Virus record (IMG/VR): IMGVR_UViG_3300031951_021456
Coordinates: 1 to 64,000 of that record
Length of the DNA stretch: 64,000 nucleotides
Direction: 5' to 3' (one strand)
In this document: piece by piece, positions 1-64,000 of the stretch
How the letters are laid out: every line of letters starts with the position of its first letter
How positions within the stretch are numbered: the stretch's first letter is position 1
Made by a program: the position numbers and the translations under genes
Notes under the pieces: model-generated
Seen by the model: the letters and a program-made list of their open reading frames with translations, nothing else
What the model was told of the DNA's origin: nothing
Databases searched by the model: none

Positions 1-102
1 GTGAAAGTTAATCATTGTTCAGTTGAACGAAGTGAATTAGGTCATTGCAAACCTGAAGCTGTTCATTTTAAGCCGAAACAAAAACGCGGCTGGTTTAGAT
101 AA
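1..102 (+). CDS. 3' part of small Cys-containing hypothetical protein, paralog of 280..489 (5' end probably outside the window)
   Basis: Open frame VKVNHCSVERSELGHCKPEAVHF...; shares GHCKPEAV with 280..489. Confidence 0.65.
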   Translation: MKVNHCSVERSELGHCKPEAVHFKPKQKRGWFR

Positions 103-108
103 CATTTA

Positions 109-128
109 CACACACACACACACACACA
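109..128. repeat. (CA)10 microsatellite in the leader of ORF 137..283
   Basis: Direct reading. Confidence 0.95.
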
Positions 129-136
129 TTAAAACA

Positions 137-283
137 ATGAAAGAACAAGTTACTATTTCAAAAGAAGAATATGACGAACTTTTATATGCTCGGAAAAAAC
201 TCTATGCTCTTGAACGGAGCGGTGTAGACAATTGGCAGTGGTATGATGTTGCAATGGAAGAAATGGATAATGAAGATTTATGA
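137..283 (+). CDS. 48-aa hypothetical protein (GVDNW family), not in ORF track
   Basis: MKEQVTISKEEYDELLYARKKLYALERSGVDNWQWYD...; paralog at 516..683; ATGA overlap with next gene. Confidence 0.75.
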   Translation: MKEQVTISKEEYDELLYARKKLYALERSGVDNWQWYDVAMEEMDNEDL

Positions 284-489
284 TGCAAGAGCTTAAATTT
301 TGTAAAGACTGTGACCACTACCGCATGGTTGCCAATGGTTCTGATGAATGCAAGTGCCCATGGATACCAAAAGAGATTAATTTGGTATCTGGAGAAAACC
401 GGGAATTGTACTGTTTTATAGAGCGTACCCCGAGGGGTCATTGCAAACCTGAAGCTGTTTACTTTACATCCATACAAAAACATTTTTAA
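280..489 (+). CDS. Small Cys-rich hypothetical protein
   Basis: CxxCxH...C...C pattern; ATGA coupling. Confidence 0.7.
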   Translation: MMQELKFCKDCDHYRMVANGSDECKCPWIPKEINLVSGENRELYCFIERTPRGHCKPEAVYFTSIQKHF

Positions 490-515
490 TTCTAACTTCT
501 ATTTAATTTAAAATT

Positions 516-683
516 ATGACAAAACAAACCTGCGACACTATTACAATCACAGTAAAGGAATATGACGAACTTTTACATGCTTGGAAAAAACTAATTGCCC
601 TTGAGGGTGGTGGCGTAGACAATTGGGAAGGGTATTATGATGCAATGGAAGAAATGGATGATGAAGAAGATGATGAATATTGA
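516..683 (+). CDS. 55-aa hypothetical protein (GVDNW family), not in ORF track
   Basis: EYDELLHAWKKLIALEGGGVDNWEGYYDAMEEMD matches 137..283. Confidence 0.75.
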   Translation: MTKQTCDTITITVKEYDELLHAWKKLIALEGGGVDNWEGYYDAMEEMDDEEDDEY

Positions 684-724
684 ACAAGCACACTAACAAC
701 TATCAATAAATTTAATCAAACAAA

Positions 725-1477
725 ATGGAACTTCAGCAACTTGACTGGAAAAATTACACAACTGAAACGAATATTTTCAACTATAAAATTCCAAATGTTG
801 ATGAAAATATTGCCACGATTGAAGTAATATCTACTAAGAATAGTAATAGCGGTGAAACAAAATCTGTAGTAACTATTAATAAGACCACAACTAATAAGGT
901 TCTGAAAGAGTGTACTCCAGCTTTTGTTAAGCGTTCTTTTTTTGAACTAATTAAAACTAAATCCCCATTTGATTATCGTTCTCTTACACTAGAAGATTAC
1001 CTATTTTCTGATGATAGCATTTTATCTGAAGATATATCGGAGAAAAATTTGATTTGGTTTTATTTTAGTGGAGATATGTTGTTTAAGACGAATGGAATTC
1101 CGATTGCCACACCAATATATTATGATTATAATTGTACTCCATTTTCAAACGAATATTGCTATCTTAAACCTTTATTAAATTATTTAAAAGAACATCCATG
1201 GGTCGTAAATAAAGAAGACCTTGAAATTGAAAACATACCATATTATAATTCTGAAAAGAATCGTGATAGATGTATTAGGGATATTTGTATTTGTCCAGAT
1301 CAAGATACCTATGATAGAGTTTATCAACAGTATAGTGGAGATAAATATTTTTCTCGTAGAATTAGAGAAGCTATTTCTAGCCAACTGTTTATGTATAATT
1401 CTGAAAAACACCATGATTGGCTCGGTATCGCACCTTTTCTAAAAAATCCACCCAAACAACTGGCACAAGACTCTTGA
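725..1477 (+). CDS. Hypothetical protein
   Basis: 250-aa ORF on the majority strand. Confidence 0.75.
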   Translation: MELQQLDWKNYTTETNIFNYKIPNVDENIATIEVISTKNSNSGETKSVVTINKTTTNKVLKECTPAFVKRSFFELIKTKSPFDYRSLTLEDYLFSDDSILSEDISEKNLIWFYFSGDMLFKTNGIPIATPIYYDYNCTPFSNEYCYLKPLLNYLKEHPWVVNKEDLEIENIPYYNSEKNRDRCIRDICICPDQDTYDRVYQQYSGDKYFSRRIREAISSQLFMYNSEKHHDWLGIAPFLKNPPKQLAQDS

Positions 1478-1502
1478 CCTTTTGAGAAAACTCTGCTAAC
1501 TT
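1445..1502 (+). promoter_or_regulatory. Sigma70-type early promoter with upstream half-palindrome
   Basis: TTGACC(1474)-17 bp-TAACTT(1497) with extended TG; AACTGGCAC at 1458-1466. Confidence 0.7.
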
Positions 1503-1514
1503 AAGTAAGTCAAG

Positions 1515-1572
1515 AGATGAGGCAGCAATCAAAAAGCTCTAGACATTTAATCTAACCAGCAAACTCATCTAG
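1515..1572 (+). ncRNA. CAGCA stem element copy 1, inner anticodon-like hairpin (TTT)
   Basis: AGATGAG/CTCATCT outer stem, GCAGCAA, inner TAGA-CATTTAA-TCTA. Confidence 0.65.
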
Positions 1573-1592
1573 TAACACACCACACAAAAATT

Positions 1593-1823
1593 ATGAAAAC
1601 TCATAGACAACTTGAACCACATGAAGTCCAGATGGTTCAAGAGCATGTTGATTTGGAAGCACGAATTCAGCGATTTCAGCAATTCATTCAAAATCCAGGA
1701 AATGTGAATTTTTCAGAAGCTGAAATTGCTAGAATGAAAGCTCAAGAGATGGCTATGAGCATGTATTTGAGCATCTTGAGTGATAGACTAGCTGTAGTAT
1801 TTAAAGAAACTGGAAACGGTTAA
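1593..1823 (+). CDS. Small coiled-coil phage protein (crAss001_48-like)
   Basis: EHVDLEARIQRFQQFI...QEMAMSMYLSILSDR pattern. Confidence 0.6.
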   Translation: MKTHRQLEPHEVQMVQEHVDLEARIQRFQQFIQNPGNVNFSEAEIARMKAQEMAMSMYLSILSDRLAVVFKETGNG

Positions 1824-1837
1824 TTAAATACAATAAA

Positions 1838-1875
1838 AAGTTGATACAGCATCAACAAAACAAACAATCAACTTG
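1838..1875 (+). promoter_or_regulatory. CAGCA stem element copy 2 (no inner hairpin) abutting the RBS of the DUF2828 gene
   Basis: AAGTTGAT-ACAGCA...ATCAACTT-GAGG-N6-ATG(1885). Confidence 0.65.
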
Positions 1876-1884
1876 AGGTTAATT

Positions 1885-3348
1885 ATGACTTTTATTCAAG
1901 CTCTTAAAAGTGAATTGAATACCACTACAACTGAAAATGGCGCAAAGGCTTATAATTCTACTACAAATGAATGCCTGGATCTTTATGGCTCAATCGGTGC
2001 ATGTCGTACTAATTTGACTCATGCAGAACGTCTCTTCTTTAATGCATATGAGCAAGACCCGGAAACTGCTGTAAGAATTCTATTCTATTCAAGGGATATT
2101 CGGGGCGCAAGTCAAGGCGAACGTGCAGTGTTTAGGGCATTAATGCCGAAACTTGCACAAAAGAATCCTAAGGTAGCTTCCCGCCTAGTTTCACTGATTC
2201 CATACTACGGTCGCTGGGATGATCTCCTGTGCCTTGAAGGAACTTTGGTTTGGACTGAGGTACTTGAGACTATCAAAACTCAACTAAATGAAGATCTTAA
2301 TAGTGAGAAAGTATCGCTAGCTGCAAAATGGATGCCGAGTATCAATGCTTCTTCAAAAGAAAGCAAGCGTCTTGGTCGTCTAATTGCAGATCACATGGGC
2401 TGGTCAGAACGACAGTACCGGAAGAATCTTGCAACTCTACGAGCAAAGATTAACATCGTAGAAACTTCAATGTGCAAAAAGGATTGGAGTTCTATTGATT
2501 ATGAACGTCTTCCTTCCCGCGCTGCGATGATGTATCGCAATGCATTCAAAAAACATGATGAGGATCGCTATTCTGAATATCTCTCTCGTGTAGAGAACGG
2601 TGAAGCAAAGATCAATACGGGAACTCTTTTTCCTTATGATATTGTGAATAAGTATCTCTACAAAGGTTCTACCAACGATAAGACTCTTGAACAACAATGG
2701 GATGCTCTTCCTGATTATATGGAAGGTTTGGAATTCAACGGACTTGTTGTTGCTGATGTTTCATATTCAATGACATGGAATGGGGGAATGCCAATGGCTG
2801 TATGTCTCTCTCTTGCAGTTTATATTGCTGAGCGCAATCAATCAGAGATTTGGAAAAACAAATTTCTAACTTTCTCTCAATCTCCAACACTTGAAACTAT
2901 TCTAGGTAACACTATTGAAGAAAAAATCAGACATATTCTCAAATCAGATCCGGGAGGAAACACTGATCTGATGGCTACATTTAAAGTAATTCTTGATTCC
3001 GCAACTTCCAATAATGTCGCAGCAAATGATATGCCACAGAAACTGATCATTGTTTCTGATATGCAATTTGATCAGGCTTGCAGATCTAACAAGCGTACTA
3101 ATTTTGAACAGATTCAAAAGCTGTATCGTAAGGCTGGTTACGAAATGCCAGAGCTAGTATTCTGGAATGTAAATGCAAGTGCTAATGTGCCTATTCAAGC
3201 TGATGACACTGGAACAGCTCTTGTTTCTGGCTGTAGTCCTGCTATTCTGAAGAGTGTTTTGAGTGGTAAAATCATATCTCCAGTAGAAGTGATGATGAAT
3301 AGTCTTTATGTGGAACGCTATGATCCAATTGGACTAGCCTTTGCATAA
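1885..3348 (+). CDS. DUF2828 family protein with C-terminal vWA domain (Ro60/TROVE-like architecture)
   Basis: TTENG, RDIRG..GER, YGRWDDL, LAAKWMP, MIDAS-like DVSYSM, SDMQFD, VFWNV; GAGG RBS before ATG 1885. Confidence 0.85.
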   Translation: MTFIQALKSELNTTTTENGAKAYNSTTNECLDLYGSIGACRTNLTHAERLFFNAYEQDPETAVRILFYSRDIRGASQGERAVFRALMPKLAQKNPKVASRLVSLIPYYGRWDDLLCLEGTLVWTEVLETIKTQLNEDLNSEKVSLAAKWMPSINASSKESKRLGRLIADHMGWSERQYRKNLATLRAKINIVETSMCKKDWSSIDYERLPSRAAMMYRNAFKKHDEDRYSEYLSRVENGEAKINTGTLFPYDIVNKYLYKGSTNDKTLEQQWDALPDYMEGLEFNGLVVADVSYSMTWNGGMPMAVCLSLAVYIAERNQSEIWKNKFLTFSQSPTLETILGNTIEEKIRHILKSDPGGNTDLMATFKVILDSATSNNVAANDMPQKLIIVSDMQFDQACRSNKRTNFEQIQKLYRKAGYEMPELVFWNVNASANVPIQADDTGTALVSGCSPAILKSVLSGKIISPVEVMMNSLYVERYDPIGLAFA

Positions 3349-3357
3349 ATAAACGGA

Positions 3358-3417
3358 AAGATGGTTCAGCAAATTTACAAAAACTGTTTTGCTATAACTG
3401 TTCCTCAAACCATCTTG
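3358..3417 (+). ncRNA. CAGCA stem element copy 3, inner anticodon-like hairpin (GCT)
   Basis: AAGATGGTT/AACCATCTT outer stem, CAGCAA, inner ACTGTT-TTGCTAT-AACTGT; late-promoter-like ATAAATA at 3345. Confidence 0.7.
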
Positions 3418-3423
3418 TTAAAC

Positions 3424-3533
3424 CGGGAAGTAGCTCAATTGATAGAGCAACGTAAAATGGATCTTGTTAAGATCTTAACCGCATTTAAAAGCTTTGGGTG
3501 CCGTGGTTGTAGGTTTAAGTCCTACCTTCCCGA
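3424..3533 (+). tRNA. tRNA-Pro(TGG) with 38-nt insertion (3453-3490) in the anticodon stem
   Basis: CGGGAAG/CTTCCCG acceptor, GCTC/GAGC D stem, ACG[insert]GC-TTTGGGT-GCCGT anticodon arm, GTAGG-TTTAAGT-CCTAC T arm. Confidence 0.8.
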
Positions 3534-3536
3534 TTC

Positions 3537-3574
3537 GTGGTAAGATCGTTTGAGATTTTCTTCTTACCACTTTT
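3537..3574 (+). terminator. Hairpin plus U-tract (terminator or processing signal)
   Basis: GTGGTAAGA...TCTTACCAC-TTTT, 16-nt loop. Confidence 0.45.
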
Positions 3575-3579
3575 CTAAT

Positions 3580-3631
3580 TAGATGATTCAGCAATTAATC
3601 TCTTACTGCTAATAAGACCAAAATCATCTAG
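3580..3631 (+). ncRNA. CAGCA stem element copy 4, canonical anticodon stem-loop (GCT)
   Basis: TAGATGATT/AATCATCTA outer stem, CAGCAA, inner TCTTA-CTGCTAA-TAAGA. Confidence 0.75.
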
Positions 3632-3644
3632 TCTAAATAATCAA

Positions 3645-3716
3645 AGCGGAGGAGTGTCACGGTAGCACGAGGGTCTCATAAGCCCTAAGAGTAAGTTCAA
3701 TTCTTACCTCTCGCCA
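3645..3716 (+). tRNA. tRNA with CAT anticodon (Met-like), bulged acceptor stem
   Basis: AGGGT-CTCATAA-GCCCT; GTAAG-TTCAATT-CTTAC; acceptor GCGGAG/CTC(T)CGC. Confidence 0.7.
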
Positions 3717-3743
3717 TTGATAGATTAATCTATCATATTTTAA

Positions 3744-3779
3744 ACCGATTTTAAAATTACAAATGACCATTTGATCGGT
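3744..3779 (+). promoter_or_regulatory. Candidate structured leader element A
   Basis: ACCGAT...TTAAA...TGACCATTTG-ATCGGT; covaries with 4468..4504. Confidence 0.5.
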
Positions 3780-3798
3780 ATGGTTTGGGAAAAATTAA

Positions 3799-4386
3799 AT
3801 GTTTAAATCTAATCTTGTTGCAACTATTCAGGTGAATGGAATCCCACTAAGGGAATTTGGTAGCAATGTATATCTACCATATGATACAGAATATCAAATT
3901 ATGTTAAAAAATAAGACCATTCTCAGGCAAGCGGTAAGAGTTACAATTGCTGGGGAAAGTATGTGGGATGGTAGTATTGTTTTAAATGGTCGTGAAACTT
4001 TTGATTATGGTAACTTTAATAGAAATAACAAGTTTAAATTTAAAAAACTTTCTGAGAATGGATCGCATAATTATCCATTTTTATTTGAAGATTGTTTAAT
4101 TATTATTCGCTTTGTTTCGGAAACTGTACCTATTATGGATTTGGATATGAATAAAAAAGCAACATATAATAAAACCGGATTTACTCCTAATGTTTCAGAT
4201 TGGGAAACCGTGTGGCCTGATTCTGAAGAAACAATGTTCTTGAAGTTAAATGGAGAATTTAAACATAAACAAATTGTGGAACCAATCACAGTAAAAACGA
4301 AGATTGAATGTAAATCATGTGGAACCAAAAATCCAGCAGGGTTTGAATATTGTTCAACATGTGGAGATAAAGTTATATTCAATTAA
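3799..4386 (+). CDS. Phage protein with C-terminal zinc ribbon, paralog of 4523..5224
   Basis: VNG..LREFG..VY.P...EY; C-terminal CKSCG...CSTCG. Confidence 0.8.
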   Translation: MFKSNLVATIQVNGIPLREFGSNVYLPYDTEYQIMLKNKTILRQAVRVTIAGESMWDGSIVLNGRETFDYGNFNRNNKFKFKKLSENGSHNYPFLFEDCLIIIRFVSETVPIMDLDMNKKATYNKTGFTPNVSDWETVWPDSEETMFLKLNGEFKHKQIVEPITVKTKIECKSCGTKNPAGFEYCSTCGDKVIFN

Positions 4387-4395
4387 TTAATAATT

Positions 4396-4452
4396 TAGAT
4401 GATTCAGCAATCTTAAAACTTTCTTATTGGTTTAGAAAACAAAATCATCTAG
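4396..4452 (+). ncRNA. CAGCA stem element copy 5, inner hairpin with TTGG loop
   Basis: TAGATGATT/AATCATCTA, CAGCAA, inner TTTCT-TATTGGTTT-AGAAA. Confidence 0.7.
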
Positions 4453-4467
4453 TCTAAATAAAAACTG

Positions 4468-4504
4468 ACAGACTTAAACACTAAAAACTGAGCATTTAGT
4501 CTGT
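4468..4504 (+). promoter_or_regulatory. Candidate structured leader element B
   Basis: ACAGAC-TTAAA...TGAGCATTTA-GTCTGT. Confidence 0.5.
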
Positions 4505-4522
4505 ATGCTCCCAAAGATAAAA

Positions 4523-5224
4523 ATGATGTACCAGAACAATCTTGCAGCGGCAATTAAGGTAAATGGAAACATTCTCCGAGAGTTTGGGGATACTGTTTAT
4601 ATTCCATTTGGCTCCGAATATCAAATTCGCCTAAGAAATTTAATTAGCTCTAGAGTTAAACTAAATGTTGAAATTGATGGACAAAACGTAACTGATGGTG
4701 GTCTAGTTTTAAATGCACTTCAATCAATTGATCTAGAGCGGTTTATTAGAAATGGAAATTTAACCACAGGCAATCGCTTTAAGTTTATTGAGAGAACTTC
4801 AAAAATTGAGAATCATCGTGGAATTAAACTAGAAGATGGTTTGATTATCATTCGCTATGAGTTTGAAATTCCACAAGTTACCTTCAAATCCTTATCCCAA
4901 CCAGTCTGGGATGCTTATGGTACTGCTAGGGTTGGGGGGACATATATAAATTCAGTATCGCAAAGATCAGTTTTCTATAATGAAACAGGAATTACTGTAG
5001 AAGGCTCTAAGAGTAATCAACAATTTAGTACAACAAATTGGCGTGGATCTTCGGGGGGAGAATATACCATAATTTTTAAACTCTTAGGTGAAACTGAAGA
5101 GAACAAAAAAGTAAGAGAACCAGTAACTGTAAAAACAAAACTTGAATGCAAAACTTGTGGAACCAAAAATCATGCGACATCTAAGTTTTGTTCAGAGTGT
5201 GGAACAGCTTTAGAAATCCTATAA
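4523..5224 (+). CDS. Phage protein with C-terminal zinc ribbon
   Basis: Paralog of 3799..4386; CKTCG...CSECG; start 4523/4526 by alignment with the paralog. Confidence 0.8.
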   Translation: MMYQNNLAAAIKVNGNILREFGDTVYIPFGSEYQIRLRNLISSRVKLNVEIDGQNVTDGGLVLNALQSIDLERFIRNGNLTTGNRFKFIERTSKIENHRGIKLEDGLIIIRYEFEIPQVTFKSLSQPVWDAYGTARVGGTYINSVSQRSVFYNETGITVEGSKSNQQFSTTNWRGSSGGEYTIIFKLLGETEENKKVREPVTVKTKLECKTCGTKNHATSKFCSECGTALEIL

Positions 5225-5260
5225 GATAAAAACTTTCCATAAATAGTCTTAAAAACTATA

Positions 5261-5704
5261 ATGGAAAAGTTATTTAAGCTTCTTAGTGATACACAAGCAA
5301 CACTCTTTGTTTTGTTTCAAAAAACTTGGAATTATCATCACAATGTTCATGGAACTGACTTCCCTCAGTTGCATGAACTTTTTGGTGAGCAATATACTGA
5401 AATGTTTGAGGAGATTGATCGCCTTAGTGAGCACATGAGATATCTCAACATTCGTCCAGTGTCCAGAATGGAGCGGATCGTAGAGGTTGCAGCCATTGAG
5501 GGGCCAGCAAACGCCAATCAGGAGCTTGATGCCCGTGGGATGGTAGAGCAGCTTCAGAGCGACAATGAGATGCTAATAGAGATGTTGAAGGATGTATCTG
5601 AAGAAGCCGAAAGTCAAAGGAGCTATGCAACGGCTAATCTTTCTCAAGATTTAATGGAAGCTCATGGTAAAAGTGTGTATAAATTGAGGTCATTTTTACA
5701 ATGA
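5261..5704 (+). CDS. dps: Dps / ferritin-like DNA protection protein
   Basis: YHHNVHG..F..LHELF.EQY....EIDRLSEH ferroxidase motifs; late-promoter-like ATAAATA at 5239. Confidence 0.9.
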   Translation: MEKLFKLLSDTQATLFVLFQKTWNYHHNVHGTDFPQLHELFGEQYTEMFEEIDRLSEHMRYLNIRPVSRMERIVEVAAIEGPANANQELDARGMVEQLQSDNEMLIEMLKDVSEEAESQRSYATANLSQDLMEAHGKSVYKLRSFLQ

Positions 5705-5770
5705 AATTCAGATATCTAAACAGTGCAGTGTAAGTGACTAAATAGATTCACTGTTAATCGGTGAATAATT

Positions 5771-6025
5771 ATGTTAAAGATTAGATGTAAACTTTGCAAT
5801 AGTGAAGTGGTTGCAAAGCCTGGGCAGTCTTCTAGCTGCAAGTGTTCAAATATGGCAACAATTCGTGGTGAATCTATTTCGGCCTTAGATTTATCTCAAG
5901 TTGTAATAGTTTCAGGTGTTCCTTCATTTAAGCAAACTAAGACTATTTTAACTTCTACAGATTTAATGTGGCAAGAGGAGCGTAGAAAAAGAGGAGTGAA
6001 AAAACTTAGCTTTGAGGAGCGGTGA
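5771..6025 (+). CDS. Small Cys-rich phage protein
   Basis: CxxC...CxC. Confidence 0.7.
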   Translation: MLKIRCKLCNSEVVAKPGQSSSCKCSNMATIRGESISALDLSQVVIVSGVPSFKQTKTILTSTDLMWQEERRKRGVKKLSFEER

Positions 6026-6079
6026 CAGTTTTTGATCTGTCCCTAGAGATCTAAGCACACTTCTAGCTGCTGCTATGCT
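6022..6079 (+). promoter_or_regulatory. Palindrome-associated early promoter
   Basis: GTGACAGTT-N4-ATCTGTCCC, 30 bp, TATGCT. Confidence 0.7.
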
Positions 6080-6103
6080 TAATAGACAAACCACAAACCC
6101 CCA

Positions 6104-6400
6104 ATGAACCTAAGCATTAAATTTGATCCTCTCACTAAAACCTTCCATTATCCTGATGGTGTTACTGAGACTTTGGATCAATACAATACCCGAAATGAAA
6201 GATTTGATTATATTCAAGCTCTTCAAAATGCTCTGGATCTACTGAAAGTTCTTTATCAGAATCCTGGATGTCTTAATCAGAAAGAATATCTTAAAGCAAA
6301 AGAAAAAATTCAAGAAGAGTTTGAATATTGGCAAGCTAACATCTTTCATGAGTATGAAGATGCTCGGGAAGATGATCCATGTAATGTCCACTTTACTTGA
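6104..6400 (+). CDS. Hypothetical protein
   Basis: ORF directly behind promoter. Confidence 0.7.
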   Translation: MNLSIKFDPLTKTFHYPDGVTETLDQYNTRNERFDYIQALQNALDLLKVLYQNPGCLNQKEYLKAKEKIQEEFEYWQANIFHEYEDAREDDPCNVHFT

Positions 6401-6409
6401 TTTTCAACC

Positions 6410-6559
6410 ATGAATGATCGCACTCGCCAAAACTGGCAAAAAATCAAAACTGCCCTAGAAGAATCAAACAAAACTGATTGTTATCTTTATACAAGAGCAT
6501 GTGAGATTGTAAAATCTGGAAGAGATCCAATGGAGGGGGGATTGTTTCGCCCTCTATGA
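6410..6559 (+). CDS. Small cyanophage-type hypothetical protein, not in ORF track
   Basis: MNDRTRQNWQKIKTALEESNKTDCYLYTRACEIVKSGRDPM; ATGA overlap with next gene. Confidence 0.7.
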   Translation: MNDRTRQNWQKIKTALEESNKTDCYLYTRACEIVKSGRDPMEGGLFRPL

Positions 6560-6753
6560 TTTTAAAACAAACTTGGATTACTCCAAAATACTATGACCAT
6601 CCAGAACTTGATCATTCTTCAACTAATCAAAAGCTTCTTTGTATTGAGTTTATTGATGAATCTTCAATAAAGGCGATTTCAGAAAAAGCTGCACGAATGA
6701 GAGCCCTTGAATTTTTTAATGAACCTTATGAACCACCAGAAGATCAACACTAA
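6556..6753 (+). CDS. Hypothetical protein
   Basis: Translationally coupled ORF. Confidence 0.55.
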   Translation: MILKQTWITPKYYDHPELDHSSTNQKLLCIEFIDESSIKAISEKAARMRALEFFNEPYEPPEDQH

Positions 6754-6851
6754 AGAAAAAGAGAAACAAAAGGAAGATTCAAACCAAGAATCTAAAAGTA
6801 ATGAAGATCTTAGCTACCTCAATCAACATGATGATGGTTGTTGATTTTTAT

Positions 6852-6924
6852 GCTCCATTAGCTCTCTGATGAAAGCGTCGCCCTCATAAGGCGAGAAAGG
6901 TGGGTTTGATCCCCACATGGAGCA
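6852..6924 (+). tRNA. tRNA with CAT anticodon (Met or Ile2)
   Basis: GCTCCAT/ATGGAGC acceptor; TCGCC-CTCATAA-GGCGA; GTGGG-TTTGATC-CCCAC. Confidence 0.85.
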
Positions 6925-6981
6925 TTACAATGTCTCAACTGTCCATCATTGTTTGACAAACAGAGCATTGTGGGTTAAACT
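6924..6981 (+). promoter_or_regulatory. Sigma70 early promoter with palindrome half-site
   Basis: AACTGTCCA(6937), TTGACA(6953)-17 bp-TAAACT(6976). Confidence 0.75.
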
Positions 6982-7040
6982 TAAAATGAGAGAAATCTCA
7001 GCAACCCACTCTTTACTTAAGAACCAAAACACCTAGCCAC

Positions 7041-7265
7041 ATGTCAGAGCAAACATTTGCAGAAAAGTTTAAAAAAGAGAATTACACTCTACAGAGAGCA
7101 CTTGACCGGGAGGTAATTCTACCTATTGATAAGCCCAAACTCTGGAAAAAAATCTTGAAGCATTTTGAAGATGAGGGTATTGAATTTTATGGTGAGATTG
7201 AAGCCGATTATATTATGATTCTTAATCGCATTTCTGAAGAACTTAATATCCAAGTGATGATCTAA
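7041..7265 (+). CDS. Hypothetical protein
   Basis: ORF behind promoter. Confidence 0.7.
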   Translation: MSEQTFAEKFKKENYTLQRALDREVILPIDKPKLWKKILKHFEDEGIEFYGEIEADYIMILNRISEELNIQVMI

Positions 7266-7498
7266 TGTCTGAACAAGTTAAAGTTCTACTTGAAACTGAA
7301 GATTTTCGTTTTGTAATTCGGGGAAAAATTTCCCACAACGATATGCCAGACTATAGAATACAAACAAAGCATCCTAGATTTGATGTTTGGAGAGATTCAG
7401 TGCTACTTGATAATGGCATTCAATGTTCATATGCAATGGAAGATCTTGAATATGCTAAAATGCTAGTTGGTCTTCCAGCATATATCAAAAATGAATAA
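7265..7498 (+). CDS. Hypothetical protein
   Basis: TAATG coupling. Confidence 0.7.
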   Translation: MSEQVKVLLETEDFRFVIRGKISHNDMPDYRIQTKHPRFDVWRDSVLLDNGIQCSYAMEDLEYAKMLVGLPAYIKNE

Positions 7499-7718
7499 AG
7501 AGACTTTACTCAGATTCTTTGGAAATAGCCTGCTAATTATCGGATATTGTGCCATTCTTTACAGTGATTTTAAAATTGGACTATCTATTAAATTTTTAGG
7601 AGGTCTTCTGATTATGCCATCTCTAATTCAACTGAAGATGTGGGATGGTATAATAATTACTTCATTTTTCTCCTTCATTGAAGGCACACGAATTATTCAA
7701 TTATATTTCTTCCAATAA
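7491..7718 (+). CDS. Small membrane protein
   Basis: Hydrophobic segments; ATG at 7491. Confidence 0.65.
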   Translation: MNKETLLRFFGNSLLIIGYCAILYSDFKIGLSIKFLGGLLIMPSLIQLKMWDGIIITSFFSFIEGTRIIQLYFFQ

Positions 7719-7720
7719 TT

Positions 7721-8080
7721 ATGAAAATCTCTAGAGCACATAAAAATTTTGCAGCTCGGTTAAGGCATCAAACTTCTCTAGAATATCCTGAACGATTTCT
7801 AGGACCTAATTGGAAGGATGTACTGAACTTTTGGCTCTATTTGGATACTTTGAGTCGTGAAGAACTTAAGATAGTTCATAATCGTTATTGTGCTTTAGGG
7901 TGGGCGGAATCCCTAAAGAATCTTACACTGAATGCTGCCAAAGTTACTATCGGCTATGAATATGAAGATGCAGCTTGGTTGGCACCTACTTCATTTGCAT
8001 CTGCTTATGCAACCCTTGAACTCATTGGTTCTCATAATCTAGAGGCCTTTACATTTCTTCCCTTGTTTTTGAATCTATGA
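7721..8080 (+). CDS. MKIS/GPNW paralog family, array 1 copy 1
   Basis: LEYPERFLGPNWKDVLNFWLYLDTL...ATLELIGSHNL..FLPLF. Confidence 0.85.
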   Translation: MKISRAHKNFAARLRHQTSLEYPERFLGPNWKDVLNFWLYLDTLSREELKIVHNRYCALGWAESLKNLTLNAAKVTIGYEYEDAAWLAPTSFASAYATLELIGSHNLEAFTFLPLFLNL

Positions 8081-8436
8081 AAATCTCTAAAACTCATCAA
8101 AGACTTGCCGATCGCTTAAATGACCAAACCGCTCTAGAATACCCTGAACATTTTCTAGGACCCAATTGGAAGAATGTATTGAACTTTTGGTTTTATTTGG
8201 ATACTTTGAGTTATGAAGATCTTGAGATAGTTTTTAATCGTTATTTGGCTTTAGGGTGGGTGGACCACCTAAAGGATCTTACAAGGAATGTTGCTAAAGA
8301 TACTATCGGCAATGATTATGAATATGCAACTTTCCGTGCAACTCCCACCTATGAATCAGCTTATACAACAAGTGAACTCATTGGCTCTCATAATCTAGAG
8401 TCCCTTAAGTTTCTTCCCTTGTTTTTGAATCTATGA
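8077..8436 (+). CDS. MKIS/GPNW paralog, array 1 copy 2
   Basis: Same motifs, ATGA overlap. Confidence 0.85.
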   Translation: MKISKTHQRLADRLNDQTALEYPEHFLGPNWKNVLNFWFYLDTLSYEDLEIVFNRYLALGWVDHLKDLTRNVAKDTIGNDYEYATFRATPTYESAYTTSELIGSHNLESLKFLPLFLNL

Positions 8437-8786
8437 AAATCTCTAAAACTCATAAAAGATTTGCAGCTCATTTAGATAACCAAACCGCTCTAAAATACCC
8501 TGAACGTTTTCTAGGACCTAATTGGAAGGATGTATTGAACTTCTGGTTGTACTTGGATACTTGGAGTGCTGAGGATACTGAGATAGTTTTTAATCGTTAT
8601 TGGGATTTGGGGGTGTGTGGACCCCTAAAAGGTCTTACCTGGAGAACTGCTAAAGATACTATCGGTATTGAATATGCATCTGTTGCTTGGGATGTACCTT
8701 TTACAATTGGAAGTTCTTATGCAACCCTTGAACTCATTGGTTCTCATAATCTAGAGTCTTTGACTTTTCTTCCTTTGTTTTTATAA
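8433..8786 (+). CDS. MKIS/GPNW paralog, array 1 copy 3
   Basis: Same motifs, ATGA overlap. Confidence 0.85.
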   Translation: MKISKTHKRFAAHLDNQTALKYPERFLGPNWKDVLNFWLYLDTWSAEDTEIVFNRYWDLGVCGPLKGLTWRTAKDTIGIEYASVAWDVPFTIGSSYATLELIGSHNLESLTFLPLFL

Positions 8787-8788
8787 TT

Positions 8789-9220
8789 ATGACACTTTAC
8801 AAAGCAGATGTTTGGCTAGGAAGCAATTCTGGATTTCAAACCGTTGAAATAAATTCAAGTAGCATTGTTGGAGTCACGGAACAAATAAAAACAAGATATC
8901 ATGTAAAATCTGAAAATATACGAAACATTAGGACAGTTAATGATGAAAATGCCACCGATTCTGGTTCCCTTATTGGGATTGGAGGTTTATTTCTATTTGT
9001 TCTTTTTGCATTGTATCCAACTATAGTTCTCACTATCTTATTTGGAGGAACTGGAGCATGGCTAATGACAAAACTTTCAGGAAAACCATTTAGCAGTATT
9101 TGCGAAAAGAAAAATAGAAAACTCTATAATAGTATTCTAATTGTTAGTCTTCTCTGTGGAGGATTTGGATTTTATGTTGGAAATAATATTCAGATTCAGC
9201 AAAACTCACAAGAAAAATGA
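8789..9220 (+). CDS. Membrane protein interrupting array 1
   Basis: 2-3 hydrophobic helices in C-terminal half. Confidence 0.75.
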   Translation: MTLYKADVWLGSNSGFQTVEINSSSIVGVTEQIKTRYHVKSENIRNIRTVNDENATDSGSLIGIGGLFLFVLFALYPTIVLTILFGGTGAWLMTKLSGKPFSSICEKKNRKLYNSILIVSLLCGGFGFYVGNNIQIQQNSQEK

Positions 9221-9627
9221 AAATCTCAACAGCACATCAAATATTTGCTGATCGTTTAAAAGACCAAACAGCTCTAGAATGCCCTGAACGATTTCTAGGA
9301 CCTAATTGGAAAGATGTACTGAACTTTTGGATTTATTTGGATACTTTGAGTCGTGAAGATTTTAGGTTACTTAATAAGCGTTATTATGCTTTAGATGTAG
9401 ATGCTAGAGTTTTTGCTAGGGACAATGCCTTTAAAGCTGCTGAAGCTACTATAGTTCACGAATATGGAAATGTAGCTTGGTTGGTAACACCTACATATGC
9501 ATCTAGTCATGCAACCCTTGAACTCATCGCTTCACATAATCTAGAATCTAGTCATGCAACCCTTGAACTCATCGCTTCACATAATCTAGAATCTCTTAAG
9601 TTTCTTCCTTTGTTTCTAAATCTATGA
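9217..9627 (+). CDS. MKIS/GPNW paralog, array 1 copy 4 (internal 45-bp duplication)
   Basis: Same motifs; SSHATLELIASHNLE twice. Confidence 0.85.
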   Translation: MKISTAHQIFADRLKDQTALECPERFLGPNWKDVLNFWIYLDTLSREDFRLLNKRYYALDVDARVFARDNAFKAAEATIVHEYGNVAWLVTPTYASSHATLELIASHNLESSHATLELIASHNLESLKFLPLFLNL

Positions 9628-10040
9628 AAATCTCTAAAACTCATCAAAGACTTGCAGATGATCTAAACAGGTTGCACGACCTTCAAGGTGCTCTAGACCA
9701 TCCAAAATATTATCTGGGATCCAACTGGAAAGATGTCATTAACTTTTGGTTATTTCTAGATACTTTGACTATAGCACAATTATGTATTATTAATCATAGA
9801 TATTTGGCCTTGGATCGCGATGATAAGAATGTTTTAATATCCGTTTGGGATACTTATACTGGATGTGAGAAATTTTACTATCAGGTTGCTTATGAAGCAG
9901 TTTGTGCAGTTTCAAAACCAGCTTCATTATTTTGGATTCCTAGCGCAAAAGCTAAAGCAACAATAGAAATTATGGTTAGGGATGATCTCCTAAATTCTAA
10001 AAAATCTTTAGTTTTTCTTCCTTTATTTATAAATATATGA
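9624..10040 (+). CDS. MKIS/GPNW paralog, array 1 copy 5 (divergent)
   Basis: LGSNWKDVINFWLFLDTL...FLPLF. Confidence 0.8.
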   Translation: MKISKTHQRLADDLNRLHDLQGALDHPKYYLGSNWKDVINFWLFLDTLTIAQLCIINHRYLALDRDDKNVLISVWDTYTGCEKFYYQVAYEAVCAVSKPASLFWIPSAKAKATIEIMVRDDLLNSKKSLVFLPLFINI

Positions 10041-10825
10041 TATCATTTAATAGTCTCTCAAATCTAGGAAGACTTGGAAACCAAATGTTTCAATATGCTT
10101 CCCTCAAAGGAATAGCAAAACATAGGGGTTTTGATTTCTGCATCCCAATGAAAGATGTTGCAGGTAAAATTGACATTAATGTGAGAAATTCAGATGCAAA
10201 TATTTACAATACATTTAAACTAAAAAATGTAAATTATAATATCACACAAAATCCACAAATTAGAGAAAAAACATTCAATTTTGATCAAGACTTGTTTGAG
10301 AACTGTCCAGATAATGTAGATCTATTTGGGTATTTTCAAAATGAAAAATATTTTGAACACATTGAAGAAGAAATAAAAGAAGATTTTGCGTTTTCAAATA
10401 AAATACAAGAATTATGTAGAAATTTTTTAGGTGCCCGCGAATATATTTCATTACATATTAGGAGAGGAGATTATATCAATAATTCAAATCATCCAGTTCA
10501 ACCACTTAATTATTATGAAGTAGCTCTTAAAGAACTGGATGTTAATATTCCAGTAATAGTCTTTTCGGATGATTATGAATGGTGTAAAACCCAAACAATA
10601 TTTGAATCATCTCGCTTTTTAATTTCTGAAGGCAATTCAACAGAAATTGATCTTTGCTTACAAACTTTGTGTTCTTATCATATTATTAGTAATTCATCAT
10701 TTTCTTGGTGGGGTAGTTATCTAGCTAAAAGCAAAAAAACAATAGCGCCAAAGATTTGGTTTTCAGGATCTTTAATAAACAATGAATGTTCTGGTATATA
10801 TAGAAAGTCTTGGATCGTAATTTAG
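10037..10825 (+). CDS. GT11 alpha-1,2-fucosyltransferase-like
   Basis: GRLGNQMFQYA, GYFQ, HIRRGDY, SNSSFSWW. Confidence 0.9.
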   Translation: MISFNSLSNLGRLGNQMFQYASLKGIAKHRGFDFCIPMKDVAGKIDINVRNSDANIYNTFKLKNVNYNITQNPQIREKTFNFDQDLFENCPDNVDLFGYFQNEKYFEHIEEEIKEDFAFSNKIQELCRNFLGAREYISLHIRRGDYINNSNHPVQPLNYYEVALKELDVNIPVIVFSDDYEWCKTQTIFESSRFLISEGNSTEIDLCLQTLCSYHIISNSSFSWWGSYLAKSKKTIAPKIWFSGSLINNECSGIYRKSWIVI

Positions 10826-10827
10826 AC

Positions 10828-11610
10828 ATGAATAATCTTTGGGATGTTAATCAATCAATGATTGACAATTACTTGCAAGCATGTAGAGAATTTACAAATA
10901 ATGATGAACTCTTTTGTAATTTTAAAAGAGATTCTAGATATACTCCTGTTCTTGAGCATTTAACTGAAGAAGATGCTCGGCTATATTTTTCAGAGATGAA
11001 ATCTAAAGAAGCTTTAACCAATATAGTTTTAGATTCTGTTAAAGAAAATGATCTTTATGGAACACCAGTAATAATCAATCATTCAGAATTAGGAGCAATA
11101 TCTCCAACAACAGTTAGGTATCTTAAAAACTCCTTGGATATTGTTGCTGGCTTTAAAGATAATCTTCCCTTTAAAAAGGTTCTAGAAATTGGTGGTGGAT
11201 ATGGAGGTCTGTGTAAAGTTTTTAGTTCCTTTAATAAATTTAATTCATATTATCTTGTAGATTTTCCTGAAGTTAATGGTCTTTCTAAGAAATATTTGAG
11301 TAATTTTAAAGATATCAGGAACAAAACCTATCAAATTTCAACTAATACTCTCAGAGAAATTAAAGACATTGATTTAGTCATTAGCAATTATGCTTTCTCA
11401 GAATGCTCAAGAGAAGTTCAAGAAACTTACTATAATCTGTATATTAAGAACGCAAAGAATTTTTATTTAGTGTATAACAACTTTACCGAAAATAATATGA
11501 ACTCTGAAGCATTTATTGAAAAAGCCTCTAAAGATTTTGAGATTTCATTTGAGACAGAGCTTCGCCCACCCCACACTGTTCACATCATCTACGGGAAAAA
11601 TGCTAATTGA
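10828..11610 (+). CDS. Putative sugar O-methyltransferase
   Basis: LEIGGGYGGL SAM motif, ISNYAFSE. Confidence 0.8.
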   Translation: MNNLWDVNQSMIDNYLQACREFTNNDELFCNFKRDSRYTPVLEHLTEEDARLYFSEMKSKEALTNIVLDSVKENDLYGTPVIINHSELGAISPTTVRYLKNSLDIVAGFKDNLPFKKVLEIGGGYGGLCKVFSSFNKFNSYYLVDFPEVNGLSKKYLSNFKDIRNKTYQISTNTLREIKDIDLVISNYAFSECSREVQETYYNLYIKNAKNFYLVYNNFTENNMNSEAFIEKASKDFEISFETELRPPHTVHIIYGKNAN

Positions 11611-12271
11611 TTTGAAAAAAATTCCAGCATATTATATTAATCTTTCTCATCATACCGAGAAAAGAGATAAAATGGAGACGTTATTAAGAAAACTCGGGTT
11701 TAATATGATTATTAGATTAGAAGGATATAACTATCCAGATAATCCCTCAGCAGGCTGTTCTAGAGCGCACTATGATGCTCTATTTAATTATCATAGCGAG
11801 AGGGGATGTCCTTTTATTCTTTTTGAAGATGATGTAATTTTGAATGAAGAACAATGGCTAGATGGAATCATTGATATTCCTAATGATGCAAGTGCATTAT
11901 ATTTGGGCACCTCAACTTGGGGTAGAATGAATGGCCATAATGGAGAATATATTCAATATGATGTGCTCCAAGATCATCCAGGAGTTTTAAAAATTTATAA
12001 TATGCTCGCAACTCATGCAATTTTATATTTAAATAAAGAGTATGTTAATATGATAAGACGAGCAGCATTTCACACTGGTTATGTAATTGAAGATTATAAT
12101 GACGTTGCATTTGCAGAATTGCAGAGATATTTCAAGGTTTATGCTCTTGATAATCCACTATTTTTCCAGACAAGTAATTTAAATGCTACAAATAAGAAAA
12201 TTACTTCAATAAATCATACAGAATGTATGGAAATCAACCCACTTCAATTTTATCCCTATTCTTTAAAGTAA
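11600..12271 (+). CDS. GT25-like glycosyltransferase
   Basis: YYINL, GCSRAH, FEDD. Confidence 0.75.
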   Translation: MLIDLKKIPAYYINLSHHTEKRDKMETLLRKLGFNMIIRLEGYNYPDNPSAGCSRAHYDALFNYHSERGCPFILFEDDVILNEEQWLDGIIDIPNDASALYLGTSTWGRMNGHNGEYIQYDVLQDHPGVLKIYNMLATHAILYLNKEYVNMIRRAAFHTGYVIEDYNDVAFAELQRYFKVYALDNPLFFQTSNLNATNKKITSINHTECMEINPLQFYPYSLK

Positions 12272-12936
12272 TGTATAATATTTCTGCAGATTGTCAAGTT
12301 AAAACTCTCAATGACATTTACACCAAATATTTTGGATATCCCTCAACAGGTTTCTTTGTTGAAGTTGGAGCGTATGATGGTGAATTTGTGTCTAATACCT
12401 CATTTCTTGCAGATATGGGTTGGAATGGTCTCTATATTGAACCAATCTATGATTACTATAAAAAATGCTTAAAACGTCACGAAAAAAATAATGTAACAGT
12501 TGCAAATGTTGCAATTGGCCTTGAAGAAGGCGAAGTTAAAATTTATCGCGGAGAAACACTTTCAACGCTTAATGCTGAGCAAGTAAATCGTTATAAAGAG
12601 ATTGATTGGTCTTCTCATATTAATTTTGAAGAAACTACCTGCGATCAGATGCGTTTGGATACATTGATGAAAAAACTAAATGTGCCAAAAAACTTTGATA
12701 TTCTTGTTGTTGATGTTGAGGGTAAAGAATCTGAAATATTCCAAACATTTGATTTGAATGAGTGGTGCCCTAAAATGTTGATTGTTGAGCTTGAAGATGA
12801 GCATCCCTCATTTCAAAATTATCCAGATTTGATTGAAGAGATTAAGTGTCTGAGGAAATTCATCAAATCAAAAGATTATACAGAAATCTATAGAGATTCA
12901 GTAAATACTGTATTTGTTTTAGGAGAATTATCATGA
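12271..12936 (+). CDS. FkbM family methyltransferase
   Basis: FVEVGAYDG..SNT, W.GLYIEP, VDVEG.E. Confidence 0.9.
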   Translation: MYNISADCQVKTLNDIYTKYFGYPSTGFFVEVGAYDGEFVSNTSFLADMGWNGLYIEPIYDYYKKCLKRHEKNNVTVANVAIGLEEGEVKIYRGETLSTLNAEQVNRYKEIDWSSHINFEETTCDQMRLDTLMKKLNVPKNFDILVVDVEGKESEIFQTFDLNEWCPKMLIVELEDEHPSFQNYPDLIEEIKCLRKFIKSKDYTEIYRDSVNTVFVLGELS

Positions 12937-13661
12937 AAAATATCTGCATTTTAAATATTGCAACAAATAAGTATATTCAATTTGTCAATCCACTATTAGA
13001 TTCAATTGATTCTAACTTTTTAACGGGTCATAAAGTTGATGCTCTAGTCTTTACAAATCAAGAACTGGATGTAGAATCTGACAGAATTAAAATTTCTCAG
13101 ATTGAACATGAGCCCTGGCCAATGCCAACATTAAAACGTTATCATTATTTTATTAAAGAAAAAGAGCATATTCTTAAGTATGATTATTGTTTCTATCTTG
13201 ATGTTGATATGTTAATTGTAGACAAAGTTGGTGAAGAAATCTTAAGCGATTTAGTTGCAACTCAACATCCAGGAATGTGGTCATATTCTTCAGAACAATT
13301 TACATATGAAAGGCGCCCACAGAGTTCTGCATATGTTCCATTTGGAATTGGAAACAAATATTATGCTGGTGGATTTAATGGTGGAACACCTCACAATTTT
13401 CTAAAAATGTCTGAAGTCATTGTGGATAATGTCAATAAAGATTTTGATAATGGTATTATAGCTGAATGGCACGATGAATCTCATATGAATCGTTATCTTA
13501 TTGATAAACCTCCTACTCTTGAATTGAATCCATCATATTGTTTCCCTGAAGGGGCAGACTTTGATGGAAAGCCGACAAAATTTTATCCATACGGCTGGAA
13601 AGTTCCTTTCTCACCAAAAATTATGGCATTACAAAAAAATCACAGTGAATTTCGCAAATGA
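12933..13661 (+). CDS. GT6 (ABO-type) glycosyltransferase
   Basis: IATNKY, YLDVDM, YYAGGFNGG, WHDESHMNRY. Confidence 0.9.
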   Translation: MKNICILNIATNKYIQFVNPLLDSIDSNFLTGHKVDALVFTNQELDVESDRIKISQIEHEPWPMPTLKRYHYFIKEKEHILKYDYCFYLDVDMLIVDKVGEEILSDLVATQHPGMWSYSSEQFTYERRPQSSAYVPFGIGNKYYAGGFNGGTPHNFLKMSEVIVDNVNKDFDNGIIAEWHDESHMNRYLIDKPPTLELNPSYCFPEGADFDGKPTKFYPYGWKVPFSPKIMALQKNHSEFRK

Positions 13662-14410
13662 AATTAGACTTAAGAAGTATTCCAATTTATTATATTAATC
13701 TAGACAAAGAAACAGAAAAAAATAAAAGAACTCAATTGCTTCTACAGCAAATGGGATTTAAAGATATTCATAGAATCTCAGCAACTGAGCATAGTGCTGG
13801 GAGGATTGTTGGCTGTGCCAGATCTCATCATAAGATTCTTTCCCAACTTTCATCTCCTGCAATTATTATTGAAGATGATTGTGCACTTAATAAAGAATTT
13901 GATGGTTTTATTGACATCCCTGAAGATTCCGATGCTGTATATCTTGGCATTTCTCATTGGGGTAGATATTTAAATCATTCTGGTCCATATGTTCACACGT
14001 CTAAAACTATTACTGAATGTGTAAGAGTTCATAATATGCTTGCAACACATGCAATTTTATATTTGAAACAAGATTACATTAACAATTGTGCAAGAATAGC
14101 GAGATATTATGGATATACTATACATTGCCATGTTGATATTGGATTTGCAGAGTCTCAAAAATATTTCAATGTTTATGCCCTAGATGAACCACTTTTAAGG
14201 CAATATGAATGGTCTGCAATTACAACTGGACGACTTTCTGAAAATTCTATTGATATATCACAAGCGGAAAACTTTTATCAGCAGATTTTGAAAGATGATT
14301 CAAATTTTTATAAGCTAAATGAGGAGTTCAAATCTCCTTTTCGTCTGTTAATAAGTAGACGTGATGTCAATGGCATTCCTGGCTATTTTGTTCCAACTAG
14401 AATTATATGA
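13658..14410 (+). CDS. GT25-like glycosyltransferase
   Basis: YYINL, GCARSH, IEDD; paralog of 11600..12271 (shared NMLATHAILYL). Confidence 0.75.
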   Translation: MKLDLRSIPIYYINLDKETEKNKRTQLLLQQMGFKDIHRISATEHSAGRIVGCARSHHKILSQLSSPAIIIEDDCALNKEFDGFIDIPEDSDAVYLGISHWGRYLNHSGPYVHTSKTITECVRVHNMLATHAILYLKQDYINNCARIARYYGYTIHCHVDIGFAESQKYFNVYALDEPLLRQYEWSAITTGRLSENSIDISQAENFYQQILKDDSNFYKLNEEFKSPFRLLISRRDVNGIPGYFVPTRII

Positions 14411-15300
14411 AAAGTATTGTAACTGGCGGATGTGGATTTATTGGTTCACATATTGTTGATAAACTTATTGAGAATGGGCATGAAGTGATTGTCATTGACA
14501 GTCAAACATCCTCAACGAGAACTGAATATTTCTTTAACAATCTTGCAACGTATCATAAAAAAGATCTAACACATTATGAAGAAGTTGAAAAACTTTTTGA
14601 TGGAGTAAACTATGTTTTCCATTTAGCATCTGAAATTTCAATACCATATTGCATTGAAAATCCCAGAGAGACAATGCAAAATAATGTTATTTCTACTCTT
14701 AATGTTTTAGATGCATCTAAAAAACATTCAGTTAATAGAGTCATATTTTCATCAACTTCAGCGGTTTATGGTAATGGACTTTGGCTCCCAAATTATGAAA
14801 CTAATGGTGTTGATTGTTTGAATACATATTCAATTTCAAAGTATTCAAGTGAACAACTCTGTAAAATGTACTATAAGTTATATGGTTTACAGACAATTAT
14901 TTTTAGATATTTTAATGTTTATGGTGAACGTCAACCTATAAACGGAAGTTATGCTCCAGTTATTGGAATTTTTCTTAAACAGAAGAAAAATAATCAACCC
15001 CTAACTCTTATAGGTGAAGGATATCAAACTAGAGATTTTATTCATGTTTCAGATGTTGTATCTGCAAACATTTTAGCATCTCAAAAAGAAAATTTAGAAT
15101 TTGGTGGTGTTTTTAATGTTGGGACTGGCATCGGAACGAGCATTGAAACTGTCGCAGATTTAATTTCTAAAGATCATTTATATCTTCCAGAACGACCCGG
15201 TGAAGTAGTGCATTCAAGAGCAAATATAGATAAAATTAAAGAGCAATTAAATTGGGAGCCAAAAATTGATGTATTAAAATGGATCAAAAAACAACTATGA
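14407..15300 (+). CDS. NAD-dependent nucleotide-sugar epimerase/dehydratase
   Basis: TGGCGFIGS, YSISK, RYFNVYG, RDFIHV. Confidence 0.9.
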   Translation: MKSIVTGGCGFIGSHIVDKLIENGHEVIVIDSQTSSTRTEYFFNNLATYHKKDLTHYEEVEKLFDGVNYVFHLASEISIPYCIENPRETMQNNVISTLNVLDASKKHSVNRVIFSSTSAVYGNGLWLPNYETNGVDCLNTYSISKYSSEQLCKMYYKLYGLQTIIFRYFNVYGERQPINGSYAPVIGIFLKQKKNNQPLTLIGEGYQTRDFIHVSDVVSANILASQKENLEFGGVFNVGTGIGTSIETVADLISKDHLYLPERPGEVVHSRANIDKIKEQLNWEPKIDVLKWIKKQL

Positions 15301-16046
15301 TTGAAGTCTTTATTTTTACATTCAATCGGCCAGATTTTTTGGAGATTCAAGTTGACTGTCTCAAAAAGTTTATGGTGAATAAGTTTAGATTAAATATCAT
15401 TCACGATACAAGAACATTTCAATTTTCTCAAGACTTCATTGATATATGTGAAAAACTAAGAAGCAAATATAAAGATCTAGAAATTCTCTTTCAGCAACAT
15501 TATACTCTAGAATCTCTATCTTCTTCTCAATATCATGCCAAGGTTTTGCAGTGGACTACCGACAAATTAGTTGCATTTTCAAATGAAGAAATATGCCTCT
15601 TTCTAGATCATGATATTTTTCTAGTTGAAGAATTTGATCTAATTGAGGAATTAGATGGCTACGATATCATGGGTCTTCAACAATCTCGCTCTGATGTTAA
15701 ATATGTTTGGCCAGGTCTTGTTGCTTTTAAGGCTAATCTAGCTACAGAAATTGATTGGAATTGTGGAGAGTATTATGGTCAGCTTTTAGATACTGGTGGT
15801 GGAACTTCTAAATTATTAAAAAATCCACAAGTTTGTTATAAGAGCTATAATGTTGAATATCCAGAAATGTATAAATCTTGGCATCTAAAAGATTTAAATA
15901 TAACATTCGGCTATAACTTTGAACTACATAATGAAAAGTTTCTACATTATAGAAATGCATGTAGTTGGGATACACAGTATATTCTAAGAGACACAAATAA
16001 AACTGAAATTTTATTTTCAATACTTAAAGATGTTTTGAATGGATAA
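15297..16046 (+). CDS. Putative GT-A fold glycosyltransferase
   Basis: TFNRP...FLDHD DxD motif; island context. Confidence 0.6.
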   Translation: MIEVFIFTFNRPDFLEIQVDCLKKFMVNKFRLNIIHDTRTFQFSQDFIDICEKLRSKYKDLEILFQQHYTLESLSSSQYHAKVLQWTTDKLVAFSNEEICLFLDHDIFLVEEFDLIEELDGYDIMGLQQSRSDVKYVWPGLVAFKANLATEIDWNCGEYYGQLLDTGGGTSKLLKNPQVCYKSYNVEYPEMYKSWHLKDLNITFGYNFELHNEKFLHYRNACSWDTQYILRDTNKTEILFSILKDVLNG

Positions 16047-16848
16047 GAATAAATCAATCTATAAACTCTCTAATCTACCTCCAATTTTTTACATTAATCT
16101 TGATGATCATGAAAAGCGTCGTAGATATATGGAGAATCAATTTTCATATTGGGAAATTGAAAATTATACTAGAATTTCTGCATATGATGGAAGAAATTCA
16201 GATCTCAGTGAAATATTAAGGGGAACATACCCAGAAAATATGACGAGTGGAGAAATTGGATGTACTTGTAGTCATTTAAAGGCTATTCAACATTGGTATA
16301 AAAATTCAGAGACTCCCTATGCAATCTTTATGGAGGACGATGTTGATATTAGCATAGCTAAATTTTGGAATTTTACCTTTTCAGATTTTATCTCCAGAGC
16401 ACCCTATGCCTGGGATTGTATTCAGTTAGCAATTATTTCAACAGGTGATATAAATGTTTCAATCCATACAAGATTTGTTAATAGTTTCTCTACAGCTTGT
16501 TATGTTATTACTCGTCGGTATGCAAAAAAACTTATAGATTTACATGTAAGAGATGAAACTTATCGTTTAGATAATGGCGTAAAACCAAGAGCAACTGCAG
16601 ATGATTTGATATATAATGCTGGCCTCACATATTCCTGTCCATTATTTCTCTATACTCTAGAATTGGGCTCTTCAATACATCCAGAACATTTAGATGCATT
16701 TCACCGAAATTCTTATGAGGGCGTTTATAATTTTTGGTCTCAAATGGGAGCACAATTAACTTTAGATCAAATTACTGACTATAATCCATATTTGGGTCGT
16801 GTCAGTGTGTCATCTGGTCAAGTGGCACAAGAAAATACCAACACTTAA
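16039..16848 (+). CDS. GT25 glycosyltransferase
   Basis: YINLD...RR, ISAYDG, GEIGC..SH, MEDD. Confidence 0.85.
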   Translation: MDKNKSIYKLSNLPPIFYINLDDHEKRRRYMENQFSYWEIENYTRISAYDGRNSDLSEILRGTYPENMTSGEIGCTCSHLKAIQHWYKNSETPYAIFMEDDVDISIAKFWNFTFSDFISRAPYAWDCIQLAIISTGDINVSIHTRFVNSFSTACYVITRRYAKKLIDLHVRDETYRLDNGVKPRATADDLIYNAGLTYSCPLFLYTLELGSSIHPEHLDAFHRNSYEGVYNFWSQMGAQLTLDQITDYNPYLGRVSVSSGQVAQENTNT

Positions 16849-16885
16849 AAATTATGCTAGATTAAAGAGGTGGGATAAAAATCTA

Positions 16886-17590
16886 ATGCTTATTGAACAA
16901 CCATTTCCAAATAATTACCCAGAACCCTCTATTTTAAGGCAACCATATTCTGCACTAATAGCAACCAATGCAAATAGAAATCTTTCAATAATCACTCTTG
17001 AAGTTTCACCAGATAGCGTACCAGAAGATGAAGACAATAAATTACTATTTAAATTTACTAGATCTGGAGATCTTAAAAATCCTCTGATTGTTTATTATAA
17101 TGTAACTGGCACCGCAGAATATAAAAAAGATTATAAAGCTTCCTTTTCAGAATCTGAAATACAGCAACTTTTTATCCCATCTGGTGTGTCTTCTGTTATT
17201 GTTGAAGTTATTCCAATTGAAGACCGTAAATTAGAAACAGATGAAACTGTGATTTTGTCAATTGTTCCAGATGATTCTTATAATTTGGGAACAGTAGATG
17301 ATGTTTATGGTGTTATTCGTGGAAATAAAGCTGCATTTGCCTGGTTAAATTATGCACCCATTGCAGCTTTTGCTACACCTCTTGTACTTTCACCATGGGA
17401 TAATAACATTTATTCTAGAGATAAAACGGGTGATTCTGAGAAAAAAGAGCCACCCAACGTTCCAAAACCCGAATGTATTTCTAATTGCTATTATGTTCCA
17501 GAACCATTTTCAATTTTAGCTATATTTGAGGGCTATAAAAAAACCCGTAAATTTCGTAAACTAAGTAAAAGAGTTAAATCACATGATTGA
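16886..17590 (+). CDS. Calx-beta-like domain protein with degenerate PEP-CTERM-like tail
   Basis: V.ED....L.F.FTRSG....L.V.Y...GTA...DY...ETVIL; VPEPFSILAIF followed by basic tail; start moved behind promoter. Confidence 0.6.
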   Translation: MLIEQPFPNNYPEPSILRQPYSALIATNANRNLSIITLEVSPDSVPEDEDNKLLFKFTRSGDLKNPLIVYYNVTGTAEYKKDYKASFSESEIQQLFIPSGVSSVIVEVIPIEDRKLETDETVILSIVPDDSYNLGTVDDVYGVIRGNKAAFAWLNYAPIAAFATPLVLSPWDNNIYSRDKTGDSEKKEPPNVPKPECISNCYYVPEPFSILAIFEGYKKTRKFRKLSKRVKSHD

Positions 17591-18014
17591 TATTGTTTTT
17601 TCTCAGCCTGAAGGTCTCTCCAAAAGTGGCACAAGAAAGTGGAATAAAGAAGTTAAATCTATCAGGTTTCTCGGGGAGGCCCAGAAGGTTATTCATATAA
17701 ATGATACTAATTTTCCAGATCTCAATTATAGACATTTTGAAACCCATGCTGCTTATTATAAATTTACTAATGATAGAGAAAACTGGAATTATTTCTTAAC
17801 CTTTTTTAAAGACTTAGCTCCTACATCTGTTTTAGAATTATTTTATAACTTTAATAATTATGGTTCAGTTGTAGATGAAACAACAATTGGAATATTCATA
17901 AAAAATTTACTCACACAAATAAAAGAAATGCATGAAACAATATTGAGGTGTGAATCTGAAATTGAGGATCTTAAGAGTTCTGTAAGGAGTTTAGAGTGGG
18001 ATGCTAGGTCTTGA
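17583..18014 (+). CDS. Hypothetical protein, C-terminal coiled coil
   Basis: ORF overlapping the upstream stop. Confidence 0.7.
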   Translation: MIDIVFSQPEGLSKSGTRKWNKEVKSIRFLGEAQKVIHINDTNFPDLNYRHFETHAAYYKFTNDRENWNYFLTFFKDLAPTSVLELFYNFNNYGSVVDETTIGIFIKNLLTQIKEMHETILRCESEIEDLKSSVRSLEWDARS

Positions 18015-18039
18015 CACCGGCTCTCCAACGTGCTATGAT
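18011..18039 (+). promoter_or_regulatory. Sigma70 promoter
   Basis: TTGACA-17 bp-TATGAT with extended TG. Confidence 0.8.
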
Positions 18040-18065
18040 CAACATAAGTCGCAAACCCATCCCAA

Positions 18066-18620
18066 ATGAACCAATCTGAGATTTCTATTGAAATTGAAAA
18101 AGTTGAACAGCAACTTTCAGAGTTGCGAGAAAAATTAAAAAAATCTGAAACAAAAACACCAAGAGAAGCAAAAATTGGAGACAAATTGGCTGATGGTTCC
18201 ATTGTTGTTGAAACATTTCCAAATGCCATTTTAGTTGTTGCTCCCAAAGAGACCGAATATGTTATTAATTCAACAGATGTTCTCGGTGATTATATTTTGT
18301 CTTTTGATTTGGCTTTTGGTAAAATTTCGTATAGTAATAGTCATGAGTGGTTTGCCCCATCATTAGAAATTCTGGAGAGTTCTATGCGAAAGGTTCCAGA
18401 TGCCTTTAATGAAAAGGAATATTACATTTCAACTACGAAAATTACACCAACCACTCAGAGTATATCGGCTTCCGGCGTAATTCAACATGGCTTTGTATAT
18501 TTTGGGTTCTTAGGTGGCCCCGGCCGCCGAGCCTGGAGATATTTTCACAGCTCCAATCAGGTAAAACGTGGTCCTAAATTTAAAATACACCAAAGACTTT
18601 TCCGTTTCATTGCATTTTAA
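18066..18620 (+). CDS. Hypothetical protein, possible DUF1566/Lcl-like C-terminus
   Basis: WFAPS..YY.STT..VYF..G...RLFR. Confidence 0.55.
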   Translation: MNQSEISIEIEKVEQQLSELREKLKKSETKTPREAKIGDKLADGSIVVETFPNAILVVAPKETEYVINSTDVLGDYILSFDLAFGKISYSNSHEWFAPSLEILESSMRKVPDAFNEKEYYISTTKITPTTQSISASGVIQHGFVYFGFLGGPGRRAWRYFHSSNQVKRGPKFKIHQRLFRFIAF

Positions 18621-18766
18621 ACCAATGAAACTTTCAAAAACAGATCTAAAAAATCTTGATAGGGTTCTAACCACTACACTCAAATTGATTCCAAATTCTA
18701 ATAAAACAGATATTTCTACAATTGAATTAAAAGAACTACAAGTGAGAATACAGGAGGAAATAATTT

Positions 18767-19546
18767 ATGAGGATTAAGCAATTAAGTGATTTACATTTAG
18801 AATGTAATTATCCAGGTGAATATTTTGATCCGGGTGAAGGTGATGTTCTTATTTTAGCTGGAGATATTCTTAATGTAAAACATTTTAAGACCGATGGGTA
18901 TTATAACGATATTTACCGTAAATTTTTAGATGATTGTTCTAAAAATTTTCAGGAGGTGTTATATGTAGCTGGTAATCACGAATTCTATTCTTATACCTAT
19001 GAAAAGACTCATACAAAATTAAGAGAAATCCTACCAGATAACATACATTTTCTCCAAAATGATGTCTTTGAGATTGGTGGAATTTATTTTATAGGATTCA
19101 CATTTTGGACCAATTATTTCAATGAAAATCCTATAGAAATGTGGGATTCAAAAAACTACATGAATGATTATAAAGCTATAAGAATTGGTCCTAATTATAG
19201 AAAAATACAGCCATATGATATCTTGGATGAGCACAAAAAACATTTGAGATTTCTTAATGAAAAATTGGAACTTCTTAAAAACGAAAGAATTTTCGTAATT
19301 AGCCATCATAGCCCAACTCTTCAATCCATTGCAGAACAGTATAAAACCTCCCAATGCAATGGATCATTCTGCAGTGATTATGATGAATTAATTATAAGCA
19401 ATCCACAAATAAAAAATTGGGCTTTTGGTCACGTTCATACTGCCTTTGATTTTTATAATGAATCCTGTAGAATGACCTGCAACCCTCGCGGCCGCCGCTG
19501 GGAATCCACAGGGTTCAATAAGAATTTTACCATTGAAATTCCATGA
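18767..19546 (+). CDS. Calcineurin-like metallophosphoesterase
   Basis: SDLH, AGD, GNHE, HH, GHVH, NPRG. Confidence 0.9.
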   Translation: MRIKQLSDLHLECNYPGEYFDPGEGDVLILAGDILNVKHFKTDGYYNDIYRKFLDDCSKNFQEVLYVAGNHEFYSYTYEKTHTKLREILPDNIHFLQNDVFEIGGIYFIGFTFWTNYFNENPIEMWDSKNYMNDYKAIRIGPNYRKIQPYDILDEHKKHLRFLNEKLELLKNERIFVISHHSPTLQSIAEQYKTSQCNGSFCSDYDELIISNPQIKNWAFGHVHTAFDFYNESCRMTCNPRGRRWESTGFNKNFTIEIP

Positions 19547-19670
19547 AAAATTTTATTTTCAATCGCATAATCACTTATATCATTTTAACCGAGCCTGGTT
19601 TTAAAGAACAAATTGTGATTATTCTCACGCTATTAAAACTTAAAATACAAACATTTTTTAAAAACCTCAA

Positions 19671-20264
19671 ATGATTGACACTGATGATCTAAAACAACTT
19701 AATATTTTAACTGCCAATCTAAAAAAAGATAGTGAATCCACTGCTAATTACACAATAGAACTTCTTGAATGTCTTCTTAAGCGGTATAATCTAAGAGTTT
19801 CACTTAATTCAGAAATTGAAATGGAAGACATTCCAGATGAGATCATAAAAACATTGAAAGAAGGAAGAGTTCCAACAGTGGAAGATTTGCTTCCATTGGA
19901 TTCAGAAACGCAAAATATTCTTATTATGGAAATGATTTGGTTTGCTGGTATGAATAGAATTGCATCTTATAGTCATGATGAAGACCTAGAGGAAGGAGAA
20001 CCTTCACCAATTGAATGTATTCTAGCGATGCAGGATGTTTCTATGGCGCATTCGTATGGTAGCTATCTATTTGCAGCTCTTGCATTATTAATGTCAGCTA
20101 TTCCATCATATGATTTTGTCAATGCTCTATGTAATAATTTTGAAGATACTCCAGAAAACATTAAAAATATTATAAATCATTTCGTTGAAGTTGTCATTTC
20201 AATCCATTCTAGGCATGTTGAAGATATGACTTGGTTCTTTGATTTTAAAGATGATGAAGTTTGA
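19671..20264 (+). CDS. Acidic hypothetical protein
   Basis: 197-aa ORF. Confidence 0.7.
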   Translation: MIDTDDLKQLNILTANLKKDSESTANYTIELLECLLKRYNLRVSLNSEIEMEDIPDEIIKTLKEGRVPTVEDLLPLDSETQNILIMEMIWFAGMNRIASYSHDEDLEEGEPSPIECILAMQDVSMAHSYGSYLFAALALLMSAIPSYDFVNALCNNFEDTPENIKNIINHFVEVVISIHSRHVEDMTWFFDFKDDEV

Positions 20265-20407
20265 TGAATGGTTTCATGAGCAAGACTATTTTGGCTCAAG
20301 GAGTAAAAAGTTCTTTAATGAGTGTGAGCTATATTTAAAGAAAGGTAATGGTATGGAATTAGAGGGCGAACGTATTTTTCTTTCTTGGATTAAGGAAGCA
20401 TTTGAAA

Positions 20408-20644
20408 ATGGCAAAAAAACGTAGAGGGACAATAAAGGTTACACCACCAGCAAATATTCTTCCACAAAAATCAGATCCCTCTGATGTACCATTTCATGTG
20501 GCTTTTCCGATTGAAATGCACCATTTAGATAATGGAGAAAAGAAAATTTGTTGGTTTAAAGATAAGATTGATTGCCAGAAATATATTGCACGTTATAAAC
20601 TTAAAGTTAATCAAATCACTATACAAAAAACCAAGGCAAAATGA
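20408..20644 (+). CDS. Cyanophage-type hypothetical protein
   Basis: FP......KKICWF......KYI.RYKL. Confidence 0.65.
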   Translation: MAKKRRGTIKVTPPANILPQKSDPSDVPFHVAFPIEMHHLDNGEKKICWFKDKIDCQKYIARYKLKVNQITIQKTKAK

Positions 20645-21111
20645 TTAAAACAATCTCTGGAAATATTATTGATCTTGCAGAAGAGGGAAAATTTGACTAT
20701 ATTATCCATGGGTGTAATTGTTTTCACTCAATGGGCAGTGGCCTTGCTGGCCAATTAGTTAAACGATATCCCATGATTTTGGAAGCCGACAAGACAACTA
20801 AGCGTGGGGATATTGAAAAGTTAGGAACTTGGACTGCCACTAAGGTTCATAATAATGGGAATCAATTCACAATTGTTAATGCATATACACAATTTTTCTT
20901 TGGGGTGGGCGGAGATGTTTTTGAATATGCTGCTTTTGATAGATTTTTAGATGAATTTAATATATTTTTGGGGATGACACGATTTAATCAAAAACGAATA
21001 GCATTCCCAAAAATTGGAGCTGGACTTGCTGGCGGTGATTGGATTCGCATTTTGGGATCAATTGAACGTTTTGCACAAACACAAGATGTCACTGTTGTTG
21101 AATATGTATAA
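20641..21111 (+). CDS. Macro domain protein (T4 Tk.4-like ADP-ribose binding/hydrolase)
   Basis: HGCNCFHSMGSGLA, NAYTQ, FPKIGAGLAGGDW. Confidence 0.9.
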   Translation: MIKTISGNIIDLAEEGKFDYIIHGCNCFHSMGSGLAGQLVKRYPMILEADKTTKRGDIEKLGTWTATKVHNNGNQFTIVNAYTQFFFGVGGDVFEYAAFDRFLDEFNIFLGMTRFNQKRIAFPKIGAGLAGGDWIRILGSIERFAQTQDVTVVEYV

Positions 21112-21311
21112 TGAAATACAGAATCAAAAAGACAATAGATATTGGTGGATGTCCACAATTTATACCACAATTTAAAAAGTTTGGAATTTATTGGGACTTC
21201 TGGGAAGTTAATTTTCCGCCACATAAAATATCTTTGGGATTTAAAGAGGATGCTGAACGTTTCATTCAAAGACAAAAACAAAAACCAAAAGATGAATTTT
21301 TTTATCTTTGA
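21111..21311 (+). CDS. Hypothetical protein
   Basis: Coupled ORF. Confidence 0.6.
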   Translation: MKYRIKKTIDIGGCPQFIPQFKKFGIYWDFWEVNFPPHKISLGFKEDAERFIQRQKQKPKDEFFYL

Positions 21312-21390
21312 TGTGCCATTTCAAGAACCGTCCATAATTTATCCATTTTGAGCAAAATGCCTTATGATTAATCAGTCCCAGAAAAAAAGC

Positions 21391-22383
21391 ATGTTACCCG
21401 AAATCAGCCTTAGAGAATACGATTTTTCAGACTTTCAGATTTCGAATTTTGTTAATGATTTTTGGAAATCTGGAGTTCATCTTTTTAGAGAGAAACATAA
21501 TTTTAATGCCACAAATGAAATGATCGTTTCATTTTTTTCTGAACACCTTTCAGAATATTTAATTTCTCAAAATCATTATAATATGCTCTTCAGAACCATT
21601 AACTGCATTGTTCATATTGAATATGCAGCTCATGGTACTGCTCGTGCCCGGTTGTATGGATCTAGAGAAGAGGTGGATAGAGTTAAGAAATTGTTCAGTC
21701 AACATTTCGGTGAAATCGGTGCAACTATAGAGTGGGTTTATAATCAAAAAGGTGACACAATTACTCTACCTCTTAATATGGATCAGTATCCAATCAAAGA
21801 GTTTTATCCATTTCTTGGTGAAAAAACTCTAGAGAGTTATTATGATGAATTTATGAAATCTAATTCATCTATTATGGTTCTTATTGGACCATCTGGAACA
21901 GGGAAAACTACATTTCTTCGTGGTCTTATTGGTCACACAAATAGCAAAGCCACACTTTCATATGATTCTAAAGTTTTAGAAAATGACGACTTTTTTGCCG
22001 AATTCATCAAAGACGATGAGTGTGATATTCTAGTTCTTGAGGATGCTGACAATTTCATTATACCACGCAAAGAAGGTAATATGCTAATGATGAAATTCCT
22101 TAATGTTGGCGGCGGATTGGTGAGTTCGTCCAATAAGAAGATCATTTTTACTACAAATCTCCCATCCATTAAAGAGATTGATTCTGCACTAATTAGACCT
22201 GGACGATGCTTTGATATTCTCCATTTTGATAAATTATCGGCTGAAGATGCAAATAAAGTTGCAGAAAAATTAAACTTTGAGAATGTATCATTCTCTGAAG
22301 AGGTTACCTTAGCTGAAATTTTTAACACCAAGCCTTTTTCCAGCGCGATTCAACCCAAAAAAGTCGGGTTCAATGTCTCTTAA
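21391..22383 (+). CDS. AAA+ ATPase (BCS1-like), paralog of 49317..50351
   Basis: GPSGTGKT, LVLEDAD, FTTN, DSALIRPGR. Confidence 0.85.
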   Translation: MLPEISLREYDFSDFQISNFVNDFWKSGVHLFREKHNFNATNEMIVSFFSEHLSEYLISQNHYNMLFRTINCIVHIEYAAHGTARARLYGSREEVDRVKKLFSQHFGEIGATIEWVYNQKGDTITLPLNMDQYPIKEFYPFLGEKTLESYYDEFMKSNSSIMVLIGPSGTGKTTFLRGLIGHTNSKATLSYDSKVLENDDFFAEFIKDDECDILVLEDADNFIIPRKEGNMLMMKFLNVGGGLVSSSNKKIIFTTNLPSIKEIDSALIRPGRCFDILHFDKLSAEDANKVAEKLNFENVSFSEEVTLAEIFNTKPFSSAIQPKKVGFNVS

Positions 22384-22467
22384 GCATTCTACATTGAACC
22401 CCAAAAGTCAACTTCTAGTAGTCTAGAAGCATTTAAGCCCAAACTCACAACCACACTTAAACTCAAC

Positions 22468-22743
22468 ATGGCTCTAACTGACCGAGATAAAAACTATATG
22501 CAAGAGGCCTTTGGGACCACTTCTCTTGTCACTGATTACCGTACCGAAAGAAATGTTGTTCTAACAATGGAGGATGTCATTGCACAACTCAAACACATTA
22601 GCAGCCCAACTGAAGATGAAGTTAAAGAAACTCTAACTGAACAATCACTACAAAATGATGCATTTTTCTTTGATTTTGGTCATAGGCTAGGAATGAAGCG
22701 TTGTGCAGAATTAACACTACAACTACTTGAGAAACTACAATGA
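22468..22743 (+). CDS. Hypothetical protein
   Basis: ORF. Confidence 0.65.
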   Translation: MALTDRDKNYMQEAFGTTSLVTDYRTERNVVLTMEDVIAQLKHISSPTEDEVKETLTEQSLQNDAFFFDFGHRLGMKRCAELTLQLLEKLQ

Positions 22744-22973
22744 ATAAAATTTCTGAACGAGTTATTGAAGAGCTTAATGAAGCTGCAAGTCACATTAGAA
22801 ATGCTCTAAGTTTTGCCTCAAGATCAGAGAACCCCGCAACTATTTGCAATCTTGATATGATTCTTCGTTCTATTGAAAATATTCCAGCCTACGATGCAAA
22901 CGTTGAGGCCAGAAAAATGCTACAACAAAAACTTATGCAAATGATGAATGGAGAGCAACCACCAACCCTTTGA
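22740..22973 (+). CDS. Cyanophage-type hypothetical protein
   Basis: L.EA.SHIRNALSFASRSE.P. Confidence 0.7.
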   Translation: MNKISERVIEELNEAASHIRNALSFASRSENPATICNLDMILRSIENIPAYDANVEARKMLQQKLMQMMNGEQPPTL

Positions 22974-23202
22974 AGGGTTCTGTGAAATAGAATTAAAGGA
23001 AACTTCTCATTTCATTGAGACTGATGAAGAACCAAATAGTTTTACTCTTTGGTTCTATCGGAGAGAAACAGAGGAGTTTCCTTTAGATGATTTCTTAAAT
23101 GACTTACAATTAAATAATTTTGGCTGGAATGAGCCAACTCACGAATTATTCTTTAAATCAAAAGACAACGAACTTTATTCGGTTAGTTTTACAAAACTCT
23201 AA
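22948..23202 (+). CDS. Hypothetical protein
   Basis: ORF. Confidence 0.6.
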   Translation: MESNHQPFEGFCEIELKETSHFIETDEEPNSFTLWFYRRETEEFPLDDFLNDLQLNNFGWNEPTHELFFKSKDNELYSVSFTKL

Positions 23203-23208
23203 ATACAA

Positions 23209-23385
23209 ATGATTCTCCAAAAAGAAATGACAACTGAAGAATGGAACGAGATGGATTCCATAAGACGCGCCATAAGAGATATGCCATCTTCAGTTTCTCC
23301 TGAAAAAATGGAAAGGTTTACTGAACTTTTTGTTAGGACTTTATCTAATGCGGATGATGCTCATCCAAATGATCGTTCAATTTGA
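23209..23385 (+). CDS. Small hypothetical protein, not in ORF track
   Basis: MTTEEWNEMDSIRRAI..PSSVSPEKMERFTELFVRTL. Confidence 0.6.
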   Translation: MILQKEMTTEEWNEMDSIRRAIRDMPSSVSPEKMERFTELFVRTLSNADDAHPNDRSI

Positions 23386-23540
23386 ATTTTACTAATAAAA
23401 CTACCCTTCTTTTTTAAAAACCATGATCTTTAACCCTCCAAACCAGGCTTTACAAGCACTCATTGAAGAGAATAAAAAACTTAAATTAGAGAATAAACTC
23501 CTAAAGGAGCAAATTAAAGGGAAAATTTACGACGTTTAAT

Positions 23541-23777
23541 ATGAAATTTAAAATTTACTCCAAAGATGGATGTTCTTATTGCGAACAAGTTAAAAAATTA
23601 TTGAATACCCTCTGTCTAGACTTTATCGTTTATAATCTAGGAGAGCATTTTTCAAAGGATGATTTCTATTATGAATTTGGTGAGGGATCAACATTCCCTC
23701 AAGTTGTTGTTAATGATAATAATATTGGTGGGTGTAAAGAAACAATTGAGTTTCTCAGAGAGCAAAAAATAATTTAA
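23541..23777 (+). CDS. nrdC: Glutaredoxin
   Basis: CSYC, TFPQV, IGG. Confidence 0.9.
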   Translation: MKFKIYSKDGCSYCEQVKKLLNTLCLDFIVYNLGEHFSKDDFYYEFGEGSTFPQVVVNDNNIGGCKETIEFLREQKII

Positions 23778-24130
23778 TGGAAGAAGTTAATACTGATGTA
23801 GAAAGAGCCATAGATTATGCATTTTGTGATAATAAATTTATTCTAAATTTTTATGTTTACCTAAAACAAAAAGAATTTAAAAGAGTTGATGCACAGAATT
23901 TTTTAGATAGTAATACTGCGAGTAATCTGCAATCATTAATCAACGATCTTTCTTCTTATCTTGAGGGTGGTCAGGATCCACTTCATTCTTACTTGAGAGA
24001 AGCTTATGGATATCTGTCAAAACCTAATGCAAGGCGAATAAAAATATATCTTGAAAAGATAATTTTAGACACTAAAAAATACATTTATGATAAGAGGCCA
24101 GGAAGAAGAGCAAAAACTAAAGATAAATAG
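23777..24130 (+). CDS. Conserved T4-like cyanophage protein
   Basis: VERAIDYAF...YLEGG...LREAYG.L.KP.AR. Confidence 0.75.
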   Translation: MEEVNTDVERAIDYAFCDNKFILNFYVYLKQKEFKRVDAQNFLDSNTASNLQSLINDLSSYLEGGQDPLHSYLREAYGYLSKPNARRIKIYLEKIILDTKKYIYDKRPGRRAKTKDK

Positions 24131-24276
24131 GGGCATGGAGTTCATGCTTCATAATAAAAAAATAAGGAGGAAAGAACTTTTTAGAATTATCATTGATAAG
24201 GGAATTTCCTTTCTTTCAAGGGAAATTAGCCTGAAGTTTGAATTTACAATTACCAAAAAACATTCAGGTAAAAATA

Positions 24277-24495
24277 ATGTATAGCCTTATTGCAACTCTA
24301 TTAATTCTCATTTCTTTTTGTTTTCTAATGTTGGGTGGAATTATTGTTTTCCTCGCCCTTAATTTTTACTCTCCAGCTCCCAGATTACACCCAGAAATGT
24401 ATAATCCAGATGGGAGCATTAGACCAGATATTCTCTATTCAGTAACATTTGACCAAAACTATGACGACGACAACGAAGACTACGAAAAAGCCTAG
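24277..24495 (+). CDS. Small membrane protein
   Basis: N-terminal TM helix, HPEMY..DG. Confidence 0.65.
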   Translation: MYSLIATLLILISFCFLMLGGIIVFLALNFYSPAPRLHPEMYNPDGSIRPDILYSVTFDQNYDDDNEDYEKA

Positions 24496-25027
24496 GGTAG
24501 CAGTAGAATTGCCGGCTAATCCATTTATATTTGAGATTTTAGAGCTTGCTGTAAAGCAACGAACAAATGCCAAAAAGGCTGAAGTCCTTCAGACTTATAA
24601 GGATCCTTCGTTGATGGCTGTGCTGATTTGGAATTATGATCCTAGCCTTGAATCTGTTTTGCCACCTGGAAGTGTGCCCTTTGCAGAAGCAAAAGAGATT
24701 GGAGTAATTGGAAATGACAGCTCATTTTCAGACAGCTTAGGTAAGCAATTAAAATCAGATGAAATGCTAGATTCTTATGGAAGCAACAGCAAAACATCAA
24801 TCCGTAAAGAGTATGTAAACTTTTTCAATTTTATTAAGGGTGGCAATGATTCTCTTTCTAACATAAGAAGGGAAACAATGTTCATTAATCTTCTATATGG
24901 ACTACACCCCAAAGAAGCAGAAATTCTATGCCTAGTCAAAGATAAATGCCTACAAGAAAAATATCCAATATCTTTTGATGTGGTAAAATCTGCATTCCCC
25001 GAAATTCAATGGGGAAATAGAGTATGA
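24461..25027 (+). CDS. Conserved T4-like phage protein (DUF6433-like)
   Basis: LIWNYD...LPPG.VP...RRETMFI.LL.GLHP.EAE. Confidence 0.8.
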   Translation: MTTTTKTTKKPRVAVELPANPFIFEILELAVKQRTNAKKAEVLQTYKDPSLMAVLIWNYDPSLESVLPPGSVPFAEAKEIGVIGNDSSFSDSLGKQLKSDEMLDSYGSNSKTSIRKEYVNFFNFIKGGNDSLSNIRRETMFINLLYGLHPKEAEILCLVKDKCLQEKYPISFDVVKSAFPEIQWGNRV

Positions 25028-25181
25028 CAGATAAAGTAAAAGAATATTTTCAAAAGCAGATTGAATTAAAAGAGATACAAAAGATTGAAGATGATCTTTT
25101 AGATGAAATGGATATACTCTGGCAGTTTCTTTCAACAGAAGAAATAGCATATATAGATCAGAAAAACCGAGAAAATAATAA

Positions 25182-25352
25182 ATGAGTGGATTTGCAACAG
25201 TTATTATTAATGATGATGAGTTAAATAAACTCGTCAAAAGATATAAGAAGATTAAAAAGTACATGAAAAGCAATTATTATACTTTAAAGATTCTAGACAA
25301 AACAGAAACTATAGTTACACAATTATTAATGGAGAATAAGCCTGATGATTAG
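25182..25352 (+). CDS. Small hypothetical protein, not in ORF track
   Basis: MSGFATVIINDDELNKLVKRYKKIKKYMKS. Confidence 0.6.
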   Translation: MSGFATVIINDDELNKLVKRYKKIKKYMKSNYYTLKILDKTETIVTQLLMENKPDD

Positions 25353-25353
25353 A

Positions 25354-25680
25354 ATGGGACAACACTGTCTTCTTAATTTGTATGGCTGTAATGCTGAAAT
25401 TTTAGAAAATGTTGAGTTTATGCTCACTACTCTAAAAACTGTAGCAAATGAATGTGGGGCAACAATTTTACATTGTGCTCATCATAAATTTGAACCTCAA
25501 GGTCTTACAGCGTTTTTATTGCTTTCTGAATCTCATATTTCTGTTCACACATATCCAGAACAAAATTCAGCTGCATTTGACATTTTCACTTGTGGACAAG
25601 CAGATTCAAAATTAGGAGTACAGTATATTCTCAATTCTATTCCATCAGATTATCACACTTTAATTGAAGTTGGTCGCTAA
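25354..25680 (+). CDS. speD: S-adenosylmethionine decarboxylase
   Basis: MGQH, F.PQG.T...LLSESHISVHTYPE, DIFTCG. Confidence 0.92.
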   Translation: MGQHCLLNLYGCNAEILENVEFMLTTLKTVANECGATILHCAHHKFEPQGLTAFLLLSESHISVHTYPEQNSAAFDIFTCGQADSKLGVQYILNSIPSDYHTLIEVGR

Positions 25681-25904
25681 CCCACTTGACACCTAGGAGA
25701 AACTATGCTAGGGTATTATCCCCCAGAACCCCCACCACCAGGAAATAAAAGACTAAAGCTTTTAGTTCAAAATCTAGAAAATATTGTTGAACTGTTAAAG
25801 GAAGAACTTATAACACCTGAAGTTACAAATCTTGTTGATGTATCTAAGTTAATGGAAACGATACAAGCAGAAGAGGAACCAGACTATTATGAAGAGGAGG
25901 ATTA

Positions 25905-26096
25905 ATGTACGATTTAGATCCCTTTGAGCGTGAATTAGCCCTATTTGCTAACAGAGTAGATATTATAGTTGGACTACAGATGGGTAAAAAACTTTCGGCT
26001 GAGGATGCATACAAAGAAATTAAATATAGGTTTAAAACTCTTAAACAATCAAGAAAAACATTAAAAGGAGAAAAGAATAAAAATGAGCAATGTTGA
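25905..26096 (+). CDS. Cyanophage-type hypothetical protein
   Basis: FERELALF..RV.II..L..GK...EDAY.EIK. Confidence 0.7.
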   Translation: MYDLDPFERELALFANRVDIIVGLQMGKKLSAEDAYKEIKYRFKTLKQSRKTLKGEKNKNEQC

Positions 26097-26739
26097 GTTA
26101 GTTACATATAATGAAAATGCTGAAAAAATAATTGCTTATTGTGCTAGGGTATCAAATCCTAAAAATCAAAATAATGAATCCTTTGAGAACCTAATCAAAT
26201 ATTGTATTAAGGAGAAGCATTGGAGCATTTTTACTATGGCTGACATGACAGTTGAAATTAATTGTCAGCTACCTATTGCTACTCAAATTCTCAGGCATAA
26301 AAGTTTTGATTTTCAACAATTTTCACAAAGATATGCTGATATCACTGAAATTACAGAAGACATTCCAATTCCAGATTTAAGAAAACAAGATCTAAAAAAT
26401 AGGCAAAATTCAACTAATGATTTAAATTCTTATCTTAAGTTGACACTTCAAGAAGAAATTAGAGAACATTTTGAGCGTTCCAAATCTTTATATAAAAAAC
26501 TTCTTGAAAATAATGTAGCAAAAGAATGTGCAAGAATGATTCTCCCTAATGCTACAATGACTCGCTTATATATGAAAGGAAATCTAAGATCTTGGATAAC
26601 TTACATTGCATTAAGAGAGAAAAATGGAACACAACTGGAGCACAAAATTGTTGCCCTACAATGCAAAAAAATTTTTAATCAATGTTTTCCAACAATTTCT
26701 AGTGCTCTTGGTGGACTAGATAAAGAATGGATCGTTTAA
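26083..26739 (+). CDS. thyX: Flavin-dependent thymidylate synthase
   Basis: YCARVSNP, QILRH.SF.FQ.FSQRY, KECAR, TQ.EH. Confidence 0.92.
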   Translation: MSNVELVTYNENAEKIIAYCARVSNPKNQNNESFENLIKYCIKEKHWSIFTMADMTVEINCQLPIATQILRHKSFDFQQFSQRYADITEITEDIPIPDLRKQDLKNRQNSTNDLNSYLKLTLQEEIREHFERSKSLYKKLLENNVAKECARMILPNATMTRLYMKGNLRSWITYIALREKNGTQLEHKIVALQCKKIFNQCFPTISSALGGLDKEWIV

Positions 26740-26751
26740 GGAGCTAAACTT

Positions 26752-27000
26752 ATGGCATTATATCCAATTATCAATACTGAAACAGGTGAAACTAAAACAA
26801 TTGAAATGAGTGTTCATGATATCACTCAATGGTATAAAGATAACCCAAATTGGAAAAGAAATTGGTCTCAGGGTTGTGCATCACCCGGTGAAGTTGGAGA
26901 ATGGAAAGATAAACTGATTAAAAAGAATCCAGGATGGAATGACATACTCCAAAAAGTCAACAAATCTGCCGGATCTCAAAGTAAAATTGGAAAAATCTAA
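26752..27000 (+). CDS. FmdB-like small phage protein
   Basis: YP.IN.ETGE; syntenic before phoH. Confidence 0.65.
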   Translation: MALYPIINTETGETKTIEMSVHDITQWYKDNPNWKRNWSQGCASPGEVGEWKDKLIKKNPGWNDILQKVNKSAGSQSKIGKI

Positions 27001-27753
27001 ATGACAAGAAAAAGAAGGGCAACAGATTCATTAAATTCATTCAAAACTCAAAAGCGCTCAAAAAGAACTATCAGCTTAGAGTTGCTCCATAAAATGCACC
27101 CTCTAACTGAAAATCAAGAAAAATTATTTCAATCATATGAAAATGGCAAGAATATTCTTGCTCATGGTTGCCCAGGAACTGGTAAAACTCATGTTCTCCT
27201 TTACAATGCATTAAAGGATGTTCTCAATGAAAAAACTCCTTATGATAAAATCTTTATTTTCAGATCTACAGTTCAATCATTAGATATTGGGTTTTTGCCT
27301 GGTAACATTGGTGAAAAGATTGCACCATTTGAGGCACCATACCGAAACATGGTTAAAAGCATGTTTAATCTTTCAACAGATGAAGAATTTGAAATGATTT
27401 ATGGTCTTCTTAAGACCGAAAAAATTCTAGAATTTGATTGCGTTTCATTTTTACGGGGAACAACTTATGATAATTGCATTCTTATTGTTGATGAATGTCA
27501 GAATTTAAATTACCATCAACTTTCAACAATTATCACAAGGGTTGGACAAGATACCAAAATTTTCTTTGCGGGTGATTCTAGGCAGTCAGATTTAACAAAA
27601 CAAAGTGAACGTAATGGGTTCATTGAGTTTACTAAGGTTCTTAATCAAATGGAGTCTTTTGATCTAATTCAATTCACTATTGATGATGTTGTCCGTTCTA
27701 ATCTAGTTAAAGAGTTTCTTATGGCTGAGCAAAAAGTTTATGAGCGCATTTAA
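27001..27753 (+). CDS. phoH: PhoH-like ATPase
   Basis: GCPGTGKT, IGFLPG, SFLRG.T, DECQN, GD.RQSDL. Confidence 0.92.
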   Translation: MTRKRRATDSLNSFKTQKRSKRTISLELLHKMHPLTENQEKLFQSYENGKNILAHGCPGTGKTHVLLYNALKDVLNEKTPYDKIFIFRSTVQSLDIGFLPGNIGEKIAPFEAPYRNMVKSMFNLSTDEEFEMIYGLLKTEKILEFDCVSFLRGTTYDNCILIVDECQNLNYHQLSTIITRVGQDTKIFFAGDSRQSDLTKQSERNGFIEFTKVLNQMESFDLIQFTIDDVVRSNLVKEFLMAEQKVYERI

Positions 27754-28444
27754 AGAAAAATTAAAAAAAATCTCAAGACCAATTTTTGAGCAATTAGATC
27801 TAAATTTTCCAATCTTAACACGAACTACAATTGATGGAATTAGATATTATAAAATTGAAAATATTGAGGAGCCTAAGACATTCATCTCTGTTACCTCAAT
27901 TACTTCCAATTACTCTAAGGAAAAAATTAAGGAGTGGAGAAAAAGAGTTGGAGAAGATGAAGCGAACCGAATTACTAAATTTGCAACAGCACTAGGAACT
28001 CAATATCATGCAATTGTTGAATGCTATCTAAAAAATGAAGAGCTTCCAGAAAAATCAGATCTCGCAAAATATCTTTTTAGTAATGCTAAATCTCACTTAA
28101 ACAGAATTGGTAAAATTCATACCATTGAGCAGCCACTTTATTCATCGTTTTGGGAATTAGCTGGCACTCCAGATATCATAGCAGAATTTGATGGTGTTTT
28201 AAGTGTCATTGACAATAAGACTTCAAAGGAGCCAAAAAAATTAGAATGGATTGAAGGTTATTTTGTTCAATGTTTTGCTTATGCTCTAATGTATGCTGAA
28301 CATTTTGGAACAATGCCAAAACAATTAGTCATTATTATGTCATGTCAAAATGGTGATGTTGAAGTTTATATTGAAAGAGATCTCATAAAATATGTAAAAA
28401 TTTTGAGACAATACATTAATAAATTCATTGAAGATAAGAAATGA
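27740..28444 (+). CDS. PD-(D/E)XK exonuclease (Cas4-like)
   Basis: SVTSI, WRKRVG, AGTPD, IDNKTS, Q..AY. Confidence 0.85.
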   Translation: MSAFKEKLKKISRPIFEQLDLNFPILTRTTIDGIRYYKIENIEEPKTFISVTSITSNYSKEKIKEWRKRVGEDEANRITKFATALGTQYHAIVECYLKNEELPEKSDLAKYLFSNAKSHLNRIGKIHTIEQPLYSSFWELAGTPDIIAEFDGVLSVIDNKTSKEPKKLEWIEGYFVQCFAYALMYAEHFGTMPKQLVIIMSCQNGDVEVYIERDLIKYVKILRQYINKFIEDKK

Positions 28445-28704
28445 ACACAGCCGAAGAACTACAAAAAGAAATAGAAAAAAAATTCCTGTGCCCAGAAAAG
28501 TTTACCAAAGAGATTGAAAGGATGGTTTCAAGTCGTGATGACTTAAATTATATTACGGCAATTACTGAATATTGTGAAATTAATGGGATTGATATTGAGT
28601 CTATCACAAAACTTATCTCTAGTAGTCTTAAAGATAGAATAAAAACTGATGCTACTCGTTTAAATTTTATTAAAAGAACATCTAAATCTAGATTGCCGTG
28701 GTAA
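28441..28704 (+). CDS. gp33: Late-transcription coactivator gp33
   Basis: F..EIE...YI.AI..YCE...I....KLIS..LK. Confidence 0.85.
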   Translation: MNTAEELQKEIEKKFLCPEKFTKEIERMVSSRDDLNYITAITEYCEINGIDIESITKLISSSLKDRIKTDATRLNFIKRTSKSRLPW

Positions 28705-29291
28705 ATCCATATGAAGCATATGTAACATATCTTGCATTAAAAAGACATTTCTCTTCTGAACAATATGATTATTTCAAATACAATGGAAAAATAAGATGTT
28801 CAGAAGAATCCTTTAAAAAATGTAGAGAGCGGTTTTTCTTTGAAAAATTGAGCCGAAAGAAAAAACCACAGGAAATAATTGACCTTTTTGTTTCAAATTT
28901 TGTTGCAGTTGACAATCCGTCTTCACTATGGATTGGAGATATTGTCAAAAATGGTGAATCAATCTATAAGGAAAGTCAAAAAATAAGAGAATCATTATCT
29001 TATATTTTTGAACAAGACTTAAGAGAATTGACTGATAATAGTCATCTATATGAATTAGTAAAAGTTGAAGGCTCAAAGCATCCAAAAATAATAAAACTTT
29101 TCTTAAATAAAAATATAAGATTTGAAACCTTTTTCATTCTTATTAAATGTCTTGAACTTAAGAAAAAATATGATCAAGCTCTTGATGATCCAATCTGGAA
29201 AATAATTAGTAATAAAATTTCAAAATACGAAAACTTTTTTCGCGGGGATCTCTCTAAATACAAGGGCATTATACGAAAACATATCTCATGA
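28698..29291 (+). CDS. gp59: Helicase loader gp59
   Basis: YLALKRHF...YDYFKYNGK...FFFEKLSRK. Confidence 0.88.
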   Translation: MVNPYEAYVTYLALKRHFSSEQYDYFKYNGKIRCSEESFKKCRERFFFEKLSRKKKPQEIIDLFVSNFVAVDNPSSLWIGDIVKNGESIYKESQKIRESLSYIFEQDLRELTDNSHLYELVKVEGSKHPKIIKLFLNKNIRFETFFILIKCLELKKKYDQALDDPIWKIISNKISKYENFFRGDLSKYKGIIRKHIS

Positions 29292-29608
29292 GTTTTTTTG
29301 ATTCAACTGTTGTTCAAGATGAAGCTGAGTACACTAGAAAGCTAATTAAAAGATTTGCAGAACTTCCACTTGTAATAACCCTATCAGAAGAGGAGATTCG
29401 TAGTTGGGTAAATGATATGGAAGAGTTATTAGATAAGACTAAAATCTTTTTCACTCGCCTAGGATTATCTGACGATAAAGAAGCACAAGAAATCAAACAT
29501 AAAGCCGATATCTATGCGAAATTGATTGGAAAAAATTATTTTATGGAAGCATTAGACGAGGTGCAAATAGTAATTAATGAAGTAAAGAACCAACTTGATA
29601 AACAATGA
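29288..29608 (+). CDS. DUF1825-like cyanophage protein
   Basis: MSFFDS.VVQ...RL.LSDD.EA; synteny between gp59 and gp32. Confidence 0.7.
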   Translation: MSFFDSTVVQDEAEYTRKLIKRFAELPLVITLSEEEIRSWVNDMEELLDKTKIFFTRLGLSDDKEAQEIKHKADIYAKLIGKNYFMEALDEVQIVINEVKNQLDKQ

Positions 29609-30182
29609 TTTATTAAATAGAATAAAATATAGAATAAAGCAGCACCATAAACTATACGAATTACCTGTTATTGCTGAATATTGGGAAGAGATATTTGCAA
29701 AATCTATTGAAGATATTGAAGGTTATACTGATTGGAGACCAGATCGTTCACATTCCGTTGGTAAAGATCAAATATGCACAATAGATGGAAATACGTTAAA
29801 GATCTCAAATAAGAGCGGAAAATATAATATCATTAAAAGAACCCTTCAAATAAGTGGTTCAAGAAGTGGTGAATATAAAACACTCAAGCAAAAATTGAAG
29901 TTCTTTTCAGATAAACAGGAAGATGTTTATGTGTGTCTAGCAACAAACACCAAAAAATCCATAAGAAATGAATATTATTTATTCTCATTCAACACAAAAA
30001 TACTAGACTATTCGGAAGCTATATGGGAACCTAAGATCTCAAAGGCTGGAAAACAAAATGGTTGGCACTGTAAAACTGATAATTATTATGCCTGCATACA
30101 ACAATCTCTAAGTGGACAATTGTGGACAACTATTAACACTCTTTCAACAAATTTAGAACCGGAGATTGTAAAAATTGATTGA
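29595..30182 (+). CDS. Hypothetical protein, possible restriction endonuclease partner of the methyltransferase
   Basis: E..WEE...D...ISNKSG; overlaps MTase start. Confidence 0.5.
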   Translation: MINNDLLNRIKYRIKQHHKLYELPVIAEYWEEIFAKSIEDIEGYTDWRPDRSHSVGKDQICTIDGNTLKISNKSGKYNIIKRTLQISGSRSGEYKTLKQKLKFFSDKQEDVYVCLATNTKKSIRNEYYLFSFNTKILDYSEAIWEPKISKAGKQNGWHCKTDNYYACIQQSLSGQLWTTINTLSTNLEPEIVKID

Positions 30183-30921
30183 CTTATATTGTGGCGATTG
30201 CCTAAAAATTCTTCCTAATATTGATTCAAATATAGTAGATTTAGTGCTCGTTGATCTTCCATATAAAATGACGGCAGCCAAATTTGATGTTCTTATTCCT
30301 TTTGAACCACTTTGGGAACAATATAATAGAATAGCAAAGGAAAATGCGGCATTTGTTTTTACTGCATCTCAACCTTTCACAACTCTTCTTATTAATTCAA
30401 ATCTAAAAAACTTCAGATATGAATGGATTTGGGTAAAACCTCAAGGAACTAATCCAATGGTCAAAGACCATCAACCACTTAAGTCGCATGAGAATATTAT
30501 AGTTTTTTATAGGAAAAAGCCCACATATAATCCCCAGATGACTATATCAACGCCTTATGGTGGATTTAAATCAAAAACGAAACAGATTGGTGAAGTCTAT
30601 GGGGATTTAAAATCTAAGCATAGGACAAACCCAGAAGGAACAAGATATCCAAAAACTGTCTTGCATTATAAGCAAGAAAAGGGTCTTCATCCAACTCAAA
30701 AGCCAGTTGGATTGATGGAATATTTAATTAAGACCTACACAAACGAGGGAGAGGTGGTTTTGGATAACGCTTTTGGTAGTGGGACAACTGGAGTAGCTGC
30801 CAAAAAAACTGGAAGAGATTTTATCGGCATGGAGATAGATGAAGATTATTTCAATATTGGTTCACAGAGAATAGCTAAAACACCTAAACTAAATACATTA
30901 GATAAAATATTTGGTTGGTAA
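30175..30921 (+). CDS. N4/N6 DNA methyltransferase (beta class)
   Basis: GDCL, DLPY, HPTQKP, VLDNAFGSGTT. Confidence 0.9.
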   Translation: MIDLYCGDCLKILPNIDSNIVDLVLVDLPYKMTAAKFDVLIPFEPLWEQYNRIAKENAAFVFTASQPFTTLLINSNLKNFRYEWIWVKPQGTNPMVKDHQPLKSHENIIVFYRKKPTYNPQMTISTPYGGFKSKTKQIGEVYGDLKSKHRTNPEGTRYPKTVLHYKQEKGLHPTQKPVGLMEYLIKTYTNEGEVVLDNAFGSGTTGVAAKKTGRDFIGMEIDEDYFNIGSQRIAKTPKLNTLDKIFGW

Positions 30922-30978
30922 ACCATTGATTTTCAAGAAGCCTCCAAATTAAACAACATACATCGCAAACAACGTTAA

Positions 30979-31926
30979 ATGGATTTCAAACAATTTAAAA
31001 AGCGCAGTCAAACAAACATTGGTGCTCTCACCGAAAAACTCTTAAAAGATTCTGAGAATCAAAAAGGTAGCTCATATACTGAAAACACGAACGAATTTAA
31101 ACTACAGACCGATAAATCTGGTAATGGTCGGGCAATTATTAGGTTTCTTCCAGATCCTGTGGATCCTGAAGGCATTTTCTACGTTTCCCTTTATAATCAC
31201 GGCTTTAAAGTTGGAAACAAATGGCTAATTGAAAATTGCCCAACCACTCTAGGCAATGATAATCCTTGCCCTGTTTGTGAAGCCAATGTTGAACTTTGGA
31301 ATAGTGGTATTGAATCTAATAAAGGTGTTGCACGAGATAGAAAGCGCAAACTTTCTTATTATGCAAACATTTATGTCATTAGCAATCCTGCAGATCCTTC
31401 TATTGAGGGTCAGGTTAAACTCTTTAGATTTGGTCAAAAGCTTCTGGATAAAATCAAAGCTGCATCAAAACCCGAATTTGAAGGCGATACTGTAATTCTT
31501 CCTCATAATTATTGGGAAGGTGCAAACTTCCGTCTCATTTCTAAGACTGTAAAAACTACAATAGGTGGCAAGGAAGTAAATATGCCAAACTACGATGACA
31601 GTCGCTTTGAAGACAAATCAGTCTTTCTTGGTGGTGATGATGATCAAATTGAGGAGGTGCATAATCAACTTATTCAAATTCGGGAACTTGTTGATCCTTC
31701 TAAGTTTAAGTCATACGATGAATTACAAAAGCGGTTTTCCTCTGTTATTAAAACCCGTTCAGTTCATTCTGTAGAAGAACAAGAAAAGGATCTTAACGAA
31801 ATGCTTTCTGATAAAGAAGACATTTTAGCCGAACTTGAAAGTTCTTATAGTAAATCTAGAGAAGTTCTCTCCGATAGTGATGAAGATGAGGATCTTAAGC
31901 GTTTTATGGCTCTTGCTGATAGCTGA
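30979..31926 (+). CDS. gp32: Single-stranded DNA binding protein gp32
   Basis: DKSGNGRAIIRFLP, ENCPTT...CPVCE, RKRKLSYYANI, acidic tail. Confidence 0.95.
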   Translation: MDFKQFKKRSQTNIGALTEKLLKDSENQKGSSYTENTNEFKLQTDKSGNGRAIIRFLPDPVDPEGIFYVSLYNHGFKVGNKWLIENCPTTLGNDNPCPVCEANVELWNSGIESNKGVARDRKRKLSYYANIYVISNPADPSIEGQVKLFRFGQKLLDKIKAASKPEFEGDTVILPHNYWEGANFRLISKTVKTTIGGKEVNMPNYDDSRFEDKSVFLGGDDDQIEEVHNQLIQIRELVDPSKFKSYDELQKRFSSVIKTRSVHSVEEQEKDLNEMLSDKEDILAELESSYSKSREVLSDSDEDEDLKRFMALADS

Positions 31927-31983
31927 AGCCAGTTAAACAACTGAACACTCTCCACCCCACTTGGTCAACAGGTGGGGTATTAT
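31926..31983 (+). promoter_or_regulatory. Palindrome-associated early promoter overlapping a hairpin after gp32
   Basis: AAGCCAGTT-N4-AACTGAACA, 30 bp, TATTAT; hairpin ACCCCAC/GTGGGGT. Confidence 0.65.
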
Positions 31984-32002
31984 TATGGAAATTGCAACAT
32001 TC

Positions 32003-32380
32003 ATGAAAATCTCAACAACACATAAAGAATTTTCAGATCGCTTAAATGACCAAACTGCTCTAGAATATCCCGAACATTTTCTTGGACCTAATTGGAAAGA
32101 TGTATTGAACTTCTGGATTTATTTGGATACTTTGAGTGTTGAAGATTTTAGATTAATTATTAATCGTTTTTGGGATGTATGTGCAGATGCTAGAGTTTCT
32201 GCTAGGGACAAGGCCTTTAAAGCTGCTGAAGCTACTATAGGTAATGATTATACAAATATGGCTTTGTCTGCCGCTGCCGCTGCCGATGGCCCTGCTGGGT
32301 CTTCTTATGCAACTCTTGATCTCATTGGTTCTCATAAGCTAGAGTCTCTTAAGTTTCTTCCTTTGTTTTTAACGAAATGA
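32003..32380 (+). CDS. MKIS/GPNW paralog, array 2 copy 1
   Basis: Family motifs; start at MKIS. Confidence 0.85.
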   Translation: MKISTTHKEFSDRLNDQTALEYPEHFLGPNWKDVLNFWIYLDTLSVEDFRLIINRFWDVCADARVSARDKAFKAAEATIGNDYTNMALSAAAAADGPAGSSYATLDLIGSHKLESLKFLPLFLTK

Positions 32381-32781
32381 AAATCTCTAAAACACATCAA
32401 AAATTTGAATATCTGTTAAGATATAGTGATCATCACGTCCGTCGTCGCCAAACTACTCTAGAATACCCTGAACTATTTCTTGGACCCAATTGGAAAAATG
32501 TCCTGAACTTCTGGATTTATTTGGATACTTTGAGTGATGAAAAGCTTAATTTAAGTGATGAAAAGCTTAATTTAATTGATAGGCTCTATTCGTCTTTAGA
32601 TGATTTGGGGACCTTAAAGATATTTTCTTGGAAAGCTGCTAAAGATACTATAGATAATGAATATGCAGATGCAGCTTGGTGGGCCACTCCTACAATTGTA
32701 TATGGTTATGCAACTCTTGAACTCATCGCTTCACAAGAGCTTAAGTCTCTTAAGTTTCTTCCTTTGTTTTTAACGAAATGA
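32377..32781 (+). CDS. MKIS/GPNW paralog, array 2 copy 2
   Basis: Family motifs; 21-bp duplication. Confidence 0.85.
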   Translation: MKISKTHQKFEYLLRYSDHHVRRRQTTLEYPELFLGPNWKNVLNFWIYLDTLSDEKLNLSDEKLNLIDRLYSSLDDLGTLKIFSWKAAKDTIDNEYADAAWWATPTIVYGYATLELIASQELKSLKFLPLFLTK

Positions 32782-33143
32782 AAATCTCTAAAACACATAA
32801 AGAATTTGCAGATGATTTAAAAGACCAAACTGCTCTAGAATACCCTGAACGATTTCTAGGACCCAATTGGAAGAATGTCCTGAACTTCTGGATTTACTTG
32901 GATACTTTGAGTGATGAAGATTTTGATATAGTTACTAAGCGTTATTTGGATTTAGATGCAGATGCTAGAGTTTCTGCTTGGGACAATGCCTTTAAAGCTA
33001 CTGAAGCTACTATATGTGATGATTATGTATATGTAATTTGGTACTCTGCCGGTATAGATGCATCTGTTTATGCAACCCTTGAACTCATCGCTTCACATAA
33101 GCTTGAGACTCTCAATTTTCTTCCACTGTTTCTAACCCCATGA
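32778..33143 (+). CDS. MKIS/GPNW paralog, array 2 copy 3
   Basis: Family motifs. Confidence 0.85.
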   Translation: MKISKTHKEFADDLKDQTALEYPERFLGPNWKNVLNFWIYLDTLSDEDFDIVTKRYLDLDADARVSAWDNAFKATEATICDDYVYVIWYSAGIDASVYATLELIASHKLETLNFLPLFLTP

Positions 33144-33505
33144 AAATCTCCACCGCCCATCAAAAATTTGCAGATCGGTTAAATAACCAAACTGCTCTAG
33201 AATACCCTGAACTTTATCTAGGACCCAATTGGAAGGATGTATTGAACTTCTGGTTGTACTTGGATACTTTGAGTCGTGAAGATTTTAGGTTACTTAATAA
33301 GCGTTATTATGCTTTAGAAGAAGATGCTAGAGTTTCTGCTAGAGACAATGCTTTTAAAGCTGCTGAAGCTACTATAGTTCACGAATATGGAAATGTAGCT
33401 TGGTTTGTAACACCTATATATGTATCTAGTCATGCAACCCTTGAACTCATTGGTTCTCATAATCTAGAATCTCTTAAGTTTCTTCCTTTGTTTTTAACGA
33501 AATGA
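33140..33505 (+). CDS. MKIS/GPNW paralog, array 2 copy 4
   Basis: Family motifs; core near-identical to 9217..9627. Confidence 0.85.
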   Translation: MKISTAHQKFADRLNNQTALEYPELYLGPNWKDVLNFWLYLDTLSREDFRLLNKRYYALEEDARVSARDNAFKAAEATIVHEYGNVAWFVTPIYVSSHATLELIGSHNLESLKFLPLFLTK

Positions 33506-33870
33506 AAATCTCAACAACACATCAACAATTTGCAGATCGTTTAAGAAACAAAAGAGCCATAAAACATCCAGAAGAATTTCTAGGTAAAAATTGGAAAGAT
33601 GTTTTGAACTTTTGGATCTTTATAGATACTTTGAATGAAGATCAGTGGAAGAGTATTAAAGATGCTCATTATTCTTTAAGACTCCATGAATGTAATCTTG
33701 CTATTGATGCTGCTATTGATGCTGCTTGGCTTGCTGCAGGCGCCGGTGGATGCGATGCTGCTTTGTTTACTTCTGGTTATGCTGCTTGCGAAATTATAGG
33801 TTCTCATATACTTAAAGAACAAGGTAAATCTTTAGTCTCCTTTCCACTATACTTAAAATTTTCTCAATAA
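33502..33870 (+). CDS. MKIS/GPNW paralog, array 2 copy 5 (divergent)
   Basis: FLGKNWKDVLNFWIFIDTL. Confidence 0.8.
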   Translation: MKISTTHQQFADRLRNKRAIKHPEEFLGKNWKDVLNFWIFIDTLNEDQWKSIKDAHYSLRLHECNLAIDAAIDAAWLAAGAGGCDAALFTSGYAACEIIGSHILKEQGKSLVSFPLYLKFSQ

Positions 33871-34823
33871 AATTTATCACTTCTTTTAAGTTTCTCATTA
33901 ACATATTGACTTCCACCGATTTTATAATTACTATAAGACTCTGCATCATTTATAACAACTCCAAGATATGTAGGCTTAAGAACATAAATTTCTCTTTTTT
34001 TATTATTAATATTTAATTCATAATCATAGTTTAAAACACTACTTAAAAATGTTGAGCTACCAACGCGGCTCAATTTGCCCTGATCATAATATTCAAAATA
34101 ATAAGTATTACCCGAAGTTGAATTTTCATTTAGCATGTAAGTAACACTTTCATTATTTTCAGAAATTTCTGGATTTAGATCTACTGGAGTGTTCTCGACA
34201 TCATATGTAAACGAATAAACCTTATTATCAGAAAAAGGAATAAAAACTGAAGTGATTCTAAAAATTCCATTATAAGATAAATCATTTACATTTGAAATAG
34301 TAATAGAATTTCCAACTTTAAGATTTTCAATAGGATCATTCATGGTAACCGTAACGACATTTAATTCATTACAAAAAATCTGAGTTATTTTTTTAGAAAT
34401 CGCTGCAATAAAATTTCCATTGGTCTTCCATTCTTTTTGAATTTTAAGACCTGCTGGTAAAACTGTAATACCGGCAGATGTTTTTAATTCTTTTGTTTCG
34501 TAATGGTGAACATCATAAATGCTATCGTATGAACCATATTTTTCAATTAAATATTCTTTAAACGAAAAATCATCCAAGGGCCATTCATCTCTTATGTTGA
34601 TGATATTATTTGAAAGGAGAATGACCCAATCTAAAGTTTCATCTTCATAAAACTTTTCTGCAACTTGTTCTGGCCGTTCATTACCTAAAACATTATACTT
34701 ATTAAAATATACGAGATTACCAAAAATATCATCGCGTATTTTATTTTTTCTAAAGAGATTCTTTATTTGAATGTTTAATTCACTATATTCAAAATTAGGA
34801 ACACTGCGAAAATAGAAAGACAT
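33864..34823 (-). CDS. gp53: Baseplate wedge subunit gp53
   Basis: YF...PNFEY, ERPEQVA..FY....LDWVILLSNNI....EWP. Confidence 0.85.
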   Translation of the reverse strand: MSFYFRSVPNFEYSELNIQIKNLFRKNKIRDDIFGNLVYFNKYNVLGNERPEQVAEKFYEDETLDWVILLSNNIINIRDEWPLDDFSFKEYLIEKYGSYDSIYDVHHYETKELKTSAGITVLPAGLKIQKEWKTNGNFIAAISKKITQIFCNELNVVTVTMNDPIENLKVGNSITISNVNDLSYNGIFRITSVFIPFSDNKVYSFTYDVENTPVDLNPEISENNESVTYMLNENSTSGNTYYFEYYDQGKLSRVGSSTFLSSVLNYDYELNINNKKREIYVLKPTYLGVVINDAESYSNYKIGGSQYVNEKLKRSDKFY

Positions 34824-34825
34824 TG

Positions 34826-36187
34826 TTAAAAACCGATCTCATCCATTGGAAGTTTTTGATAATCATCAAAATATAATGGCTCAAGTTCTTGAAATTGCAT
34901 ATCAAGAGAATAAGCAGTCATTGTATTTTCCGCATCATCATAAGTCATATATTGATTTGAAGGTGTATAATTCACATTAAAAATCTTAAGTGCACAAGTT
35001 TTCATTTGACCGATTGCTTTATGTTTCTTGTCGCTTTTTCCATTAATATATTCAATTTCATAAATCATTGGAGTTTTAAGAAAAATATCTGCAACACCTT
35101 TTCGTGCTGCCATTGATTGTTTAAATACTCTTATAATTTGCCTGACTTGTTTTGCTTCTTTTTTATTTCTTGGGGTTAAATCAAATCTAAAGCTAAATGG
35201 TCGCAATTCTGGACTTTGGAAGAGAAGTTCTAAATTTGGATTTAAAACCGAACCATAAGCTCTACTAAAAAAGTTACTCTGAGATCCTATAGACATTCTA
35301 GCAAAGAAAGAATGTAAATAATTGGATATCCCAGCATTTGACTCTTTATCTCTGAGTAAATTTTCAAAGGTACTCTTAATACTATCAAATTGTTCCTTTA
35401 ATTCTTTTTGCTGCAATGTTAAGGATGTGAATCCAGCGGCTTGTTCAATTGCATTCATAGTATCTGTATTCCAATTCACCATATTGCTATCTGATATCCC
35501 ACCTTGAATTGGAAGCATTATTGTTGACTTTATAATTTTTTCAGTAGTATCAAATCGTTCTAGACGCTTTAATCCATCGGTTGTAAAGGCTCGTGGCTTA
35601 TAATTTATAACTTTAAACTTAATAAAGTCTTGTTCAAATTTATTTTCTTCTAGCGTTTCAGGATAAAATAACTTTACTGGAAATGGTATAAATTCTTTAT
35701 CTGCAGTATTTGCTGGAACACCTTCAACGAGAATACTGGGCAATTTTTCAGAATCTATAGCATAATCACCATCTTCACCATTTAAGGGTTCAGTAAATCT
35801 TGAAAGGCCATTTGAGATTATTTCTTCTGGCTGAAGAGTTTTAATTTGATCTCTTCGCAGTTTCTCAACATTTCCTTTTTTATATACATCATTTATTAAA
35901 CTTTTCTTAATAATTTCCGATTCATTTTTATTAACAACTTTCACTACATAATTATCACTCTTATTTGAAGTTATTTTTGCAACCTTATTACCATTTGGCC
36001 TAATCTCAAATACTGTTGTATCACCAGTGCATTGATTAATTACTGTTTCATATTTTCTTTCTGATGTTGTTAAGTTTAATTCAACACTTATTGGTGCCGA
36101 TGGGTTTATACTTTGCGCAATGGTAGAAGGATTTTTTTCTGTTAATGTGGCTTTAAATGGCGGAAGTGTTACAGTTTTACAGGCCAT
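34826..36187 (-). CDS. gp48: Baseplate tail-tube cap gp48
   Basis: NPNLELLF..P.LR.F.F.F...PR...EA; NYTP; FQELEP. Confidence 0.85.
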   Translation of the reverse strand: MACKTVTLPPFKATLTEKNPSTIAQSINPSAPISVELNLTTSERKYETVINQCTGDTTVFEIRPNGNKVAKITSNKSDNYVVKVVNKNESEIIKKSLINDVYKKGNVEKLRRDQIKTLQPEEIISNGLSRFTEPLNGEDGDYAIDSEKLPSILVEGVPANTADKEFIPFPVKLFYPETLEENKFEQDFIKFKVINYKPRAFTTDGLKRLERFDTTEKIIKSTIMLPIQGGISDSNMVNWNTDTMNAIEQAAGFTSLTLQQKELKEQFDSIKSTFENLLRDKESNAGISNYLHSFFARMSIGSQSNFFSRAYGSVLNPNLELLFQSPELRPFSFRFDLTPRNKKEAKQVRQIIRVFKQSMAARKGVADIFLKTPMIYEIEYINGKSDKKHKAIGQMKTCALKIFNVNYTPSNQYMTYDDAENTMTAYSLDMQFQELEPLYFDDYQKLPMDEIGF

Positions 36188-36208
36188 TATCAGTCATTTA
36201 ATATAAGC

Positions 36209-36216
36209 TATTTATA
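36209..36216 (-). promoter_or_regulatory. T4-type late promoter
   Basis: TATAAATA on minus strand upstream of gp48. Confidence 0.75.
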
Positions 36217-36817
36217 ATGGAATGAAGATTGGTAGAAAGGTTGGAATCTGTAAAAAGTATTCAAGCTCATGCGGCTTTATTCTATAAAACTTACTTTGAA
36301 GTCCACTATACAAATAAGTTCTATGGACACTTTCAACATATTCAGGTGCTCTTTCCCAGTGAAAATTGAAGCCTTTAAAATACACTGGATGTATTGAATT
36401 TAACATAATAACCGGAAATACATCATAATATTTACCCTTTGTCTTGGCAATATACTTAAAGGTATAGATTCCATGAAGATCCATTGCCTCTTCAGCTCTG
36501 CCCATTTTACGCAGAAGCTCTAGAATAAGATTAAAGTATTGCGGAGGAGATAAGCCCGGTGGCATCTTTTCAACAAAATTTTTAATTGCATAGAACTCAT
36601 CTGCTTCTTCTTTAAGCTCTTCAACTTGTCTAATAATTGATCTAGGTTCTTCTTGACCAGAAGCCTTTAATCTATTCGTAATTGTCTTTAGTTGATCTGA
36701 GAGCCGCTGAAGTCTTATTTCACTTGCTTTACCTAATCTTGAAAAAAATCCTTTAAGAGCTTGCATTGTGCCAAAAGCAGCTTTCGCGATGTTGCTCATT
36801 TTTCTTGGAAATTTCAT
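36212..36817 (-). CDS. gp2-like DNA end protector domain protein
   Basis: YTF.Y.AKT...YYD.FP......F.G.NFHW; adjacent to gp4. Confidence 0.6.
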   Translation of the reverse strand: MKFPRKMSNIAKAAFGTMQALKGFFSRLGKASEIRLQRLSDQLKTITNRLKASGQEEPRSIIRQVEELKEEADEFYAIKNFVEKMPPGLSPPQYFNLILELLRKMGRAEEAMDLHGIYTFKYIAKTKGKYYDVFPVIMLNSIHPVYFKGFNFHWERAPEYVESVHRTYLYSGLQSKFYRIKPHELEYFLQIPTFLPIFIPL

Positions 36818-37263
36818 AGCCACAGCTCCTTTTCAGTTACGAGTTTGAATATAAATCCATGGTCTATACAAAATCTTTGAGCTGCTTCCCATTTGGCTAA
36901 ATTTTTCGCATAAGTTTTAGTTTCAGTAATATATGTTTTACTTCTTTTTCTAGGTGATGGTTTCGGTGGCATAGTTTGCCTTTTAGGTTTTATTTCAAGA
37001 ATATACTTCTTTATTTCTCCAGATTGTTCCTTTATCTCTACAAATAAATCTGGAAAATATCTTCTTATTTTTTTAGTTGTTGGGTCAAAATATTTAATTT
37101 GAATAGATTCACTGCTCCATGAAAGAATATCTGGCTGTAAATCACACCAATGAAAAGCCTTTAATTCATAGCTACTTCTATAAACTATATTTCTAATATC
37201 TCCAATGTATTTTTGTGGATTTACTGGATTAAAGAAATTTTGTATATAATTCTTTTCTGCCAC
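36814..37263 (-). CDS. gp4: Head completion nuclease gp4
   Basis: P.NPQKY.GD...IVYRSSYE, RYFPD, EIKPK.QT, N.AKW.AA. Confidence 0.9.
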   Translation of the reverse strand: MAEKNYIQNFFNPVNPQKYIGDIRNIVYRSSYELKAFHWCDLQPDILSWSSESIQIKYFDPTTKKIRRYFPDLFVEIKEQSGEIKKYILEIKPKRQTMPPKPSPRKRSKTYITETKTYAKNLAKWEAAQRFCIDHGFIFKLVTEKELWL

Positions 37264-37267
37264 ACTA

Positions 37268-37297
37268 ATAAATAGAATACATGGAAGTCTTATTTAT
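37268..37297. promoter_or_regulatory. Face-to-face late promoters for divergent structural operons
   Basis: ATAAATA at 37268 (+) and 37291-37297 (-). Confidence 0.6.
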
Positions 37298-37299
37298 TT

Positions 37300-37968
37300 A
37301 TGTCTTTACAAGCTAATATTAGCCCAAAACCTATATCAGCTTTAAAGAATACGATTCTTAGTCCTTCTTTAACGTCTCATTTTGCTGTAAAAATTGTACC
37401 ACCAGCTAATGATAGTTTCACTAAATTTATAACCGCTGAAGGTAGGTTTAAAAATTTTAATTTATCCAAACTAGATGAATTAACCCTACTTTGTAGCGAC
37501 GCCGCTCTCCCAGGGAGTAGTTTGTTTACACATGAAGTGACCAATGATTATCCTGGTGTTACAGAAAAAATGGTCTATCGTAGACAATATGATGACTATT
37601 CATCCTTCAATTTTTATGTTGATTTAAACTACGAAATAGTTGAATTTTTTGAAAGTTGGATAAATTATATTGTTAATGAAAATGATAGAACCAAATATGA
37701 GAATTACAGTGCATCATATAGAATGAAATTTAGGGAAGATTATGCAGGTTCAATGGCAATCACAAAATTTGAAAGAAGTATGGGAGCAGTAATTAATACT
37801 CAAAATACTACACCATCACTTTCTGGACCAAGAGTGAACTATCAATTTATTCAAGCATTTCCAATTTCAATAGATCCAATGCCAGTCTCATATGAAAACA
37901 CAACAGTTCTCAAATGCAATGTGAATTTTACTTACTTAAGATATATCCGAGAAAGACTCACTAAATAA
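37300..37968 (+). CDS. Tail tube / tail-tube initiator (gp19/gp54-like)
   Basis: LLCS.A.LPG, FYVD..Y....FFESW..YI, AFP.SI. Confidence 0.8.
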   Translation: MSLQANISPKPISALKNTILSPSLTSHFAVKIVPPANDSFTKFITAEGRFKNFNLSKLDELTLLCSDAALPGSSLFTHEVTNDYPGVTEKMVYRRQYDDYSSFNFYVDLNYEIVEFFESWINYIVNENDRTKYENYSASYRMKFREDYAGSMAITKFERSMGAVINTQNTTPSLSGPRVNYQFIQAFPISIDPMPVSYENTTVLKCNVNFTYLRYIRERLTK

Positions 37969-37990
37969 CACAAATAACAACATTCAAAAT

Positions 37991-38713
37991 ATGCCATTAC
38001 CCACAATTGTAACTCCGATTTATGAACTCACTCTTCCTTCAACTGGGCAAGAAATTAAATATCGCCCATTTGTTGTAAAGGAAGAAAAAATTCTTCTGTT
38101 AGCATTGGAGTCTGAAGATCTTAAAGAGATCACAAATGCAATGAAAATTATTATTTCAAATTGCATTAAAACTAAGAATATTAAAGTAGAATCACTTCCT
38201 TCATTTGATATTGAATATATCTTCCTAAACATTCGCAAAAAGTCTGTTGGCGAAGAACTTGAATTGAATATTCTTTGTCCGGATGATGGAACCACTGAAA
38301 TTAAAGTAAAAATTGATATTGATGATATTGAAGTCAAAAAGAATCCGAATCATACCAATAAAATTGAAATTAGTAAAGATCTCATTCTAGAGTTAAAATA
38401 TCCGTCTTTGGATCAATTTATTCGCAATAATTTTAATCCAGAGAATATTACAGTTGATCAATCATTTGATCTTATCATTGATTCTATTGATAAGTTATAT
38501 GATAAAGAAAATGTGTATGCTCAAACTGATTATACAAAAGAAGAGTGGCTACAATTTTTAGATCAAGTTAATTCGGCACAGTTTATAAAAATTCAAGAAT
38601 TTTTTGAGACCATGCCAAAACTTTCACATACAATTGAAGTTGTAAATCCTAAGACTAAAGTAGAAAGTGAAGTTACTCTTGAAGGGTTAGGAGCTTTTTT
38701 TACGTCTCAATGA
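37991..38713 (+). CDS. gp26: Baseplate hub protein gp26
   Basis: MPLP....P.YEL.LPS....KYRPF.VKEEK.LL, FFETMPKL, LEGL..FF. Confidence 0.9.
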   Translation: MPLPTIVTPIYELTLPSTGQEIKYRPFVVKEEKILLLALESEDLKEITNAMKIIISNCIKTKNIKVESLPSFDIEYIFLNIRKKSVGEELELNILCPDDGTTEIKVKIDIDDIEVKKNPNHTNKIEISKDLILELKYPSLDQFIRNNFNPENITVDQSFDLIIDSIDKLYDKENVYAQTDYTKEEWLQFLDQVNSAQFIKIQEFFETMPKLSHTIEVVNPKTKVESEVTLEGLGAFFTSQ

Positions 38714-38880
38714 TGTATATGAGTCTTAAGACATATTATGAATTGAATTTTGCCATGTGTCAATTTCATAAATGGAGTCTTGAGTCTTTGGAAAATATGT
38801 TACCATATGAGAGGGAAGCATATACACTACTATTACAAAATCATCTTGAACAAGAAGAACAAGAAAAACAGAAGAAGTAA
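38710..38880 (+). CDS. gp51: Baseplate hub assembly protein gp51, not in ORF track
   Basis: YY..NFAMCQFHKWSL..LENMLPYERE.Y..LL..HLE. Confidence 0.8.
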   Translation: MMYMSLKTYYELNFAMCQFHKWSLESLENMLPYEREAYTLLLQNHLEQEEQEKQKK

Positions 38881-38883
38881 ATC

Positions 38884-40719
38884 ATGGCACGCTCCAATCC
38901 AAGAAAAAAGAATCTTCCTGATCTTGATACCGTCTTAAAAGAGTTGAGAGAGGAAAATAAACAAAAGCAACCTCAGGTAGAAAATACCCCCCAACAAACT
39001 CAACAAAAAAGTCCAGGAAAATATTCATCTCCTCTAGTAAGACCATCAAGCAGTAAAAATTGTTGCAATTGCTGCAAAGATATGCTAGCAGTATTGAGCA
39101 CTATCAATGACTCTGCAACAAAAATTTTATCTGCCCTTAAGGCCGAACATCTTCTAGATAAAAAGACTGCAGAAAAATTTAAAAAAGATCAGGAAGAGAA
39201 TGAGCGTAGAGAAAAAGAGAATCTCTTAGAATCTTCAGGAAGAAAATTATCAACTTCATTAAAAAGGGCTGTTGCACCTTTAACAAATGTATTAGACTCA
39301 ATTTTCAAATTTCTTTTATTTACATTAGCTGGACGAGTTGTAGGTAAAATTCTCAAGTGGTTTGCAGATCCTTCAAATGAAAGAAAAGTAAAGTCATTAA
39401 CTAGATTTCTTAGAGATTGGTGGCCAGCAATACTTGGCGCCTTTGTTTTATTTGGAACTAGATTTGGAGCTGCAATTAGATCAACAGTAAGAATGGCAAT
39501 TTCAACCATTCTTTATCTTAAGAAGATTGGTATTCCAGGTATCATTGCTGGTTTAAAGAAATTTGGTAAATTTGGTCTAATTGCTGGTGGAGTTACTGGA
39601 GCAGCTTTTATTGCTAATAAACTTTTAAATCCTGATAAAAAAGAAGATAAACAATCAGATAATCCAAATACAAATAAAGAACCAGAGAGATCTACAACAA
39701 CTCCACCATTAAAAATGGCTGGAGGAGGATTAGTTCCTAGATTGAGCATAATGTTCCCGGAGGAAAGACATGTAGATGAGATAAGTTATGCTGAGGGTGG
39801 TCCAATTGATAATGCAAGTGGCATTTCAATTACTGGAGCTGGCCCAGATACTCAGTTAATAGCAGCTCAACCTGGAGAAATAGTTATTTCAAAGGCTGCA
39901 GTAGATAAATTTGGGGCAGATACATTTTTAAGAATGAATCTCGCTGCCGGTGCAACAAATAAGCCAAAGTTTGCTGATAATATTCAATTGGCAAAGCAGG
40001 GTGGTATGGTTGGTAAAATGTCACCACCACCTTCTCCTAATAATCAAAATTTTAATATAGCTGCTCCAAATCTTACTTTTCCTGTTAATAATTCATTTTC
40101 TCAGCGCAGAGGAAATTCAAAAGTTTCCTTCAATATTCCACCACCAAATCAAAAGATTAAAAATTCTCAAATTAACTATAATTTAGCAAATTCATCATTT
40201 CCACGGATAAGTTTGGATAATCATAGTCAGAGTAATAAAAACTATGACTCAAGAACTTTGTCTAGTAAATATAATTTAATGTCTCCAAATTTATCACAAG
40301 ATAAATTTACAAATTATAATTCAAACCGATACAAACTTGTATCAAACAATTCAACAGAAGAGCCTAGACAAACTTCTAGAAATTCTCCCATGCAAATGGC
40401 TAAAATGGGTGGAAGAGTATTGGCTAGAAATAAACCTCAGCAATATTCAGCATCTTATGGACTAAAAACCGAAGAACCACCGATAACTTTCAATATAAAG
40501 ACTCATTTAGCATCAAAACCTGAAACAATAACTGCGCCTAGACCTAGAATTGCAAGAACTATAAACATTTCAGAACTTCCAGCTATTGATCTAAGAGCGA
40601 ATAAAATAGTTAATAATCCTCAGGCTCAGTCAGAAGTTCCAGATTTTTCTGCAATTCCAAGATTATCTGATCGTTATGGTGATAATGGAACTCTTGAAAT
40701 ATATGGAATTGAATTATAA
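38884..40719 (+). CDS. Baseplate hub / tape-measure-like virion protein
   Basis: Coiled coil, hydrophobic helices, GAGPDTQL...PGE.V motif; position after gp26/gp51. Confidence 0.6.
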   Translation: MARSNPRKKNLPDLDTVLKELREENKQKQPQVENTPQQTQQKSPGKYSSPLVRPSSSKNCCNCCKDMLAVLSTINDSATKILSALKAEHLLDKKTAEKFKKDQEENERREKENLLESSGRKLSTSLKRAVAPLTNVLDSIFKFLLFTLAGRVVGKILKWFADPSNERKVKSLTRFLRDWWPAILGAFVLFGTRFGAAIRSTVRMAISTILYLKKIGIPGIIAGLKKFGKFGLIAGGVTGAAFIANKLLNPDKKEDKQSDNPNTNKEPERSTTTPPLKMAGGGLVPRLSIMFPEERHVDEISYAEGGPIDNASGISITGAGPDTQLIAAQPGEIVISKAAVDKFGADTFLRMNLAAGATNKPKFADNIQLAKQGGMVGKMSPPPSPNNQNFNIAAPNLTFPVNNSFSQRRGNSKVSFNIPPPNQKIKNSQINYNLANSSFPRISLDNHSQSNKNYDSRTLSSKYNLMSPNLSQDKFTNYNSNRYKLVSNNSTEEPRQTSRNSPMQMAKMGGRVLARNKPQQYSASYGLKTEEPPITFNIKTHLASKPETITAPRPRIARTINISELPAIDLRANKIVNNPQAQSEVPDFSAIPRLSDRYGDNGTLEIYGIEL

Positions 40720-43451
40720 TGAATAGTTTTACTAGATCTTCTTTCATTCCAAAGAATAATGCCATTTATCCAAAATGTATAAAAGATCCTTTAGTTCTTG
40801 GGCTAAAATCTATTAACAATAATATGCGAAGAATGGACGCATATGTTGTATTAGGTTTAAAGGGAAAAAGAAAACTCAAAGAAGAGGAAGAGCGGCGAAA
40901 TAAACAATCAAATCGTCGCAAAAAGGAAAGTTCGTTAGAGAGGCAGAGAAAGGCAAATCCAATACTTTTTTTAAAAGATTCTCTCCCTAGAACAGGTTTT
41001 TTGGATGCAATAAGAAATTTTATTCTTTATACCGTAATGGGAAAAATGGTCCCATTCGTATTAAAAAATTTACCAGCCATTCTTAATGCATCTAAACTTC
41101 TCATACCAGTTTATAATTTTTTTGAAAACTTTTTGGGAAATGTTTTGAAGGGGGTCGTGAATGCTATAGATTTTGGCTATAGCATTCACGACAAAATGCG
41201 AAAACTTTTAAAGGATGTTACAGGAAGTAAATTTGAAAAAACATTTGACGATTTAGAAAAAAATCTCAATAATTTTTTAAATCTTGCTATCATTGCTGGA
41301 TTAGCGATTGGTGGAGCTGGAATTGGTAATATTGCTAAAGGGAGAAAAACTGGACTTAATTCTCTTACCGTACAACAACTTAAAAAATTAGCAAAAGAAA
41401 AGGGGCTAAAGGGTTATAGTAAATTCAGAAAAGCGGAACTCGTTGATTTATTAGAAAATAAACCGAAACCCGTAGCACCAGTAGCGAAACGAACTAAAGT
41501 TGGTGCTATTCCTGGTGCAAAATTTTTCGGTAAATTTGGCAGAGTATTTGGAAGAATTCCAATCATTGGTGGTCTTATAGATTTTGCTGTTTCACTTATG
41601 TTCGGTGAAAAAATTGGAAGAGCTGCAGCTAGAGCAGTTGGCTCAATGTTGGGTGCAGCTCTTGGGACATTTATTCCAGTTCCTGGTGTTGGAACCATTA
41701 TTGGTGGAATTTTGGGAGACATTGTTGGAGGAGCGCTCTATGACACACTTGAATCTTTCAATAAACCAAAAAGAATGGCTTCTGGTGGTCAAGTTGGAAG
41801 AAAAACTACTAATGTTTCAAGAAAAATAAGAGCAAAAAGAGTACAAAAACCCTCCAAACAAATTGCACAGAGAACCTCTCCAGGAAAACATGTTGGTGGT
41901 AAAGAAGAAATATCTAAACTTTTCCCAGATAGTGACGATTCAAATACGATGAGTTCTTTGAGAGTCTTATCTAAAAACTCATCAATTATGAAGAGCGGTG
42001 GAGTTTTAGGTAAGTTTCTTAGTTCTGGAGTTGAATTGATGGCTCTAGGTCAGAAAATAGAAAGACAAACTTTAATCGGCCTTGAAAAATATCTAGCCTA
42101 TGTGATTGACGCTTCCATTGCAGAAAAATCTAATGTAAATTCAAAAGCTCTTGCTGGAACAATGCTCGCAATGGCTGAAGGTGGAATTGTTCCAGAAAAT
42201 AGAACTCTTATTAGTTCTAGAGACACAACTGGAACTGTAGTTGCTAAAGATATTGTAAAATCATTTAATTCTATGATGAGTAATAAAAGTGCGGCGATTT
42301 TACAAAATATTAAAAGTGAAATTTCCTTATTTAAGCCTGGTGTAACTCCTGGGGCAATTGAGCCCACTTTTAGTGGAGAAATCGGTGGGTATGGATCATC
42401 TGAAGAACAGGCTCTTTTAAAGGCCATACGTTTTGCAGAGGGAACAACCTCAAGTTACGGTGTCATATTTGGTGGAGCTATTATCCCAGAATTAGCAGAG
42501 GGTAAAATGACAGTGAAAGATGTCATTGATATGGGAAATAGCGGAAAACTTCCATCTAAATTTGGTGGAAGAAATGCCGGTTATGGTTCGGGTTCTGCCG
42601 CAACTGGCGCATATCAGTTTATGCCTTATACTCTGGAAAGTCTTATTAAAGATGGAACATTAAATCTTGGTGATCTTTTTACACCAGAACTGCAAGATAA
42701 AGCTGCATTAGCATTGGCAAAACGAAGAGGAGTTACCTCAGAAATGTTAAGAAAAGAAGGCCTTAGTGCAAATATTTCAGCAAAACTTGCACCAGAATGG
42801 GCATCTTTTCCTACTTTATCTGGTGGTAGTTATTATGGTCAACCATTTAAAGAATTAAGTTCTTTACAGAAAATATATAAAGACACTTTATCTAAATCGT
42901 CAATTTCTACTTCTGGTTCAAACCCAATTTCGGTTGGATTAGATTTACTCAAACAGGGTTTTACAGTTGCTGAAAATAGATTTTTCACAAAATTTCAGGG
43001 TTTTAATCCTGCTGGAACGTCAATTGTAGGTAGACATTCAAATAGTGCAGATCATGCCGAACATTCCCTAGATGTAACTGATTGGCGTGGATCTGAAAGT
43101 GAAGGTATTGAAAGACTTAAAAAATTATTTAAAAAGTTATACCATAATAAAGAAAAAATGGGAATAGTAGAATTAATTTTTGATCCAATTGGCCATTGGT
43201 TTGATGGTATGCGTTCGTATTCTGCAGATCCTATAGGGGGTCATCATAATCATTTGCATATTAGATTTAAAACTCCAGCGAGCAAATCAATTTTCTCCCA
43301 GCAATTAAAATCATCAGTATCATATAATAAGAACATTAATTTAGCTTCAAATCAACCCACATCATTGGTTACAAATTATATAAGTAATAAGAATACATAT
43401 ACTGATAACTCACAACAAACACAAATTTTAATTCAACCTATTCTTACATAA
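40719..43451 (+). CDS. Tape-measure-like virion protein with Rho-N-like, lysozyme-like and Zn-peptidase-like domains
   Basis: Gly-rich hydrophobic helices; ALLKAIRFAEGT...ATGAYQF...EWASFP; H...LDV...HHNHLHI. Confidence 0.65.
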   Translation: MNSFTRSSFIPKNNAIYPKCIKDPLVLGLKSINNNMRRMDAYVVLGLKGKRKLKEEEERRNKQSNRRKKESSLERQRKANPILFLKDSLPRTGFLDAIRNFILYTVMGKMVPFVLKNLPAILNASKLLIPVYNFFENFLGNVLKGVVNAIDFGYSIHDKMRKLLKDVTGSKFEKTFDDLEKNLNNFLNLAIIAGLAIGGAGIGNIAKGRKTGLNSLTVQQLKKLAKEKGLKGYSKFRKAELVDLLENKPKPVAPVAKRTKVGAIPGAKFFGKFGRVFGRIPIIGGLIDFAVSLMFGEKIGRAAARAVGSMLGAALGTFIPVPGVGTIIGGILGDIVGGALYDTLESFNKPKRMASGGQVGRKTTNVSRKIRAKRVQKPSKQIAQRTSPGKHVGGKEEISKLFPDSDDSNTMSSLRVLSKNSSIMKSGGVLGKFLSSGVELMALGQKIERQTLIGLEKYLAYVIDASIAEKSNVNSKALAGTMLAMAEGGIVPENRTLISSRDTTGTVVAKDIVKSFNSMMSNKSAAILQNIKSEISLFKPGVTPGAIEPTFSGEIGGYGSSEEQALLKAIRFAEGTTSSYGVIFGGAIIPELAEGKMTVKDVIDMGNSGKLPSKFGGRNAGYGSGSAATGAYQFMPYTLESLIKDGTLNLGDLFTPELQDKAALALAKRRGVTSEMLRKEGLSANISAKLAPEWASFPTLSGGSYYGQPFKELSSLQKIYKDTLSKSSISTSGSNPISVGLDLLKQGFTVAENRFFTKFQGFNPAGTSIVGRHSNSADHAEHSLDVTDWRGSESEGIERLKKLFKKLYHNKEKMGIVELIFDPIGHWFDGMRSYSADPIGGHHNHLHIRFKTPASKSIFSQQLKSSVSYNKNINLASNQPTSLVTNYISNKNTYTDNSQQTQILIQPILT

Positions 43452-44755
43452 TGAAAGATTTAAGGCCAGAAATACAAGTAAAACGACTTGAAATTCTATC
43501 AAATAATGGCAAATCAGTTGAAATTTCTAGTGGACTTGCTCAACTTTACTATTATGAAAGTATTCTTGAAAATTCGGTAAAAGCAGATATAACTTATGCA
43601 GATACTGGTAGCCGCAATTATCCTGGAGAGACTTTTTCTTCATCTGAAGCGAATGATGCAGATCTTCAATATGCAGAAAAAGTCTTTATGGATATTGAAG
43701 ATGAAGAGACGGGTAGAGTTCAATTTATAACACCAGAAACCTGCCTACATTTCATTACTAGACCAAAAATTGTAGGAAATACTCGTTCAGAAATAATTTC
43801 AGCTAATCTTGCAAGCAAAGAATATTTAAATAATCAATTTGAGAGCGCGAGAGTTTCTAGAACATATGAAGGAAAAATATCAGAAACTATAAAGAGAATT
43901 TTAAGAAATCATTTACAAACATCTAAGACAATATTCATAGAAGATACTCTTAATAATCTAAAAATAGATGGAAGAATTGATAATAGTTCAATGCCATTTC
44001 AAGTTATTAGAGAACTTTCCAAAAAATCAATACCAATACTTCCATCTAAAACATCTGAAGGATATACGGCTGGTTATTTTTTCTTTGAGACCTCTGATGG
44101 TTATCATTTCAAATCTATTGATAATCTTCTATCTCAAACACCAGTGAAAAAATACATAATGAACAATACGATTGATTTGCCATTTGGATATGATGGAAAA
44201 ATCTTAAAGTATGAATTCAGAGAAGGACCATCAATAATCAATCAAATGAAAGCTGGAACCTATAATTCAACAAGAATTACATTTAATCCAATAACACATG
44301 AATATAAAAGAGAATCTATAAATGCAAATCAACAAAATAAAGGATCAGTAAGATCTGGGAAAAATCTTCCAAATATCCCAGAAGAATTAAACCAATCAAC
44401 AAAAACCACATTTTCAACTCTTGATATTGGTCAAATGCCTTATGGAATTTCTATAGATGATCAAGTTCAAACATCTGAACAAGAAAATTTTAAAGTGAGA
44501 GAAATATTAAATCAAAGTATAATGAGATACAATCAACTCTTTTCATTGCCTCTTACTGTAACTATATTTTGTGATGTTTCTCTTCATGCTGGAGATATGA
44601 TTGAATGTGTATTTCCAGAGGTTTCATCAAAACAGACACAAACTCTCAGTAAGAAAAAATCGGGTAGATATCTTGTTACGGATCTTTGTCATTTTATTTC
44701 ACCAATTGGTCCAAATTATACTAAAATGATTCTTGCAAGAGATAGTTATGGTTAA
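43451..44755 (+). CDS. Baseplate hub (gp27-like)
   Basis: YYESIL, YFFFETSDGYHFKSID.L, L.AGD...SGRYLV..LCH, ARDSYG. Confidence 0.75.
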   Translation: MKDLRPEIQVKRLEILSNNGKSVEISSGLAQLYYYESILENSVKADITYADTGSRNYPGETFSSSEANDADLQYAEKVFMDIEDEETGRVQFITPETCLHFITRPKIVGNTRSEIISANLASKEYLNNQFESARVSRTYEGKISETIKRILRNHLQTSKTIFIEDTLNNLKIDGRIDNSSMPFQVIRELSKKSIPILPSKTSEGYTAGYFFFETSDGYHFKSIDNLLSQTPVKKYIMNNTIDLPFGYDGKILKYEFREGPSIINQMKAGTYNSTRITFNPITHEYKRESINANQQNKGSVRSGKNLPNIPEELNQSTKTTFSTLDIGQMPYGISIDDQVQTSEQENFKVREILNQSIMRYNQLFSLPLTVTIFCDVSLHAGDMIECVFPEVSSKQTQTLSKKKSGRYLVTDLCHFISPIGPNYTKMILARDSYG

Positions 44756-44774
44756 TAAATATCAATAAAAACTG

Positions 44775-46931
44775 ATGAAGATACATATTGGAATTATTGA
44801 ATCAGATTTTGATGAAAAGAATTCAAATCATAGTTTATGGTCCAATGAATCTGAAATCAAAGGATGGGGCAAAAGATATAAGGTAAGAATACCAGGTGTC
44901 CATTCCGAAGATAAGGCAGTTACACCATCTTCTGCATTGCCGATTGCAGAAATTATTTATCCAGTAACTGCAGGAACTGGTCATGATGCCTGCTATCAAA
45001 CAGATAATCTAAAACCTGGATCTACCGTCATTCTATGGGAAGATGACAATAAAAGACTTTTTATTACTGGATGTAAGGGTAATAATGAAAAAACAAATTT
45101 ATTCCGTGGCGAACCTAATCAAGGTTTCATTCCTTATAGTTTAACTCTTAGTGGTCCTTCTTTTAACTTTTCAACTGTTGATAATAAATTTTTTGAGTCA
45201 ACTTCAAATGCAGCCTATCTCAATAATTGGGCTAATTTTTATGAACTATCCGATGGTAAAAGAACTTCCCCACTAACTTCATCTTCAATATGTGAAAGAG
45301 CACCATTAGGTCAAATACAAATTACCATACAAAATTTCATTAAAGATATAAATGAAGCAAAGCTGTGGTTAGCTAAACAGAAGAAATCTTTACAACAACC
45401 AATACAAGTTGGAATTTCAACTGGAGAAAATCTTAATAAAAGTATTGACAATCAACAGTTATTTCAGAATATTCAAAAACCAGTTACTCAAACATATTCA
45501 ATTGATCAATGGCTAACAAGTAAGATACAAAATGTATCAAAAGATATTTCTAAATTCTTGAAAGATGTCTCAAATAGAATTGAAACTGGTGTTACTAATC
45601 TGATAAATGATGCACTAAAGAAAGTATATTACACATTGTTTCCAAAACAACAGCAGGAATTAAAAGTAAAAGTAGAAACTGCAAATGATTTGATAGCTTG
45701 CCTCTTCAGAAAAATTGTTCGCAATTTATTAAAAATGGTTGCAAACTTTCTGAAAAGTGCTGCAGATAATATCACGAATCCTGCAATTTGCATAATTGAA
45801 AATTTTATTGGGGGTTTATTTGGAAAAATTCTTGGGTTGATTACAAGTGCAATTGATGCAATTCTACAACCACTAAATGCAATTTTAGGAATTTTTGATA
45901 TTGCTTCTGATCTTCTTAATATTGTTGAAGATGTTTTAACCACTCTTTCGTGTGATGAACAACCCTCTTGCCCAAAAATTCAAGAATGGAGTCTTTGGGA
46001 AGGAACAGAATCGGTTTTCACTACTACAAATTTTTCAGATATTTTTAATAAGATTAAATCTTTCTCAGCATCTGTGCAGGATTCTATTGATCCAGATAAT
46101 TTTAATTTTGATCTAGATTTTTCAGATATTTTTGCAAATAATTGTAATGTGGGTGCTCTTGCTTGCGGGCCACCTACAGTCAAGTTTATTGGAGGAGGTG
46201 GTTCTAATGCATCTGGAAATGCAATCATTAACTCTTTAGGTCAAATTATTGGGATTGACATTACTTCTTCTGGTAGAAACTATTCGTCACCTCCTGTAAT
46301 AAAATTCGCAGACAATTGTGGAAATGGTTCAGGTGCGATAGGGCGAGCAGTAATTGGACCAGTATTTGTTAGTATCCCAAGTAGTTCTATAATTGGGTTA
46401 AATACAAATACTTCTGGTATATCAACAAACACAACTAATACTGGAATTGGAACTACTGTTATAGAAACAACTGGAGTAATTAATGTAATTATAGAAGACA
46501 CTGGAAATGGTTATCTTCCAGTATCTGATGGAAGTCTTGGGGCAACTGGCTTGACACTATCAGATAAATTAATTAATCCAACTATAAAATATCCAATAAG
46601 TTCAAATGGCTCATATTCAGTAATCATGAAGTTATGTGAAATTATTATTGATGATGGTGGATTCGGTTATAATCAATCGGATACAATTTTAATAAATCCA
46701 TCAAATGGAGCAGTAGCTAGACCATATTTTACAACAGGTGGCTCTCTCTATAAAATTGAGATTCTAAGTAAAGGTGAAGGATTTATTGAACCTCCAAATA
46801 TTACAGTTGTTTCAAAAACAGGATTTAATGCAGTTTTGATACCTAGATTATGCGTAGAACAAATAGGCGAACAAATAAATTCAACTGCACTAGATAAGAT
46901 AATTGATGTCGTAGATTGCCCCGGAAAATAA
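44775..46931 (+). CDS. gp5-like baseplate central spike protein
   Basis: N-terminal OB-fold pattern G.RYKVRI.G.H....LP.A; G..Y...P repeats. Confidence 0.7.
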   Translation: MKIHIGIIESDFDEKNSNHSLWSNESEIKGWGKRYKVRIPGVHSEDKAVTPSSALPIAEIIYPVTAGTGHDACYQTDNLKPGSTVILWEDDNKRLFITGCKGNNEKTNLFRGEPNQGFIPYSLTLSGPSFNFSTVDNKFFESTSNAAYLNNWANFYELSDGKRTSPLTSSSICERAPLGQIQITIQNFIKDINEAKLWLAKQKKSLQQPIQVGISTGENLNKSIDNQQLFQNIQKPVTQTYSIDQWLTSKIQNVSKDISKFLKDVSNRIETGVTNLINDALKKVYYTLFPKQQQELKVKVETANDLIACLFRKIVRNLLKMVANFLKSAADNITNPAICIIENFIGGLFGKILGLITSAIDAILQPLNAILGIFDIASDLLNIVEDVLTTLSCDEQPSCPKIQEWSLWEGTESVFTTTNFSDIFNKIKSFSASVQDSIDPDNFNFDLDFSDIFANNCNVGALACGPPTVKFIGGGGSNASGNAIINSLGQIIGIDITSSGRNYSSPPVIKFADNCGNGSGAIGRAVIGPVFVSIPSSSIIGLNTNTSGISTNTTNTGIGTTVIETTGVINVIIEDTGNGYLPVSDGSLGATGLTLSDKLINPTIKYPISSNGSYSVIMKLCEIIIDDGGFGYNQSDTILINPSNGAVARPYFTTGGSLYKIEILSKGEGFIEPPNITVVSKTGFNAVLIPRLCVEQIGEQINSTALDKIIDVVDCPGK

Positions 46932-46932
46932 A

Positions 46933-47514
46933 ATGAGCACTAAAAAATTATCAACAATTCGTTATGGAAATAAAGATGCTGAATTAAAATTTGGCCATCT
47001 TCATTCCGATGGAAAAATTTCAGCATTTATTGTAAGAAGTGGAACTGATCCTAATCATTATATTTCCATGGATTCTGAAGGAGCCCCACATAGAAAACAT
47101 GGAACAATTTGCAGATCAACAGGTGCTTTTCAAATAAAAGCAGGAGATAATGTAAAATCCACTGGTATTGAAGAAAATATTGGGGTTTATATTGAAGCTG
47201 TTGATGGTGATATTGTTCTTAATGCCAGAAATGGAAGAGTTAGAATTATTGGAGAAAATATTGATCTCATTGCGAGAGGCGCAGATGGACAAAATGGTAA
47301 CATAAGTATTGATGCAAATGAGAAGGTAATTATAAATGCCTCAAGCGTTTCTATTAATTCAAAAGTCTCAACGCGAATTGTATCAGAAAAAAGAGTTGAA
47401 ATGATTGGTAAAGCTATACTTAACTGTTATGGTGGTTTAATTGATTTTGCAGATGGATCAACAAAAATTAATGGCTCTAAAGGTGGTTCAACATTTGAGG
47501 ATTTTTTTAAATGA
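46933..47514 (+). CDS. Baseplate spike-associated protein (beta-helix-like)
   Basis: GDIVL.A.NGR.RI...NI.L.A; synteny. Confidence 0.6.
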   Translation: MSTKKLSTIRYGNKDAELKFGHLHSDGKISAFIVRSGTDPNHYISMDSEGAPHRKHGTICRSTGAFQIKAGDNVKSTGIEENIGVYIEAVDGDIVLNARNGRVRIIGENIDLIARGADGQNGNISIDANEKVIINASSVSINSKVSTRIVSEKRVEMIGKAILNCYGGLIDFADGSTKINGSKGGSTFEDFFK

Positions 47515-48137
47515 AAGTTCCTGATTTTTATGTTGGTAAAAGACTATTTGTTGGAGATGGTGAACCAATTGCTCTAGGCCTCGGTCCAACAGAAGTACGA
47601 GGTTCAGCTTACATTGAAGGTCCACTTCTAGTGGGGGATGCAACAAAATTTCCAACAATTACTGCAGCCTTAATGGTTGCCCCGCAAATAAATTCAGATG
47701 TAAAAACTCCAGCTTTTTGGTCTGCTTATTTTCATGGCGGCGTGCGTGTTAAAGGAACAATAATTGCTGATACTATTGCTGCAACTCAATCTAAACCTTT
47801 TATCATTGATCATCCAACAAAACCAGATAAAAAACTGGTGCATGTTGCACTAGAGGGTCCAGAGAATGGAGTTTATGTAAGGGGTAGATTAACAGATTCT
47901 TCAATTATTGAGCTACCAGAATATTGGAAAAATTTAGTAGATGAAAAAACAATTACAGTAAATTTGCAAACAATTGGAATTGAGCAGCAATTAATTGTAG
48001 AAGACATTAAAAGCAATCAAATTTTTGTTCGTAGCAATATAAGCTTAAATATTGATTGTTTTTATCATGTCTATGGGACAAGAAAAGATATAGATAAACT
48101 TAAAGTTGAGGTAAATCCAGAAGATTATGGCCTTTGA
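47511..48137 (+). CDS. Virion structural protein with C-terminal chaperone-like domain
   Basis: F.IDHP......L.H..LEGPE.GVY.RG...I.LP.YW..LVD. Confidence 0.65.
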   Translation: MKVPDFYVGKRLFVGDGEPIALGLGPTEVRGSAYIEGPLLVGDATKFPTITAALMVAPQINSDVKTPAFWSAYFHGGVRVKGTIIADTIAATQSKPFIIDHPTKPDKKLVHVALEGPENGVYVRGRLTDSSIIELPEYWKNLVDEKTITVNLQTIGIEQQLIVEDIKSNQIFVRSNISLNIDCFYHVYGTRKDIDKLKVEVNPEDYGL

Positions 48138-48819
48138 ATACAATAAAAACTTTGGAGCATTCATTCGCAAAAAATATGGTTATCCTATAGAAGATTATGA
48201 AGTAGATCCAAATTCTTTAGATTTTGGTCTTGAGTATAATATAAATGTTGCAGCAGTTTGGGTTGGGAATTCTCCAATGCAATATGCTTACTGTGATTTA
48301 ACGAGTGATACTTCTTTAACATTAAGTCACTCTTCTGGTTCATTAACCGAATTTATACTTAATGCAAATAACCTTAATATAAATTCAAGTGCAAAAATTT
48401 CATTAAATTCACCCATTGTAGAATGTTCAACTGAAATTAAAGCACCTCTAGGAACTTTTATTAATCTTTCGGCTCCATATAAGATGTTTGATATCAAACA
48501 TCCATCAAAAGAAAATATGAGACTTAGACATGCCTGCCTTGAGGGTCCTGAAATTTCAGTTTTCATTAAAGGCAGATTACAAGGTAAAGATACAATTACT
48601 CTTCCAGAATATTGGAAAGAATTAATTGATCTTGAAAGTATCAATGTAAGTCTTACACAAATTGGAAGAAATCAGGACTTATTTGTAGTTTCAATTAATG
48701 ATAAAGAAATAAAAATTTCCTCAAATTTAACTAACTTTATAGATTGCTTCTACACAATTATGGCCACAAGAAAAGATGTTGAAAAATTGGAGGTTGAGGT
48801 AAATGAGTACACGCCCTGA
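48127..48819 (+). CDS. Virion structural protein, C-terminal domain paralogous to 47511..48137
   Basis: FDIKHP...RLRHACLEGPE...LPEYW. Confidence 0.65.
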   Translation: MAFEYNKNFGAFIRKKYGYPIEDYEVDPNSLDFGLEYNINVAAVWVGNSPMQYAYCDLTSDTSLTLSHSSGSLTEFILNANNLNINSSAKISLNSPIVECSTEIKAPLGTFINLSAPYKMFDIKHPSKENMRLRHACLEGPEISVFIKGRLQGKDTITLPEYWKELIDLESINVSLTQIGRNQDLFVVSINDKEIKISSNLTNFIDCFYTIMATRKDVEKLEVEVNEYTP

Positions 48820-48976
48820 AACGAAAGAGTCTTTAAGAAATCTATTTACCGCTAAATGGAATTTGCCAAAAGCTGCAGATAATGCGAATCTTTCATACAA
48901 AGAAATGAAAATAATTTTTAATGAGTTTTGTGAGCTTAATCCTCCATCCTTTGAACCAGATCTAGAAGTGTCATAG
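48803..48976 (+). CDS. Small cyanophage-type protein, not in ORF track
   Basis: RPET..S...LFTAKWNLPKAA..ANL..KEMKI.FNE.C. Confidence 0.65.
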   Translation: MSTRPETKESLRNLFTAKWNLPKAADNANLSYKEMKIIFNEFCELNPPSFEPDLEVS

Positions 48977-49034
48977 TGGGCATTTAACTGTTGAAAAATT
49001 GATTTAAGCTATCTATAAATCACAAACACCCAAA

Positions 49035-49247
49035 ATGAATGATTGCCCTGGGGAATTTTATGATGAACATGAAATTGATTATAATGATCTAAATTTAACA
49101 GTTGTCATTTATCGCAAAAACGAAGATTATCTTTTACTGCGAAGAGAATTTGACACGATGATGGAAGCATTGAATTATGCTCAAGATATTGCTGGAGAGT
49201 TTAAAGTTATTGGAGTTGTCAGAAAAAATTATCCAGTGACAGTTTGA
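49035..49247 (+). CDS. Hypothetical protein
   Basis: ORF behind palindrome promoter at 48953. Confidence 0.65.
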   Translation: MNDCPGEFYDEHEIDYNDLNLTVVIYRKNEDYLLLRREFDTMMEALNYAQDIAGEFKVIGVVRKNYPVTV

Positions 49248-49316
49248 TAACTGCCCTATAATGACTCAATTGGCTTTCATAGTTGCTATGCTATGGAAGC
49301 CACTTTAAATGAATTC

Positions 49317-50351
49317 ATGTCTGATACTCCAGTTTCTTTCAATTTAGGTACACCTGAACTTGCGCAGTCTATCACAAATCATTTTATCACCAGAAGATAT
49401 CTGAACGGTGGTAGCTCACATTTAAAGACTTTGAAAATTGAATATGATTTGCAAAATCACGATCCCCAACAGCTTATTGATTTGTTTGTAAATATTGGAT
49501 ATAAAGTGATAGGTTGCCTAAGCACTGACTCATTATTATATAATGAACATAATTTAATTTATACTCGGTTCTTACGTGGTGGTTATTCTAATATTAGTAT
49601 TCATGGTGATAAGACTAATTTTGATGAAATTGAAAATCTTATTTTATCAAAATTCAACAAGTGGGATGGCAACAATAAATCTAAAATAAAATGGTGTTTT
49701 CTCAATGATTGTGGTAAGATTGAGTATCTAGAATCAAATTTAGAGGAAAAAAATCCACCCTTCACAGAAATGTATCCATTTCTTAATGGTGAAAGTCTTC
49801 ATGATTATTATGAGCGATATAACAATTCTTCTGCATCTATTCTCCTTTTGCAGGGTCCACCCGGTACTGGTAAAACTACATTTATTCGGGGGTTACTACA
49901 GCATCTTAAAAAGAGTGCATTATTGTCTTATGATGATGCAATCTTAAAAAGTGATAATTTTTTGAATATTTTCATTAAGGATAATAATATAAATTTTCTA
50001 GTTTTTGAAGATGCTGATGCTTATCTGACCTCTAGAGAATCTGGTAATAAGGTGATTCATAAATTTCTCAATGCTGGTGATGGTCTCATTTCTAAATCTA
50101 ATAAGAAAATTATCTTCACTACAAATCTTCAAAGTATTACCGATATTGATTCGGCACTTACTCGGCCAGGAAGGTGTCATGATATTTTACAATTTCGTAG
50201 TCTCACTACAGATGAATCTATTAAAGTTGCCAGCATTTGTAAAATCGAAATTAAATTACCAGAAAAAGAATATACAATTGCAGAAATATTTAATACACAA
50301 ACCAATACTGAGAAGAAAGTAATCCGAAATATTGGGTTTGGCAATCCATGA
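49317..50351 (+). CDS. AAA+ ATPase (BCS1-like)
   Basis: GPPGTGKT, FEDAD, FTTN, DSALTRPGR. Confidence 0.85.
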   Translation: MSDTPVSFNLGTPELAQSITNHFITRRYLNGGSSHLKTLKIEYDLQNHDPQQLIDLFVNIGYKVIGCLSTDSLLYNEHNLIYTRFLRGGYSNISIHGDKTNFDEIENLILSKFNKWDGNNKSKIKWCFLNDCGKIEYLESNLEEKNPPFTEMYPFLNGESLHDYYERYNNSSASILLLQGPPGTGKTTFIRGLLQHLKKSALLSYDDAILKSDNFLNIFIKDNNINFLVFEDADAYLTSRESGNKVIHKFLNAGDGLISKSNKKIIFTTNLQSITDIDSALTRPGRCHDILQFRSLTTDESIKVASICKIEIKLPEKEYTIAEIFNTQTNTEKKVIRNIGFGNP

Positions 50352-50707
50352 AAATATCCAACACCCATCAAAGTTTTGCAGATAATTTTAATCTCCAAAC
50401 TGCTCTATATTATCCTGAACAATTCTTGGGTCCCAATTGGAAAGATGTACTGAACTTCTGGCTCTATTTGGATACTTTACATTATGAAGTTCTTAGGTTA
50501 ATTGACATGAGATATTATACTTTAGGGGAAATAGGGACATTAAAGAAACTTTCTTGGAATGTTGCTAAAGATACTATAGGTCTTAAATATGCAGATGCAG
50601 CTTGGCACGCCAGCCCAACACTTGCAGATGGTTGTGCAACCTGTGAACTTATCGGCTCACACAATCTTAAGTCTTTGAATTTTCTTCCCTTGTTTTTGAA
50701 TCTATGA
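50348..50707 (+). CDS. MKIS/GPNW paralog, array 3 copy 1
   Basis: Family motifs. Confidence 0.85.
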   Translation: MKISNTHQSFADNFNLQTALYYPEQFLGPNWKDVLNFWLYLDTLHYEVLRLIDMRYYTLGEIGTLKKLSWNVAKDTIGLKYADAAWHASPTLADGCATCELIGSHNLKSLNFLPLFLNL

Positions 50708-51063
50708 AAATCTCTACAACACATCAAAAATTTGCAAATGATTTAAAAGACCAAACTGCTCTAGAATACCCTGAATATTTTATAGGTCCCAATTGGAAAG
50801 ATGTTCTGAACTTCTGGATTTATTTGGACACTTTGAGCGGTGAAAAGCGTAAGATAATTAGCAATCGCTTTGATAATCTTGAAGAGCTGGGCCGATTAAC
50901 AAGTATTACTCTGAAAGCTGCTGAAGATACTATAGGTGTTAAATATGTAGATGCAGCTTGGAGTGCCCCTCCATCATTTGCATCTGCTTATGCAACCTGT
51001 GAACTTATCAATTCACATAATCTAGAGTCTTTTAATTTTCTTCCTTTGTTTTTGAATCCATGA
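50704..51063 (+). CDS. MKIS/GPNW paralog, array 3 copy 2
   Basis: Family motifs. Confidence 0.85.
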   Translation: MKISTTHQKFANDLKDQTALEYPEYFIGPNWKDVLNFWIYLDTLSGEKRKIISNRFDNLEELGRLTSITLKAAEDTIGVKYVDAAWSAPPSFASAYATCELINSHNLESFNFLPLFLNP

Positions 51064-51473
51064 AAATCTCTAAAATACATAAAAAATTTGCAGATCATTT
51101 AGATGATCAAGATGCCCTAAAATATCCTGAAGAATTTCTAGGTACTAATTGGAAAGATGTTTTGAACTTCTGGATTTATTTGGACACTTTGAGTGATGGA
51201 GAACATAATTTAATTAATGAACATAATTTAATTAATGAACATTATTACAATTTAAATTGTATTCATGTAAAAGAAGCCAATAAGAAAGCTACTAGACGTA
51301 TTATAGGTTACTATTGTGCAAATGCAGCTTGGAATGCCACTCCTACAGTTGCATCTGCTTATGCAACCATTGAACTCATTGGTTCTCATAATCTAGAGTC
51401 TATTAATTTACTTTCATTGTTTTATCAATCAGAAACTTTTAAGTGTCACTTCAAAAACTGGACTAGCACCTAA
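51060..51473 (+). CDS. MKIS/GPNW paralog, array 3 copy 3
   Basis: Family motifs; 18-bp duplication; altered C-terminus. Confidence 0.8.
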   Translation: MKISKIHKKFADHLDDQDALKYPEEFLGTNWKDVLNFWIYLDTLSDGEHNLINEHNLINEHYYNLNCIHVKEANKKATRRIIGYYCANAAWNATPTVASAYATIELIGSHNLESINLLSLFYQSETFKCHFKNWTST

Positions 51474-51525
51474 ATCAACCTGAGGACAAACAGCTATTAT
51501 GATAAAAGTTAATTCACTCAAAGAC

Positions 51526-52560
51526 ATGACAAATCTTCCATATGATGCTGTAGTTTTTATTGGCAGATTTAATCCACCTCATCATGAACATTTAAACATC
51601 ATTTGTCGCGCTTTTGAAACTCTTTCACATAAGGTAATTATAATTATTGGTTCAGCAGGAAAGCCAAGATCATATAAGAATCCCTTTTTTGAAAACGAAA
51701 GGGAAAACCTCATCATTACAAGCCTGCTACATGATTATGGTCATCATACAACACAGACCGAAAATTTTCATATCTTCCATAGCATTGATTACATTTATGA
51801 TAACAAAAAATGGGCAGATGAAATCAAAAAGCAAGTAAAAACGGTAACCGCAGAAACTGACAAAATTGCAATCATTGGTCACCGAAAAGATCAATCATCA
51901 TTCTATCTTGACCTATTTCCCGAGTATGATTTGATTGAACAACCAATGACTCAAAATCTTAGTTCCACAGATATCCGAAAACTCTACTTCAAAGAATCCC
52001 CCAATCTCAACTTTCTTTCGGGTGTTATTACAGATAGTGTAAGTGAGTTTTTGAAAGAATTTTCAGAAACTGAAGATTTTCAGATGTTGGTGAGAGAAAG
52101 GGAGTATGAGGAAAATTATAAGAAGCCCTTTTCACTTTTACCATATCCTCCAGTATTTGTAACTGCAGATGCTGTAGTTTTTTCTGGGAATCAAATTCTT
52201 TTGATTGAACGAGCCAACGAACCTGGAAAGGGTCTATTGGCTCTTCCTGGTGGATTTTTGGATGCTAACTCGGATGCTTCACTCCAAGATGCAATGTTTC
52301 GTGAACTTAAAGAAGAAACTGGTCTTGAATTAACTGAAAAAGATATCACAGAATTCAATGTATTTGATGCAATTGATAGAAGCTCAAGAGGCCGAGTGAT
52401 CACTATGGCATATACTTTAAATGTTCCAGATCGGTTTTTACATCAAGTCATAGCATCTACAGATGCAAAAACTGTAGATTGGTATCCTATCTCAAGTCTA
52501 AACCGAAGACAGTTTTTTGAAGATCATTTTGAAATTATTTCTCAATGTGGAGGGTTTTGA
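51526..52560 (+). CDS. nadM: Bifunctional NMN adenylyltransferase / Nudix ADP-ribose pyrophosphatase
   Basis: FIGRFNPPH..H, KNPF...ER, SSTDIR; Nudix box ALPGGF...RELKEETGL. Confidence 0.9.
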   Translation: MTNLPYDAVVFIGRFNPPHHEHLNIICRAFETLSHKVIIIIGSAGKPRSYKNPFFENERENLIITSLLHDYGHHTTQTENFHIFHSIDYIYDNKKWADEIKKQVKTVTAETDKIAIIGHRKDQSSFYLDLFPEYDLIEQPMTQNLSSTDIRKLYFKESPNLNFLSGVITDSVSEFLKEFSETEDFQMLVREREYEENYKKPFSLLPYPPVFVTADAVVFSGNQILLIERANEPGKGLLALPGGFLDANSDASLQDAMFRELKEETGLELTEKDITEFNVFDAIDRSSRGRVITMAYTLNVPDRFLHQVIASTDAKTVDWYPISSLNRRQFFEDHFEIISQCGGF

Positions 52561-52562
52561 AC

Positions 52563-52886
52563 ATGTCATGCTTTTCCGAACAGCGTCACCAGTTGAATCT
52601 CAGGATCCAGCAGGAGAGCAAGGAAAATCTTAAACATTATGGTTTGAATGTATCGGATCGGGTATTGGCGATCTTAATGGCAAACTACTGTTGTGAAATG
52701 GGTAGGCTTCTTGATGAAAATGGTTTATTGGCTGGCTTAAGTGATGATTGTTTTTATTGGTATGATAATCACAAAAAGAGAGATAAGAGTAAAAGAGATG
52801 AAAAGATGAAACAACTTAAGGAACTACAAGATAATCTACAAGCCCAATTAAAAGAAGTAGAAAATCAACTCAAGGAGCTAAATTGA
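52563..52886 (+). CDS. Hypothetical protein
   Basis: ORF with coiled-coil end. Confidence 0.6.
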   Translation: MSCFSEQRHQLNLRIQQESKENLKHYGLNVSDRVLAILMANYCCEMGRLLDENGLLAGLSDDCFYWYDNHKKRDKSKRDEKMKQLKELQDNLQAQLKEVENQLKELN

Positions 52887-53233
52887 TTGTGACAAATCAA
52901 CCACTTTGGAAGCAACTGGAAAAAGGAAACTGGACAAAAGTTATTGAATTATTGCAGGACAATTTGATCACATTATTCAATTCTGAGGCTAACAAGGCTA
53001 AAATGCCAGAAATAACTTTATGTAGGGATTGCATACATTGGGAATGCAATATTGCTAACTCAGAACTTGAAAATTATCCAAGGAATATTAAACCTTCAGA
53101 TGGTTGGATTGATGGTCAATGTAGTAAACTTAAATATGAAACTTATATTTCAACTTATGGTGGCAATCAGTGTCCTGTTGTATTAATTGAAACTGATGCA
53201 AACTTTTGGTGTGCATGTGGTAGTCCAAAATGA
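52883..53233 (+). CDS. Cys-rich hypothetical protein
   Basis: C.DC.HW...G.C...F.C. Confidence 0.6.
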   Translation: MIVTNQPLWKQLEKGNWTKVIELLQDNLITLFNSEANKAKMPEITLCRDCIHWECNIANSELENYPRNIKPSDGWIDGQCSKLKYETYISTYGGNQCPVVLIETDANFWCACGSPK

Positions 53234-53583
53234 AAGATGAACATTTAAGAATATTGAGACATATGCTGGGCCTAACCGATTTATACAAAGCAATTCCAGA
53301 ACCATATAGAAATTATTATTGTGCTAATCCTGGCAATGAAATTTTACATGAATTGCAAACACTAGGAATGGTTAAACTCTATAATATTTGTGATAATTAT
53401 GAATGGTTCACTACAACAGATTTAGGAAAATCCAAAGCCATAGAAAGCTTTTGGAAATTACAAAAGCCTAAAAAAGCTAGGAGATATGTATGCTTCTTGA
53501 GGATTAAAGATATTTATAATCAGCTAACATTTAAAGAGTTTTTAACACTCCCAGAATTTAAAACACATCGTACCAATTGCTAA
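53230..53583 (+). CDS. Hypothetical phage protein
   Basis: ILRHMLG...YRNYYCA; ATGA overlap. Confidence 0.7.
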   Translation: MKDEHLRILRHMLGLTDLYKAIPEPYRNYYCANPGNEILHELQTLGMVKLYNICDNYEWFTTTDLGKSKAIESFWKLQKPKKARRYVCFLRIKDIYNQLTFKEFLTLPEFKTHRTNC

Positions 53584-53590
53584 CTCACTC

Positions 53591-53959
53591 ATGATAAACA
53601 TTCTAGTCATTTTATTTCAACTCTATTTTTCAATTCCAATTTCTCAAAGTAATCCTTTTTGGATCTTTAATGTTTGGTTTTATTCTCTAGGTTTTATCAG
53701 TCAATTGATTATTCTTTATGCAATTTTAACACAGCCTGGAGTTTTTACCTTTATTGAAAATGAAGTCAGAAACATCTATTATAAAAACCTGGCATCTCAG
53801 GAAGAAAGATTTTCCTATTATGCTACAATTGTTATTGAATTCATTGAGCTGTTTCTTTTTCTTTATTTTGGACTTTATAATGTTTTCATAGCTTATTCAC
53901 TTTACCTTGGAACTTTTTATCTCATTCGGCATTTTCTATTCTCAACTGAAAAATCGTAG
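53591..53959 (+). CDS. Membrane protein
   Basis: Multiple hydrophobic helices. Confidence 0.65.
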   Translation: MINILVILFQLYFSIPISQSNPFWIFNVWFYSLGFISQLIILYAILTQPGVFTFIENEVRNIYYKNLASQEERFSYYATIVIEFIELFLFLYFGLYNVFIAYSLYLGTFYLIRHFLFSTEKS

Positions 53960-54014
53960 ACAGTTCTCCTTCTGTCACTGGTTGGTTGAGACAACGGGCC
54001 ATTTCACCTATAAT
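53957..54014 (+). promoter_or_regulatory. Palindrome-associated early promoter of NAMPT
   Basis: TAGACAGTT-N4-TTCTGTCAC, 30 bp, TATAAT. Confidence 0.75.
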
Positions 54015-54043
54015 GTTCTTAACACTAAAACATTCAAAATCAA

Positions 54044-55420
54044 ATGACAATTTCTAAATCAATCGTCTGCAACACAGATCTTTACAAATATTCTCAGCCT
54101 TATCAATATCCTAAAAATACCCAAGCTATTTTTTCGTATATTGCAAGTCGCGGTGGAGATTGGGATCAAAGTGTTTTCTTTGGACTTCAAATGTTCCTAA
54201 AAGAATATCTTGAACCGAGAGTAACTACTGAAGATATTGATTATGCTCAAGAATTGATTCCAGCACATGGGCTTCCTTTTTATAGAGATTTGTGGGATTA
54301 TATTGTTGATGCACATGACGGAAAACTGCCACTAAAAATCAGAGCAGTTCCTGAAGGAACTGTAGTTCCAACTAAAAATGTTCTAGTTACAATTGAACCA
54401 ACAGACCAAAACTGCTGGTGGCTTGTAGATCACGTTGAATCTCCTCTTCTTAGGGGAGTCTGGTATCCCACTACCGTTTGCACTAATTCTTATTTGAGCA
54501 AAGCAATCATCAAAGAGTATCTAGAAGAAACTGGATCACCAGAATTGCTATCAACTCGTTTGAGTGATTTTGGATTAAGGGGAGTTTCATCTTTTGAATC
54601 TTCTGGAATTGGAGGTGTTGCACATCTAGTTCATTTTGATGGAACTGATAATGTAAATGGATCTCAATATGCTAGACATTTTTATAATAGAAAGTTGACT
54701 GGGCTTGAATCCATTCCAGCAATGCAACATTCTACAGTAACATCTTGGGGTAGAGAAGCTGAAGTTGACTCATATCGCAATATGTTGAGTCTATTTGGGT
54801 TTCCTAAAGCTGTTATTGCCTGCGTTAGTGATAGTTACAACATTTATGAGGCATGTGAAAATCTATGGGGAGACCAATTACGTGAAGAAGTTATTAATTC
54901 TGGTGCAATTGTTGTTGTTAGATCTGATAGTGGGGATCCAACAGTCGTTCTACTTAAATGTCTAGAAATTCTTGATAAGAAATTTGGACACACGGTAAAC
55001 TCTAAAGGTTATAAAGTCTTGAATAATGTGCGCCTCTTTCAAAGTGATGGAATCAAACATGATCTAATTTCTAGGATTCTTTATCTTTTCAAGGCCGCTG
55101 GGTTCTCTACTGATAACATTGCCTTTGGTCAAGGTGGTGCACTACTTCAACAACTTGATCGGGATACTCAAAAAGAAGCAATGAAAGGTTCTGCAATTAT
55201 GATTAATGGCATTTGGTATGAAATGTATAAGGATCCAATTACAGATCCAGGTAAAAGCTCTTTCAGGGGTCGCTTAGATTTATTCCAAACTGATGATGGA
55301 GTTTTCACTGCGAAAGAAGGTTCTTTCAATTACCCATCAGCTCTAAGAAATGTTTTTGAAAATGGTGATCTTTATCATGTTGAAGATATGGATACCATTA
55401 AGGCTAGGGTCACCTTTTAA
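54044..55420 (+). CDS. nadV: Nicotinamide phosphoribosyltransferase
   Basis: TDLYK.S, FFGLQ, WYPTTV.T, DFG.RG, VSDSY, R.DSGDP, FG.GGALLQ..DRDT, KDPITD.GK.S. Confidence 0.92.
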   Translation: MTISKSIVCNTDLYKYSQPYQYPKNTQAIFSYIASRGGDWDQSVFFGLQMFLKEYLEPRVTTEDIDYAQELIPAHGLPFYRDLWDYIVDAHDGKLPLKIRAVPEGTVVPTKNVLVTIEPTDQNCWWLVDHVESPLLRGVWYPTTVCTNSYLSKAIIKEYLEETGSPELLSTRLSDFGLRGVSSFESSGIGGVAHLVHFDGTDNVNGSQYARHFYNRKLTGLESIPAMQHSTVTSWGREAEVDSYRNMLSLFGFPKAVIACVSDSYNIYEACENLWGDQLREEVINSGAIVVVRSDSGDPTVVLLKCLEILDKKFGHTVNSKGYKVLNNVRLFQSDGIKHDLISRILYLFKAAGFSTDNIAFGQGGALLQQLDRDTQKEAMKGSAIMINGIWYEMYKDPITDPGKSSFRGRLDLFQTDDGVFTAKEGSFNYPSALRNVFENGDLYHVEDMDTIKARVTF

Positions 55421-55455
55421 AGTGGCCTAAGCTTTCTACACTCACCCTCAAAATC
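55408..55455 (+). repeat. 48-bp direct repeat copy 1 (contains promoter palindrome)
   Basis: Identical to 56598..56645. Confidence 0.9.
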
Positions 55456-55491
55456 TACTATACTATTAAAGGTTAAATACAATTCCTAATT

Positions 55492-56046
55492 ATGAGTACA
55501 TTTAATCCAACACTATTCACTCAAATGGAGCTACCATCTAGTTCTTACGACATCGAAAACCTATCATTGGAAGAACTAGATGCTTTATTGCCAGAACTTG
55601 AAACTAAATTGCAGTCTCTAGAAACACCCCCAATTGATGAGGTAGTTGAACAAAAGTTTAATAATGAATGGGAATTAATTTTTGGTTGTCTGGAAGAGGA
55701 GTATAACTCAGATTTAAATACAACAAAACAGGTGCTATATATCTATACTGCTTTTGAAAATTTACTTAAAGAACTAATTGGAGATGAAAATACAAAATTA
55801 TTTCTGAGGATCTCTAAACAATGTATCAACGAGAAGTCATTTAAATATGTTAATCGTATATATTCAAAAGTTGATACGCCGGTTGAAAATGCTACAATTA
55901 AGCTATTTTTCAGCATTCTACAGAACAAGTTTGGTAAACTCAAGAATTGGGAATTGAAAAGTAATATTAATTATATTACCACAGAATATCCAGAGCTAAA
56001 AGAAACCTGCTCCATTCTTAAAGAACTTCAAATCATTACCTTTTAA
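55492..56046 (+). CDS. Hypothetical helical protein, distant paralog of 56053..56586
   Basis: Shared F...WE, L..L..DE, YSK, LKS.I.Y. Confidence 0.7.
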   Translation: MSTFNPTLFTQMELPSSSYDIENLSLEELDALLPELETKLQSLETPPIDEVVEQKFNNEWELIFGCLEEEYNSDLNTTKQVLYIYTAFENLLKELIGDENTKLFLRISKQCINEKSFKYVNRIYSKVDTPVENATIKLFFSILQNKFGKLKNWELKSNINYITTEYPELKETCSILKELQIITF

Positions 56047-56052
56047 TTCATC

Positions 56053-56586
56053 ATGCAAACACTCCAAAATCCCCAAGAAGTCAAATCACTAATTGAACAA
56101 ATCAAAAGGCGTAAATTTGAGATTGAAAATTCAAAGACAATTAAAGATTTAATTGCAGATTCTTTTCGTGAAAGATGGGAAAGAGTTGAAAAAAATAAAA
56201 TTGAAAAATTTCAAAAAGTTATTCAACATGCTCAAACTTCTCTAAGAGTTGAAATCTCAATCATTGAATCCCTGCGTCAACTTGTAGATGATGAATTTGT
56301 TCAGAATCTAGAATATGGATTTTCGCTCGTTCGTAAAACAAATGATTTGCGCTCTATTAAGAGTGTTTATTCTAAATATCAACATGATGAGAAACTTCGC
56401 CAGGTTTTGAAGCTTATCACTTGCGTTTATAAGTATAATACTGAAACTGATAAGCTAGCATTAAACATGATTAAGTTTAATTTAAAATCTAGAATTAAAT
56501 ATGCAATTCTTTGTCCGCATTGTGGAGAAGTCGCTAAAAGTATTCTAACAAATATTCAAAACACCAAGGTTCTTCAGCTTCCATAG
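56053..56586 (+). CDS. Hypothetical helical protein
   Basis: See paralog 55492..56046. Confidence 0.7.
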   Translation: MQTLQNPQEVKSLIEQIKRRKFEIENSKTIKDLIADSFRERWERVEKNKIEKFQKVIQHAQTSLRVEISIIESLRQLVDDEFVQNLEYGFSLVRKTNDLRSIKSVYSKYQHDEKLRQVLKLITCVYKYNTETDKLALNMIKFNLKSRIKYAILCPHCGEVAKSILTNIQNTKVLQLP

Positions 56587-56597
56587 GATTTATCAAA

Positions 56598-56645
56598 GGT
56601 CACCTTTTAAAGTGGCCTAAGCTTTCTACACTCACCCTCAAAATC
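56598..56645 (+). repeat. 48-bp direct repeat copy 2
   Basis: Identical to 55408..55455. Confidence 0.9.
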
Positions 56646-56659
56646 CATTATTCTACATC

Positions 56660-56935
56660 ATGACAGCAGAACCCCTTTTCGTTTATGAAAATTCTTGGTC
56701 ATCACCACGATTTCTATTCAAACAAAACATTGGTGACTTTGTTGGTGCTACTTCTTTAAGTATCAATCTTGATGAGTTTACTGAAAATAAAACATTTTTC
56801 GGAAGATCTGGAAGTTTTAAAGTAAGTGGAGATTACTCAAATGTAAAGAGATTTGGTCAACTTCTTGAACGAGAATATGGTAAATATCTTTCGCTTGAAG
56901 CTGACTGGCCCTACTACGATTCACTTGTTTATTAA
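56660..56935 (+). CDS. Hypothetical protein
   Basis: ORF behind promoter. Confidence 0.65.
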   Translation: MTAEPLFVYENSWSSPRFLFKQNIGDFVGATSLSINLDEFTENKTFFGRSGSFKVSGDYSNVKRFGQLLEREYGKYLSLEADWPYYDSLVY

Positions 56936-56945
56936 TTTTTAGAAC

Positions 56946-57644
56946 ATGTTCATCTCATTTGCTCTAGCGCACACCCTTAGCACTGCACCAGTACAAATTC
57001 CATTTCTTGTCACTGAGCCTGTAACAATTGCTCGTAGTTATGGGAGCCGCTCTAGTTCTTTTCGCTCTAGTTCTTTTCGCTCAAGTTATTCTGCACCATC
57101 TCGTATTCGTGTAAACTCTACATCTGTTCAAAGGGTTTCACCTCCAAGGACAATTAATATCTCTAAACCAGCCAATTCATCTTTAACACCAAAACTTGGG
57201 CCAACTCTACAGAAAACAACCTTGAAAAGGTTGGCAGATAAAAATGGGATGGTTCCAATTACTAAATCTGCTCCACCAAAACCAGTTCTAGTTTCGGCAC
57301 CAAAAACAACTCCACCTAAAACTATTATTTCTGCTCCTCGTCCAAAAAATACAATTGCTGCACCATCAACCTCAAGGTATTATCCACAGCCATCAAATTC
57401 ACCAGTAATTATTCATCAAGATTCATCATTTTCAAATCCTTGGATGTGGATGTATCTTATGGATAACCGAAACCAAGCTCCTCAAATTTCAACAAATGCT
57501 GCACTTAGAAATTTGAATGGTGATACTGTCAGCACCAAAATTGTGACACGGGAAGAGAGAAATCCACTTAAGGATTTTCTTCTTATTTCTCTTGGTCTTG
57601 GTTGTGGTATTCCTGTTGGGTATCTTTTCTTAAACAAAAAATGA
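56946..57644 (+). CDS. Low-complexity Ser/Pro/Thr-rich membrane-anchored protein
   Basis: Hydrophobic N-terminus, RSSSF repeats, WMWMYL, C-terminal TM helix. Confidence 0.7.
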   Translation: MFISFALAHTLSTAPVQIPFLVTEPVTIARSYGSRSSSFRSSSFRSSYSAPSRIRVNSTSVQRVSPPRTINISKPANSSLTPKLGPTLQKTTLKRLADKNGMVPITKSAPPKPVLVSAPKTTPPKTIISAPRPKNTIAAPSTSRYYPQPSNSPVIIHQDSSFSNPWMWMYLMDNRNQAPQISTNAALRNLNGDTVSTKIVTREERNPLKDFLLISLGLGCGIPVGYLFLNKK

Positions 57645-57665
57645 AAACTCCAGAATGATTCATAT

Positions 57666-57684
57666 GGCTCATAACTGAGCCTTT
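57666..57684 (+). terminator. Short hairpin before tRNA-Leu
   Basis: GGCTCA-TAAC-TGAGCC-TTT. Confidence 0.45.
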
Positions 57685-57687
57685 AAC

Positions 57688-57771
57688 CGGCCTCTGATGG
57701 AATAGGTAGACATAGTGGACTTAAAATCCCCTGTCCGTAAGGGCGTAAGAGTTCGAGTCTCTTGGGGCCGA
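57688..57771 (+). tRNA. tRNA-Leu(TAA)
   Basis: CGGCCTC/GGGGCCG acceptor, CTTAAAA anticodon loop, long variable arm, AAGAG-TTCGAGT-CTCTT T arm. Confidence 0.9.
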
Positions 57772-57859
57772 TTTAAACGATAAAGAATCCTTATCAAAAA
57801 CACCTTGACAGTTCAAACCACTTCGGTTATCGTTAAATCAACCAAGCAAATGAGCCTCA

Positions 57860-58222
57860 ATGAACTTAATCAATTTGATTATAGAAGGAATCCCAACAAA
57901 AAATGACCATACCTTAAAGGTGAATAAGCCACTACTAATTTTTAAAATTGCAATTCAAGCTCCATTTCAGATCTTTAACATACTTTCTAGTCAAATTGCT
58001 TTCCTTAGTGCCAAAGGAATTGATTTTCTATACATTGTTATACGAAAACCACACATTAGTACAATTGTATTTTCCAGTCTTCTGGGAGCTTTAAATCTTC
58101 TTTTTGATCAAATTTCTGAAATTTGTAGAAAATTGATTCAAGCAATTGATTTCATTTTCCCAAAATACTATCACTACATTCAATTATCATCCAAAGAGCA
58201 AGAAACAAATGAACATTCTTAG
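57860..58222 (+). CDS. Hydrophobic hypothetical protein
   Basis: ORF behind TTGACA promoter (~57805). Confidence 0.6.
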   Translation: MNLINLIIEGIPTKNDHTLKVNKPLLIFKIAIQAPFQIFNILSSQIAFLSAKGIDFLYIVIRKPHISTIVFSSLLGALNLLFDQISEICRKLIQAIDFIFPKYYHYIQLSSKEQETNEHS

Positions 58223-58445
58223 AGCCTGGATCTTAAAACTTAATAGAGCAGATCGTAATGCAACTGTAAACTGGTTAAACATAATCATTCGGTTATTGAT
58301 TATCTCTATTATTCTTTTCCCCAGTGCATTACTCATAATCTTAGTTGAGATTATTAATAAGGTTTTAAATGGAATTTATGATAAAACTTATAATTTTATT
58401 GATATGTGGTTCCCACCAGTAAAATATACAAAAATTACCAAGTAA
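58209..58445 (+). CDS. Small membrane protein
   Basis: TM helix; ATG at 58209. Confidence 0.55.
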   Translation: MNILRAWILKLNRADRNATVNWLNIIIRLLIISIILFPSALLIILVEIINKVLNGIYDKTYNFIDMWFPPVKYTKITK

Positions 58446-58477
58446 TCAAACCCAACCAATCAACCAATCAAAGAACA

Positions 58478-58708
58478 ATGGCATTCAAAGTTTCGTTTAC
58501 CACTAAAACCAAAAAAATCACCATTTACCCACATTGGCTCATTCTTGAAATTTGTATTGCGGTTCCACTGATTATTATTGGTGTATTGGTTTTAATTGGC
58601 TATGGCTTATTTGCCACTCTTCTATTTGCTATTAACAAGATGATTGATACAGTTCAATATCTTATCCCATCTGGAATTAACGTAAGCGATAGAGAGCAAA
58701 ATAAATAA
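58478..58708 (+). CDS. Small membrane protein
   Basis: TM helices; ATG at 58478. Confidence 0.55.
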   Translation: MAFKVSFTTKTKKITIYPHWLILEICIAVPLIIIGVLVLIGYGLFATLLFAINKMIDTVQYLIPSGINVSDREQNK

Positions 58709-58727
58709 TTTCAGTTGCAATGATAAA

Positions 58728-59006
58728 ATGGACTACACCATCACAACTTGTTTTAGATGGTTACTGTTCCCAAAAAATAAAAAGGAGATCGTAAAAATCT
58801 ACAAGATTGAAGGATTTCCTTTTTCATTTGACCGTCTTCCTGAACTAGCAAGAAATGAACCTGAAATAATCAGCGAAGCTAATGAAAAAATGGCAATAAG
58901 AATTGAACAAATGTCTAGGTGGTCTAATTATCTAATAGCAGAAGAAGCACATCCATTTTTCTTTGATTTGAAACTAAAAAATCCAGAAGAACTTCCAACT
59001 ATTTAA
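58728..59006 (+). CDS. Cyanophage-type hypothetical protein
   Basis: IVK.Y.I.G.PF.FD.L...S.YLI.EE.HP. Confidence 0.7.
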   Translation: MDYTITTCFRWLLFPKNKKEIVKIYKIEGFPFSFDRLPELARNEPEIISEANEKMAIRIEQMSRWSNYLIAEEAHPFFFDLKLKNPEELPTI

Positions 59007-59016
59007 ATACTCATTC

Positions 59017-59047
59017 ATAAATAGTGCATAAGTTATTTTATGCACTA
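59017..59047 (+). promoter_or_regulatory. Late promoter and leader hairpin of the tail-fibre gene
   Basis: ATAAATA then TAGTGCATAA-GTTATT-TTATGCACTA just before ATG 59051. Confidence 0.65.
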
Positions 59048-59050
59048 AGA

Positions 59051-62000
59051 ATGGGGTTATCAAGACTTAGCCAACTGTTATCAAATATAACCGGAAGAAC
59101 TTTATATGTAAACCCTGATTCAATAGATGCAACAGATTCTATTGAAAATCGTGGCAATTCTCCAACAAGACCTTTTAATGGTCTAAACCGTGCAATCGCA
59201 GAAGCTGTAAGATTCTCATATCAAACTGGACCAAATAATGATAGATTTGCTAGATGCACCATTATTCTTTCCCCTGGTTATCATAGAGTAACTAATCGCC
59301 CTGGATGGATTCCAGATGGTTCAAATAATTTCATATTAAGAAACGGAACAACTTCAAGTAATTTCTCTCAATGGGATATTAATACTAATTTTGATTTTAA
59401 TTCAAGCAATAATGCACTCTATAAATTAAATTCAATACATGGTGGAATTTTTCTACCTCGTGGTGTTAGCATTATTGGTCAAGATTATAGAAAAACTATA
59501 ATTGTTCCAGATTATATTCCAAATCCTGAAAATGATTTAATTGAAAGATGTGGAGTTTTTCTTCTTACTGGTCAGAACTTTATTAATGAAATAACCATTG
59601 AAGACCCTTCAGAGAGTGTTTATATTGATTACACAAATAATAGATATTCTCCAAAATTTTCACAACATAAATTAACAAACTTTGAAATGGCAGATGGTGT
59701 AAATCCAGTTGCCATAAATGATGGAATTATTGAATATTCATCTACTAGAACCGATCTTCAAATGTATTATGAGAAGATCGGTCTAGTTTTTGGTGCATCT
59801 TCAGGTAGAGAAATAAAACCAGATTATCCCTCATCTTCAGTTGATATTCAACCAAGAATTGATGAATATAGAATTGTTGGTTCAAGAGGAAAGGAAGTCT
59901 TATTAAGTGCAATACAAGCTGGAAATGGTATTACCGCCACAACCACAATTACTGCAACTCTCTCAGAGCCTATTAATGATTTAGATGTAAATACTCCAAT
60001 TAGAGTTCAAGGTGTTCCAGTTTCTGGATATGACGGCCAATTTATAATTAAACAAATCATTAGTCCAACTCAAGTAGTTTATGAAGTTTCAGTTGCTCCA
60101 ATAGTTGCAAATCCATCTTTAGCTTCATCAACTGCAACTTTAAATATTTCTGTTGATACTATCACATCTTCTTCGCCTTATCTTTTTAATCTAGCAAGTA
60201 AAACTGTTTGGGGGAGAAATGGCCTTGATGTTGATGGCTCTAAAATTTCTGGCTTTAAGTCAGTTGTAGTAGCTCAATTTACTGGAATTGGCCTACAAAA
60301 AGATCCCAAAGCATTTGTAAAATATAATACAGCTTCTGGAATTTTTGAAGATTTTTCTGCTTCAGGTAACGAAAATATTCAAACATCTAGTAGAGCATAT
60401 TATAAACCCTCTTATGAAAACTTTCATATTAAGGCGAGTAATGATGGTTATGTTCAAGTAGTTTCAGTATTTGCTATCGGTTATGCCCATCAATTTTTAT
60501 CAGAAAGTGGTGCAGATCAATCCATCAATGCTTCAAACTCTAATTTTGGTTCAAAAGCCTTAGTTTCTCGTGGATTTAGAAGTTCAGCATTTGTTCGTGA
60601 TGATGTTGGTTATATTACACACATTATTCCACCGAAAGAAATTAAAACTACTGAAAATGCAATCACATACGATTCAATTGATGTTGGCATTACAACCTCA
60701 GTTGGACTAGCATCTCGCTTGTATTTTTATAATAAAAAATCTCTCGCTTCTCCCCCAGATTCTGTCATTGAAGGATTTAGAATTGGTGCAAACCCTTATG
60801 ATTCATTAAGAGTTGTTATTAATTCTAGAGAATATTTTTCAACAATTGTGATGCCAAACTCGGCTAAAACGGGTGAAAAATCATATTCTGTTGGTAGAAG
60901 TAATGCTGGAATCAATAGTATCACTTCAGATACATTTACATTAACTGAAACTCATACATTTGTATCTGGGGAATCTGTAAGAGTTATTAGTGAAACTGGG
61001 CAACTTCCAAATAGTCTAAATTCTGGATTGTATTATGTCATTACTACTGGTAATCCAAATGAAATTAAACTTGCTCAAACCTTCACAGATGCCTTAACAG
61101 GAACAGAACTGTCTGTGAGCCCCTCTGGGGGGCCTCTGAGCATCGTTAGTCGGGTCTCAGACAAAGTGGCCGGAGAAATTGGACATCCTATTCAATTTGA
61201 TCCTAATAATGGTTGGTATATCACTGTAGCAGTTTCTTTTGATAATCTTTTAAATAGCATCTATTATAGTTTGAATACAGTTTCAAGAATAGCGACTCAA
61301 AGAACATATTTTTATCGTAGAAATGACAATCGTAGTTTGGGTGATACAATATATAAGCTTCGTTATGTTATTCCATCATCTGTTGATGCGGCTAGACCTC
61401 CTCTTGACGGCTATATTATTCAAGAGACTAATAGTACAATTGGCAAATCAAATACTGAAGTTGAGTCACAATTTAATCCATCAACAACTACATTAAATTC
61501 AACATTCCAACTAAGAAACCAAAAGTTGATTGCCAATGCAAGTTGGTCAGCAAATACTGCAACTTTTGAATGTGAAGTTTCTCATAAACTCTCCATTGGT
61601 TCTGAAGTTGAAATAAAAAATGTAAAGAGCACTAATAATACAACTAGCCTAGATAACTTAGGTTATAATGGAACATTCATTGTTACTGAGATTGTTAATG
61701 GAAAAATATTCAAAGTCATCCTTGAAACTAATCCTGGAACATTTACAAACAACACATCACAAAGAACCGTAGATTCACCTTATTTTATAAGAAAAAAATA
61801 TAATAATATCTTCTACATTTATAAAGTTGAAGAGACTAAAAAACATATTCCCGGTGTTCAAGATGGAGTTTATTATCTTACTATACTGAATTCGTCAAAT
61901 TATCCTGCAGTAGAACCCTTTAGGAATAAAGGATATTCTCAACCAATTCAAAATCTTTATCCTCAGAAGAATAGGGACAATCCAATTTCTGATCCAAAGG

Positions 62001-64000
62001 AAACGGCTTGTTATACTCTTCCTGATCCTCTTGGGCAGGTTGTTGTAAATAATCCACAATACTCACTCACAAAAGAAACTTTACAAAGAGTTTTTCTTGA
62101 GAATGCTATTGGTATTGGTGTCACAAATATCATTTCAAATAGTGCTGGAACCGCTCACACAATTTATACCACATTAGATCATGGACTTGATCCAATTACT
62201 TCAGTTTCAATTACGTCTCCTGGAAATGGTTATGGAATTGGATCTGGGAGTAATGAAACTTACTATAATGCTAAATTAGTTAATATTTCTTCATCCGGTG
62301 AAAATGCAACAGCGAGTATTATTGTAAATTCAAGTGGATCTATCTCTAGTATTCGTATTATGGATGGTGGCAGCAATTATAATGTTGGAGATAGATTAAG
62401 TGTGGTTGGAATTGCAACGACAACTGGATATACAGTTGGAATTGTAAGTGTTGCATCAATTTATAGTCATGTTGGAGAAACAATAAAGGTCAATAAAACT
62501 TTAGACCGATACAATACCAGTTATAGAATTACTGGAATTACAAGTAGTAGAGCGATTCAAGTAAGTTCTGCCTCTTCAATAATCTCTCCATCTATATCTG
62601 GAATTGGAAGTGTTTCAATTGGACAATGTTATGCTGAATTGACCGGAAAAGCCATTGCAATCTCATCAGTCGTCCATTCATCTGGAATTGCAACTATAAC
62701 AACAATTGATTCACATGATTTATACGTTGACAATAAAATTCTTTTTGGTGGATTTACTGAAAGTCCATTTAATAGAGAGTTTTTAGTGAATGGTGTTGTT
62801 GGTCTCAATACATTTACAGTAGCTACAGGTAGTACAAATATTTCTGTATCTTTCACTCAAACTCCATATGCCTATAGACAAGGTGCAGCTTCTAATGGTG
62901 GCTCTTATACTAATGACAATGAAGGTTTAAGAACTAGAATGATTCCTTTATATTCTGGAATCACTACAACTTTATCTGGAAACATTAATTCCACTATAAC
63001 TACAATTAATGTTTCAAATGCAGTTAATTGTGGTCTAAAAATTGGAGACTATTTACAAATTGATGAAGAATTTGTAAGAATTTCAACAACAGTTGTTTCC
63101 AATACCCTTACTGTTTTTCGTGGGGTTTTGGGTTCAAGAAGTTCTTCACATTCTTCTGGAGCTATTGTTTATAAGATTGGCATTGTTCCCATTGAACTTA
63201 GACGCAACTCTTTACTTCGGGCAAGTGCACATACATTTGAATATAATGGCTTTGGATCTGGAAATTATTCATCAGCTCTACCAGATAGACAAGATAGAAC
63301 CTTATCCCAACAGGAAGAATTATTAGCACAATCAACCAAAGAAAATGGCGGCATCGTTGTTTTTTCTGGGATGAATGCAAATGGTAGTTTTTATGTTGGA
63401 AATAAAAAAGTTAATTCTGCAACTGGAACCGAAGAAATTTTTGAGACTCCAATACCTACTATTACTGGCGAAGATGTCAGTACATTAAGTGGTTACAATA
63501 ATGTAAATACATTTGAAGCGACTATTAATCGCTCTCTGTTTGTTGAAGGTGGGGCTAACAAAAATCTTATTTCACAATTTGATGGACCCGTTGTTTTTAA
63601 TAATAAAATAGTTTCAAATTCTGAAAGAGGATTTGAAGCATCTTCAATGCTATTATATGGTCAAGGATTAACACCAAGAAATTATACAATTGGTTCATCT
63701 GAACCGAAATTATCTGGAAATCCTGGTGATGTTCAATATAATTCAGAGCCAATAAGTGGTGGATTTTTAGGTTGGGTCTATACCACAAATAATCGTTGGG
63801 AAAAATTTGGAAAAATCGGAAGCAGTGGATTATCTGTTGATAATAGTGTCGGAGTTTCTAGTAATGGCTCTTTTGTTGGACTTTCAACTCTTATTGACTT
63901 TAAGACAAGTGGAATTGTTCTGACTTCTTCATATGATTCAGTAAGCGGGATTACAACATTAAATTTTTCTGGTGCTTCACCTTTAGGTAATAGTATTGGT
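59051..64000 (+). CDS. Large tail-fibre / virion structural protein, runs off window end (absent from ORF track)
   Basis: MGLSRLSQLLSNITGRTLYVNPDSIDATDSIENRGNSPTRPF N-terminus typical of T4-like cyanophage fibres; same frame is open at the window end. Confidence 0.85.
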   Translation, partial: MGLSRLSQLLSNITGRTLYVNPDSIDATDSIENRGNSPTRPFNGLNRAIAEAVRFSYQTGPNNDRFARCTIILSPGYHRVTNRPGWIPDGSNNFILRNGTTSSNFSQWDINTNFDFNSSNNALYKLNSIHGGIFLPRGVSIIGQDYRKTIIVPDYIPNPENDLIERCGVFLLTGQNFINEITIEDPSESVYIDYTNNRYSPKFSQHKLTNFEMADGVNPVAINDGIIEYSSTRTDLQMYYEKIGLVFGASSGREIKPDYPSSSVDIQPRIDEYRIVGSRGKEVLLSAIQAGNGITATTTITATLSEPINDLDVNTPIRVQGVPVSGYDGQFIIKQIISPTQVVYEVSVAPIVANPSLASSTATLNISVDTITSSSPYLFNLASKTVWGRNGLDVDGSKISGFKSVVVAQFTGIGLQKDPKAFVKYNTASGIFEDFSASGNENIQTSSRAYYKPSYENFHIKASNDGYVQVVSVFAIGYAHQFLSESGADQSINASNSNFGSKALVSRGFRSSAFVRDDVGYITHIIPPKEIKTTENAITYDSIDVGITTSVGLASRLYFYNKKSLASPPDSVIEGFRIGANPYDSLRVVINSREYFSTIVMPNSAKTGEKSYSVGRSNAGINSITSDTFTLTETHTFVSGESVRVISETGQLPNSLNSGLYYVITTGNPNEIKLAQTFTDALTGTELSVSPSGGPLSIVSRVSDKVAGEIGHPIQFDPNNGWYITVAVSFDNLLNSIYYSLNTVSRIATQRTYFYRRNDNRSLGDTIYKLRYVIPSSVDAARPPLDGYIIQETNSTIGKSNTEVESQFNPSTTTLNSTFQLRNQKLIANASWSANTATFECEVSHKLSIGSEVEIKNVKSTNNTTSLDNLGYNGTFIVTEIVNGKIFKVILETNPGTFTNNTSQRTVDSPYFIRKKYNNIFYIYKVEETKKHIPGVQDGVYYLTILNSSNYPAVEPFRNKGYSQPIQNLYPQKNRDNPISDPKETACYTLPDPLGQVVVNNPQYSLTKETLQRVFLENAIGIGVTNIISNSAGTAHTIYTTLDHGLDPITSVSITSPGNGYGIGSGSNETYYNAKLVNISSSGENATASIIVNSSGSISSIRIMDGGSNYNVGDRLSVVGIATTTGYTVGIVSVASIYSHVGETIKVNKTLDRYNTSYRITGITSSRAIQVSSASSIISPSISGIGSVSIGQCYAELTGKAIAISSVVHSSGIATITTIDSHDLYVDNKILFGGFTESPFNREFLVNGVVGLNTFTVATGSTNISVSFTQTPYAYRQGAASNGGSYTNDNEGLRTRMIPLYSGITTTLSGNINSTITTINVSNAVNCGLKIGDYLQIDEEFVRISTTVVSNTLTVFRGVLGSRSSSHSSGAIVYKIGIVPIELRRNSLLRASAHTFEYNGFGSGNYSSALPDRQDRTLSQQEELLAQSTKENGGIVVFSGMNANGSFYVGNKKVNSATGTEEIFETPIPTITGEDVSTLSGYNNVNTFEATINRSLFVEGGANKNLISQFDGPVVFNNKIVSNSERGFEASSMLLYGQGLTPRNYTIGSSEPKLSGNPGDVQYNSEPISGGFLGWVYTTNNRWEKFGKIGSSGLSVDNSVGVSSNGSFVGLSTLIDFKTSGIVLTSSYDSVSGITTLNFSGASPLGNSIG

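What the first reader, a model, noticed from the sequence alone, without database searches (positions are those of the whole stretch)
1515..4452. Candidate new RNA-protein system: DUF2828/vWA (Ro60-like) protein surrounded by CAGCA stem RNAs carrying anticodon-like stem-loops
Seen: five dispersed elements (1515, 1838, 3358, 3580, 4396) share a 7-9 bp outer stem whose sequence changes while pairing is kept (AGATGAG/CTCATCT, AAGTTGAT/ATCAACTT, AAGATGGTT/AACCATCTT, TAGATGATT/AATCATCTA). Each has an invariant unpaired CAGCA after the 5' strand, A-rich linkers and a CT(A/T)G end. Four enclose a different inner hairpin shaped like a tRNA anticodon arm: TAGA-CATTTAA-TCTA (TTT, Lys-like), ACTGTT-TTGCTAT-AACTGT (GCT, Ser), TCTTA-CTGCTAA-TAAGA (GCT, canonical 5 bp + 7 nt) and TTTCT-TATTGGTTT-AGAAA (TGG or GGT, ambiguous). 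They flank the DUF2828 gene, are interleaved with real tRNAs, and I found none elsewhere in the 64 kb. Established: Ro60/Rsr (TROVE + vWA) proteins bind bulged stems of Y RNAs, some tRNA-like, and hosts use anticodon nucleases against phage. Inference: the protein binds the CAGCA stem as a handle and presents interchangeable anticodon loops as decoys, sensors or repair parts against tRNA-cleaving defence.
Basis: partly seen in the sequence, partly recalled or inferred. Interest (0 to 1): 0.92.

Follow-up and report, generated by a model that had tools for sequence, protein, structure and literature searches.

The report
Ro60-like phage protein with partner RNAs
A cyanophage gene for a distant, ring-shaped relative of the Ro60 RNA-binding protein is flanked by five small structured RNAs sharing a conserved "handle"; the same pairing recurs in hundreds of phages, it is not in Rfam 15 and I found it in no paper I searched, and the handle closely resembles the enigmatic "Class I" RNAs of social amoebae.

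Summary
Exactly five elements lie on the + strand (1513-1572, 1837-1875, 3357-3417, 3579-3631, 4395-4452), and nothing comparable occurs elsewhere in the 64 kb.

Each element has an 8-10 bp terminal stem with strong covariation. The stem base is an invariant (A/U)AG...CU(U/A)G, and an invariant unpaired CAGCA(A) follows the 5' strand.

The gene between them (1885-3348; Pfam DUF2828 + DUF7788) folds as a Ro60/TROVE-like HEAT ring plus a vWA domain with an intact MIDAS motif.

The same RNA accompanies DUF2828 genes in uncultured and cultured phages and in bacterial and archaeal contigs. All 180, 79 and 71 covariance-model hits lie on the gene's strand and cluster within 500 nt of the gene. Cultured examples are Felixounavirus, Listeria P100, cluster L mycobacteriophages, and Bacillus and Campylobacter phages.

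In relatives the handle carries whole tRNAs, circularly permuted YrlA-like tRNA mimics, T-arms or plain hairpins. The window's odd 110-nt "tRNA" (3424-3533) carries a closed copy of the handle in place of its anticodon arm.

Best reading: a Y-RNA-like partner family for a Ro60-like protein, with one copy placed as a likely autoregulatory operator. The "anticodon decoy" idea is only weakly supported.

No Rfam family covers these RNAs, but dictyostelid Class I RNAs share the stem ends and the UUACAGCAA core.

The parts
1513..1572 (+). Handle RNA E1: stem AGATGAG/CTCATCT, one unpaired G, CAGCAA, payload hairpin TAGA-CATTTAA-TCTA (1542-1556), 3' end CTAG
   Evidence: (43.3 bits). Orthologous E1-type elements with the same payload hairpin occur in related cyanophage loci.
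1837..1875 (+). Handle RNA E2: minimal handle (AAGTTGAT/ATCAACTT, A, CAGCA, 21-nt A/C-rich linker) in the 5' UTR of the DUF2828 gene. Its invariant 3' G is the first base of the GAGG Shine-Dalgarno (1875-1878). Likely translational operator.
   Evidence: 36.7 bits. In the 19 loci of the cyanophage clade (one phage lineage) a handle ends 7-13 nt before the DUF2828 start. Model hits end 3-30 nt before the start in many loci whose proteins are only 33-46% identical.
1885..3348 (+). Gene for a 487-aa DUF2828 + DUF7788 protein: Ro60-like HEAT-repeat ring plus vWA domain with an invariant DxSxS MIDAS motif (D291, S293, S295)
   Evidence: Pfam E 2e-40 and 2.5e-48. Alignment of 28 homologues. AF2 pLDDT 84.8. 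Foldseek PDB top 10 hits are all Ro60/TROVE, E 1e-7 to 3e-4, TM 0.37-0.60. BFVD matches to DUF2828 proteins of phages and giant viruses, TM up to 0.80.
3357..3417 (+). Handle RNA E3: stem AAGATGGTT/AACCATCTT, CAGCAA, weakly structured payload. Ends 6 nt before the tRNA-like RNA.
   Evidence: (47.1 bits).
3424..3533 (+). tRNA-like RNA with normal acceptor, D and T arms. The anticodon arm is replaced by a closed, slightly degenerate handle: GGATCTT - loop GTT - AAGATCT (3459-3475), then TAA, then CCGCA (3479-3483).
   Evidence: Rfam tRNA 44.6 bits with a 49-nt insert. Fold z = -4.0. Homologues in relatives carry the canonical CAGCAAT after the hairpin, with compensatory changes in the hairpin. 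The same class sits upstream of DUF2828 in Clostridia contigs. Its D and T arms are nearly identical to those of the permuted element at L055 8372-8494.
3579..3631 (+). Handle RNA E4: stem TAGATGATT/AATCATCTA, CAGCAA, payload hairpin TCTTA-CTGCTAA-TAAGA. Ends 14 nt before tRNA-Met.
   Evidence: (51.1 bits).
3646..3715 (+). tRNA-Met (CAT). Ordinary tRNA of the same transcription unit, given as context.
   Evidence: ARAGORN and Rfam.
4395..4452 (+). Handle RNA E5: same stem as E4, CAGCAA, payload hairpin TTTCT-(9-nt loop with TTGG)-AGAAA. Lies between two paralogous zinc-ribbon ORFs.
   Evidence: (51.1 bits). Orthologues keep TTGG in a loop of 4-9 nt.

Best explanation
The five elements, plus the tRNA-like RNA at 3424-3533, are small structured RNAs. 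They are the cognate partners of the adjacent DUF2828 protein, a remote structural relative of Ro60. The system therefore resembles a Ro60-Y RNA particle.

The conserved 'handle' is the protein-recognition module. It consists of a terminal helix whose base is (A/U)AG...CU(U/A)G, followed on the 5' strand by 0-3 unpaired bases and single-stranded CAGCAA. The variable interior is a payload: a hairpin here, and a T-arm, a whole tRNA or a circularly permuted YrlA-type tRNA mimic in relatives. I infer that the payload tethers or gates the ring protein towards tRNA-related substrates or enzymes.

The minimal copy (E2) abuts the Shine-Dalgarno of the protein's own gene. It most likely lets the protein repress its own translation.

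Shown: the RNA family with its covariation, its linkage to the gene, the Ro60-like fold, and the tRNA-mimic payloads.

Inferred: physical binding, autoregulation and the biological role. That role is possibly quality control, protection or repair of phage tRNAs during infection.
For: 1. Family and structure. 53 aligned members show 92.9% pairing and 97 double-sided changes against 23 in shuffles. AG, CAGC and C-U...G are invariant. An independent set from distant loci gives 154 against 48.

2. Linkage to the gene. Model hits are 180/180 on the DUF2828 strand in 76 viral loci. They are 79/79 in loci with 33-46% protein identity. They are 71/71 in 80 bacterial and archaeal genome loci that were never used for training. 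A strict scan gives 145 (+) against 5 (-), with 55 within 500 nt upstream, 42 within 500 nt downstream and 1 inside the gene, although the tRNA arrays extend for kilobases. The rest of the window has none. In 244 kb of unrelated viral DNA only the pre-selected pattern sites score.

3. Protein. Pfam DUF2828 + DUF7788, invariant MIDAS motif, Ro60/TROVE structures as the top 10 PDB fold matches.

4. Payloads. Rfam YrlA matches the tRNA-like core of L055 8410-8482 (42 bits, model positions 23-88 only) and Faith1 6527-6651 (21.7 bits). Whole tRNAs and T-arms are enclosed in other loci.

5. The handle is a module in its own right. A closed copy replaces the anticodon arm of a tRNA-like RNA in the window and its relatives.

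6. Cultured phages. The handle is present in cultured phages of E. coli, Listeria, Bacillus, Campylobacter and Mycobacterium. In Faith1 three copies follow the 'Ro-like' gene, ahead of a predicted terminator hairpin that I read from the sequence by eye; the operon is inferred.

7. Precedent. Phage Ro60 binds adjacent Y-like RNAs (PMC12135203), and YrlA RNAs lie within 4 kb and on the same strand as Rsr (PMC4201824).
Against: - No binding, expression or end-mapping data exist.
- DUF2828 genes sit in or beside tRNA arrays, so linkage to the protein and linkage to tRNA genes are partly confounded. 12 of 102 unique elements end exactly 4-6 nt before a tRNA, as a pre-tRNA leader would.
- The handle motif (CAGCAA) differs from the GNCGAA/GGUCCGA motif that Ro60 proteins contact, so the Ro60 precedent does not transfer at residue level.
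- About a quarter of distant DUF2828 loci gave no model hit, although by eye several carry relaxed handles.
- No conserved RNA-repair or nuclease gene neighbours were found in the one locus examined.
- The pattern scan for DUF2828-less carriers had little power.
Confidence: 0.7

Rival explanations
1. The elements are punctuation of polycistronic tRNA transcripts. They are leader or spacer structures that guide or insulate RNase P, RNase Z or RNase E processing, and have no special relation to the DUF2828 protein.
For: The loci are large tRNA arrays. 12 of 102 unique elements end 4-6 nt before a tRNA 5' end, including E3 in the window. Some handles enclose whole tRNAs.
Against: - Elements pile up within 500 nt of DUF2828 rather than along the multi-kb arrays. 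L005 has one element among about 45 tRNAs but five around the gene.
- E1, E2 and E5 in the window, and the Faith1 trio, are not followed by tRNAs.
- One copy recurs 3-30 nt upstream of the DUF2828 start codon in many clades.
- The invariant single-stranded CAGCAA and stem base indicate a sequence-specific reader.
- The handle also occurs closed, inside a tRNA-like RNA.
Confidence: 0.12
2. The protein holds the handle and displays interchangeable anticodon stem-loops as decoys, sensors or spare parts against host anticodon nucleases.
For: Payload hairpins are enriched for 7-nt loops (23 against 3.9 expected), and for loops with U at position 2 and a purine at position 6 (12 against 0.8). E4 is a canonical 5 bp + 7 nt arm. 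Cluster L mycobacteriophage LeBron encodes an RNA ligase and a polynucleotide kinase besides its Ro-like protein (PMC13148394).
Against: - Several 7-nt loops are T-loops (TTCGATT/TTCGATC).
- Orthologous loops change size (4-9 nt for the TTGG loop).
- Position 33 is C, G, A or U among E1-type orthologues.
- Counts are inflated by orthology.
- In relatives the payloads are T-arms, whole tRNAs or permuted tRNA bodies in which the anticodon arm is the very part replaced by the handle.
- There is no genetic link to defence or counter-defence genes.
Confidence: 0.08
3. The elements are DNA-level repeats: miniature mobile elements, or recombination sites that bound gene cassettes.
For: They separate individual genes. 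In this phage an extra 76-aa ORF (1593-1823) sits between E1 and E2, which are adjacent in relatives. The stems are palindromic at DNA level.
Against: - Strand orientation is absolute (330 of 330 model hits).
- Stems covary and tolerate G.U pairs.
- Payloads are RNA folds such as tRNA mimics.
- The motif is conserved together with one protein family across phages of cyanobacteria, Firmicutes, Actinobacteria, Proteobacteria and Campylobacter, rather than spreading within genomes.
- The 64-kb window has no copies elsewhere.
Confidence: 0.03

Closest known systems
Ro60/Rsr with Y RNAs, especially bacterial YrlA (Rfam RF02553) and the phage phiLo Ro60-Yrl1/Yrl2 particle
   Same: - The protein is a ring of HEAT repeats plus a vWA/MIDAS domain (fold match).
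- The partner RNAs are encoded next to the gene on the same strand.
- Each RNA is built from a 5'/3' terminal stem with a short conserved motif on the 5' strand plus a variable module.
- In relatives that module is a circularly permuted tRNA mimic, which the YrlA model recognises (PMC4201824, PMC12135203).
   Different: - The protein is not detected by TROVE. It belongs to Pfam DUF2828/DUF7788, and phmmer against PDB finds nothing.
- The handle motif is CAGCAA with an AG...CU(U/A)G stem base, not GNCGAA.
- Rfam YrlA does not match the handle part and stays below its gathering score.
- There are several copies per locus, with payloads ranging from nothing to whole tRNAs.
- One form has the handle closed inside a tRNA-like RNA with free acceptor ends.
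- The system is embedded in phage tRNA arrays.
Class I RNAs of dictyostelid social amoebae (Rfam RF01414; Kjellin et al. 2021, PMC7919456)
   Same: - Both are about 42-65 nt long.
[quoted passage not shown]
- An invariant G at the stem base pairs with C, preceded by AA.
- The conserved single-stranded motif CCUUACAGCAA lies directly after the 5' strand. Phage forms read (N)UUA/UAA/ACA-CAGCAA, or CAGCAA alone.
- The 3' end is CUGU in the amoebae and CU(U/A)G in phages.
- The rest of the RNA is variable.
- The Rfam model aligns end to end with phage elements in Faith1 and E. coli phage EC6, its conserved block lying on theirs (18.9, 19.7 and 16.9 bits).
   Different: - The Rfam scores are far below the gathering score (41.5) and are not significant on their own. 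Window elements give no hit at E <= 10.
- Phage stems are longer (7-10 bp against 6).
- Class I RNAs are eukaryotic, Pol II/III-type genes with a DUSE promoter, and were reported as unique to Dictyostelia.
- Their only proven direct binder is the RRM protein Rnp1A/CIBP.
- Whether dictyostelids encode a DUF2828 protein could not be checked here.
Pre-tRNA leaders and spacers, and tRNA-like RNAs, of phage tRNA arrays
   Same: They share location in tRNA clusters, a fixed short distance to the next tRNA for a subset, and tRNA-derived arms in the payload.
   Different: They have a sequence-conserved handle shared across phyla of phages, they concentrate around one protein gene, and they also occur away from tRNAs and inside a tRNA-like body.

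Membership tests
Ro60/TROVE protein family | HEAT-repeat ring followed by a vWA domain with a MIDAS motif | tested here: met
   AF2 model with pLDDT 84.8. The top 10 PDB fold matches are Ro60/TROVE chains aligned over about 510-575 columns. DxSxS is invariant in 28 homologues.
Ro60/TROVE protein family | Sequence membership (Pfam TROVE PF05731, or a detectable sequence match to solved Ro60 proteins) | tested here: not met
   Pfam reports only DUF2828 and DUF7788. phmmer against all PDB chains finds no Ro60 even at E <= 10.
Ro60/TROVE protein family | Binds Y RNA on the ring surface and single-stranded 3' ends in the central hole | not testable with these tools
   Needs EMSA, CLIP or a structure.
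YrlA / bacterial Y RNA (RF02553) | Reaches the Rfam gathering score (69 bits) | tested here: not met
   No hit in the window at E <= 10. Relatives reach 42, 24.7 and 21.7 bits.
YrlA / bacterial Y RNA (RF02553) | GNCGAA(N)G motif near the 5' end in the terminal stem region | tested here: not met
   The invariant motif is CAGCA(A). The YrlA model matches only positions 23-88 of L055 8410-8482.
YrlA / bacterial Y RNA (RF02553) | Circularly permuted tRNA-like domain (T arm, closed acceptor stem, D arm) | tested here: inconclusive
   Absent from the five window elements, whose payloads are hairpins. Present in relatives L055, L067, L081 and Faith1. The window's 3424-3533 has the same arms, but unpermuted.
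YrlA / bacterial Y RNA (RF02553) | Encoded within a few kb of, and on the same strand as, the Ro60-type gene | tested here: met
Dictyostelid Class I RNA (RF01414) | Short stem joining the 5' and 3' ends, conserved in pairing but not in sequence, with an invariant G:C at its base | tested here: met
   Paper description in PMC7919456.
Dictyostelid Class I RNA (RF01414) | 11-nt motif CCUUACAGCAA directly after the 5' strand | tested here: inconclusive
   Window elements have CAGCAA only. Non-cyanophage members have UUA/UAA/ACA + CAGCAA, up to 9 of 11 positions.
Dictyostelid Class I RNA (RF01414) | Reaches the Rfam gathering score (41.5 bits) | tested here: not met
   16.9-19.7 bits in Faith1 and EC6. 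No hit in the window.
Dictyostelid Class I RNA (RF01414) | Dictyostelid gene with an upstream DUSE promoter element | tested here: not met
   These are phage, bacterial and archaeal sequences.
   Only E4 fits. E1 has A33 and 4 bp, E3 is mismatched and E5 has a 9-nt loop. Across orthologues, loop size and position 33 vary, although 7-nt loops are enriched.

The most novel reading that the evidence does not exclude
The phage 'CAGCAA-handle' RNAs and the Class I RNAs of Dictyostelium are one ancient RNA class, and DUF2828 proteins are its conserved partner.

DUF2828 proteins occur in phages, bacteria, archaeal contigs and giant viruses of protists, and the Pfam family is also reported from plants (papers found). 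This would define a second, Ro60-like ribonucleoprotein family reaching from phages to eukaryotes.

It would also give the long-unexplained Class I RNAs a candidate protein partner. That partner may be the uncharacterised pull-down protein DDB_G0281243.
Probability: 0.35. Interest if true: 0.93.

Novelty: new variant of a known kind. Interest (0 to 1): 0.85.

Why it matters
- **An uncharacterised protein family gets a partner.** DUF2828 proteins are encoded by at least 711 cultured phage records, including Felix O1-like coliphages, the Listeria biocontrol phage P100 and cluster L mycobacteriophages. They are also encoded by hundreds of bacterial contigs and by giant viruses, yet they have no known function or partner.
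- **Ro60-Y RNA biology would extend to a second family.** A conserved, genetically linked RNA with a defined recognition module shows that these proteins are likely ribonucleoproteins. This reaches a protein family that sequence searches do not connect to Ro60, and it places that family at the centre of phage tRNA arrays, whose role in evading tRNA-targeting defences is under active study.
- **It is testable.** The system is present in tractable models such as E. coli K-12 with Felixounaviruses and M. smegmatis with cluster L phages.
- **The Class I RNA question opens up.** If the resemblance to dictyostelid Class I RNAs reflects common descent or a common partner, a 20-year-old open question about those abundant developmental RNAs becomes directly testable.

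Tried and rejected
1. **Rfam.** All 4227 families were run on the window, at gathering score and at E <= 10, and on relatives. Only tRNA, tmRNA and ROOL passed, plus sub-threshold YrlA and Dicty_Class_I_RNA hits. No family covers the elements.
2. **Pattern scan for carriers without DUF2828.** I scanned 2.9 M viral contigs with an exact pattern. True elements came only from related cyanophage contigs rich in tRNAs. For none of them could absence of DUF2828 be shown. The other matches were coding-sequence coincidences. The test has low power.
3. **Finding eukaryotic or Dictyostelium DUF2828 proteins.** The profile search returned only metagenomic phage-like proteins in its top 120. Shifting the length window by putting a 1030-aa unrelated ORF first in the alignment failed. 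No long DUF2828 fusion ORF exists among the fetched loci. Avesson 2011 and the Chen 2014 supplements are not held.
4. **ORF 1593-1823 (crAss001_48-like) as a third component.** Rejected. It is absent from all other loci.
5. **Conserved RNA-repair neighbours.** None in the one locus examined.
6. **Promoter and terminator consensus scans.** Not above shuffles in 1300-4700. The TTGACC-17-TAACTT I saw by eye upstream of E1 fails the scan threshold. A better TTGACA-17-TAAGAT precedes one element in phage B3.
7. **Window 10885-10937 (17 bits).** Not a member.
8. **Literature.** Searches for DUF2828, PF11443 and 'Ro-like' found no description of partner RNAs.

Full report
**1. The observation**

The window is the first 64 kb of a 248-kb IMG/VR contig. 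Its closest cultured relatives are the freshwater Synechococcus phages B3 and B23 of the Kyanoviridae.

Five elements lie on the + strand in intergenic DNA, at 1513-1572, 1837-1875, 3357-3417, 3579-3631 and 4395-4452. CAGCA sits 0-1 nt after the 5' strand and each element ends CT(A/T)G.

No Rfam family matches them, even at E <= 10. The gene they surround (ATG 1885 to stop 3348) carries Pfam DUF2828 and DUF7788.

**2. It is a real, covarying RNA family**

Phage B3 has five similar elements around its DUF2828 gene, with different but complementary stems. I fetched 80 viral loci that encode relatives of the protein, at 33-100% identity.

- A simple stem + CAGC[AC] scan found 169 elements on the gene's strand against 25 on the other strand. 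Shuffled sequence gave 15 and 22.
- An alignment of 53 non-redundant members has invariant A-G at the stem base, invariant CAGC(A), and invariant C-U...G at the 3' end.
- The nine stem pairs are 92.9% paired, against 31-47% when the partner is slid.
- They show 97 double-sided changes against 23 in shuffles.
- A covariance model (R1) finds exactly the five elements in the window, at 36.7-51.1 bits. The next hit is at 17 bits and is not a member.

**3. Linkage to DUF2828**

- R1 gives 180 hits at E <= 0.1 in 76 loci (907 kb), all on the strand of the gene.
- In loci with only 33-46% protein identity it gives 79 of 79 on that strand. Covariation there is again strong, with 154 double-sided cells against 48.
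- In 80 bacterial and archaeal genome contigs found independently, it gives 71 of 71 on that strand, mostly within 1.5 kb upstream of the gene. These contigs are mostly Clostridia MAGs, with some Asgard and Woesearchaeota contigs.
- A stricter scan gives 145 against 5. Of these, 55 lie within 500 nt upstream, 42 within 500 nt downstream and one inside the gene. This holds although the surrounding tRNA arrays run for kilobases.
- In 244 kb of unrelated viral DNA, only sites pre-selected by a 20-base pattern scored.
- A recurrent copy ends 3-30 nt before the DUF2828 start codon. In the 19 loci of the cyanophage clade (one phage lineage) the distance is 7-13 nt; model hits at 3-30 nt recur in loci with only 33-46% protein identity and in genome contigs. 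In the window this copy is E2. Its invariant 3' G is the first base of the GAGG ribosome-binding site.

**4. Cultured phages**

tblastn finds the protein in 711 phage records. These include Felixounavirus, cluster L mycobacteriophages (annotated 'Ro-like RNA binding protein'), Listeria P100-like, Staphylococcus, Campylobacter, Enterococcus, Bacillus and KVP40-like Vibrio phages.

Handles are present, always on the gene's strand, in these phages:

| Phage | Copies | Position |
|---|---|---|
| E. coli phage EC6 | 4 | downstream of the gene |
| Faith1 | 3 | after the gene, ahead of a terminator-like hairpin read by eye |
| P100 | at least 2 | upstream of the gene |
| Campylobacter F358 | 2 | upstream of the gene |
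| Bacillus MrDarsey | at least 5 | upstream of the gene |
| Vibrio nt-1 | 1 | upstream of the gene |

Outside the cyanophage clade the form is a 7-10 bp stem, then NNA (UUA, UAA, ACA or AUA), then CAGCAA.

**5. The protein**

An AlphaFold model built from 28 homologues (pLDDT 84.8) has Ro60/TROVE chains as its ten best PDB matches. These include Thermus phage phiLo Ro60, Xenopus and human Ro60 and Deinococcus Rsr. E-values run from 1e-7 to 3e-4, with alignments over the whole length. Sequence search against PDB finds nothing.

The vWA MIDAS motif is invariant. Among predicted viral structures, the best matches are DUF2828/DUF7788 proteins of phages and of giant viruses of protists, with TM up to 0.80. 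TROVE and 'Ro-like' phage proteins follow at TM about 0.5.

**6. Payloads**

In distant loci the handle encloses one of the following:

- whole tRNAs, for example L074 4007-4124 and L081 4689-4806;
- circularly permuted tRNA-like bodies, for example L055 8372-8494, L067 2218-2344 and Faith1 6527-6648;
- a T-arm only;
- a plain hairpin.

Rfam YrlA recognises the permuted bodies but not the handle. The scores are 42 bits over model positions 23-88, then 24.7 and 21.7 bits, against a gathering score of 69.

The window's 110-nt tRNA-like RNA (3424-3533) has normal acceptor, D and T arms. Its anticodon arm is replaced by a hairpin that reads 3'-strand, loop, 5'-strand, TAA, CCGCA. Relatives have the canonical CAGCAAT at that place and compensatory changes in the hairpin. 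Its fold z-score is -4.0. The same class (113-121 nt) sits directly upstream of DUF2828 in Clostridia contigs. The handle is therefore a self-contained module, used both open and closed.

**7. The anticodon idea**

Payload interiors are more structured than shuffles. 7-nt loops are enriched (23 against 3.9), and so are loops with U at position 2 and a purine at position 6 (12 against 0.8).

However, several of these are T-loops. Orthologous loops vary in size, and position 33 is not conserved. Only E4 of the window is canonical. The GCU in the E3 and E4 loops can pair with the CAGCA motif itself.

I conclude that the payloads are tRNA-derived arms or simple hairpins, not a set of anticodon displays.

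**8. Relation to tRNA processing**

Twelve of 102 unique elements end 4-6 nt before a tRNA, and E3 ends 6 nt before the tRNA-like RNA. For these elements RNase P would create the 3' end. Most elements are not next to a tRNA, so a pure processing role is unlikely.

**9. Comparison with known systems**

The closest kind is the Ro60-Y RNA particle. It includes YrlA tRNA mimics (PMC4201824), phage phiLo Ro60 with Yrl1/2 (PMC12135203), and the ROT/TROVE proteins noted in jumbo phages (PMC7824862).

This system differs in protein family, in handle motif, in copy number and in its tRNA-array context. Literature searches found no description of partner RNAs for DUF2828 proteins. LeBron gp53, the cluster L homologue, is toxic on overexpression, and that phage also has an RNA ligase and a polynucleotide kinase.

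Unexpectedly, the only other Rfam model that aligns end to end with the elements is Dicty_Class_I_RNA. It scores 18.9 bits on Faith1 and 19.7 and 16.9 bits on EC6, all below threshold. The published features of Class I RNAs are these:

- length of about 60 nt;
- start AAG and end CUGU;
- a 6-bp terminal stem with compensatory changes and an invariant G:C at its base;
- the CCUUACAGCAA motif directly after the 5' strand;
- a variable remainder.

These match the phage handle point for point. The same group's preprint (10.1101/2020.04.05.026054) reports that one of four proteins pulled down with a Class I RNA, DDB_G0281243, has unknown function. I could not determine whether it, or any dictyostelid protein, is a DUF2828 member.

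**10. Verdict**

The Ro60-like, handle-binding interpretation is well supported by comparative evidence but untested biochemically. The anticodon-decoy mechanism is weakly supported.

I rate this a new variant of a known kind of system: a Ro60-like protein with Y-like RNAs. It has high interest because it is widespread, absent from Rfam 15 and from the papers I searched, present in tractable phages, and possibly connected to dictyostelid Class I RNAs.

Noticed in passing
window 1593-1823: A 76-aa ORF (Pfam crAss001_48-related, E 3.6e-12) sits between E1 and E2. In relatives these two elements are adjacent, and the ORF is absent from all other DUF2828 loci. It looks like a gene inserted between two handles.
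   Followed up: partly
window 3799-4386 and 4505-5224: Two paralogous ORFs (195 and 239 aa) with C-terminal zinc ribbons (DUF7577/Zn_Ribbon_1) flank element E5. Function unknown.
   Followed up: no
window 105-128; 38-65 and 434-460: A (CA)n microsatellite of about 11 units. Small paralogous ORFs at 137-283/516-683 and around 1-100/280-489 share near-identical segments.
   Followed up: no
window 5261-5704: Ferritin-like (Dps-type) ORF just downstream of the RNA cluster (Pfam PF00210, E 3.4e-21).
   Followed up: no
L081 2577-3168: A ROOL RNA (263 bits) lies in the same tRNA array as a DUF2828 gene and several handle RNAs. ROOL and the handle RNAs may share a context.
   Followed up: no
L017 5528-5779: A phage-encoded cyanobacterial-type (permuted) tmRNA lies immediately upstream of the E1-type handle and the DUF2828 gene.
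   Followed up: no
window 3367-3396 and 3589-3611: In E3 and E4 the payload loop sequence UGCU(A) can pair with the conserved (C)AGCA motif, and this is the RNAfold minimum-energy structure. It may be a self-masking alternative fold. It is not general in the family.
   Followed up: partly
window 1840-1874: In E2 the 5' strand GTTGAT can pair either with the ATCAAC directly after CAGC, which puts the motif in a hairpin loop, or with the distal ATCAAC, which forms the handle. The duplicate ATCAAC is kept in some relatives (L005, L008) but not in others.
   Followed up: partly
L180, L212 (1411-1468, 1603-1660), L237 (2221-2267, 2779-2832): DUF2828 genes with model-detected handles also occur on contigs binned as Promethearchaeota (Asgard) and Woesearchaeota. 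I could not tell whether these are archaeal viruses or mis-binned phage DNA.
   Followed up: no
L074 4030-4103, L049 and L050 around 4000-4120: The whole 'tRNAs' enclosed by handles share an acceptor stem with a conserved A.C mismatch (TCCAGA.../...TCCGGA) and non-canonical anticodon loops. One has C at position 33. They may be tRNA mimics rather than decoding tRNAs.
   Followed up: no

What the first reader, a model, noticed from the sequence alone, without database searches (positions are those of the whole stretch)
1838..1887. Cargo-less CAGCA element abutting the DUF2828 ribosome-binding site: likely autoregulatory operator
Seen: this copy lacks the inner hairpin. Its 3' stem strand ATCAACTT (1867-1874) runs straight into GAGG and ATG 1885. 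A second ATCAAC (1851-1856) allows an alternative short hairpin GTTGAT-ACAGC-ATCAAC that would free the RBS-proximal strand. Inference: a two-state translational switch in which protein binding stabilises the long stem and represses its own synthesis. This independently suggests DUF2828 is the ligand of the element.
Basis: partly seen in the sequence, partly recalled or inferred. Interest (0 to 1): 0.68.

Follow-up and report, generated by a model that had tools for sequence, protein, structure and literature searches.

The report
Y-RNA-like hairpin before Ro60-like gene
A small RNA hairpin directly in front of a phage gene is a stripped-down copy of the RNAs that the encoded Ro60-like ring protein probably binds, so it may let the protein sense and limit its own production.

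Summary
Bases 1838-1874 form an 8-bp stem around a CAGCA core. The stem has no inner hairpin and ends one base before the GAGG/ATG (1875/1885) of a DUF2828+DUF7788 gene.

It is a real family member. A covariance model built without it or its orthologues scores it 28 bits (E 0.002). That model finds only five hits in the 64-kb window, all on the + strand at 1513-4453, around the gene; a simpler pattern scan finds no further convincing copy in the 248-kb phage genome.

The protein folds like Ro60 (TROVE-like ring plus vWA). The elements are built like Y RNAs: a terminal stem, a conserved 5'-strand motif and variable inserts that mimic tRNA parts. Their motif is ACAGCAA, not the canonical CGAA motif, and Rfam does not hold them.

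A copy of the element ends within 45 nt of the start codon in 24 of 35 viral lineages and 5 of 17 lineages from cellular genome assemblies. It often touches the Shine-Dalgarno sequence. These gene-proximal copies are systematically short.

This supports a leader binding site for the gene's own protein, most likely a feedback operator. No binding or expression data exist. The proposed alternative-hairpin switch is not conserved.

The parts
1838..1874 (+). Target: insert-less CAGCA element. The 8-bp stem pairs 1838-1845 with 1867-1874. The core CAGCA lies at 1847-1851 and is followed by a 15-nt A/C-rich loop remainder.
   Evidence: Sequence; MFE fold; R1 hit at 1837-1876, 28.0 bits, E 0.002; outer stem kept in 12 of 12 orthologues.
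1851..1856 (+). Second ATCAAC. It can pair with GTTGAT (1840-1845) to form the alternative hairpin.
   Evidence: Energies and pair probabilities. Present in only 4 of about 10 distinct orthologues.
1875..1879 (+). Shine-Dalgarno GAGGT. It starts at the base after the last stem pair and lies 6 nt before the ATG.
   Evidence: Sequence. GGAG or GAGG sits at the same place in most orthologues.
1885..3348 (+). Gene for a 487-aa DUF2828 + DUF7788 protein with a Ro60-like fold. It carries a DxSxS MIDAS motif at D291/S293/S295.
   Evidence: Pfam; PHROG 850 'RNA-binding protein'; AF2 model with pLDDT 85.6; the Foldseek top 13 hits are all Ro60/Rsr/TROVE; invariant residues.
1513..1573 (+). CAGCA element A, with an anticodon-arm-like inner hairpin.
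   Evidence: R1 24.8 bits, E 0.01; fold.
3357..3418 (+). CAGCA element C, directly 5' of an aberrant tRNA-like gene.
   Evidence: R1 38.6 bits.
3579..3632 (+). CAGCA element D, 5' of tRNA-Met (3646-3715).
   Evidence: R1 37.3 bits; tRNA.
4395..4453 (+). CAGCA element E.
   Evidence: R1 41.9 bits.
1593..1823 (+). 76-aa crAss001_48-like ORF lying between element A and the target. In relatives these two elements are adjacent.
   Evidence: Pfam PF21825; upstream regions of L003 and L004 to L021.

Best explanation
The hairpin at 1838-1874 is the gene-proximal, insert-less member of a phage family of Y-RNA-like elements. Each element has a basal stem closed by WAG...CUWG, a 5'-strand ACAGCAA motif, a variable insert and an A-rich 3' side. 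These elements are the probable RNA partners of the Ro60-like DUF2828 protein encoded immediately downstream.

Because the stem ends at the Shine-Dalgarno sequence, the hairpin must be part of the mRNA leader. The most likely mechanism is autogenous translational control by ligand mimicry. When the protein exceeds its free Y-like RNAs, it binds the leader copy, and the roughly 55-kDa ring blocks 30S access to the adjoining SD and AUG.

Shown:
- family membership
- the Ro60-like fold
- co-localisation of the elements with the gene, always on the gene strand
- conserved placement at the start of the gene
- the minimal size of the proximal copies

Inferred: that the protein binds the element, that the hairpin is present on the translated mRNA, and that binding represses rather than stabilises.
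For: Family membership:
- An independent covariance model scores the target at E 0.002, and only five hits occur in the window, all at 1513-4453. A pattern scan of the whole 248-kb genome finds no further convincing copy.
- All 141 R1 hits in 56 viral and named-phage loci and all 114 in 80 loci from cellular genome assemblies lie on the gene strand.
- A simple descriptor finds 271 copies on the gene strand, 21 on the opposite strand and about 18 per shuffle.
- Internal non-Watson-Crick pairs are 5 G.U against 0 A.C, which fits RNA rather than DNA.

The protein:
- The AF2 model (pLDDT 85.6) matches Ro60, Rsr and phage phiLo Ro60 as the top 13 PDB hits, with E down to 8e-8 and TM up to 0.61.
- The MIDAS DxSxS motif is invariant.

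Precedent:
- Canonical phage Ro60 binds Y-like RNAs that are encoded upstream of its own gene (PMC12135203).
- A Felixounavirus Ro60-like protein next to tRNA genes counters the Ppl defence system (bioRxiv 10.1101/2024.10.10.617714).

Placement at the gene start:
- A proximal element occurs in 24 of 35 viral lineages, against about 5 of 35 in reverse-complement and shuffled controls.
- It occurs in 5 of 17 genome-assembly lineages, against 0 to 0.2 in controls.
- By my reading of the upstream sequences, the stem abuts the SD in about 17 lineages, and the family's conserved 3' G often doubles as the first G of the SD.
- In L039 the SD lies inside the loop.
- Abutting the start of a protein gene is specific to DUF2828: 16 of 18 proximal elements do so, against 5 of 79 others, and most of those 5 are artefacts.
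- Proximal copies have shorter inserts (median 32 against 43 nt, p = 0.002) and never carry T-arm mimics (0 of 20 against 15 of 80).
- The arms are invariant in sequence across orthologues whose proteins are only about 62-65% identical.
- An ORF inserted in this genome landed upstream of the hairpin and left the hairpin-gene junction intact.
Against: - There is no direct evidence of binding, of transcript ends or of regulation.
- The juxtaposition is not universal. About a third of viral lineages, most genome-assembly lineages and Felixounavirus lack a canonical copy within 45 nt. In several lineages the copy lies 30-60 nt away, with another hairpin in between.
- Most proximal copies are simply the last unit of an upstream array of elements and tRNAs. 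Only 2 lineages show a promoter directly 5' of the copy. Co-transcription alone could therefore explain the adjacency.
- The target deviates from the consensus, with CAGCAU in place of CAGCAA and AGUU in place of AGAY. Its closest relative, L003, has CCGCA.
- The stem itself does not sequester the SD.
Confidence: 0.5

Rival explanations
1. The hairpin is only the last unit of a co-transcribed array of Y-like small RNAs. It is processed out like its neighbours, binds the protein as a minimal ligand or has lost its cargo, and has no regulatory effect on the gene. Its closeness to the start codon reflects operon compaction.
For: Elements form arrays with tRNAs on both sides of the gene. Only 2 lineages have a promoter directly 5' of the proximal copy. 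Many lineages lack an abutting copy. Core variants are no more frequent in proximal copies than in distal ones.
Against: When the stem ends 0-6 nt from the SD, cutting it out would leave an mRNA with almost no leader. Abutting the start of a protein gene is almost exclusive to DUF2828. Proximal copies are systematically minimal. In L039 the SD lies inside the loop.
Confidence: 0.25
2. The hairpin is a 5' stabiliser or processing barrier. It protects the DUF2828 mRNA after the tRNA and Y-RNA array has been processed. It acts with or without bound protein, so any autoregulation would be positive.
For: The hairpin sits at the extreme 5' side of the coding unit. Promoter-like sites lie directly 5' of it in L073/L080 and L076-78. 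From general knowledge, Ro60 binding protects Y RNAs from decay.
Against: A stabiliser would not need the family's ACAGCAA motif or the WAG...CUWG closure, yet proximal copies keep both.
Confidence: 0.12
3. The short GTTGAT/ATCAAC hairpin competes with the long stem, and protein binding selects the long, repressive form.
For: Both conformers exist and are close in energy: -4.8 against -5.5 kcal/mol, with probabilities of 0.24 against 0.74. The second ATCAAC is shared by the window, L003, L004 and L007.
Against: The second ATCAAC is absent from L001/L017, L006, L011 and L014. It is also absent from L012/L015/L016, where the arms changed but no matching second copy followed. The consensus fold keeps only the outer stem. 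Neither conformer pairs the SD.
Confidence: 0.07
4. The feature is a chance inverted repeat, a decaying relic, or a DNA-level site such as a promoter or operator.
For: The folding z-score is only -2.2. A weak TTGATA-16-AACAAT promoter-like match lies inside the element. The core deviates from the consensus.
Against: The covariance model gives E 0.002. The arms are invariant in 12 orthologues, with a compensatory change. Insert length varies from 13 to 42 nt, so no promoter spacing is kept. All 255 hits in related loci lie on the gene strand. The count of promoter-like sites is below the shuffled expectation.
Confidence: 0.04

Closest known systems
Ro60/Rsr with Y RNAs, including YrlA (Rfam RF02553) and Thermus phage phiLo Ro60 with Yrl1/Yrl2
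   Same: The protein is a ring-shaped HEAT-repeat plus vWA protein by predicted fold. The RNA genes lie next to the protein gene on the same strand, and in phiLo they lie upstream of it. Each RNA is a terminal stem with a conserved 5'-strand motif just above it. The internal modules mimic tRNA, and some family members give sub-threshold YrlA hits to their inserts.
   Different: Pfam files the protein under DUF2828/DUF7788, not TROVE. The motif is ACAGCAA, not GNCGAA/CGAA (PMC4201824, PMC12135203). The stems are only 7-9 bp. No Rfam family reaches its threshold. Many inserts are bare anticodon-arm mimics. No Y RNA is known to sit in the Ro60 mRNA leader as an operator.
Autogenous translational operators that mimic the protein's RNA ligand (thrS/ThrRS, ribosomal proteins L1, S8 and S15, T4 gp43, and MS2 coat protein on the replicase hairpin). 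Recalled from general knowledge.
   Same: A hairpin that resembles the protein's primary RNA ligand is placed at or against the SD and AUG of the protein's own gene. The copy is minimal and lacks the functional parts of the real ligand.
   Different: Here no binding or repression has been demonstrated. The SD lies outside the helix in this genome. The arrangement is present in only about half of the lineages.
Felixounavirus Bas63 gp130, a Ro60-like counter of the Ppl defence system (bioRxiv 10.1101/2024.10.10.617714)
   Same: A Felixounavirus DUF2828+DUF7788 protein is 37% identical to the window's protein over its full length. It lies directly upstream of a tRNA array that contains ACAGCAA elements.
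   Different: That paper only guessed that some tRNA genes might be Y RNAs and defined no RNA motif. Felixounavirus has no canonical element abutting the gene start. I infer that Bas63 gp130 is the same protein as the tootiki one from the genus and the gene order; I did not check it.

Membership tests
CAGCA (ACAGCAA-stem) element family of this and related phages | A basal stem closed by WAG...CUWG, with CAGCA 0-3 nt after the 5' arm and an A-rich 3' side, recognised by a model that was not trained on the target | tested here: met
   R1 scores 28.0 bits, E 0.002; the noise level is 13 bits. The training set A2 excludes the target and its orthologues.
CAGCA (ACAGCAA-stem) element family of this and related phages | Lies on the strand of, and close to, a DUF2828 gene | tested here: met
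   The element ends 10 nt before the ATG. All 5 window hits flank the gene. All 255 hits in other loci are on the gene strand.
CAGCA (ACAGCAA-stem) element family of this and related phages | An inner hairpin or tRNA-part mimic between the core and the 3' arm | tested here: not met
   The remainder is 15 nt, A/C-rich, with no predicted helix. Short inserts are typical of gene-proximal copies.
Y RNA / YrlA (Rfam RF00019, RF02553) | Score at or above the Rfam gathering threshold | tested here: not met
   No hit even at E <= 10 in 1300-4700. Only sub-threshold YrlA hits (42 and 31 bits, against a threshold of 69) to the inserts of other family members.
Y RNA / YrlA (Rfam RF00019, RF02553) | The conserved Ro-binding motif GNCGAAN0-1G (CGAA) on the 5' strand | tested here: not met
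   The motif here is ACAGCAU, and ACAGCAA in the family. The canonical motif is taken from PMC4201824 and PMC12135203.
Y RNA / YrlA (Rfam RF00019, RF02553) | Encoded next to a Ro60 orthologue | tested here: inconclusive
   The neighbouring protein is Ro60-like by fold, but it is a different Pfam family.
Y RNA / YrlA (Rfam RF00019, RF02553) | Physically bound by the Ro60 protein | not testable with these tools
   Needs EMSA or RIP. Complex prediction does not take RNA.
Ro60 / TROVE proteins | Pfam TROVE domain match | tested here: not met
   Only DUF7788 and DUF2828 match at E <= 0.01. Sequence and profile searches of PDB find no Ro60.
Ro60 / TROVE proteins | Helical-repeat ring plus a C-terminal vWA domain with a MIDAS motif | tested here: met
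   The Foldseek top 13 hits are all Ro60/Rsr/TROVE, with TM 0.40-0.61 over about 500-575 alignment columns. D291, S293 and S295 are invariant.
Autogenous translational operator | Lies within the translation initiation region of the gene whose product it resembles a ligand of | tested here: met
   The stem ends at 1874 and the SD begins at 1875. That the hairpin is on the mRNA follows from this geometry only; transcripts were not observed.
Autogenous translational operator | The protein binds the site and lowers its own translation | not testable with these tools
   No reads could be obtained. Needs reporter, toeprint and binding assays.
Two-state RNA switch | The alternative pairing is conserved or co-varies among orthologues | tested here: not met
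   It is present in 4 of about 10 distinct orthologues and does not follow the arm change in L012/L015/L016. It is absent from the consensus fold.

The most novel reading that the evidence does not exclude
DUF2828 proteins and ACAGCAA-stem RNAs form a previously unrecognised, widespread class of phage Ro60-like ribonucleoproteins. A short conserved 'handle' would load a ring protein with interchangeable tRNA-part mimics (anticodon arms such as Lys-UUU, T-arms, permuted tRNA-like domains). These mimics might act as decoys or sensors against defences that target tRNA. A cargo-less handle in the mRNA leader would then act as the feedback sensor that matches protein output to the supply of these RNAs.
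Probability: 0.2. Interest if true: 0.85.

Novelty: new variant of a known kind. Interest (0 to 1): 0.62.

Why it matters
- DUF2828 is a large family of unknown function. More than 570 loci were seen in cellular genome assemblies, and it is present in hundreds of Felixounavirus genomes and in cyanophage-like jumbo phages.
- This work gives the family a fold (Ro60-like), a concrete candidate RNA partner with a searchable motif, and a testable regulatory design.
- It extends the Ro60/Y RNA principle to a second protein family that uses a different recognition motif.
- It offers a molecular handle on a reported anti-defence gene, Bas63 gp130, which counters Ppl.
- It would be, to my knowledge, the first case of a Y-like RNA module used in cis on the Ro-like protein's own mRNA.
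- E. coli and Salmonella phages carry the system, so all of this can be tested at the bench.

Tried and rejected
- Rfam at gathering and at permissive thresholds found nothing for the window's copies.
- Sequence and profile searches of PDB gave no Ro60 hit. Only the fold search did.
- The idea that proximal copies are 'weakened' operators enriched in core variants was rejected: 7 of 33 against 27 of 129, odds ratio about 1.
- A first count of G.U against A.C mismatches was confounded by positions beyond the stem end. It was redone with internal pairs only.
- The SD-AUG hairpin predicted in the window (1875-1892, P about 0.95) is not conserved.
- A promoter inside the element (TTGATA-16-AACAAT) was rejected. 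The count of promoter-like sites is below the shuffled expectation, and the spacing is not conserved.
- A terminator was rejected because no T-run follows the stem.
- A promoter directly 5' of proximal copies was found in only 2 lineages.
- The own-genome search with R1 did not list the target. Only 150 of 593 candidates were scored, so the pattern scan was used instead.
- The costly protein searches were not needed and were not run.
- The Annual Review on bacterial Ro60 (PMC10870794) is not held.

Full report
**What is there**

The window is the first 64 kb of a 247,932-bp virus record with 33% G+C. Its nearest named relatives are Synechococcus phages B3 and B23 (Kyanoviridae).

At 1838-1874 the + strand reads:
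- a 5' arm AAGTTGAT (1838-1845)
- A1846
- CAGCA (1847-1851)
- a 15-nt A/C-rich stretch that begins with a second ATCAAC (1851-1856, sharing A1851 with the core)
- a 3' arm ATCAACTT (1867-1874)

GAGG follows at 1875-1878 and ATG at 1885.

The minimum-free-energy fold is the 8-bp long-range stem with no inner helix. The alternative 6-bp hairpin costs -4.8 against -5.5 kcal/mol and takes about a quarter of the ensemble.

The ORF from ATG 1885 encodes a 487-aa DUF2828 + DUF7788 protein. PHROGs labels its family 850 'RNA-binding protein'.

**Is it more than chance?**

Folding energy alone is unconvincing (z = -2.2). The element does, however, share its architecture with four others nearby: 1513-1573, 3357-3418, 3579-3632 and 4395-4453.

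I fetched 80 viral contigs that encode relatives of the protein. From 42 of their elements I built a covariance model, R1. I left out the target and every orthologue of it.
- With filters off, R1 finds exactly five hits at E <= 0.01 in the window. All are on the + strand at 1513-4453. The target scores 28.0 bits (E 0.002), and the next best score anywhere is 13 bits.
- A pattern scan of the whole 248-kb genome finds no further convincing copy.
- In 56 viral and named-phage loci R1 finds 141 hits. In an independent set of 80 loci from bacterial and archaeal genome assemblies it finds 114. All 255 lie on the strand of the DUF2828 gene.
- A plain descriptor gives 271 copies on the gene strand, 21 on the other strand and about 18 per shuffle.
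- Stem positions show many pair types. That set was selected for pairing, so the strand and shuffle contrasts are the real test.
- Internal non-Watson-Crick pairs are 5 G.U against 0 A.C. Together with the strand bias this indicates an RNA-level element.
- A clade-specific 15-mer scan of IMG/VR returned 10 complete elements, all on contigs that encode DUF2828. Seven have the gene inside the fetched locus. The other three are on contigs already known to carry it. Only 1 of 70 chance 15-mer hits lies near such a gene.

**What the protein is**

Sequence searches of PDB find nothing. An AlphaFold2 model built on a 39-sequence alignment is confident (pLDDT 85.6, pTM 0.83).

Its 13 best Foldseek matches in PDB are all Ro60, Rsr or TROVE structures. 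They include Ro60 bound to Y RNA and the Ro60 of Thermus phage phiLo, with E from 8e-8 to 1.5e-5 and TM up to 0.61. The C-terminal domain is a vWA fold with an invariant DxSxS motif.

DUF2828/DUF7788 is therefore a Ro60-like family that Pfam does not link to TROVE.

**What the RNA family looks like**

The consensus is:
- a 7-9-bp basal stem closed by WAG...CUWG
- ACAGCAA on the 5' strand just above the stem
- a variable insert
- an A-rich 3' side

Of 282 distinct inserts, 122 hold a hairpin with a 7-nt loop of the anticodon- or T-loop type, against 32 +/- 6 in shuffles. Fifty-seven carry a T-loop-like motif. The commonest anticodon-like loop is CUUUUAA.

Two inserts give sub-threshold matches to the tRNA-like part of Rfam YrlA, but not to its Ro-binding stem.

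This is the layout of bacterial Y RNAs (PMC4201824). Their Ro-binding motif, however, is GNCGAA/CGAA (PMC4201824, PMC12135203), and no Rfam family reaches threshold here. The literature I could search describes no such motif.

The nearest statement in print is a preprint. It notes that Felixounavirus Bas63 gp130 is Ro60-like, counters the Ppl defence system, lies upstream of tRNA genes, and 'possibly' has Y RNAs among them.

In Felixounavirus tootiki the DUF2828 orthologue is 37% identical to the window's protein. It is followed by four ACAGCAA elements within the tRNA array, one of which has a permuted tRNA-like insert. The region is conserved in at least 248 phage records.

**The specific claim: a leader operator**

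Evidence for conserved placement:
- In all 12 close orthologues the same element lies 8-13 nt before the ATG.
- All 8 pairs are kept in all 12 orthologues, and one G-C pair becomes A-U in three of them.
- The arms are invariant in sequence although the proteins are only about 62-65% identical.
- The insert varies from 13 to 42 nt.
- Across 35 viral lineages (clusters at 60% amino-acid identity) a family element ends within 45 nt of the start codon in 24. Reverse-complement and shuffled controls give about 5.
- In the genome-assembly set the figure is 5 of 17 lineages, against 0 to 0.2 in controls.
- By my reading of the upstream sequences, the stem runs straight into the SD in about 17 lineages. 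The family's conserved 3' G then often serves as the first G of GGAG.
- In L039/L042 the SD lies inside the loop.

Evidence that this is specific to the gene:
- Elements that abut the start of a protein gene are almost exclusive to DUF2828: 16 of 18 proximal elements, against 5 of 79 others, most of which are artefacts.
- Proximal copies are minimal. Their median insert is 32 nt against 43 nt (p = 0.002), and none of 20 carries a T-arm mimic against 15 of 80 others.
- Where the stem ends next to the SD there is no room for a terminator or a separate transcript. The hairpin must be part of the mRNA leader.
- In this genome a 76-aa crAss001_48-like ORF has been inserted between element A and the hairpin, which are adjacent in relatives. 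The hairpin-gene junction stayed intact.

**How it most likely works**

The protein probably binds the basal stem plus the ACAGCAA motif of its Y-like RNAs. The leader copy offers the same handle without cargo.

When free protein accumulates, it would bind the leader and sterically block 30S binding at the adjoining SD and AUG. This is the logic of the ThrRS, ribosomal-protein, T4 gp43 and MS2 coat-protein operators (general knowledge).

The shown and inferred steps are separated under Best explanation. I put 0.5 on this reading. The main rival (0.25) is that the hairpin is merely the last unit of a co-transcribed RNA array. In support of that rival, only two lineages have a promoter directly 5' of the proximal copy, and many lineages lack an abutting copy.

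**What is not supported**

- The alternative-hairpin switch is not conserved. The second ATCAAC occurs only in the window, L003, L004 and L007. It does not follow the arm change in L012/L015/L016, and the consensus fold retains only the outer stem.
- Neither conformer pairs the SD.
- The SD-AUG hairpin predicted in this genome is not conserved.
- Core variants are not enriched in proximal copies.

**Limits**

Start codons in the related loci were predicted by a simple rule. Lineage counts depend on clustering at 60% identity. The sequences used for the pair counts were chosen by a pairing descriptor.

**Verdict**

The element is a new variant of a known kind: a Ro60-type RNP with a different motif and, probably, a cis-acting leader copy.

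Noticed in passing
window 3424-3533: An aberrant tRNA-like gene of about 110 nt, with an extra hairpin between the D arm and a Cys-like (GCA) anticodon arm. Rfam scores it as tRNA at 44.6 bits, but ARAGORN does not call it. Phage B3 has a conserved counterpart annotated as tRNA-Pseudo-GCA. It follows CAGCA element C directly, and the mechanical ORF 3361-3543 overlaps it.
   Followed up: partly
window 1593-1823: A 76-aa crAss001_48-like ORF (PF21825) lies between element A and the leader hairpin. In all relatives examined the two elements are adjacent, so this looks like a recent small-gene insertion.
   Followed up: partly
related loci, e.g. L036 2371-2438, L058 2429-2489, L050 4097-4158, L054 6122-6247, L004 4495-4550: The inserts of family members mimic parts of tRNA. 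They include anticodon arms (loop CUUUUAA as in Lys-UUU, and also CUU, GCU, GCA, GUU and others), T-arms, and permuted tRNA-like domains. 122 of 282 inserts show such a hairpin, against 32 in shuffles. They might act as decoys for tRNA-targeting defence nucleases; this is speculation.
   Followed up: partly
L082 4143-4917 (Escherichia phage tootiki, Felixounavirus): Four ACAGCAA elements with AGACC...GGUCUGG stems lie between the tRNA genes downstream of the DUF2828 gene. The last one carries a T-arm plus D-arm insert. The region is conserved in at least 248 phage records, and some of them annotate 'tRNA-OTHER' or a tRNA pseudogene there. R1 missed these elements at E <= 0.05 with default filters.
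   Followed up: partly
window 7700-10100, 32000-33800, 50300-51500: Three clusters of tandemly repeated units of about 356-362 nt (60-90% identical, 13 or more copies). They appear to be paralogous small genes, each with a conserved upstream motif.
   Followed up: no
window 3799-4386 and 4505-5224: Two paralogous proteins with a C-terminal zinc ribbon (DUF7577/Zn_Ribbon_1) flank CAGCA element E. Their 3' ends are 75% identical over 87 nt. A ferritin-like gene follows at 5261-5704.
   Followed up: no
L069 about 1200-3550: The DUF2828 gene of this contig appears to be split by an insertion of about 1.2 kb that carries its own ORF, possibly a homing-endonuclease-type insertion. An element lies upstream of the first part of the gene.
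   Followed up: no
L036-L046, L068, L075 about 2436-2476: In one gut-type lineage a second conserved small hairpin (GAUUUUA...UAAAAUC) lies between the proximal element and the SD.
   Followed up: no
G000 (whole record): The 248-kb record is classed as 'provirus' by IMG/VR, although it looks like a complete T4-like (Kyanoviridae-like) phage genome. It has only 5 canonical tRNAs.
   Followed up: no

What the first reader, a model, noticed from the sequence alone, without database searches (positions are those of the whole stretch)
3424..3533. tRNA-Pro(TGG) interrupted by a circularly permuted copy of the CAGCA element
Seen: removing 3453-3490 (TAAAATGGATCTTGTTAAGATCTTAACCGCATTTAAAA) restores a perfect anticodon arm ACGGC-TTTGGGT-GCCGT in an otherwise complete cloverleaf. 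The insert reads as the element's 3' half (AAAA..GGATCTTG) followed by its 5' half (AAGATCTT..CCGCA + A-rich linker), so the tRNA itself takes the place of the cargo next to the anticodon loop. It is too short for a group I/II intron and sits at a non-canonical position (29/30). Inference: either a protein-dependent removable intron giving conditional tRNA maturation, or a whole-tRNA decoy tagged for the DUF2828 protein. It links the element to tRNA biology.
Basis: partly seen in the sequence, partly recalled or inferred. Interest (0 to 1): 0.85.

Follow-up and report, generated by a model that had tools for sequence, protein, structure and literature searches.

The report
tRNA carrying a Ro-like protein handle
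A phage tRNA-Pro gene is split in its anticodon stem by a 38-base hairpin that is the shared "handle" of a family of small RNAs found next to a Ro60-like protein gene in hundreds of phages, so it is most likely a tRNA-shaped partner RNA of that protein and neither a dead tRNA nor a classical intron.

Summary
Window 3424-3533 matches the Rfam tRNA model (44.6 bits). Removing 3453-3490 gives a canonical 72-nt tRNA-Pro(UGG). The insert is a 7-bp hairpin followed by UAA-CCGCA, which is the circular permutation of the stand-alone "helix + CAGCAAU ... AAAA + helix" elements at 1515-1570, 1838-1874, 3358-3416, 3578-3632 and 4395-4452.

The insert is not unique. At least 30 distinct tRNA-shaped units with the same hairpin occur beside DUF2828 genes, including one in the cultured Synechococcus phage B3, where it is annotated as a pseudo-tRNA.

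The DUF2828/DUF7788 protein (1885-3348) models as a Ro60 fold. The CAGCAA handle sits on the gene's strand beside this gene in phages of cyanobacteria, E. coli, Bacillus, Listeria, Staphylococcus, Campylobacter, Mycobacterium and Sinorhizobium. One copy abuts the gene's own ribosome-binding site.

The cargo of the stand-alone elements is usually a tRNA piece: an anticodon arm or a T arm. Near-identical copies differ only in the anticodon.

Best reading (0.6): a tRNA-shaped Y-RNA-like partner of a Ro60-like protein that displays an anticodon loop. A removable intron remains possible (about 0.2). Protein binding and the biological role are inferred, not shown.

The parts
1515..1570 (+). Stand-alone handle element E0. 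Helix AGATGAG (1515-1521) / CTCATCT (1564-1570), CAGCA at 1523-1527, inner 4-bp hairpin with 7-nt loop CATTTAA (1540-1554).
   Evidence: Read from sequence. The same element type precedes the gene in relatives and carries Lys-like loops CTTTTAA or CTCTTAA.
1838..1874 (+). Leader handle element. Helix AAGTTGAT / ATCAACTT, CAGCA at 1847-1851. Its 3' strand abuts the Shine-Dalgarno GAGG (1875-1878) and the start codon ATG at 1885.
   Evidence: A helix + CAGCA element ending at or near the ribosome-binding site recurs in most loci, including relatives at 36-46% protein identity.
1885..3348 (+). Ro60-like protein (DUF2828 + DUF7788 vWA domain, MIDAS motif DxSxS), 487 aa from the ATG at 1885.
   Evidence: Pfam hits PF11443 and PF25043. 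PHROG 850 'RNA-binding protein'. AlphaFold2 model with mean pLDDT 82.6. The top 8 Foldseek PDB hits are all Ro60, with E 3e-7 to 3e-4, query-normalised TM 0.42-0.56 and 507-574 aligned columns. D295, S297 and S299 are invariant in the family alignment.
3358..3416 (+). Stand-alone handle element E1. Helix AAGATGGTT / AACCATCTT, CAGCA at 3367-3371.
3424..3533 (+). tRNA-Pro(UGG)-shaped RNA with the handle inserted between positions 29 and 30 of the anticodon stem.
   Evidence: Rfam tRNA model, 44.6 bits. ARAGORN calls tRNA-Pro after removal of the insert. The consensus fold of 20 homologous units keeps the acceptor stem, D arm, handle hairpin, distal anticodon pairs and T arm, with compensatory changes in 22 of 25 pairs.
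3453..3490 (+). The insert, or handle: UAAAAU, hairpin 3459-3475 (GGATCTT-GTT-AAGATCT), UAA, CCGCA (3479-3483), linker TTTAAAA.
3491..3501 (+). Distal anticodon arm retained next to the handle: GC, loop TTTGGGT, GC.
3578..3632 (+). Stand-alone handle element E2. Its cargo is an anticodon-arm mimic: stem TCTTA / TAAGA with loop CTGCTAA (3601-3617).
3646..3715 (+). tRNA-Met(CAU), a neighbour in the same RNA cluster.
4395..4452 (+). Stand-alone handle element E3. Helix TTAGATGATT / AATCATCTAG, CAGCA at 4405-4409.

Best explanation
Window 3424-3533 is a tRNA-Pro-derived, tRNA-shaped non-coding RNA. It carries, inside its anticodon stem, the binding handle for the Ro60-like DUF2828/vWA protein encoded just upstream. 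The handle is a short helix followed by (U)AAC(A/C)GCAAU and preceded by an A-rich run.

The RNA belongs to a family that all share this handle. In stand-alone members, the 5' and 3' ends of a 45-70 nt RNA form the helix, and the interior is usually an anticodon-arm or T-arm mimic. In tRNA-embedded members, a loop closes the helix and a whole tRNA body is attached at the break point.

Inferred mechanism:
- The cluster is transcribed together with the gene.
- The RNAs are cut out by the ordinary tRNA-processing enzymes.
- Each RNA is bound through its handle by the Ro60-like protein, as Y RNAs are bound by Ro60.
- The copy in the mRNA leader, which abuts the ribosome-binding site, gives feedback control of the protein's translation.
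- The particle exposes a tRNA body and an anticodon loop to some tRNA-recognising partner, possibly host anticodon-targeting defences or tRNA quality control.

Shown here: the sequence and structure anatomy, the Ro60 fold, co-localisation and co-orientation across distant phages, helix covariation, tRNA-piece cargo, and anticodon-only changes between near-identical copies. Not shown: protein binding, RNA processing, feedback control and the biological role.
For: 1. The protein is Ro60-like. The eight best PDB fold matches are all Ro60, and vWA domains follow. The family is annotated 'Ro-like RNA binding protein' or 'RNA-binding protein' in phage records.

2. The handle is tied to the gene.
- In 69 non-identical loci there are 123 stand-alone elements on the gene strand and 23 on the other strand, and they peak within 500 nt of the gene.
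- The covariance model gives 127 hits, all but one on the gene strand.
- No other protein neighbour is conserved across the 78 metagenomic loci.

3. The handle persists at 34-40% protein identity, in cultured phages of Mycobacterium, E. coli, Bacillus, Listeria, Staphylococcus, Campylobacter and Sinorhizobium and in Synechococcus phage B3.

4. The helices covary.

5. A handle element sits directly before the gene's ribosome-binding site in most loci.

6. The cargo consists of tRNA pieces.
- 69 of 119 stand-alone elements have an inner hairpin with a 7-nt loop, against 35.2 +/- 4.4 in shuffled interiors.
- 23 have the Y32-U33...R37 anticodon-loop signature, against 2.8 +/- 1.5 (maximum 7 in 200 shuffles).
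- About 10 carry a TTCGATT T-arm mimic.

7. Some tRNA-shaped units cannot be pre-tRNAs.
- Some have no anticodon loop at all: the first unit in L004, and L026 7215-7332.
- One scaffold with A73 and a short variable arm carries CCA, GCA or GTA in three close relatives.

8. The unit is under purifying selection while its anticodon switches. L022 and L092 are 92.5% identical in flanking DNA. Within the 113-nt unit they differ only by TGG versus TAA plus one A-run indel.

9. The elbow pair covaries: A19-U56 in the window and L022, G19-C56 in B3.

10. There is precedent. Bacterial and phage Y RNAs lie next to Ro60 genes and mimic tRNA (PMC4201824, PMC12135203). Bas63 gp130 is Ro60-like, lies upstream of a tRNA array and counters the Ppl defence, and its authors guessed that some of those tRNAs are Y RNAs (bioRxiv 10.1101/2024.10.10.617714).
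Against: - No binding or expression data exist. The partnership rests on genomic association and a fold match (query-normalised TM 0.42-0.56 for the Ro60 hits, 11-15% sequence identity).
- The protein has no sequence-level match to TROVE/Ro60, and no Rfam Y RNA or YrlA model matches.
- The window's own copy has a fully consistent proline identity set: C1-G72, A73, G35, G36 and G37. Removing the insert restores a perfect anticodon arm, as expected of a real pre-tRNA.
- In L015 the 25-tRNA array within the locus lacks any other tRNA-Pro, which would fit a translational role.
- No handle was seen beside the gene in Vibrio phage ValKK3.
Confidence: 0.6

Rival explanations
1. The insert is a protein-dependent intron. 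It is cut out, perhaps with the Ro-like protein as chaperone and a host or phage endonuclease plus an RtcB-type ligase, to give a working tRNA-Pro, so that tRNA supply is conditional.
For: Removal restores an exact 5-bp stem and 7-nt loop with U33 and G37, and a full proline identity set. Many relatives likewise restore Pro, Asn, Thr, Arg, Asp or Val anticodon arms at position 29/30 or 28/29. The L015 array lacks another tRNA-Pro. Listeria phage LP-048 has an RtcB-like ligase 1.3 kb from its DUF2828 gene.
Against: The same handle occurs in stand-alone RNAs and in the mRNA leader, where there is nothing to splice. Some units lack an anticodon loop. Anticodons change on scaffolds whose acceptor identity does not fit: UAA on a Pro scaffold, and CCA/GCA/GUA on one A73 short-arm scaffold. 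No bulge-helix-bulge can be drawn at the junctions. No endonuclease or ligase is a conserved neighbour in the 78 metagenomic loci. No Rfam intron family matches.
Confidence: 0.2
2. The gene is a decayed pseudo-tRNA. A repeated element happened to insert into a tRNA gene and the product has no function.
For: GenBank annotates the Synechococcus phage B3 copy as 'tRNA-Pseudo'. ARAGORN does not call the window copy. The element is repeated locally.
Against: The architecture recurs in at least 30 distinct units across relatives sharing 36-100% protein identity. Compensatory changes occur in the acceptor stem, T arm and handle helix. The elbow pair covaries. The unit is far better conserved than its flanks, with 2 changes in 113 nt against 92.5% flank identity.
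Confidence: 0.04
3. The CAGCA elements are processing or termination punctuation for tRNA clusters, recognised by a host RNase or another factor. They are unrelated to the DUF2828 protein, and the copy inside the tRNA is a by-product.
For: The elements flank tRNAs within a few nucleotides of their ends. A few lie inside tRNA arrays several kb from the gene. DUF2828 genes themselves sit beside tRNA arrays.
Against: The elements cluster within 500 nt of the gene and are not spread along the 24-28-tRNA arrays. They are present beside the gene where few or no tRNAs are near: LeBron, Staphylococcus and Campylobacter phages. A copy sits in the gene's own leader. The CAGCAA motif is kept across hosts with very different RNases.
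Confidence: 0.12

Closest known systems
Ro60-Y RNA particles, especially bacterial and phage YrlA (tRNA-like Y RNAs; PMC4201824, PMC12135203)
   Same: A ring-plus-vWA protein with the Ro60 fold. The partner RNA genes lie next to the protein gene, often several in tandem. The RNA has a terminal stem made by its 5' and 3' ends, with a short conserved motif just after the 5' strand. The RNA body mimics parts of tRNA (T arm, D arm, acceptor stem).
   Different: The protein belongs to the DUF2828 family and has no TROVE match by sequence. The motif is CAGCAA, not GNCGAA. No Rfam Y RNA or YrlA hit. The cargo includes anticodon-arm mimics and whole tRNAs with open acceptor ends. In the tRNA form the handle is an internal hairpin, which is the reverse permutation of YrlA, whose ends lie in the anticodon position and whose acceptor stem is closed. 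The anticodon triplet switches between close relatives.
Bas63 gp130 (Felixounavirus Ro60-like protein that counters the Ppl defence; bioRxiv 10.1101/2024.10.10.617714)
   Same: Probably the same protein family. The Felixounavirus homologue in AYO145A shares 36.7% identity with the window protein and also lies directly upstream of a tRNA array. The authors guessed that some of those tRNAs are Y RNAs.
   Different: That paper names no RNA element. Here the shared CAGCAA handle is defined and is found in AYO145A at L083 5734-5800, about 5902-5955 and 6317-6387. Bas63 itself was not examined here.
Archaeal and eukaryal protein-spliced tRNA introns, including non-canonical positions such as 29/30 (from general knowledge)
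   Same: A short insert in the anticodon arm whose removal restores a normal tRNA.
   Different: No bulge-helix-bulge. The hosts are bacteria. No splicing endonuclease is seen among conserved neighbours. The same module is used outside tRNAs.
Group I introns in bacterial and phage tRNA anticodon loops (from general knowledge)
   Same: They interrupt the anticodon region of a tRNA gene.
   Different: The insert is 38 nt against more than 200 nt. It lies in the stem, not the loop. No Rfam intron match.
Phage tRNAs and tRNA repair used against anticodon nucleases (T4 Pnkp/Rnl versus PrrC, T5 tRNA versus PARIS; from general knowledge)
   Same: Phage-encoded tRNA-related RNAs whose anticodon identity matters in conflict with the host.
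   Different: Those are normal, chargeable tRNAs or repair enzymes. Here the anticodon arms are mounted on a protein handle, and a decoy role is only inferred.

Membership tests
tRNA (Rfam RF00005) | Cloverleaf with acceptor stem, D arm and T arm | tested here: met
   44.6 bits against a gathering score of 29. The consensus fold of 20 homologues keeps these stems with compensatory changes.
tRNA (Rfam RF00005) | Continuous 5-bp anticodon stem with a 7-nt loop | tested here: not met
   A 38-nt insert lies between positions 29 and 30. ARAGORN fails on the native sequence and succeeds only after the insert is deleted.
tRNA (Rfam RF00005) | Acceptor and anticodon identity elements that agree with each other | tested here: inconclusive
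   The window copy agrees: C1-G72, A73, G35, G36 and G37, as in the array tRNA-Pro genes of relatives. Relatives do not: UAA on the same scaffold, and CCA/GCA/GTA on one A73 scaffold.
Y RNA / YrlA (Ro60 partner RNAs) | Encoded next to a Ro60 protein gene | tested here: met
   The RNA starts 76 nt downstream of a protein whose model matches Ro60 structures. This holds at the level of fold only.
Y RNA / YrlA (Ro60 partner RNAs) | Partner protein is a TROVE-domain Ro60 by sequence | tested here: not met
   Pfam gives only DUF2828 and DUF7788 at E <= 0.01. A family profile finds no Ro60 chain in the PDB by sequence.
Y RNA / YrlA (Ro60 partner RNAs) | Terminal stem formed by the 5' and 3' ends, with a conserved motif after the 5' strand | tested here: inconclusive
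   Met in topology by the stand-alone elements. Not met by the tRNA-embedded form, where the helix is an internal hairpin.
Y RNA / YrlA (Ro60 partner RNAs) | GNCGAAN0-1G or GGUCCGA Ro-binding motif; match to Rfam Y RNA or YrlA models | tested here: not met
   The motif is (A)CAGCAA(U). No Rfam hit other than tRNA, tmRNA-type and tRNA-Sec models in the window, LeBron, AYO145A, B3, L003 and L026.
Y RNA / YrlA (Ro60 partner RNAs) | tRNA-like module | tested here: met
   A whole tRNA body here. Anticodon-arm or T-arm mimics in the stand-alone members.
Y RNA / YrlA (Ro60 partner RNAs) | Physically bound by the Ro protein | not testable with these tools
   Needs pull-down, gel shift or a solved structure.
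Protein-spliced (bulge-helix-bulge) tRNA intron | Two 3-nt bulges separated by a 4-bp helix at the splice sites | tested here: not met
   Tested by inspection of the window and of alignment A4. The junctions flank a three-way junction and no such motif can be drawn.
Protein-spliced (bulge-helix-bulge) tRNA intron | Splicing endonuclease and ligase available | not tested
   Only neighbourhoods were compared, and no conserved partner gene was found in the 78 metagenomic loci. Whole genomes and hosts were not searched.
Group I intron | Size above about 200 nt with the conserved P1-P9 core | tested here: not met
   The insert is 38 nt. No Rfam intron hit at E <= 1.
Repeated extragenic palindrome or miniature mobile element | No strand preference; target-site duplication or terminal inverted repeats at the DNA level | tested here: not met
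   Strong strand bias: 123 against 23 stand-alone elements, and 126 against 1 model hits. No duplication is visible at the junctions.

The most novel reading that the evidence does not exclude
Phages that carry a DUF2828 Ro60-like protein encode a battery of small RNAs. Each mounts an anticodon arm, a T arm or a whole tRNA on a common protein handle. The displayed anticodon is the specificity determinant and switches quickly between related phages. The particle would act as a decoy or trap for host factors that read anticodon loops, such as anticodon nucleases of anti-phage defence systems.
Probability: 0.25. Interest if true: 0.9.

Novelty: new variant of a known kind. Interest (0 to 1): 0.8.

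Why it matters
DUF2828 proteins occur in at least 711 deposited phage genomes, including model phages of E. coli, Listeria, Staphylococcus, Bacillus, Campylobacter and Mycobacterium. Their RNA partners have not been defined.

A conserved CAGCAA handle gives a direct, testable answer to what this Ro-like protein binds. It would explain many 'pseudo-tRNA' calls in phage genomes. It would extend the Ro60-Y RNA idea to a modular system in which tRNA pieces, and whole tRNAs, are the cargo.

If the displayed anticodons prove to be decoys, this would be a new kind of phage counter-defence. It would also give a mechanism for the published finding that a Ro60-like phage protein neutralises a defence system.

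Tried and rejected
- Megablast of window 1-8000 against deposited phages found nothing.
- Sequence searches of the protein and of a 27-member family profile against PDB chains found no Ro60. Only the fold search did.
- The Rfam scans gave no family for the elements.
- The promoter and terminator scan of 1300-4700 was uninformative, with fewer hits than in shuffles.
- Brute-force splicing followed by ARAGORN was too permissive to assign anticodons. I replaced it with frame-based extraction and reading by eye.
- A long-range pairing of 3469-3478 with 3550-3559 was judged to be chance, because 3550-3559 lies in the loop of a local hairpin.
- Most exact 16-mer hits in the viral collection were chance matches in coding DNA. 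They were used only after filtering.
- One apparent stand-alone element, L026 6714-6770, turned out to be part of a tRNA-shaped unit at 6664-6775.
- The test of whether interrupted tRNAs fill gaps in the phage tRNA arrays gave a mixed answer and decides nothing.
[quoted passage not shown] I rejected it as the main structure because the variable helix positions covary within each element, not between elements.
Full report
**1. The observation**

The Rfam tRNA model matches the whole stretch at 44.6 bits, against a gathering score of 29. The alignment leaves a 49-nt gap in the anticodon arm. ARAGORN does not call the gene as it stands.

Deleting 3453-3490 gives a 72-nt sequence that ARAGORN folds as tRNA-Pro(tgg). 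Its anticodon arm is ACGGC-TTTGGGT-GCCGT, with C1-G72 and A73. That is the same acceptor signature as every uninterrupted tRNA-Pro(UGG) in the tRNA arrays of related phages.

The insert reads as follows:
- UAAAAU
- a 7-bp hairpin, 3459-3465 pairing with 3469-3475, loop GUU
- UAA
- CCGCA at 3479-3483
- an A/U-rich linker

Stand-alone elements with helix AGATNNTT / AANNATCT, CAGCA after the 5' strand and an A run before the 3' strand lie at 3358-3416, 3578-3632 and 4395-4452. I found two more at 1515-1570 and 1838-1874.

**2. The insert is recurrent**

The window is the start of a 248-kb viral contig. The ORF upstream, 1885-3348 from its ATG, carries Pfam DUF2828 and DUF7788.

Eighty loci encoding relatives were fetched. 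In the closest relative outside the window's own sequence, L003 (81% protein identity), the gene is followed by:
- a stand-alone element
- a tRNA-shaped unit with an insert at the same 29/30 site, with hairpin AAATCTC / GAGATTT followed by TAACAGCA
- another stand-alone element
- tRNA-Met
- another stand-alone element
- a third kind of tRNA-shaped unit, whose insert is AAAAATGATCT-agac-AGATCATT-CAGCAAT

That last insert is the plain circular permutation of the stand-alone AGATGATT-CAGCAAT...AAAATCATCT.

At least 30 distinct tRNA-shaped units of this kind were extracted. Some come from relatives with only 36-46% protein identity.

A covariance model of the insert gave 127 matches with E <= 1 in 785 kb. 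All but one lie on the strand of the gene. On the resulting alignment the hairpin has 86 double-change cells against 39.7 in shuffles (0 of 500 shuffles reach it), and slid controls score much lower. That alignment is fitted to the model and includes weak hits.

A MAFFT alignment of 20 units that restore an anticodon arm, folded independently, gives the acceptor stem, D arm, handle hairpin, the two distal anticodon pairs and the T arm. 22 of the 25 pairs show compensatory changes. The sequence AC-N-GCA is invariant except for the N.

The cultured Synechococcus phage B3 (MN695334, Kyanoviridae) has the same layout. Its unit is annotated 'tRNA-Pseudo-GCA'.

**3. The protein**

Sequence methods do not connect the protein to any solved structure. 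An AlphaFold2 model built on a 27-sequence alignment has mean pLDDT 82.6. Its eight best Foldseek matches in the PDB are all Ro60:
- E-values from 3e-7 to 3e-4
- query-normalised TM-scores of 0.42-0.56
- 507-574 aligned columns

The next matches are vWA domains. The invariant residues D295, S297 and S299 fit a MIDAS motif.

The family is large. More than 4,245 proteins were found in the metagenome search and 711 deposited phage records have a match. It is annotated 'Ro-like RNA binding protein' in mycobacteriophages, and 'RNA-binding protein' or 'DUF2828' elsewhere. The Ro-likeness is therefore known at the level of annotation. I found no paper that defines the RNA partner.

**4. The handle goes with the gene**

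In 69 non-identical loci there are 123 stand-alone elements on the gene strand and 23 on the other strand. Of those on the gene strand, 62 start in the first 500 nt downstream of the gene (a bin that also includes any inside it) and 15 start in the last 500 nt upstream. The elements are not spread along the 24-28-tRNA arrays that often lie upstream. The variable helix positions covary within each element, for example GG/CC, GA/TC, AG/CT and TAA/TTA. No other protein neighbour is conserved across the 78 metagenomic loci.

The same design recurs on the gene strand, directly beside the gene, in cultured phages of very different hosts. The design is a helix, 0-3 nt, CAGCAA, an interior, and then the 3' strand, which in the cyanophage-type loci and in several of these phages follows an A-rich run.
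- Mycobacterium phage LeBron: three tandem copies after gp53
- E. coli Felixounavirus AYO145A: three copies
- Bacillus phage Thrax2: three copies
- Listeria phage LP-048: three copies
- Staphylococcus phage S-CoN_Ph7: three copies
- Campylobacter phage F358: two copies
- Sinorhizobium phage phiN3: three copies, one with tRNA-like cargo

Vibrio phage ValKK3 showed none.

In most loci, including distant ones, one element ends at the ribosome-binding site of the DUF2828 gene itself. In the window this is ATCAACTT, then GAGG, then ttaatt, then ATG at 1885. The simplest reading is that the protein binds its own leader. That is an inference.

**5. What the elements carry**

I analysed 119 distinct stand-alone elements.
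- 69 have an inner hairpin with a 7-nt loop. Shuffled interiors give 35.2 +/- 4.4, with a maximum of 49.
- 23 have the anticodon-loop signature Y32-U33...R37. Shuffled interiors give 2.8 +/- 1.5, with a maximum of 7 in 200 shuffles.

The loops are those of real tRNAs:
- TTTGGGT (Pro)
- CTTTTAA and CTCTTAA (Lys). These are typical of the element just upstream of the gene, including in distant relatives.
- CTGCTAA (Ser). This is window element 3578-3632.
- CTGAAAA (Phe), CTGTAAA (Tyr), CTGCAAA (Cys), CTCCAAA (Trp) and TTTGTAA (Thr). The Cys and Trp loops, and one of the two Tyr copies (L028), belong to the tRNA-shaped unit of class (iii) in section 6 (L026 6664-6775 and its relatives), not to stand-alone elements.

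About ten more elements carry a T-arm mimic, xxGG-TTCGATT-CCxx.

So the family consists of a common handle plus a tRNA piece. The tRNA-embedded form reads 5'-AAAA-H3-loop-H5-CAGCAAU-anticodon arm-3', with the tRNA body joined at the two open ends. This is the exact permutation of the stand-alone 5'-H5-CAGCAAU-anticodon arm-AAAA-H3-3'.

**6. Intron or partner RNA**

Three classes of tRNA-shaped unit occur, often in the same locus.
- (i) Handle at 29/30 or 28/29 with the distal anticodon arm retained. Examples are the window, B3, and L003, L015, L021, L022, L024, L026, L027, L029, L050, L056, L061 and L113.
- (ii) Handle capping the anticodon stem, with no anticodon loop at all. Examples are the first unit of L004, the 6889-6999 unit of L007, the units of L009 and L010, the 7076-7187 unit of L018, and L026 7215-7332.
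- (iii) Handle between the D arm and an intact anticodon arm. Examples are L026 6664-6775 and L105.

Class (ii) cannot yield a tRNA by any splicing.

In class (iii), one scaffold with A73 and a short variable arm carries CCA, GCA or GTA in three phages whose DUF2828 genes are 96-98% identical. By established identity rules (G73 for Trp, U73 for Cys, a long variable arm for bacterial Tyr), these cannot all be chargeable.

In class (i), L022 and L092 are 92.5% identical in flanking DNA. Within the 113-nt unit they differ only by TGG versus TAA in the anticodon and one A-run indel. If substitutions fell at random, the chance that both would land in the triplet is about 5e-4. A UAA anticodon on a proline scaffold would also lose the G35 and G36 that ProRS needs. 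B3 has TCG on the same C1-G72/A73 scaffold.

The elbow pair covaries: A19-U56 in the window and L022, G19-C56 in B3. This indicates selection for the tRNA L-shape.

No bulge-helix-bulge can be drawn at the junctions. No Rfam intron model matches. No nuclease or ligase is a conserved neighbour in the 78 metagenomic loci, although Listeria phage LP-048 has an RtcB-like ligase 1.3 kb away.

Evidence in favour of an intron:
- Removal restores the anticodon arm exactly.
- The window copy has a consistent proline identity set.
- In L015, the 25 tRNAs in the locus include no other tRNA-Pro. The test of array complementarity is mixed overall.

**7. Mechanism proposed**

- Shown: the anatomy, the protein fold, the association with the gene, the covariation, the tRNA-piece cargo and the anticodon switching.
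- Inferred: the cluster is co-transcribed with the gene. In B3 and L026 a TTGACA...TA(A/T)AAT promoter-like site precedes the RNA cluster.
- Inferred: RNase P and the 3' tRNA-processing enzymes release both the tRNAs and the elements between them. The elements end 6-13 nt before, and start 1-3 nt after, the tRNAs.
- Inferred: the Ro60-like protein binds each RNA through the handle, and binds its own leader for feedback.
- Inferred: the particle presents tRNA parts to a partner.

The nature of that partner is open. The published observation that a Ro60-like Felixounavirus protein counters the Ppl defence system (bioRxiv 10.1101/2024.10.10.617714), together with the fast anticodon switching, points to host-phage conflict. 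Anticodon nucleases are the obvious candidates, but nothing here tests that.

**8. Comparison with known systems, and novelty**

The closest known system is Ro60 with its Y RNAs. Bacterial and phage YrlA RNAs sit next to the Ro60 gene and mimic tRNA (PMC4201824). Thermus phage phiLo Ro60 binds two adjacent Y-like RNAs (PMC12135203).

The present system works like that one, but it fails several membership tests:
- no TROVE match by sequence
- a different motif, CAGCAA rather than GNCGAA
- no Rfam Y RNA or YrlA match
- a reversed permutation. Here the acceptor end is open and the handle is an internal hairpin. In YrlA the ends are at the anticodon position and the acceptor stem is closed.

The modular cargo and the switching anticodons have, as far as the searches here show, not been described. 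I rate it a new variant of a known kind.

**9. Limits**

- Only 64 kb of the 248-kb contig could be read.
- No expression or binding data exist.
- The fold match is moderate.
- Pattern scans were selected for pairing, so their significance rests on the strand, position and shuffle controls.
- The window's copy was in the training set of model R1.

Noticed in passing
L026 4531-4782: A cyanobacterial-type two-piece (permuted) tmRNA is encoded on this phage contig, between the tRNA array and the DUF2828 gene (Rfam cyano_tmRNA, 116 bits). This points to cyanobacterial hosts for this phage group.
   Followed up: no
L221 5858-7069 (Listeria phage LP-048): An RtcB-like 'tRNA-splicing ligase' gene lies 1.3 kb downstream of the DUF2828 gene. 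This recalls the rsr-yrlBA-rtcBA operon of Salmonella.
   Followed up: no
L105, about 3565-3595: A hairpin ACATCA / TGATGT just after a handle-bearing tRNA-like unit has the loop GGCTGGTCCG, which resembles the 5' Ro-binding sequence of vertebrate Y RNAs. It may be chance.
   Followed up: no
L101 ~7160-7290; L102 ~7430-7560; L119 ~2190-2320: Three other viral contigs have tRNA genes with the same 5' half ending in GAGCAACGTAAAAT, but followed by different, longer inserts without CAGCA. No DUF2828 gene was found in those loci.
   Followed up: partly
window 3538-3575 and 3716-3740: Hairpins followed by T runs lie directly after the interrupted tRNA and after tRNA-Met. These are GTGGTAAGA...TCTTACCAC-TTTT and GATAGATTAATCTATC-ATATTTT. 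They are possible terminators or processing stems, and the simple scan did not pick them up.
   Followed up: partly
window 3799-4386 and 4505-5224: Two paralogous ORFs have C-terminal zinc-ribbon motifs (DUF7577 / Zn_Ribbon_1). They are shared only with the closest relatives L003-L005, and a handle element lies between them.
   Followed up: no
window 5261-5704: A ferritin-like domain protein (PF00210, E 3e-21) is encoded a few kb from the RNA cluster.
   Followed up: no
L058 5001-6491: The DUF2828 gene of this relative has one in-frame stop codon. It could be a pseudogene, a recoded stop or a sequencing error.
   Followed up: no
L083 about 5815-5893 (E. coli phage AYO145A): An unannotated tRNA-like sequence lies between two handle elements. 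It has acceptor stem GCGGGT / ACCCGC and T arm GCAGG-TTCGACT-CCTGC. The record also lists two 'tRNA-Pseudo' genes in the same array.
   Followed up: no
L007 6740-6823 and L018 6725-6807: A miniature unit combines an acceptor stem and a T arm with a GGGA-capped hairpin and the handle, and has no D arm or anticodon arm.
   Followed up: partly
window 1593-1823: A small ORF with a crAss001_48-related domain (PF21825) sits between the two upstream handle elements. In L007 the two elements are adjacent, with no ORF between them.
   Followed up: no
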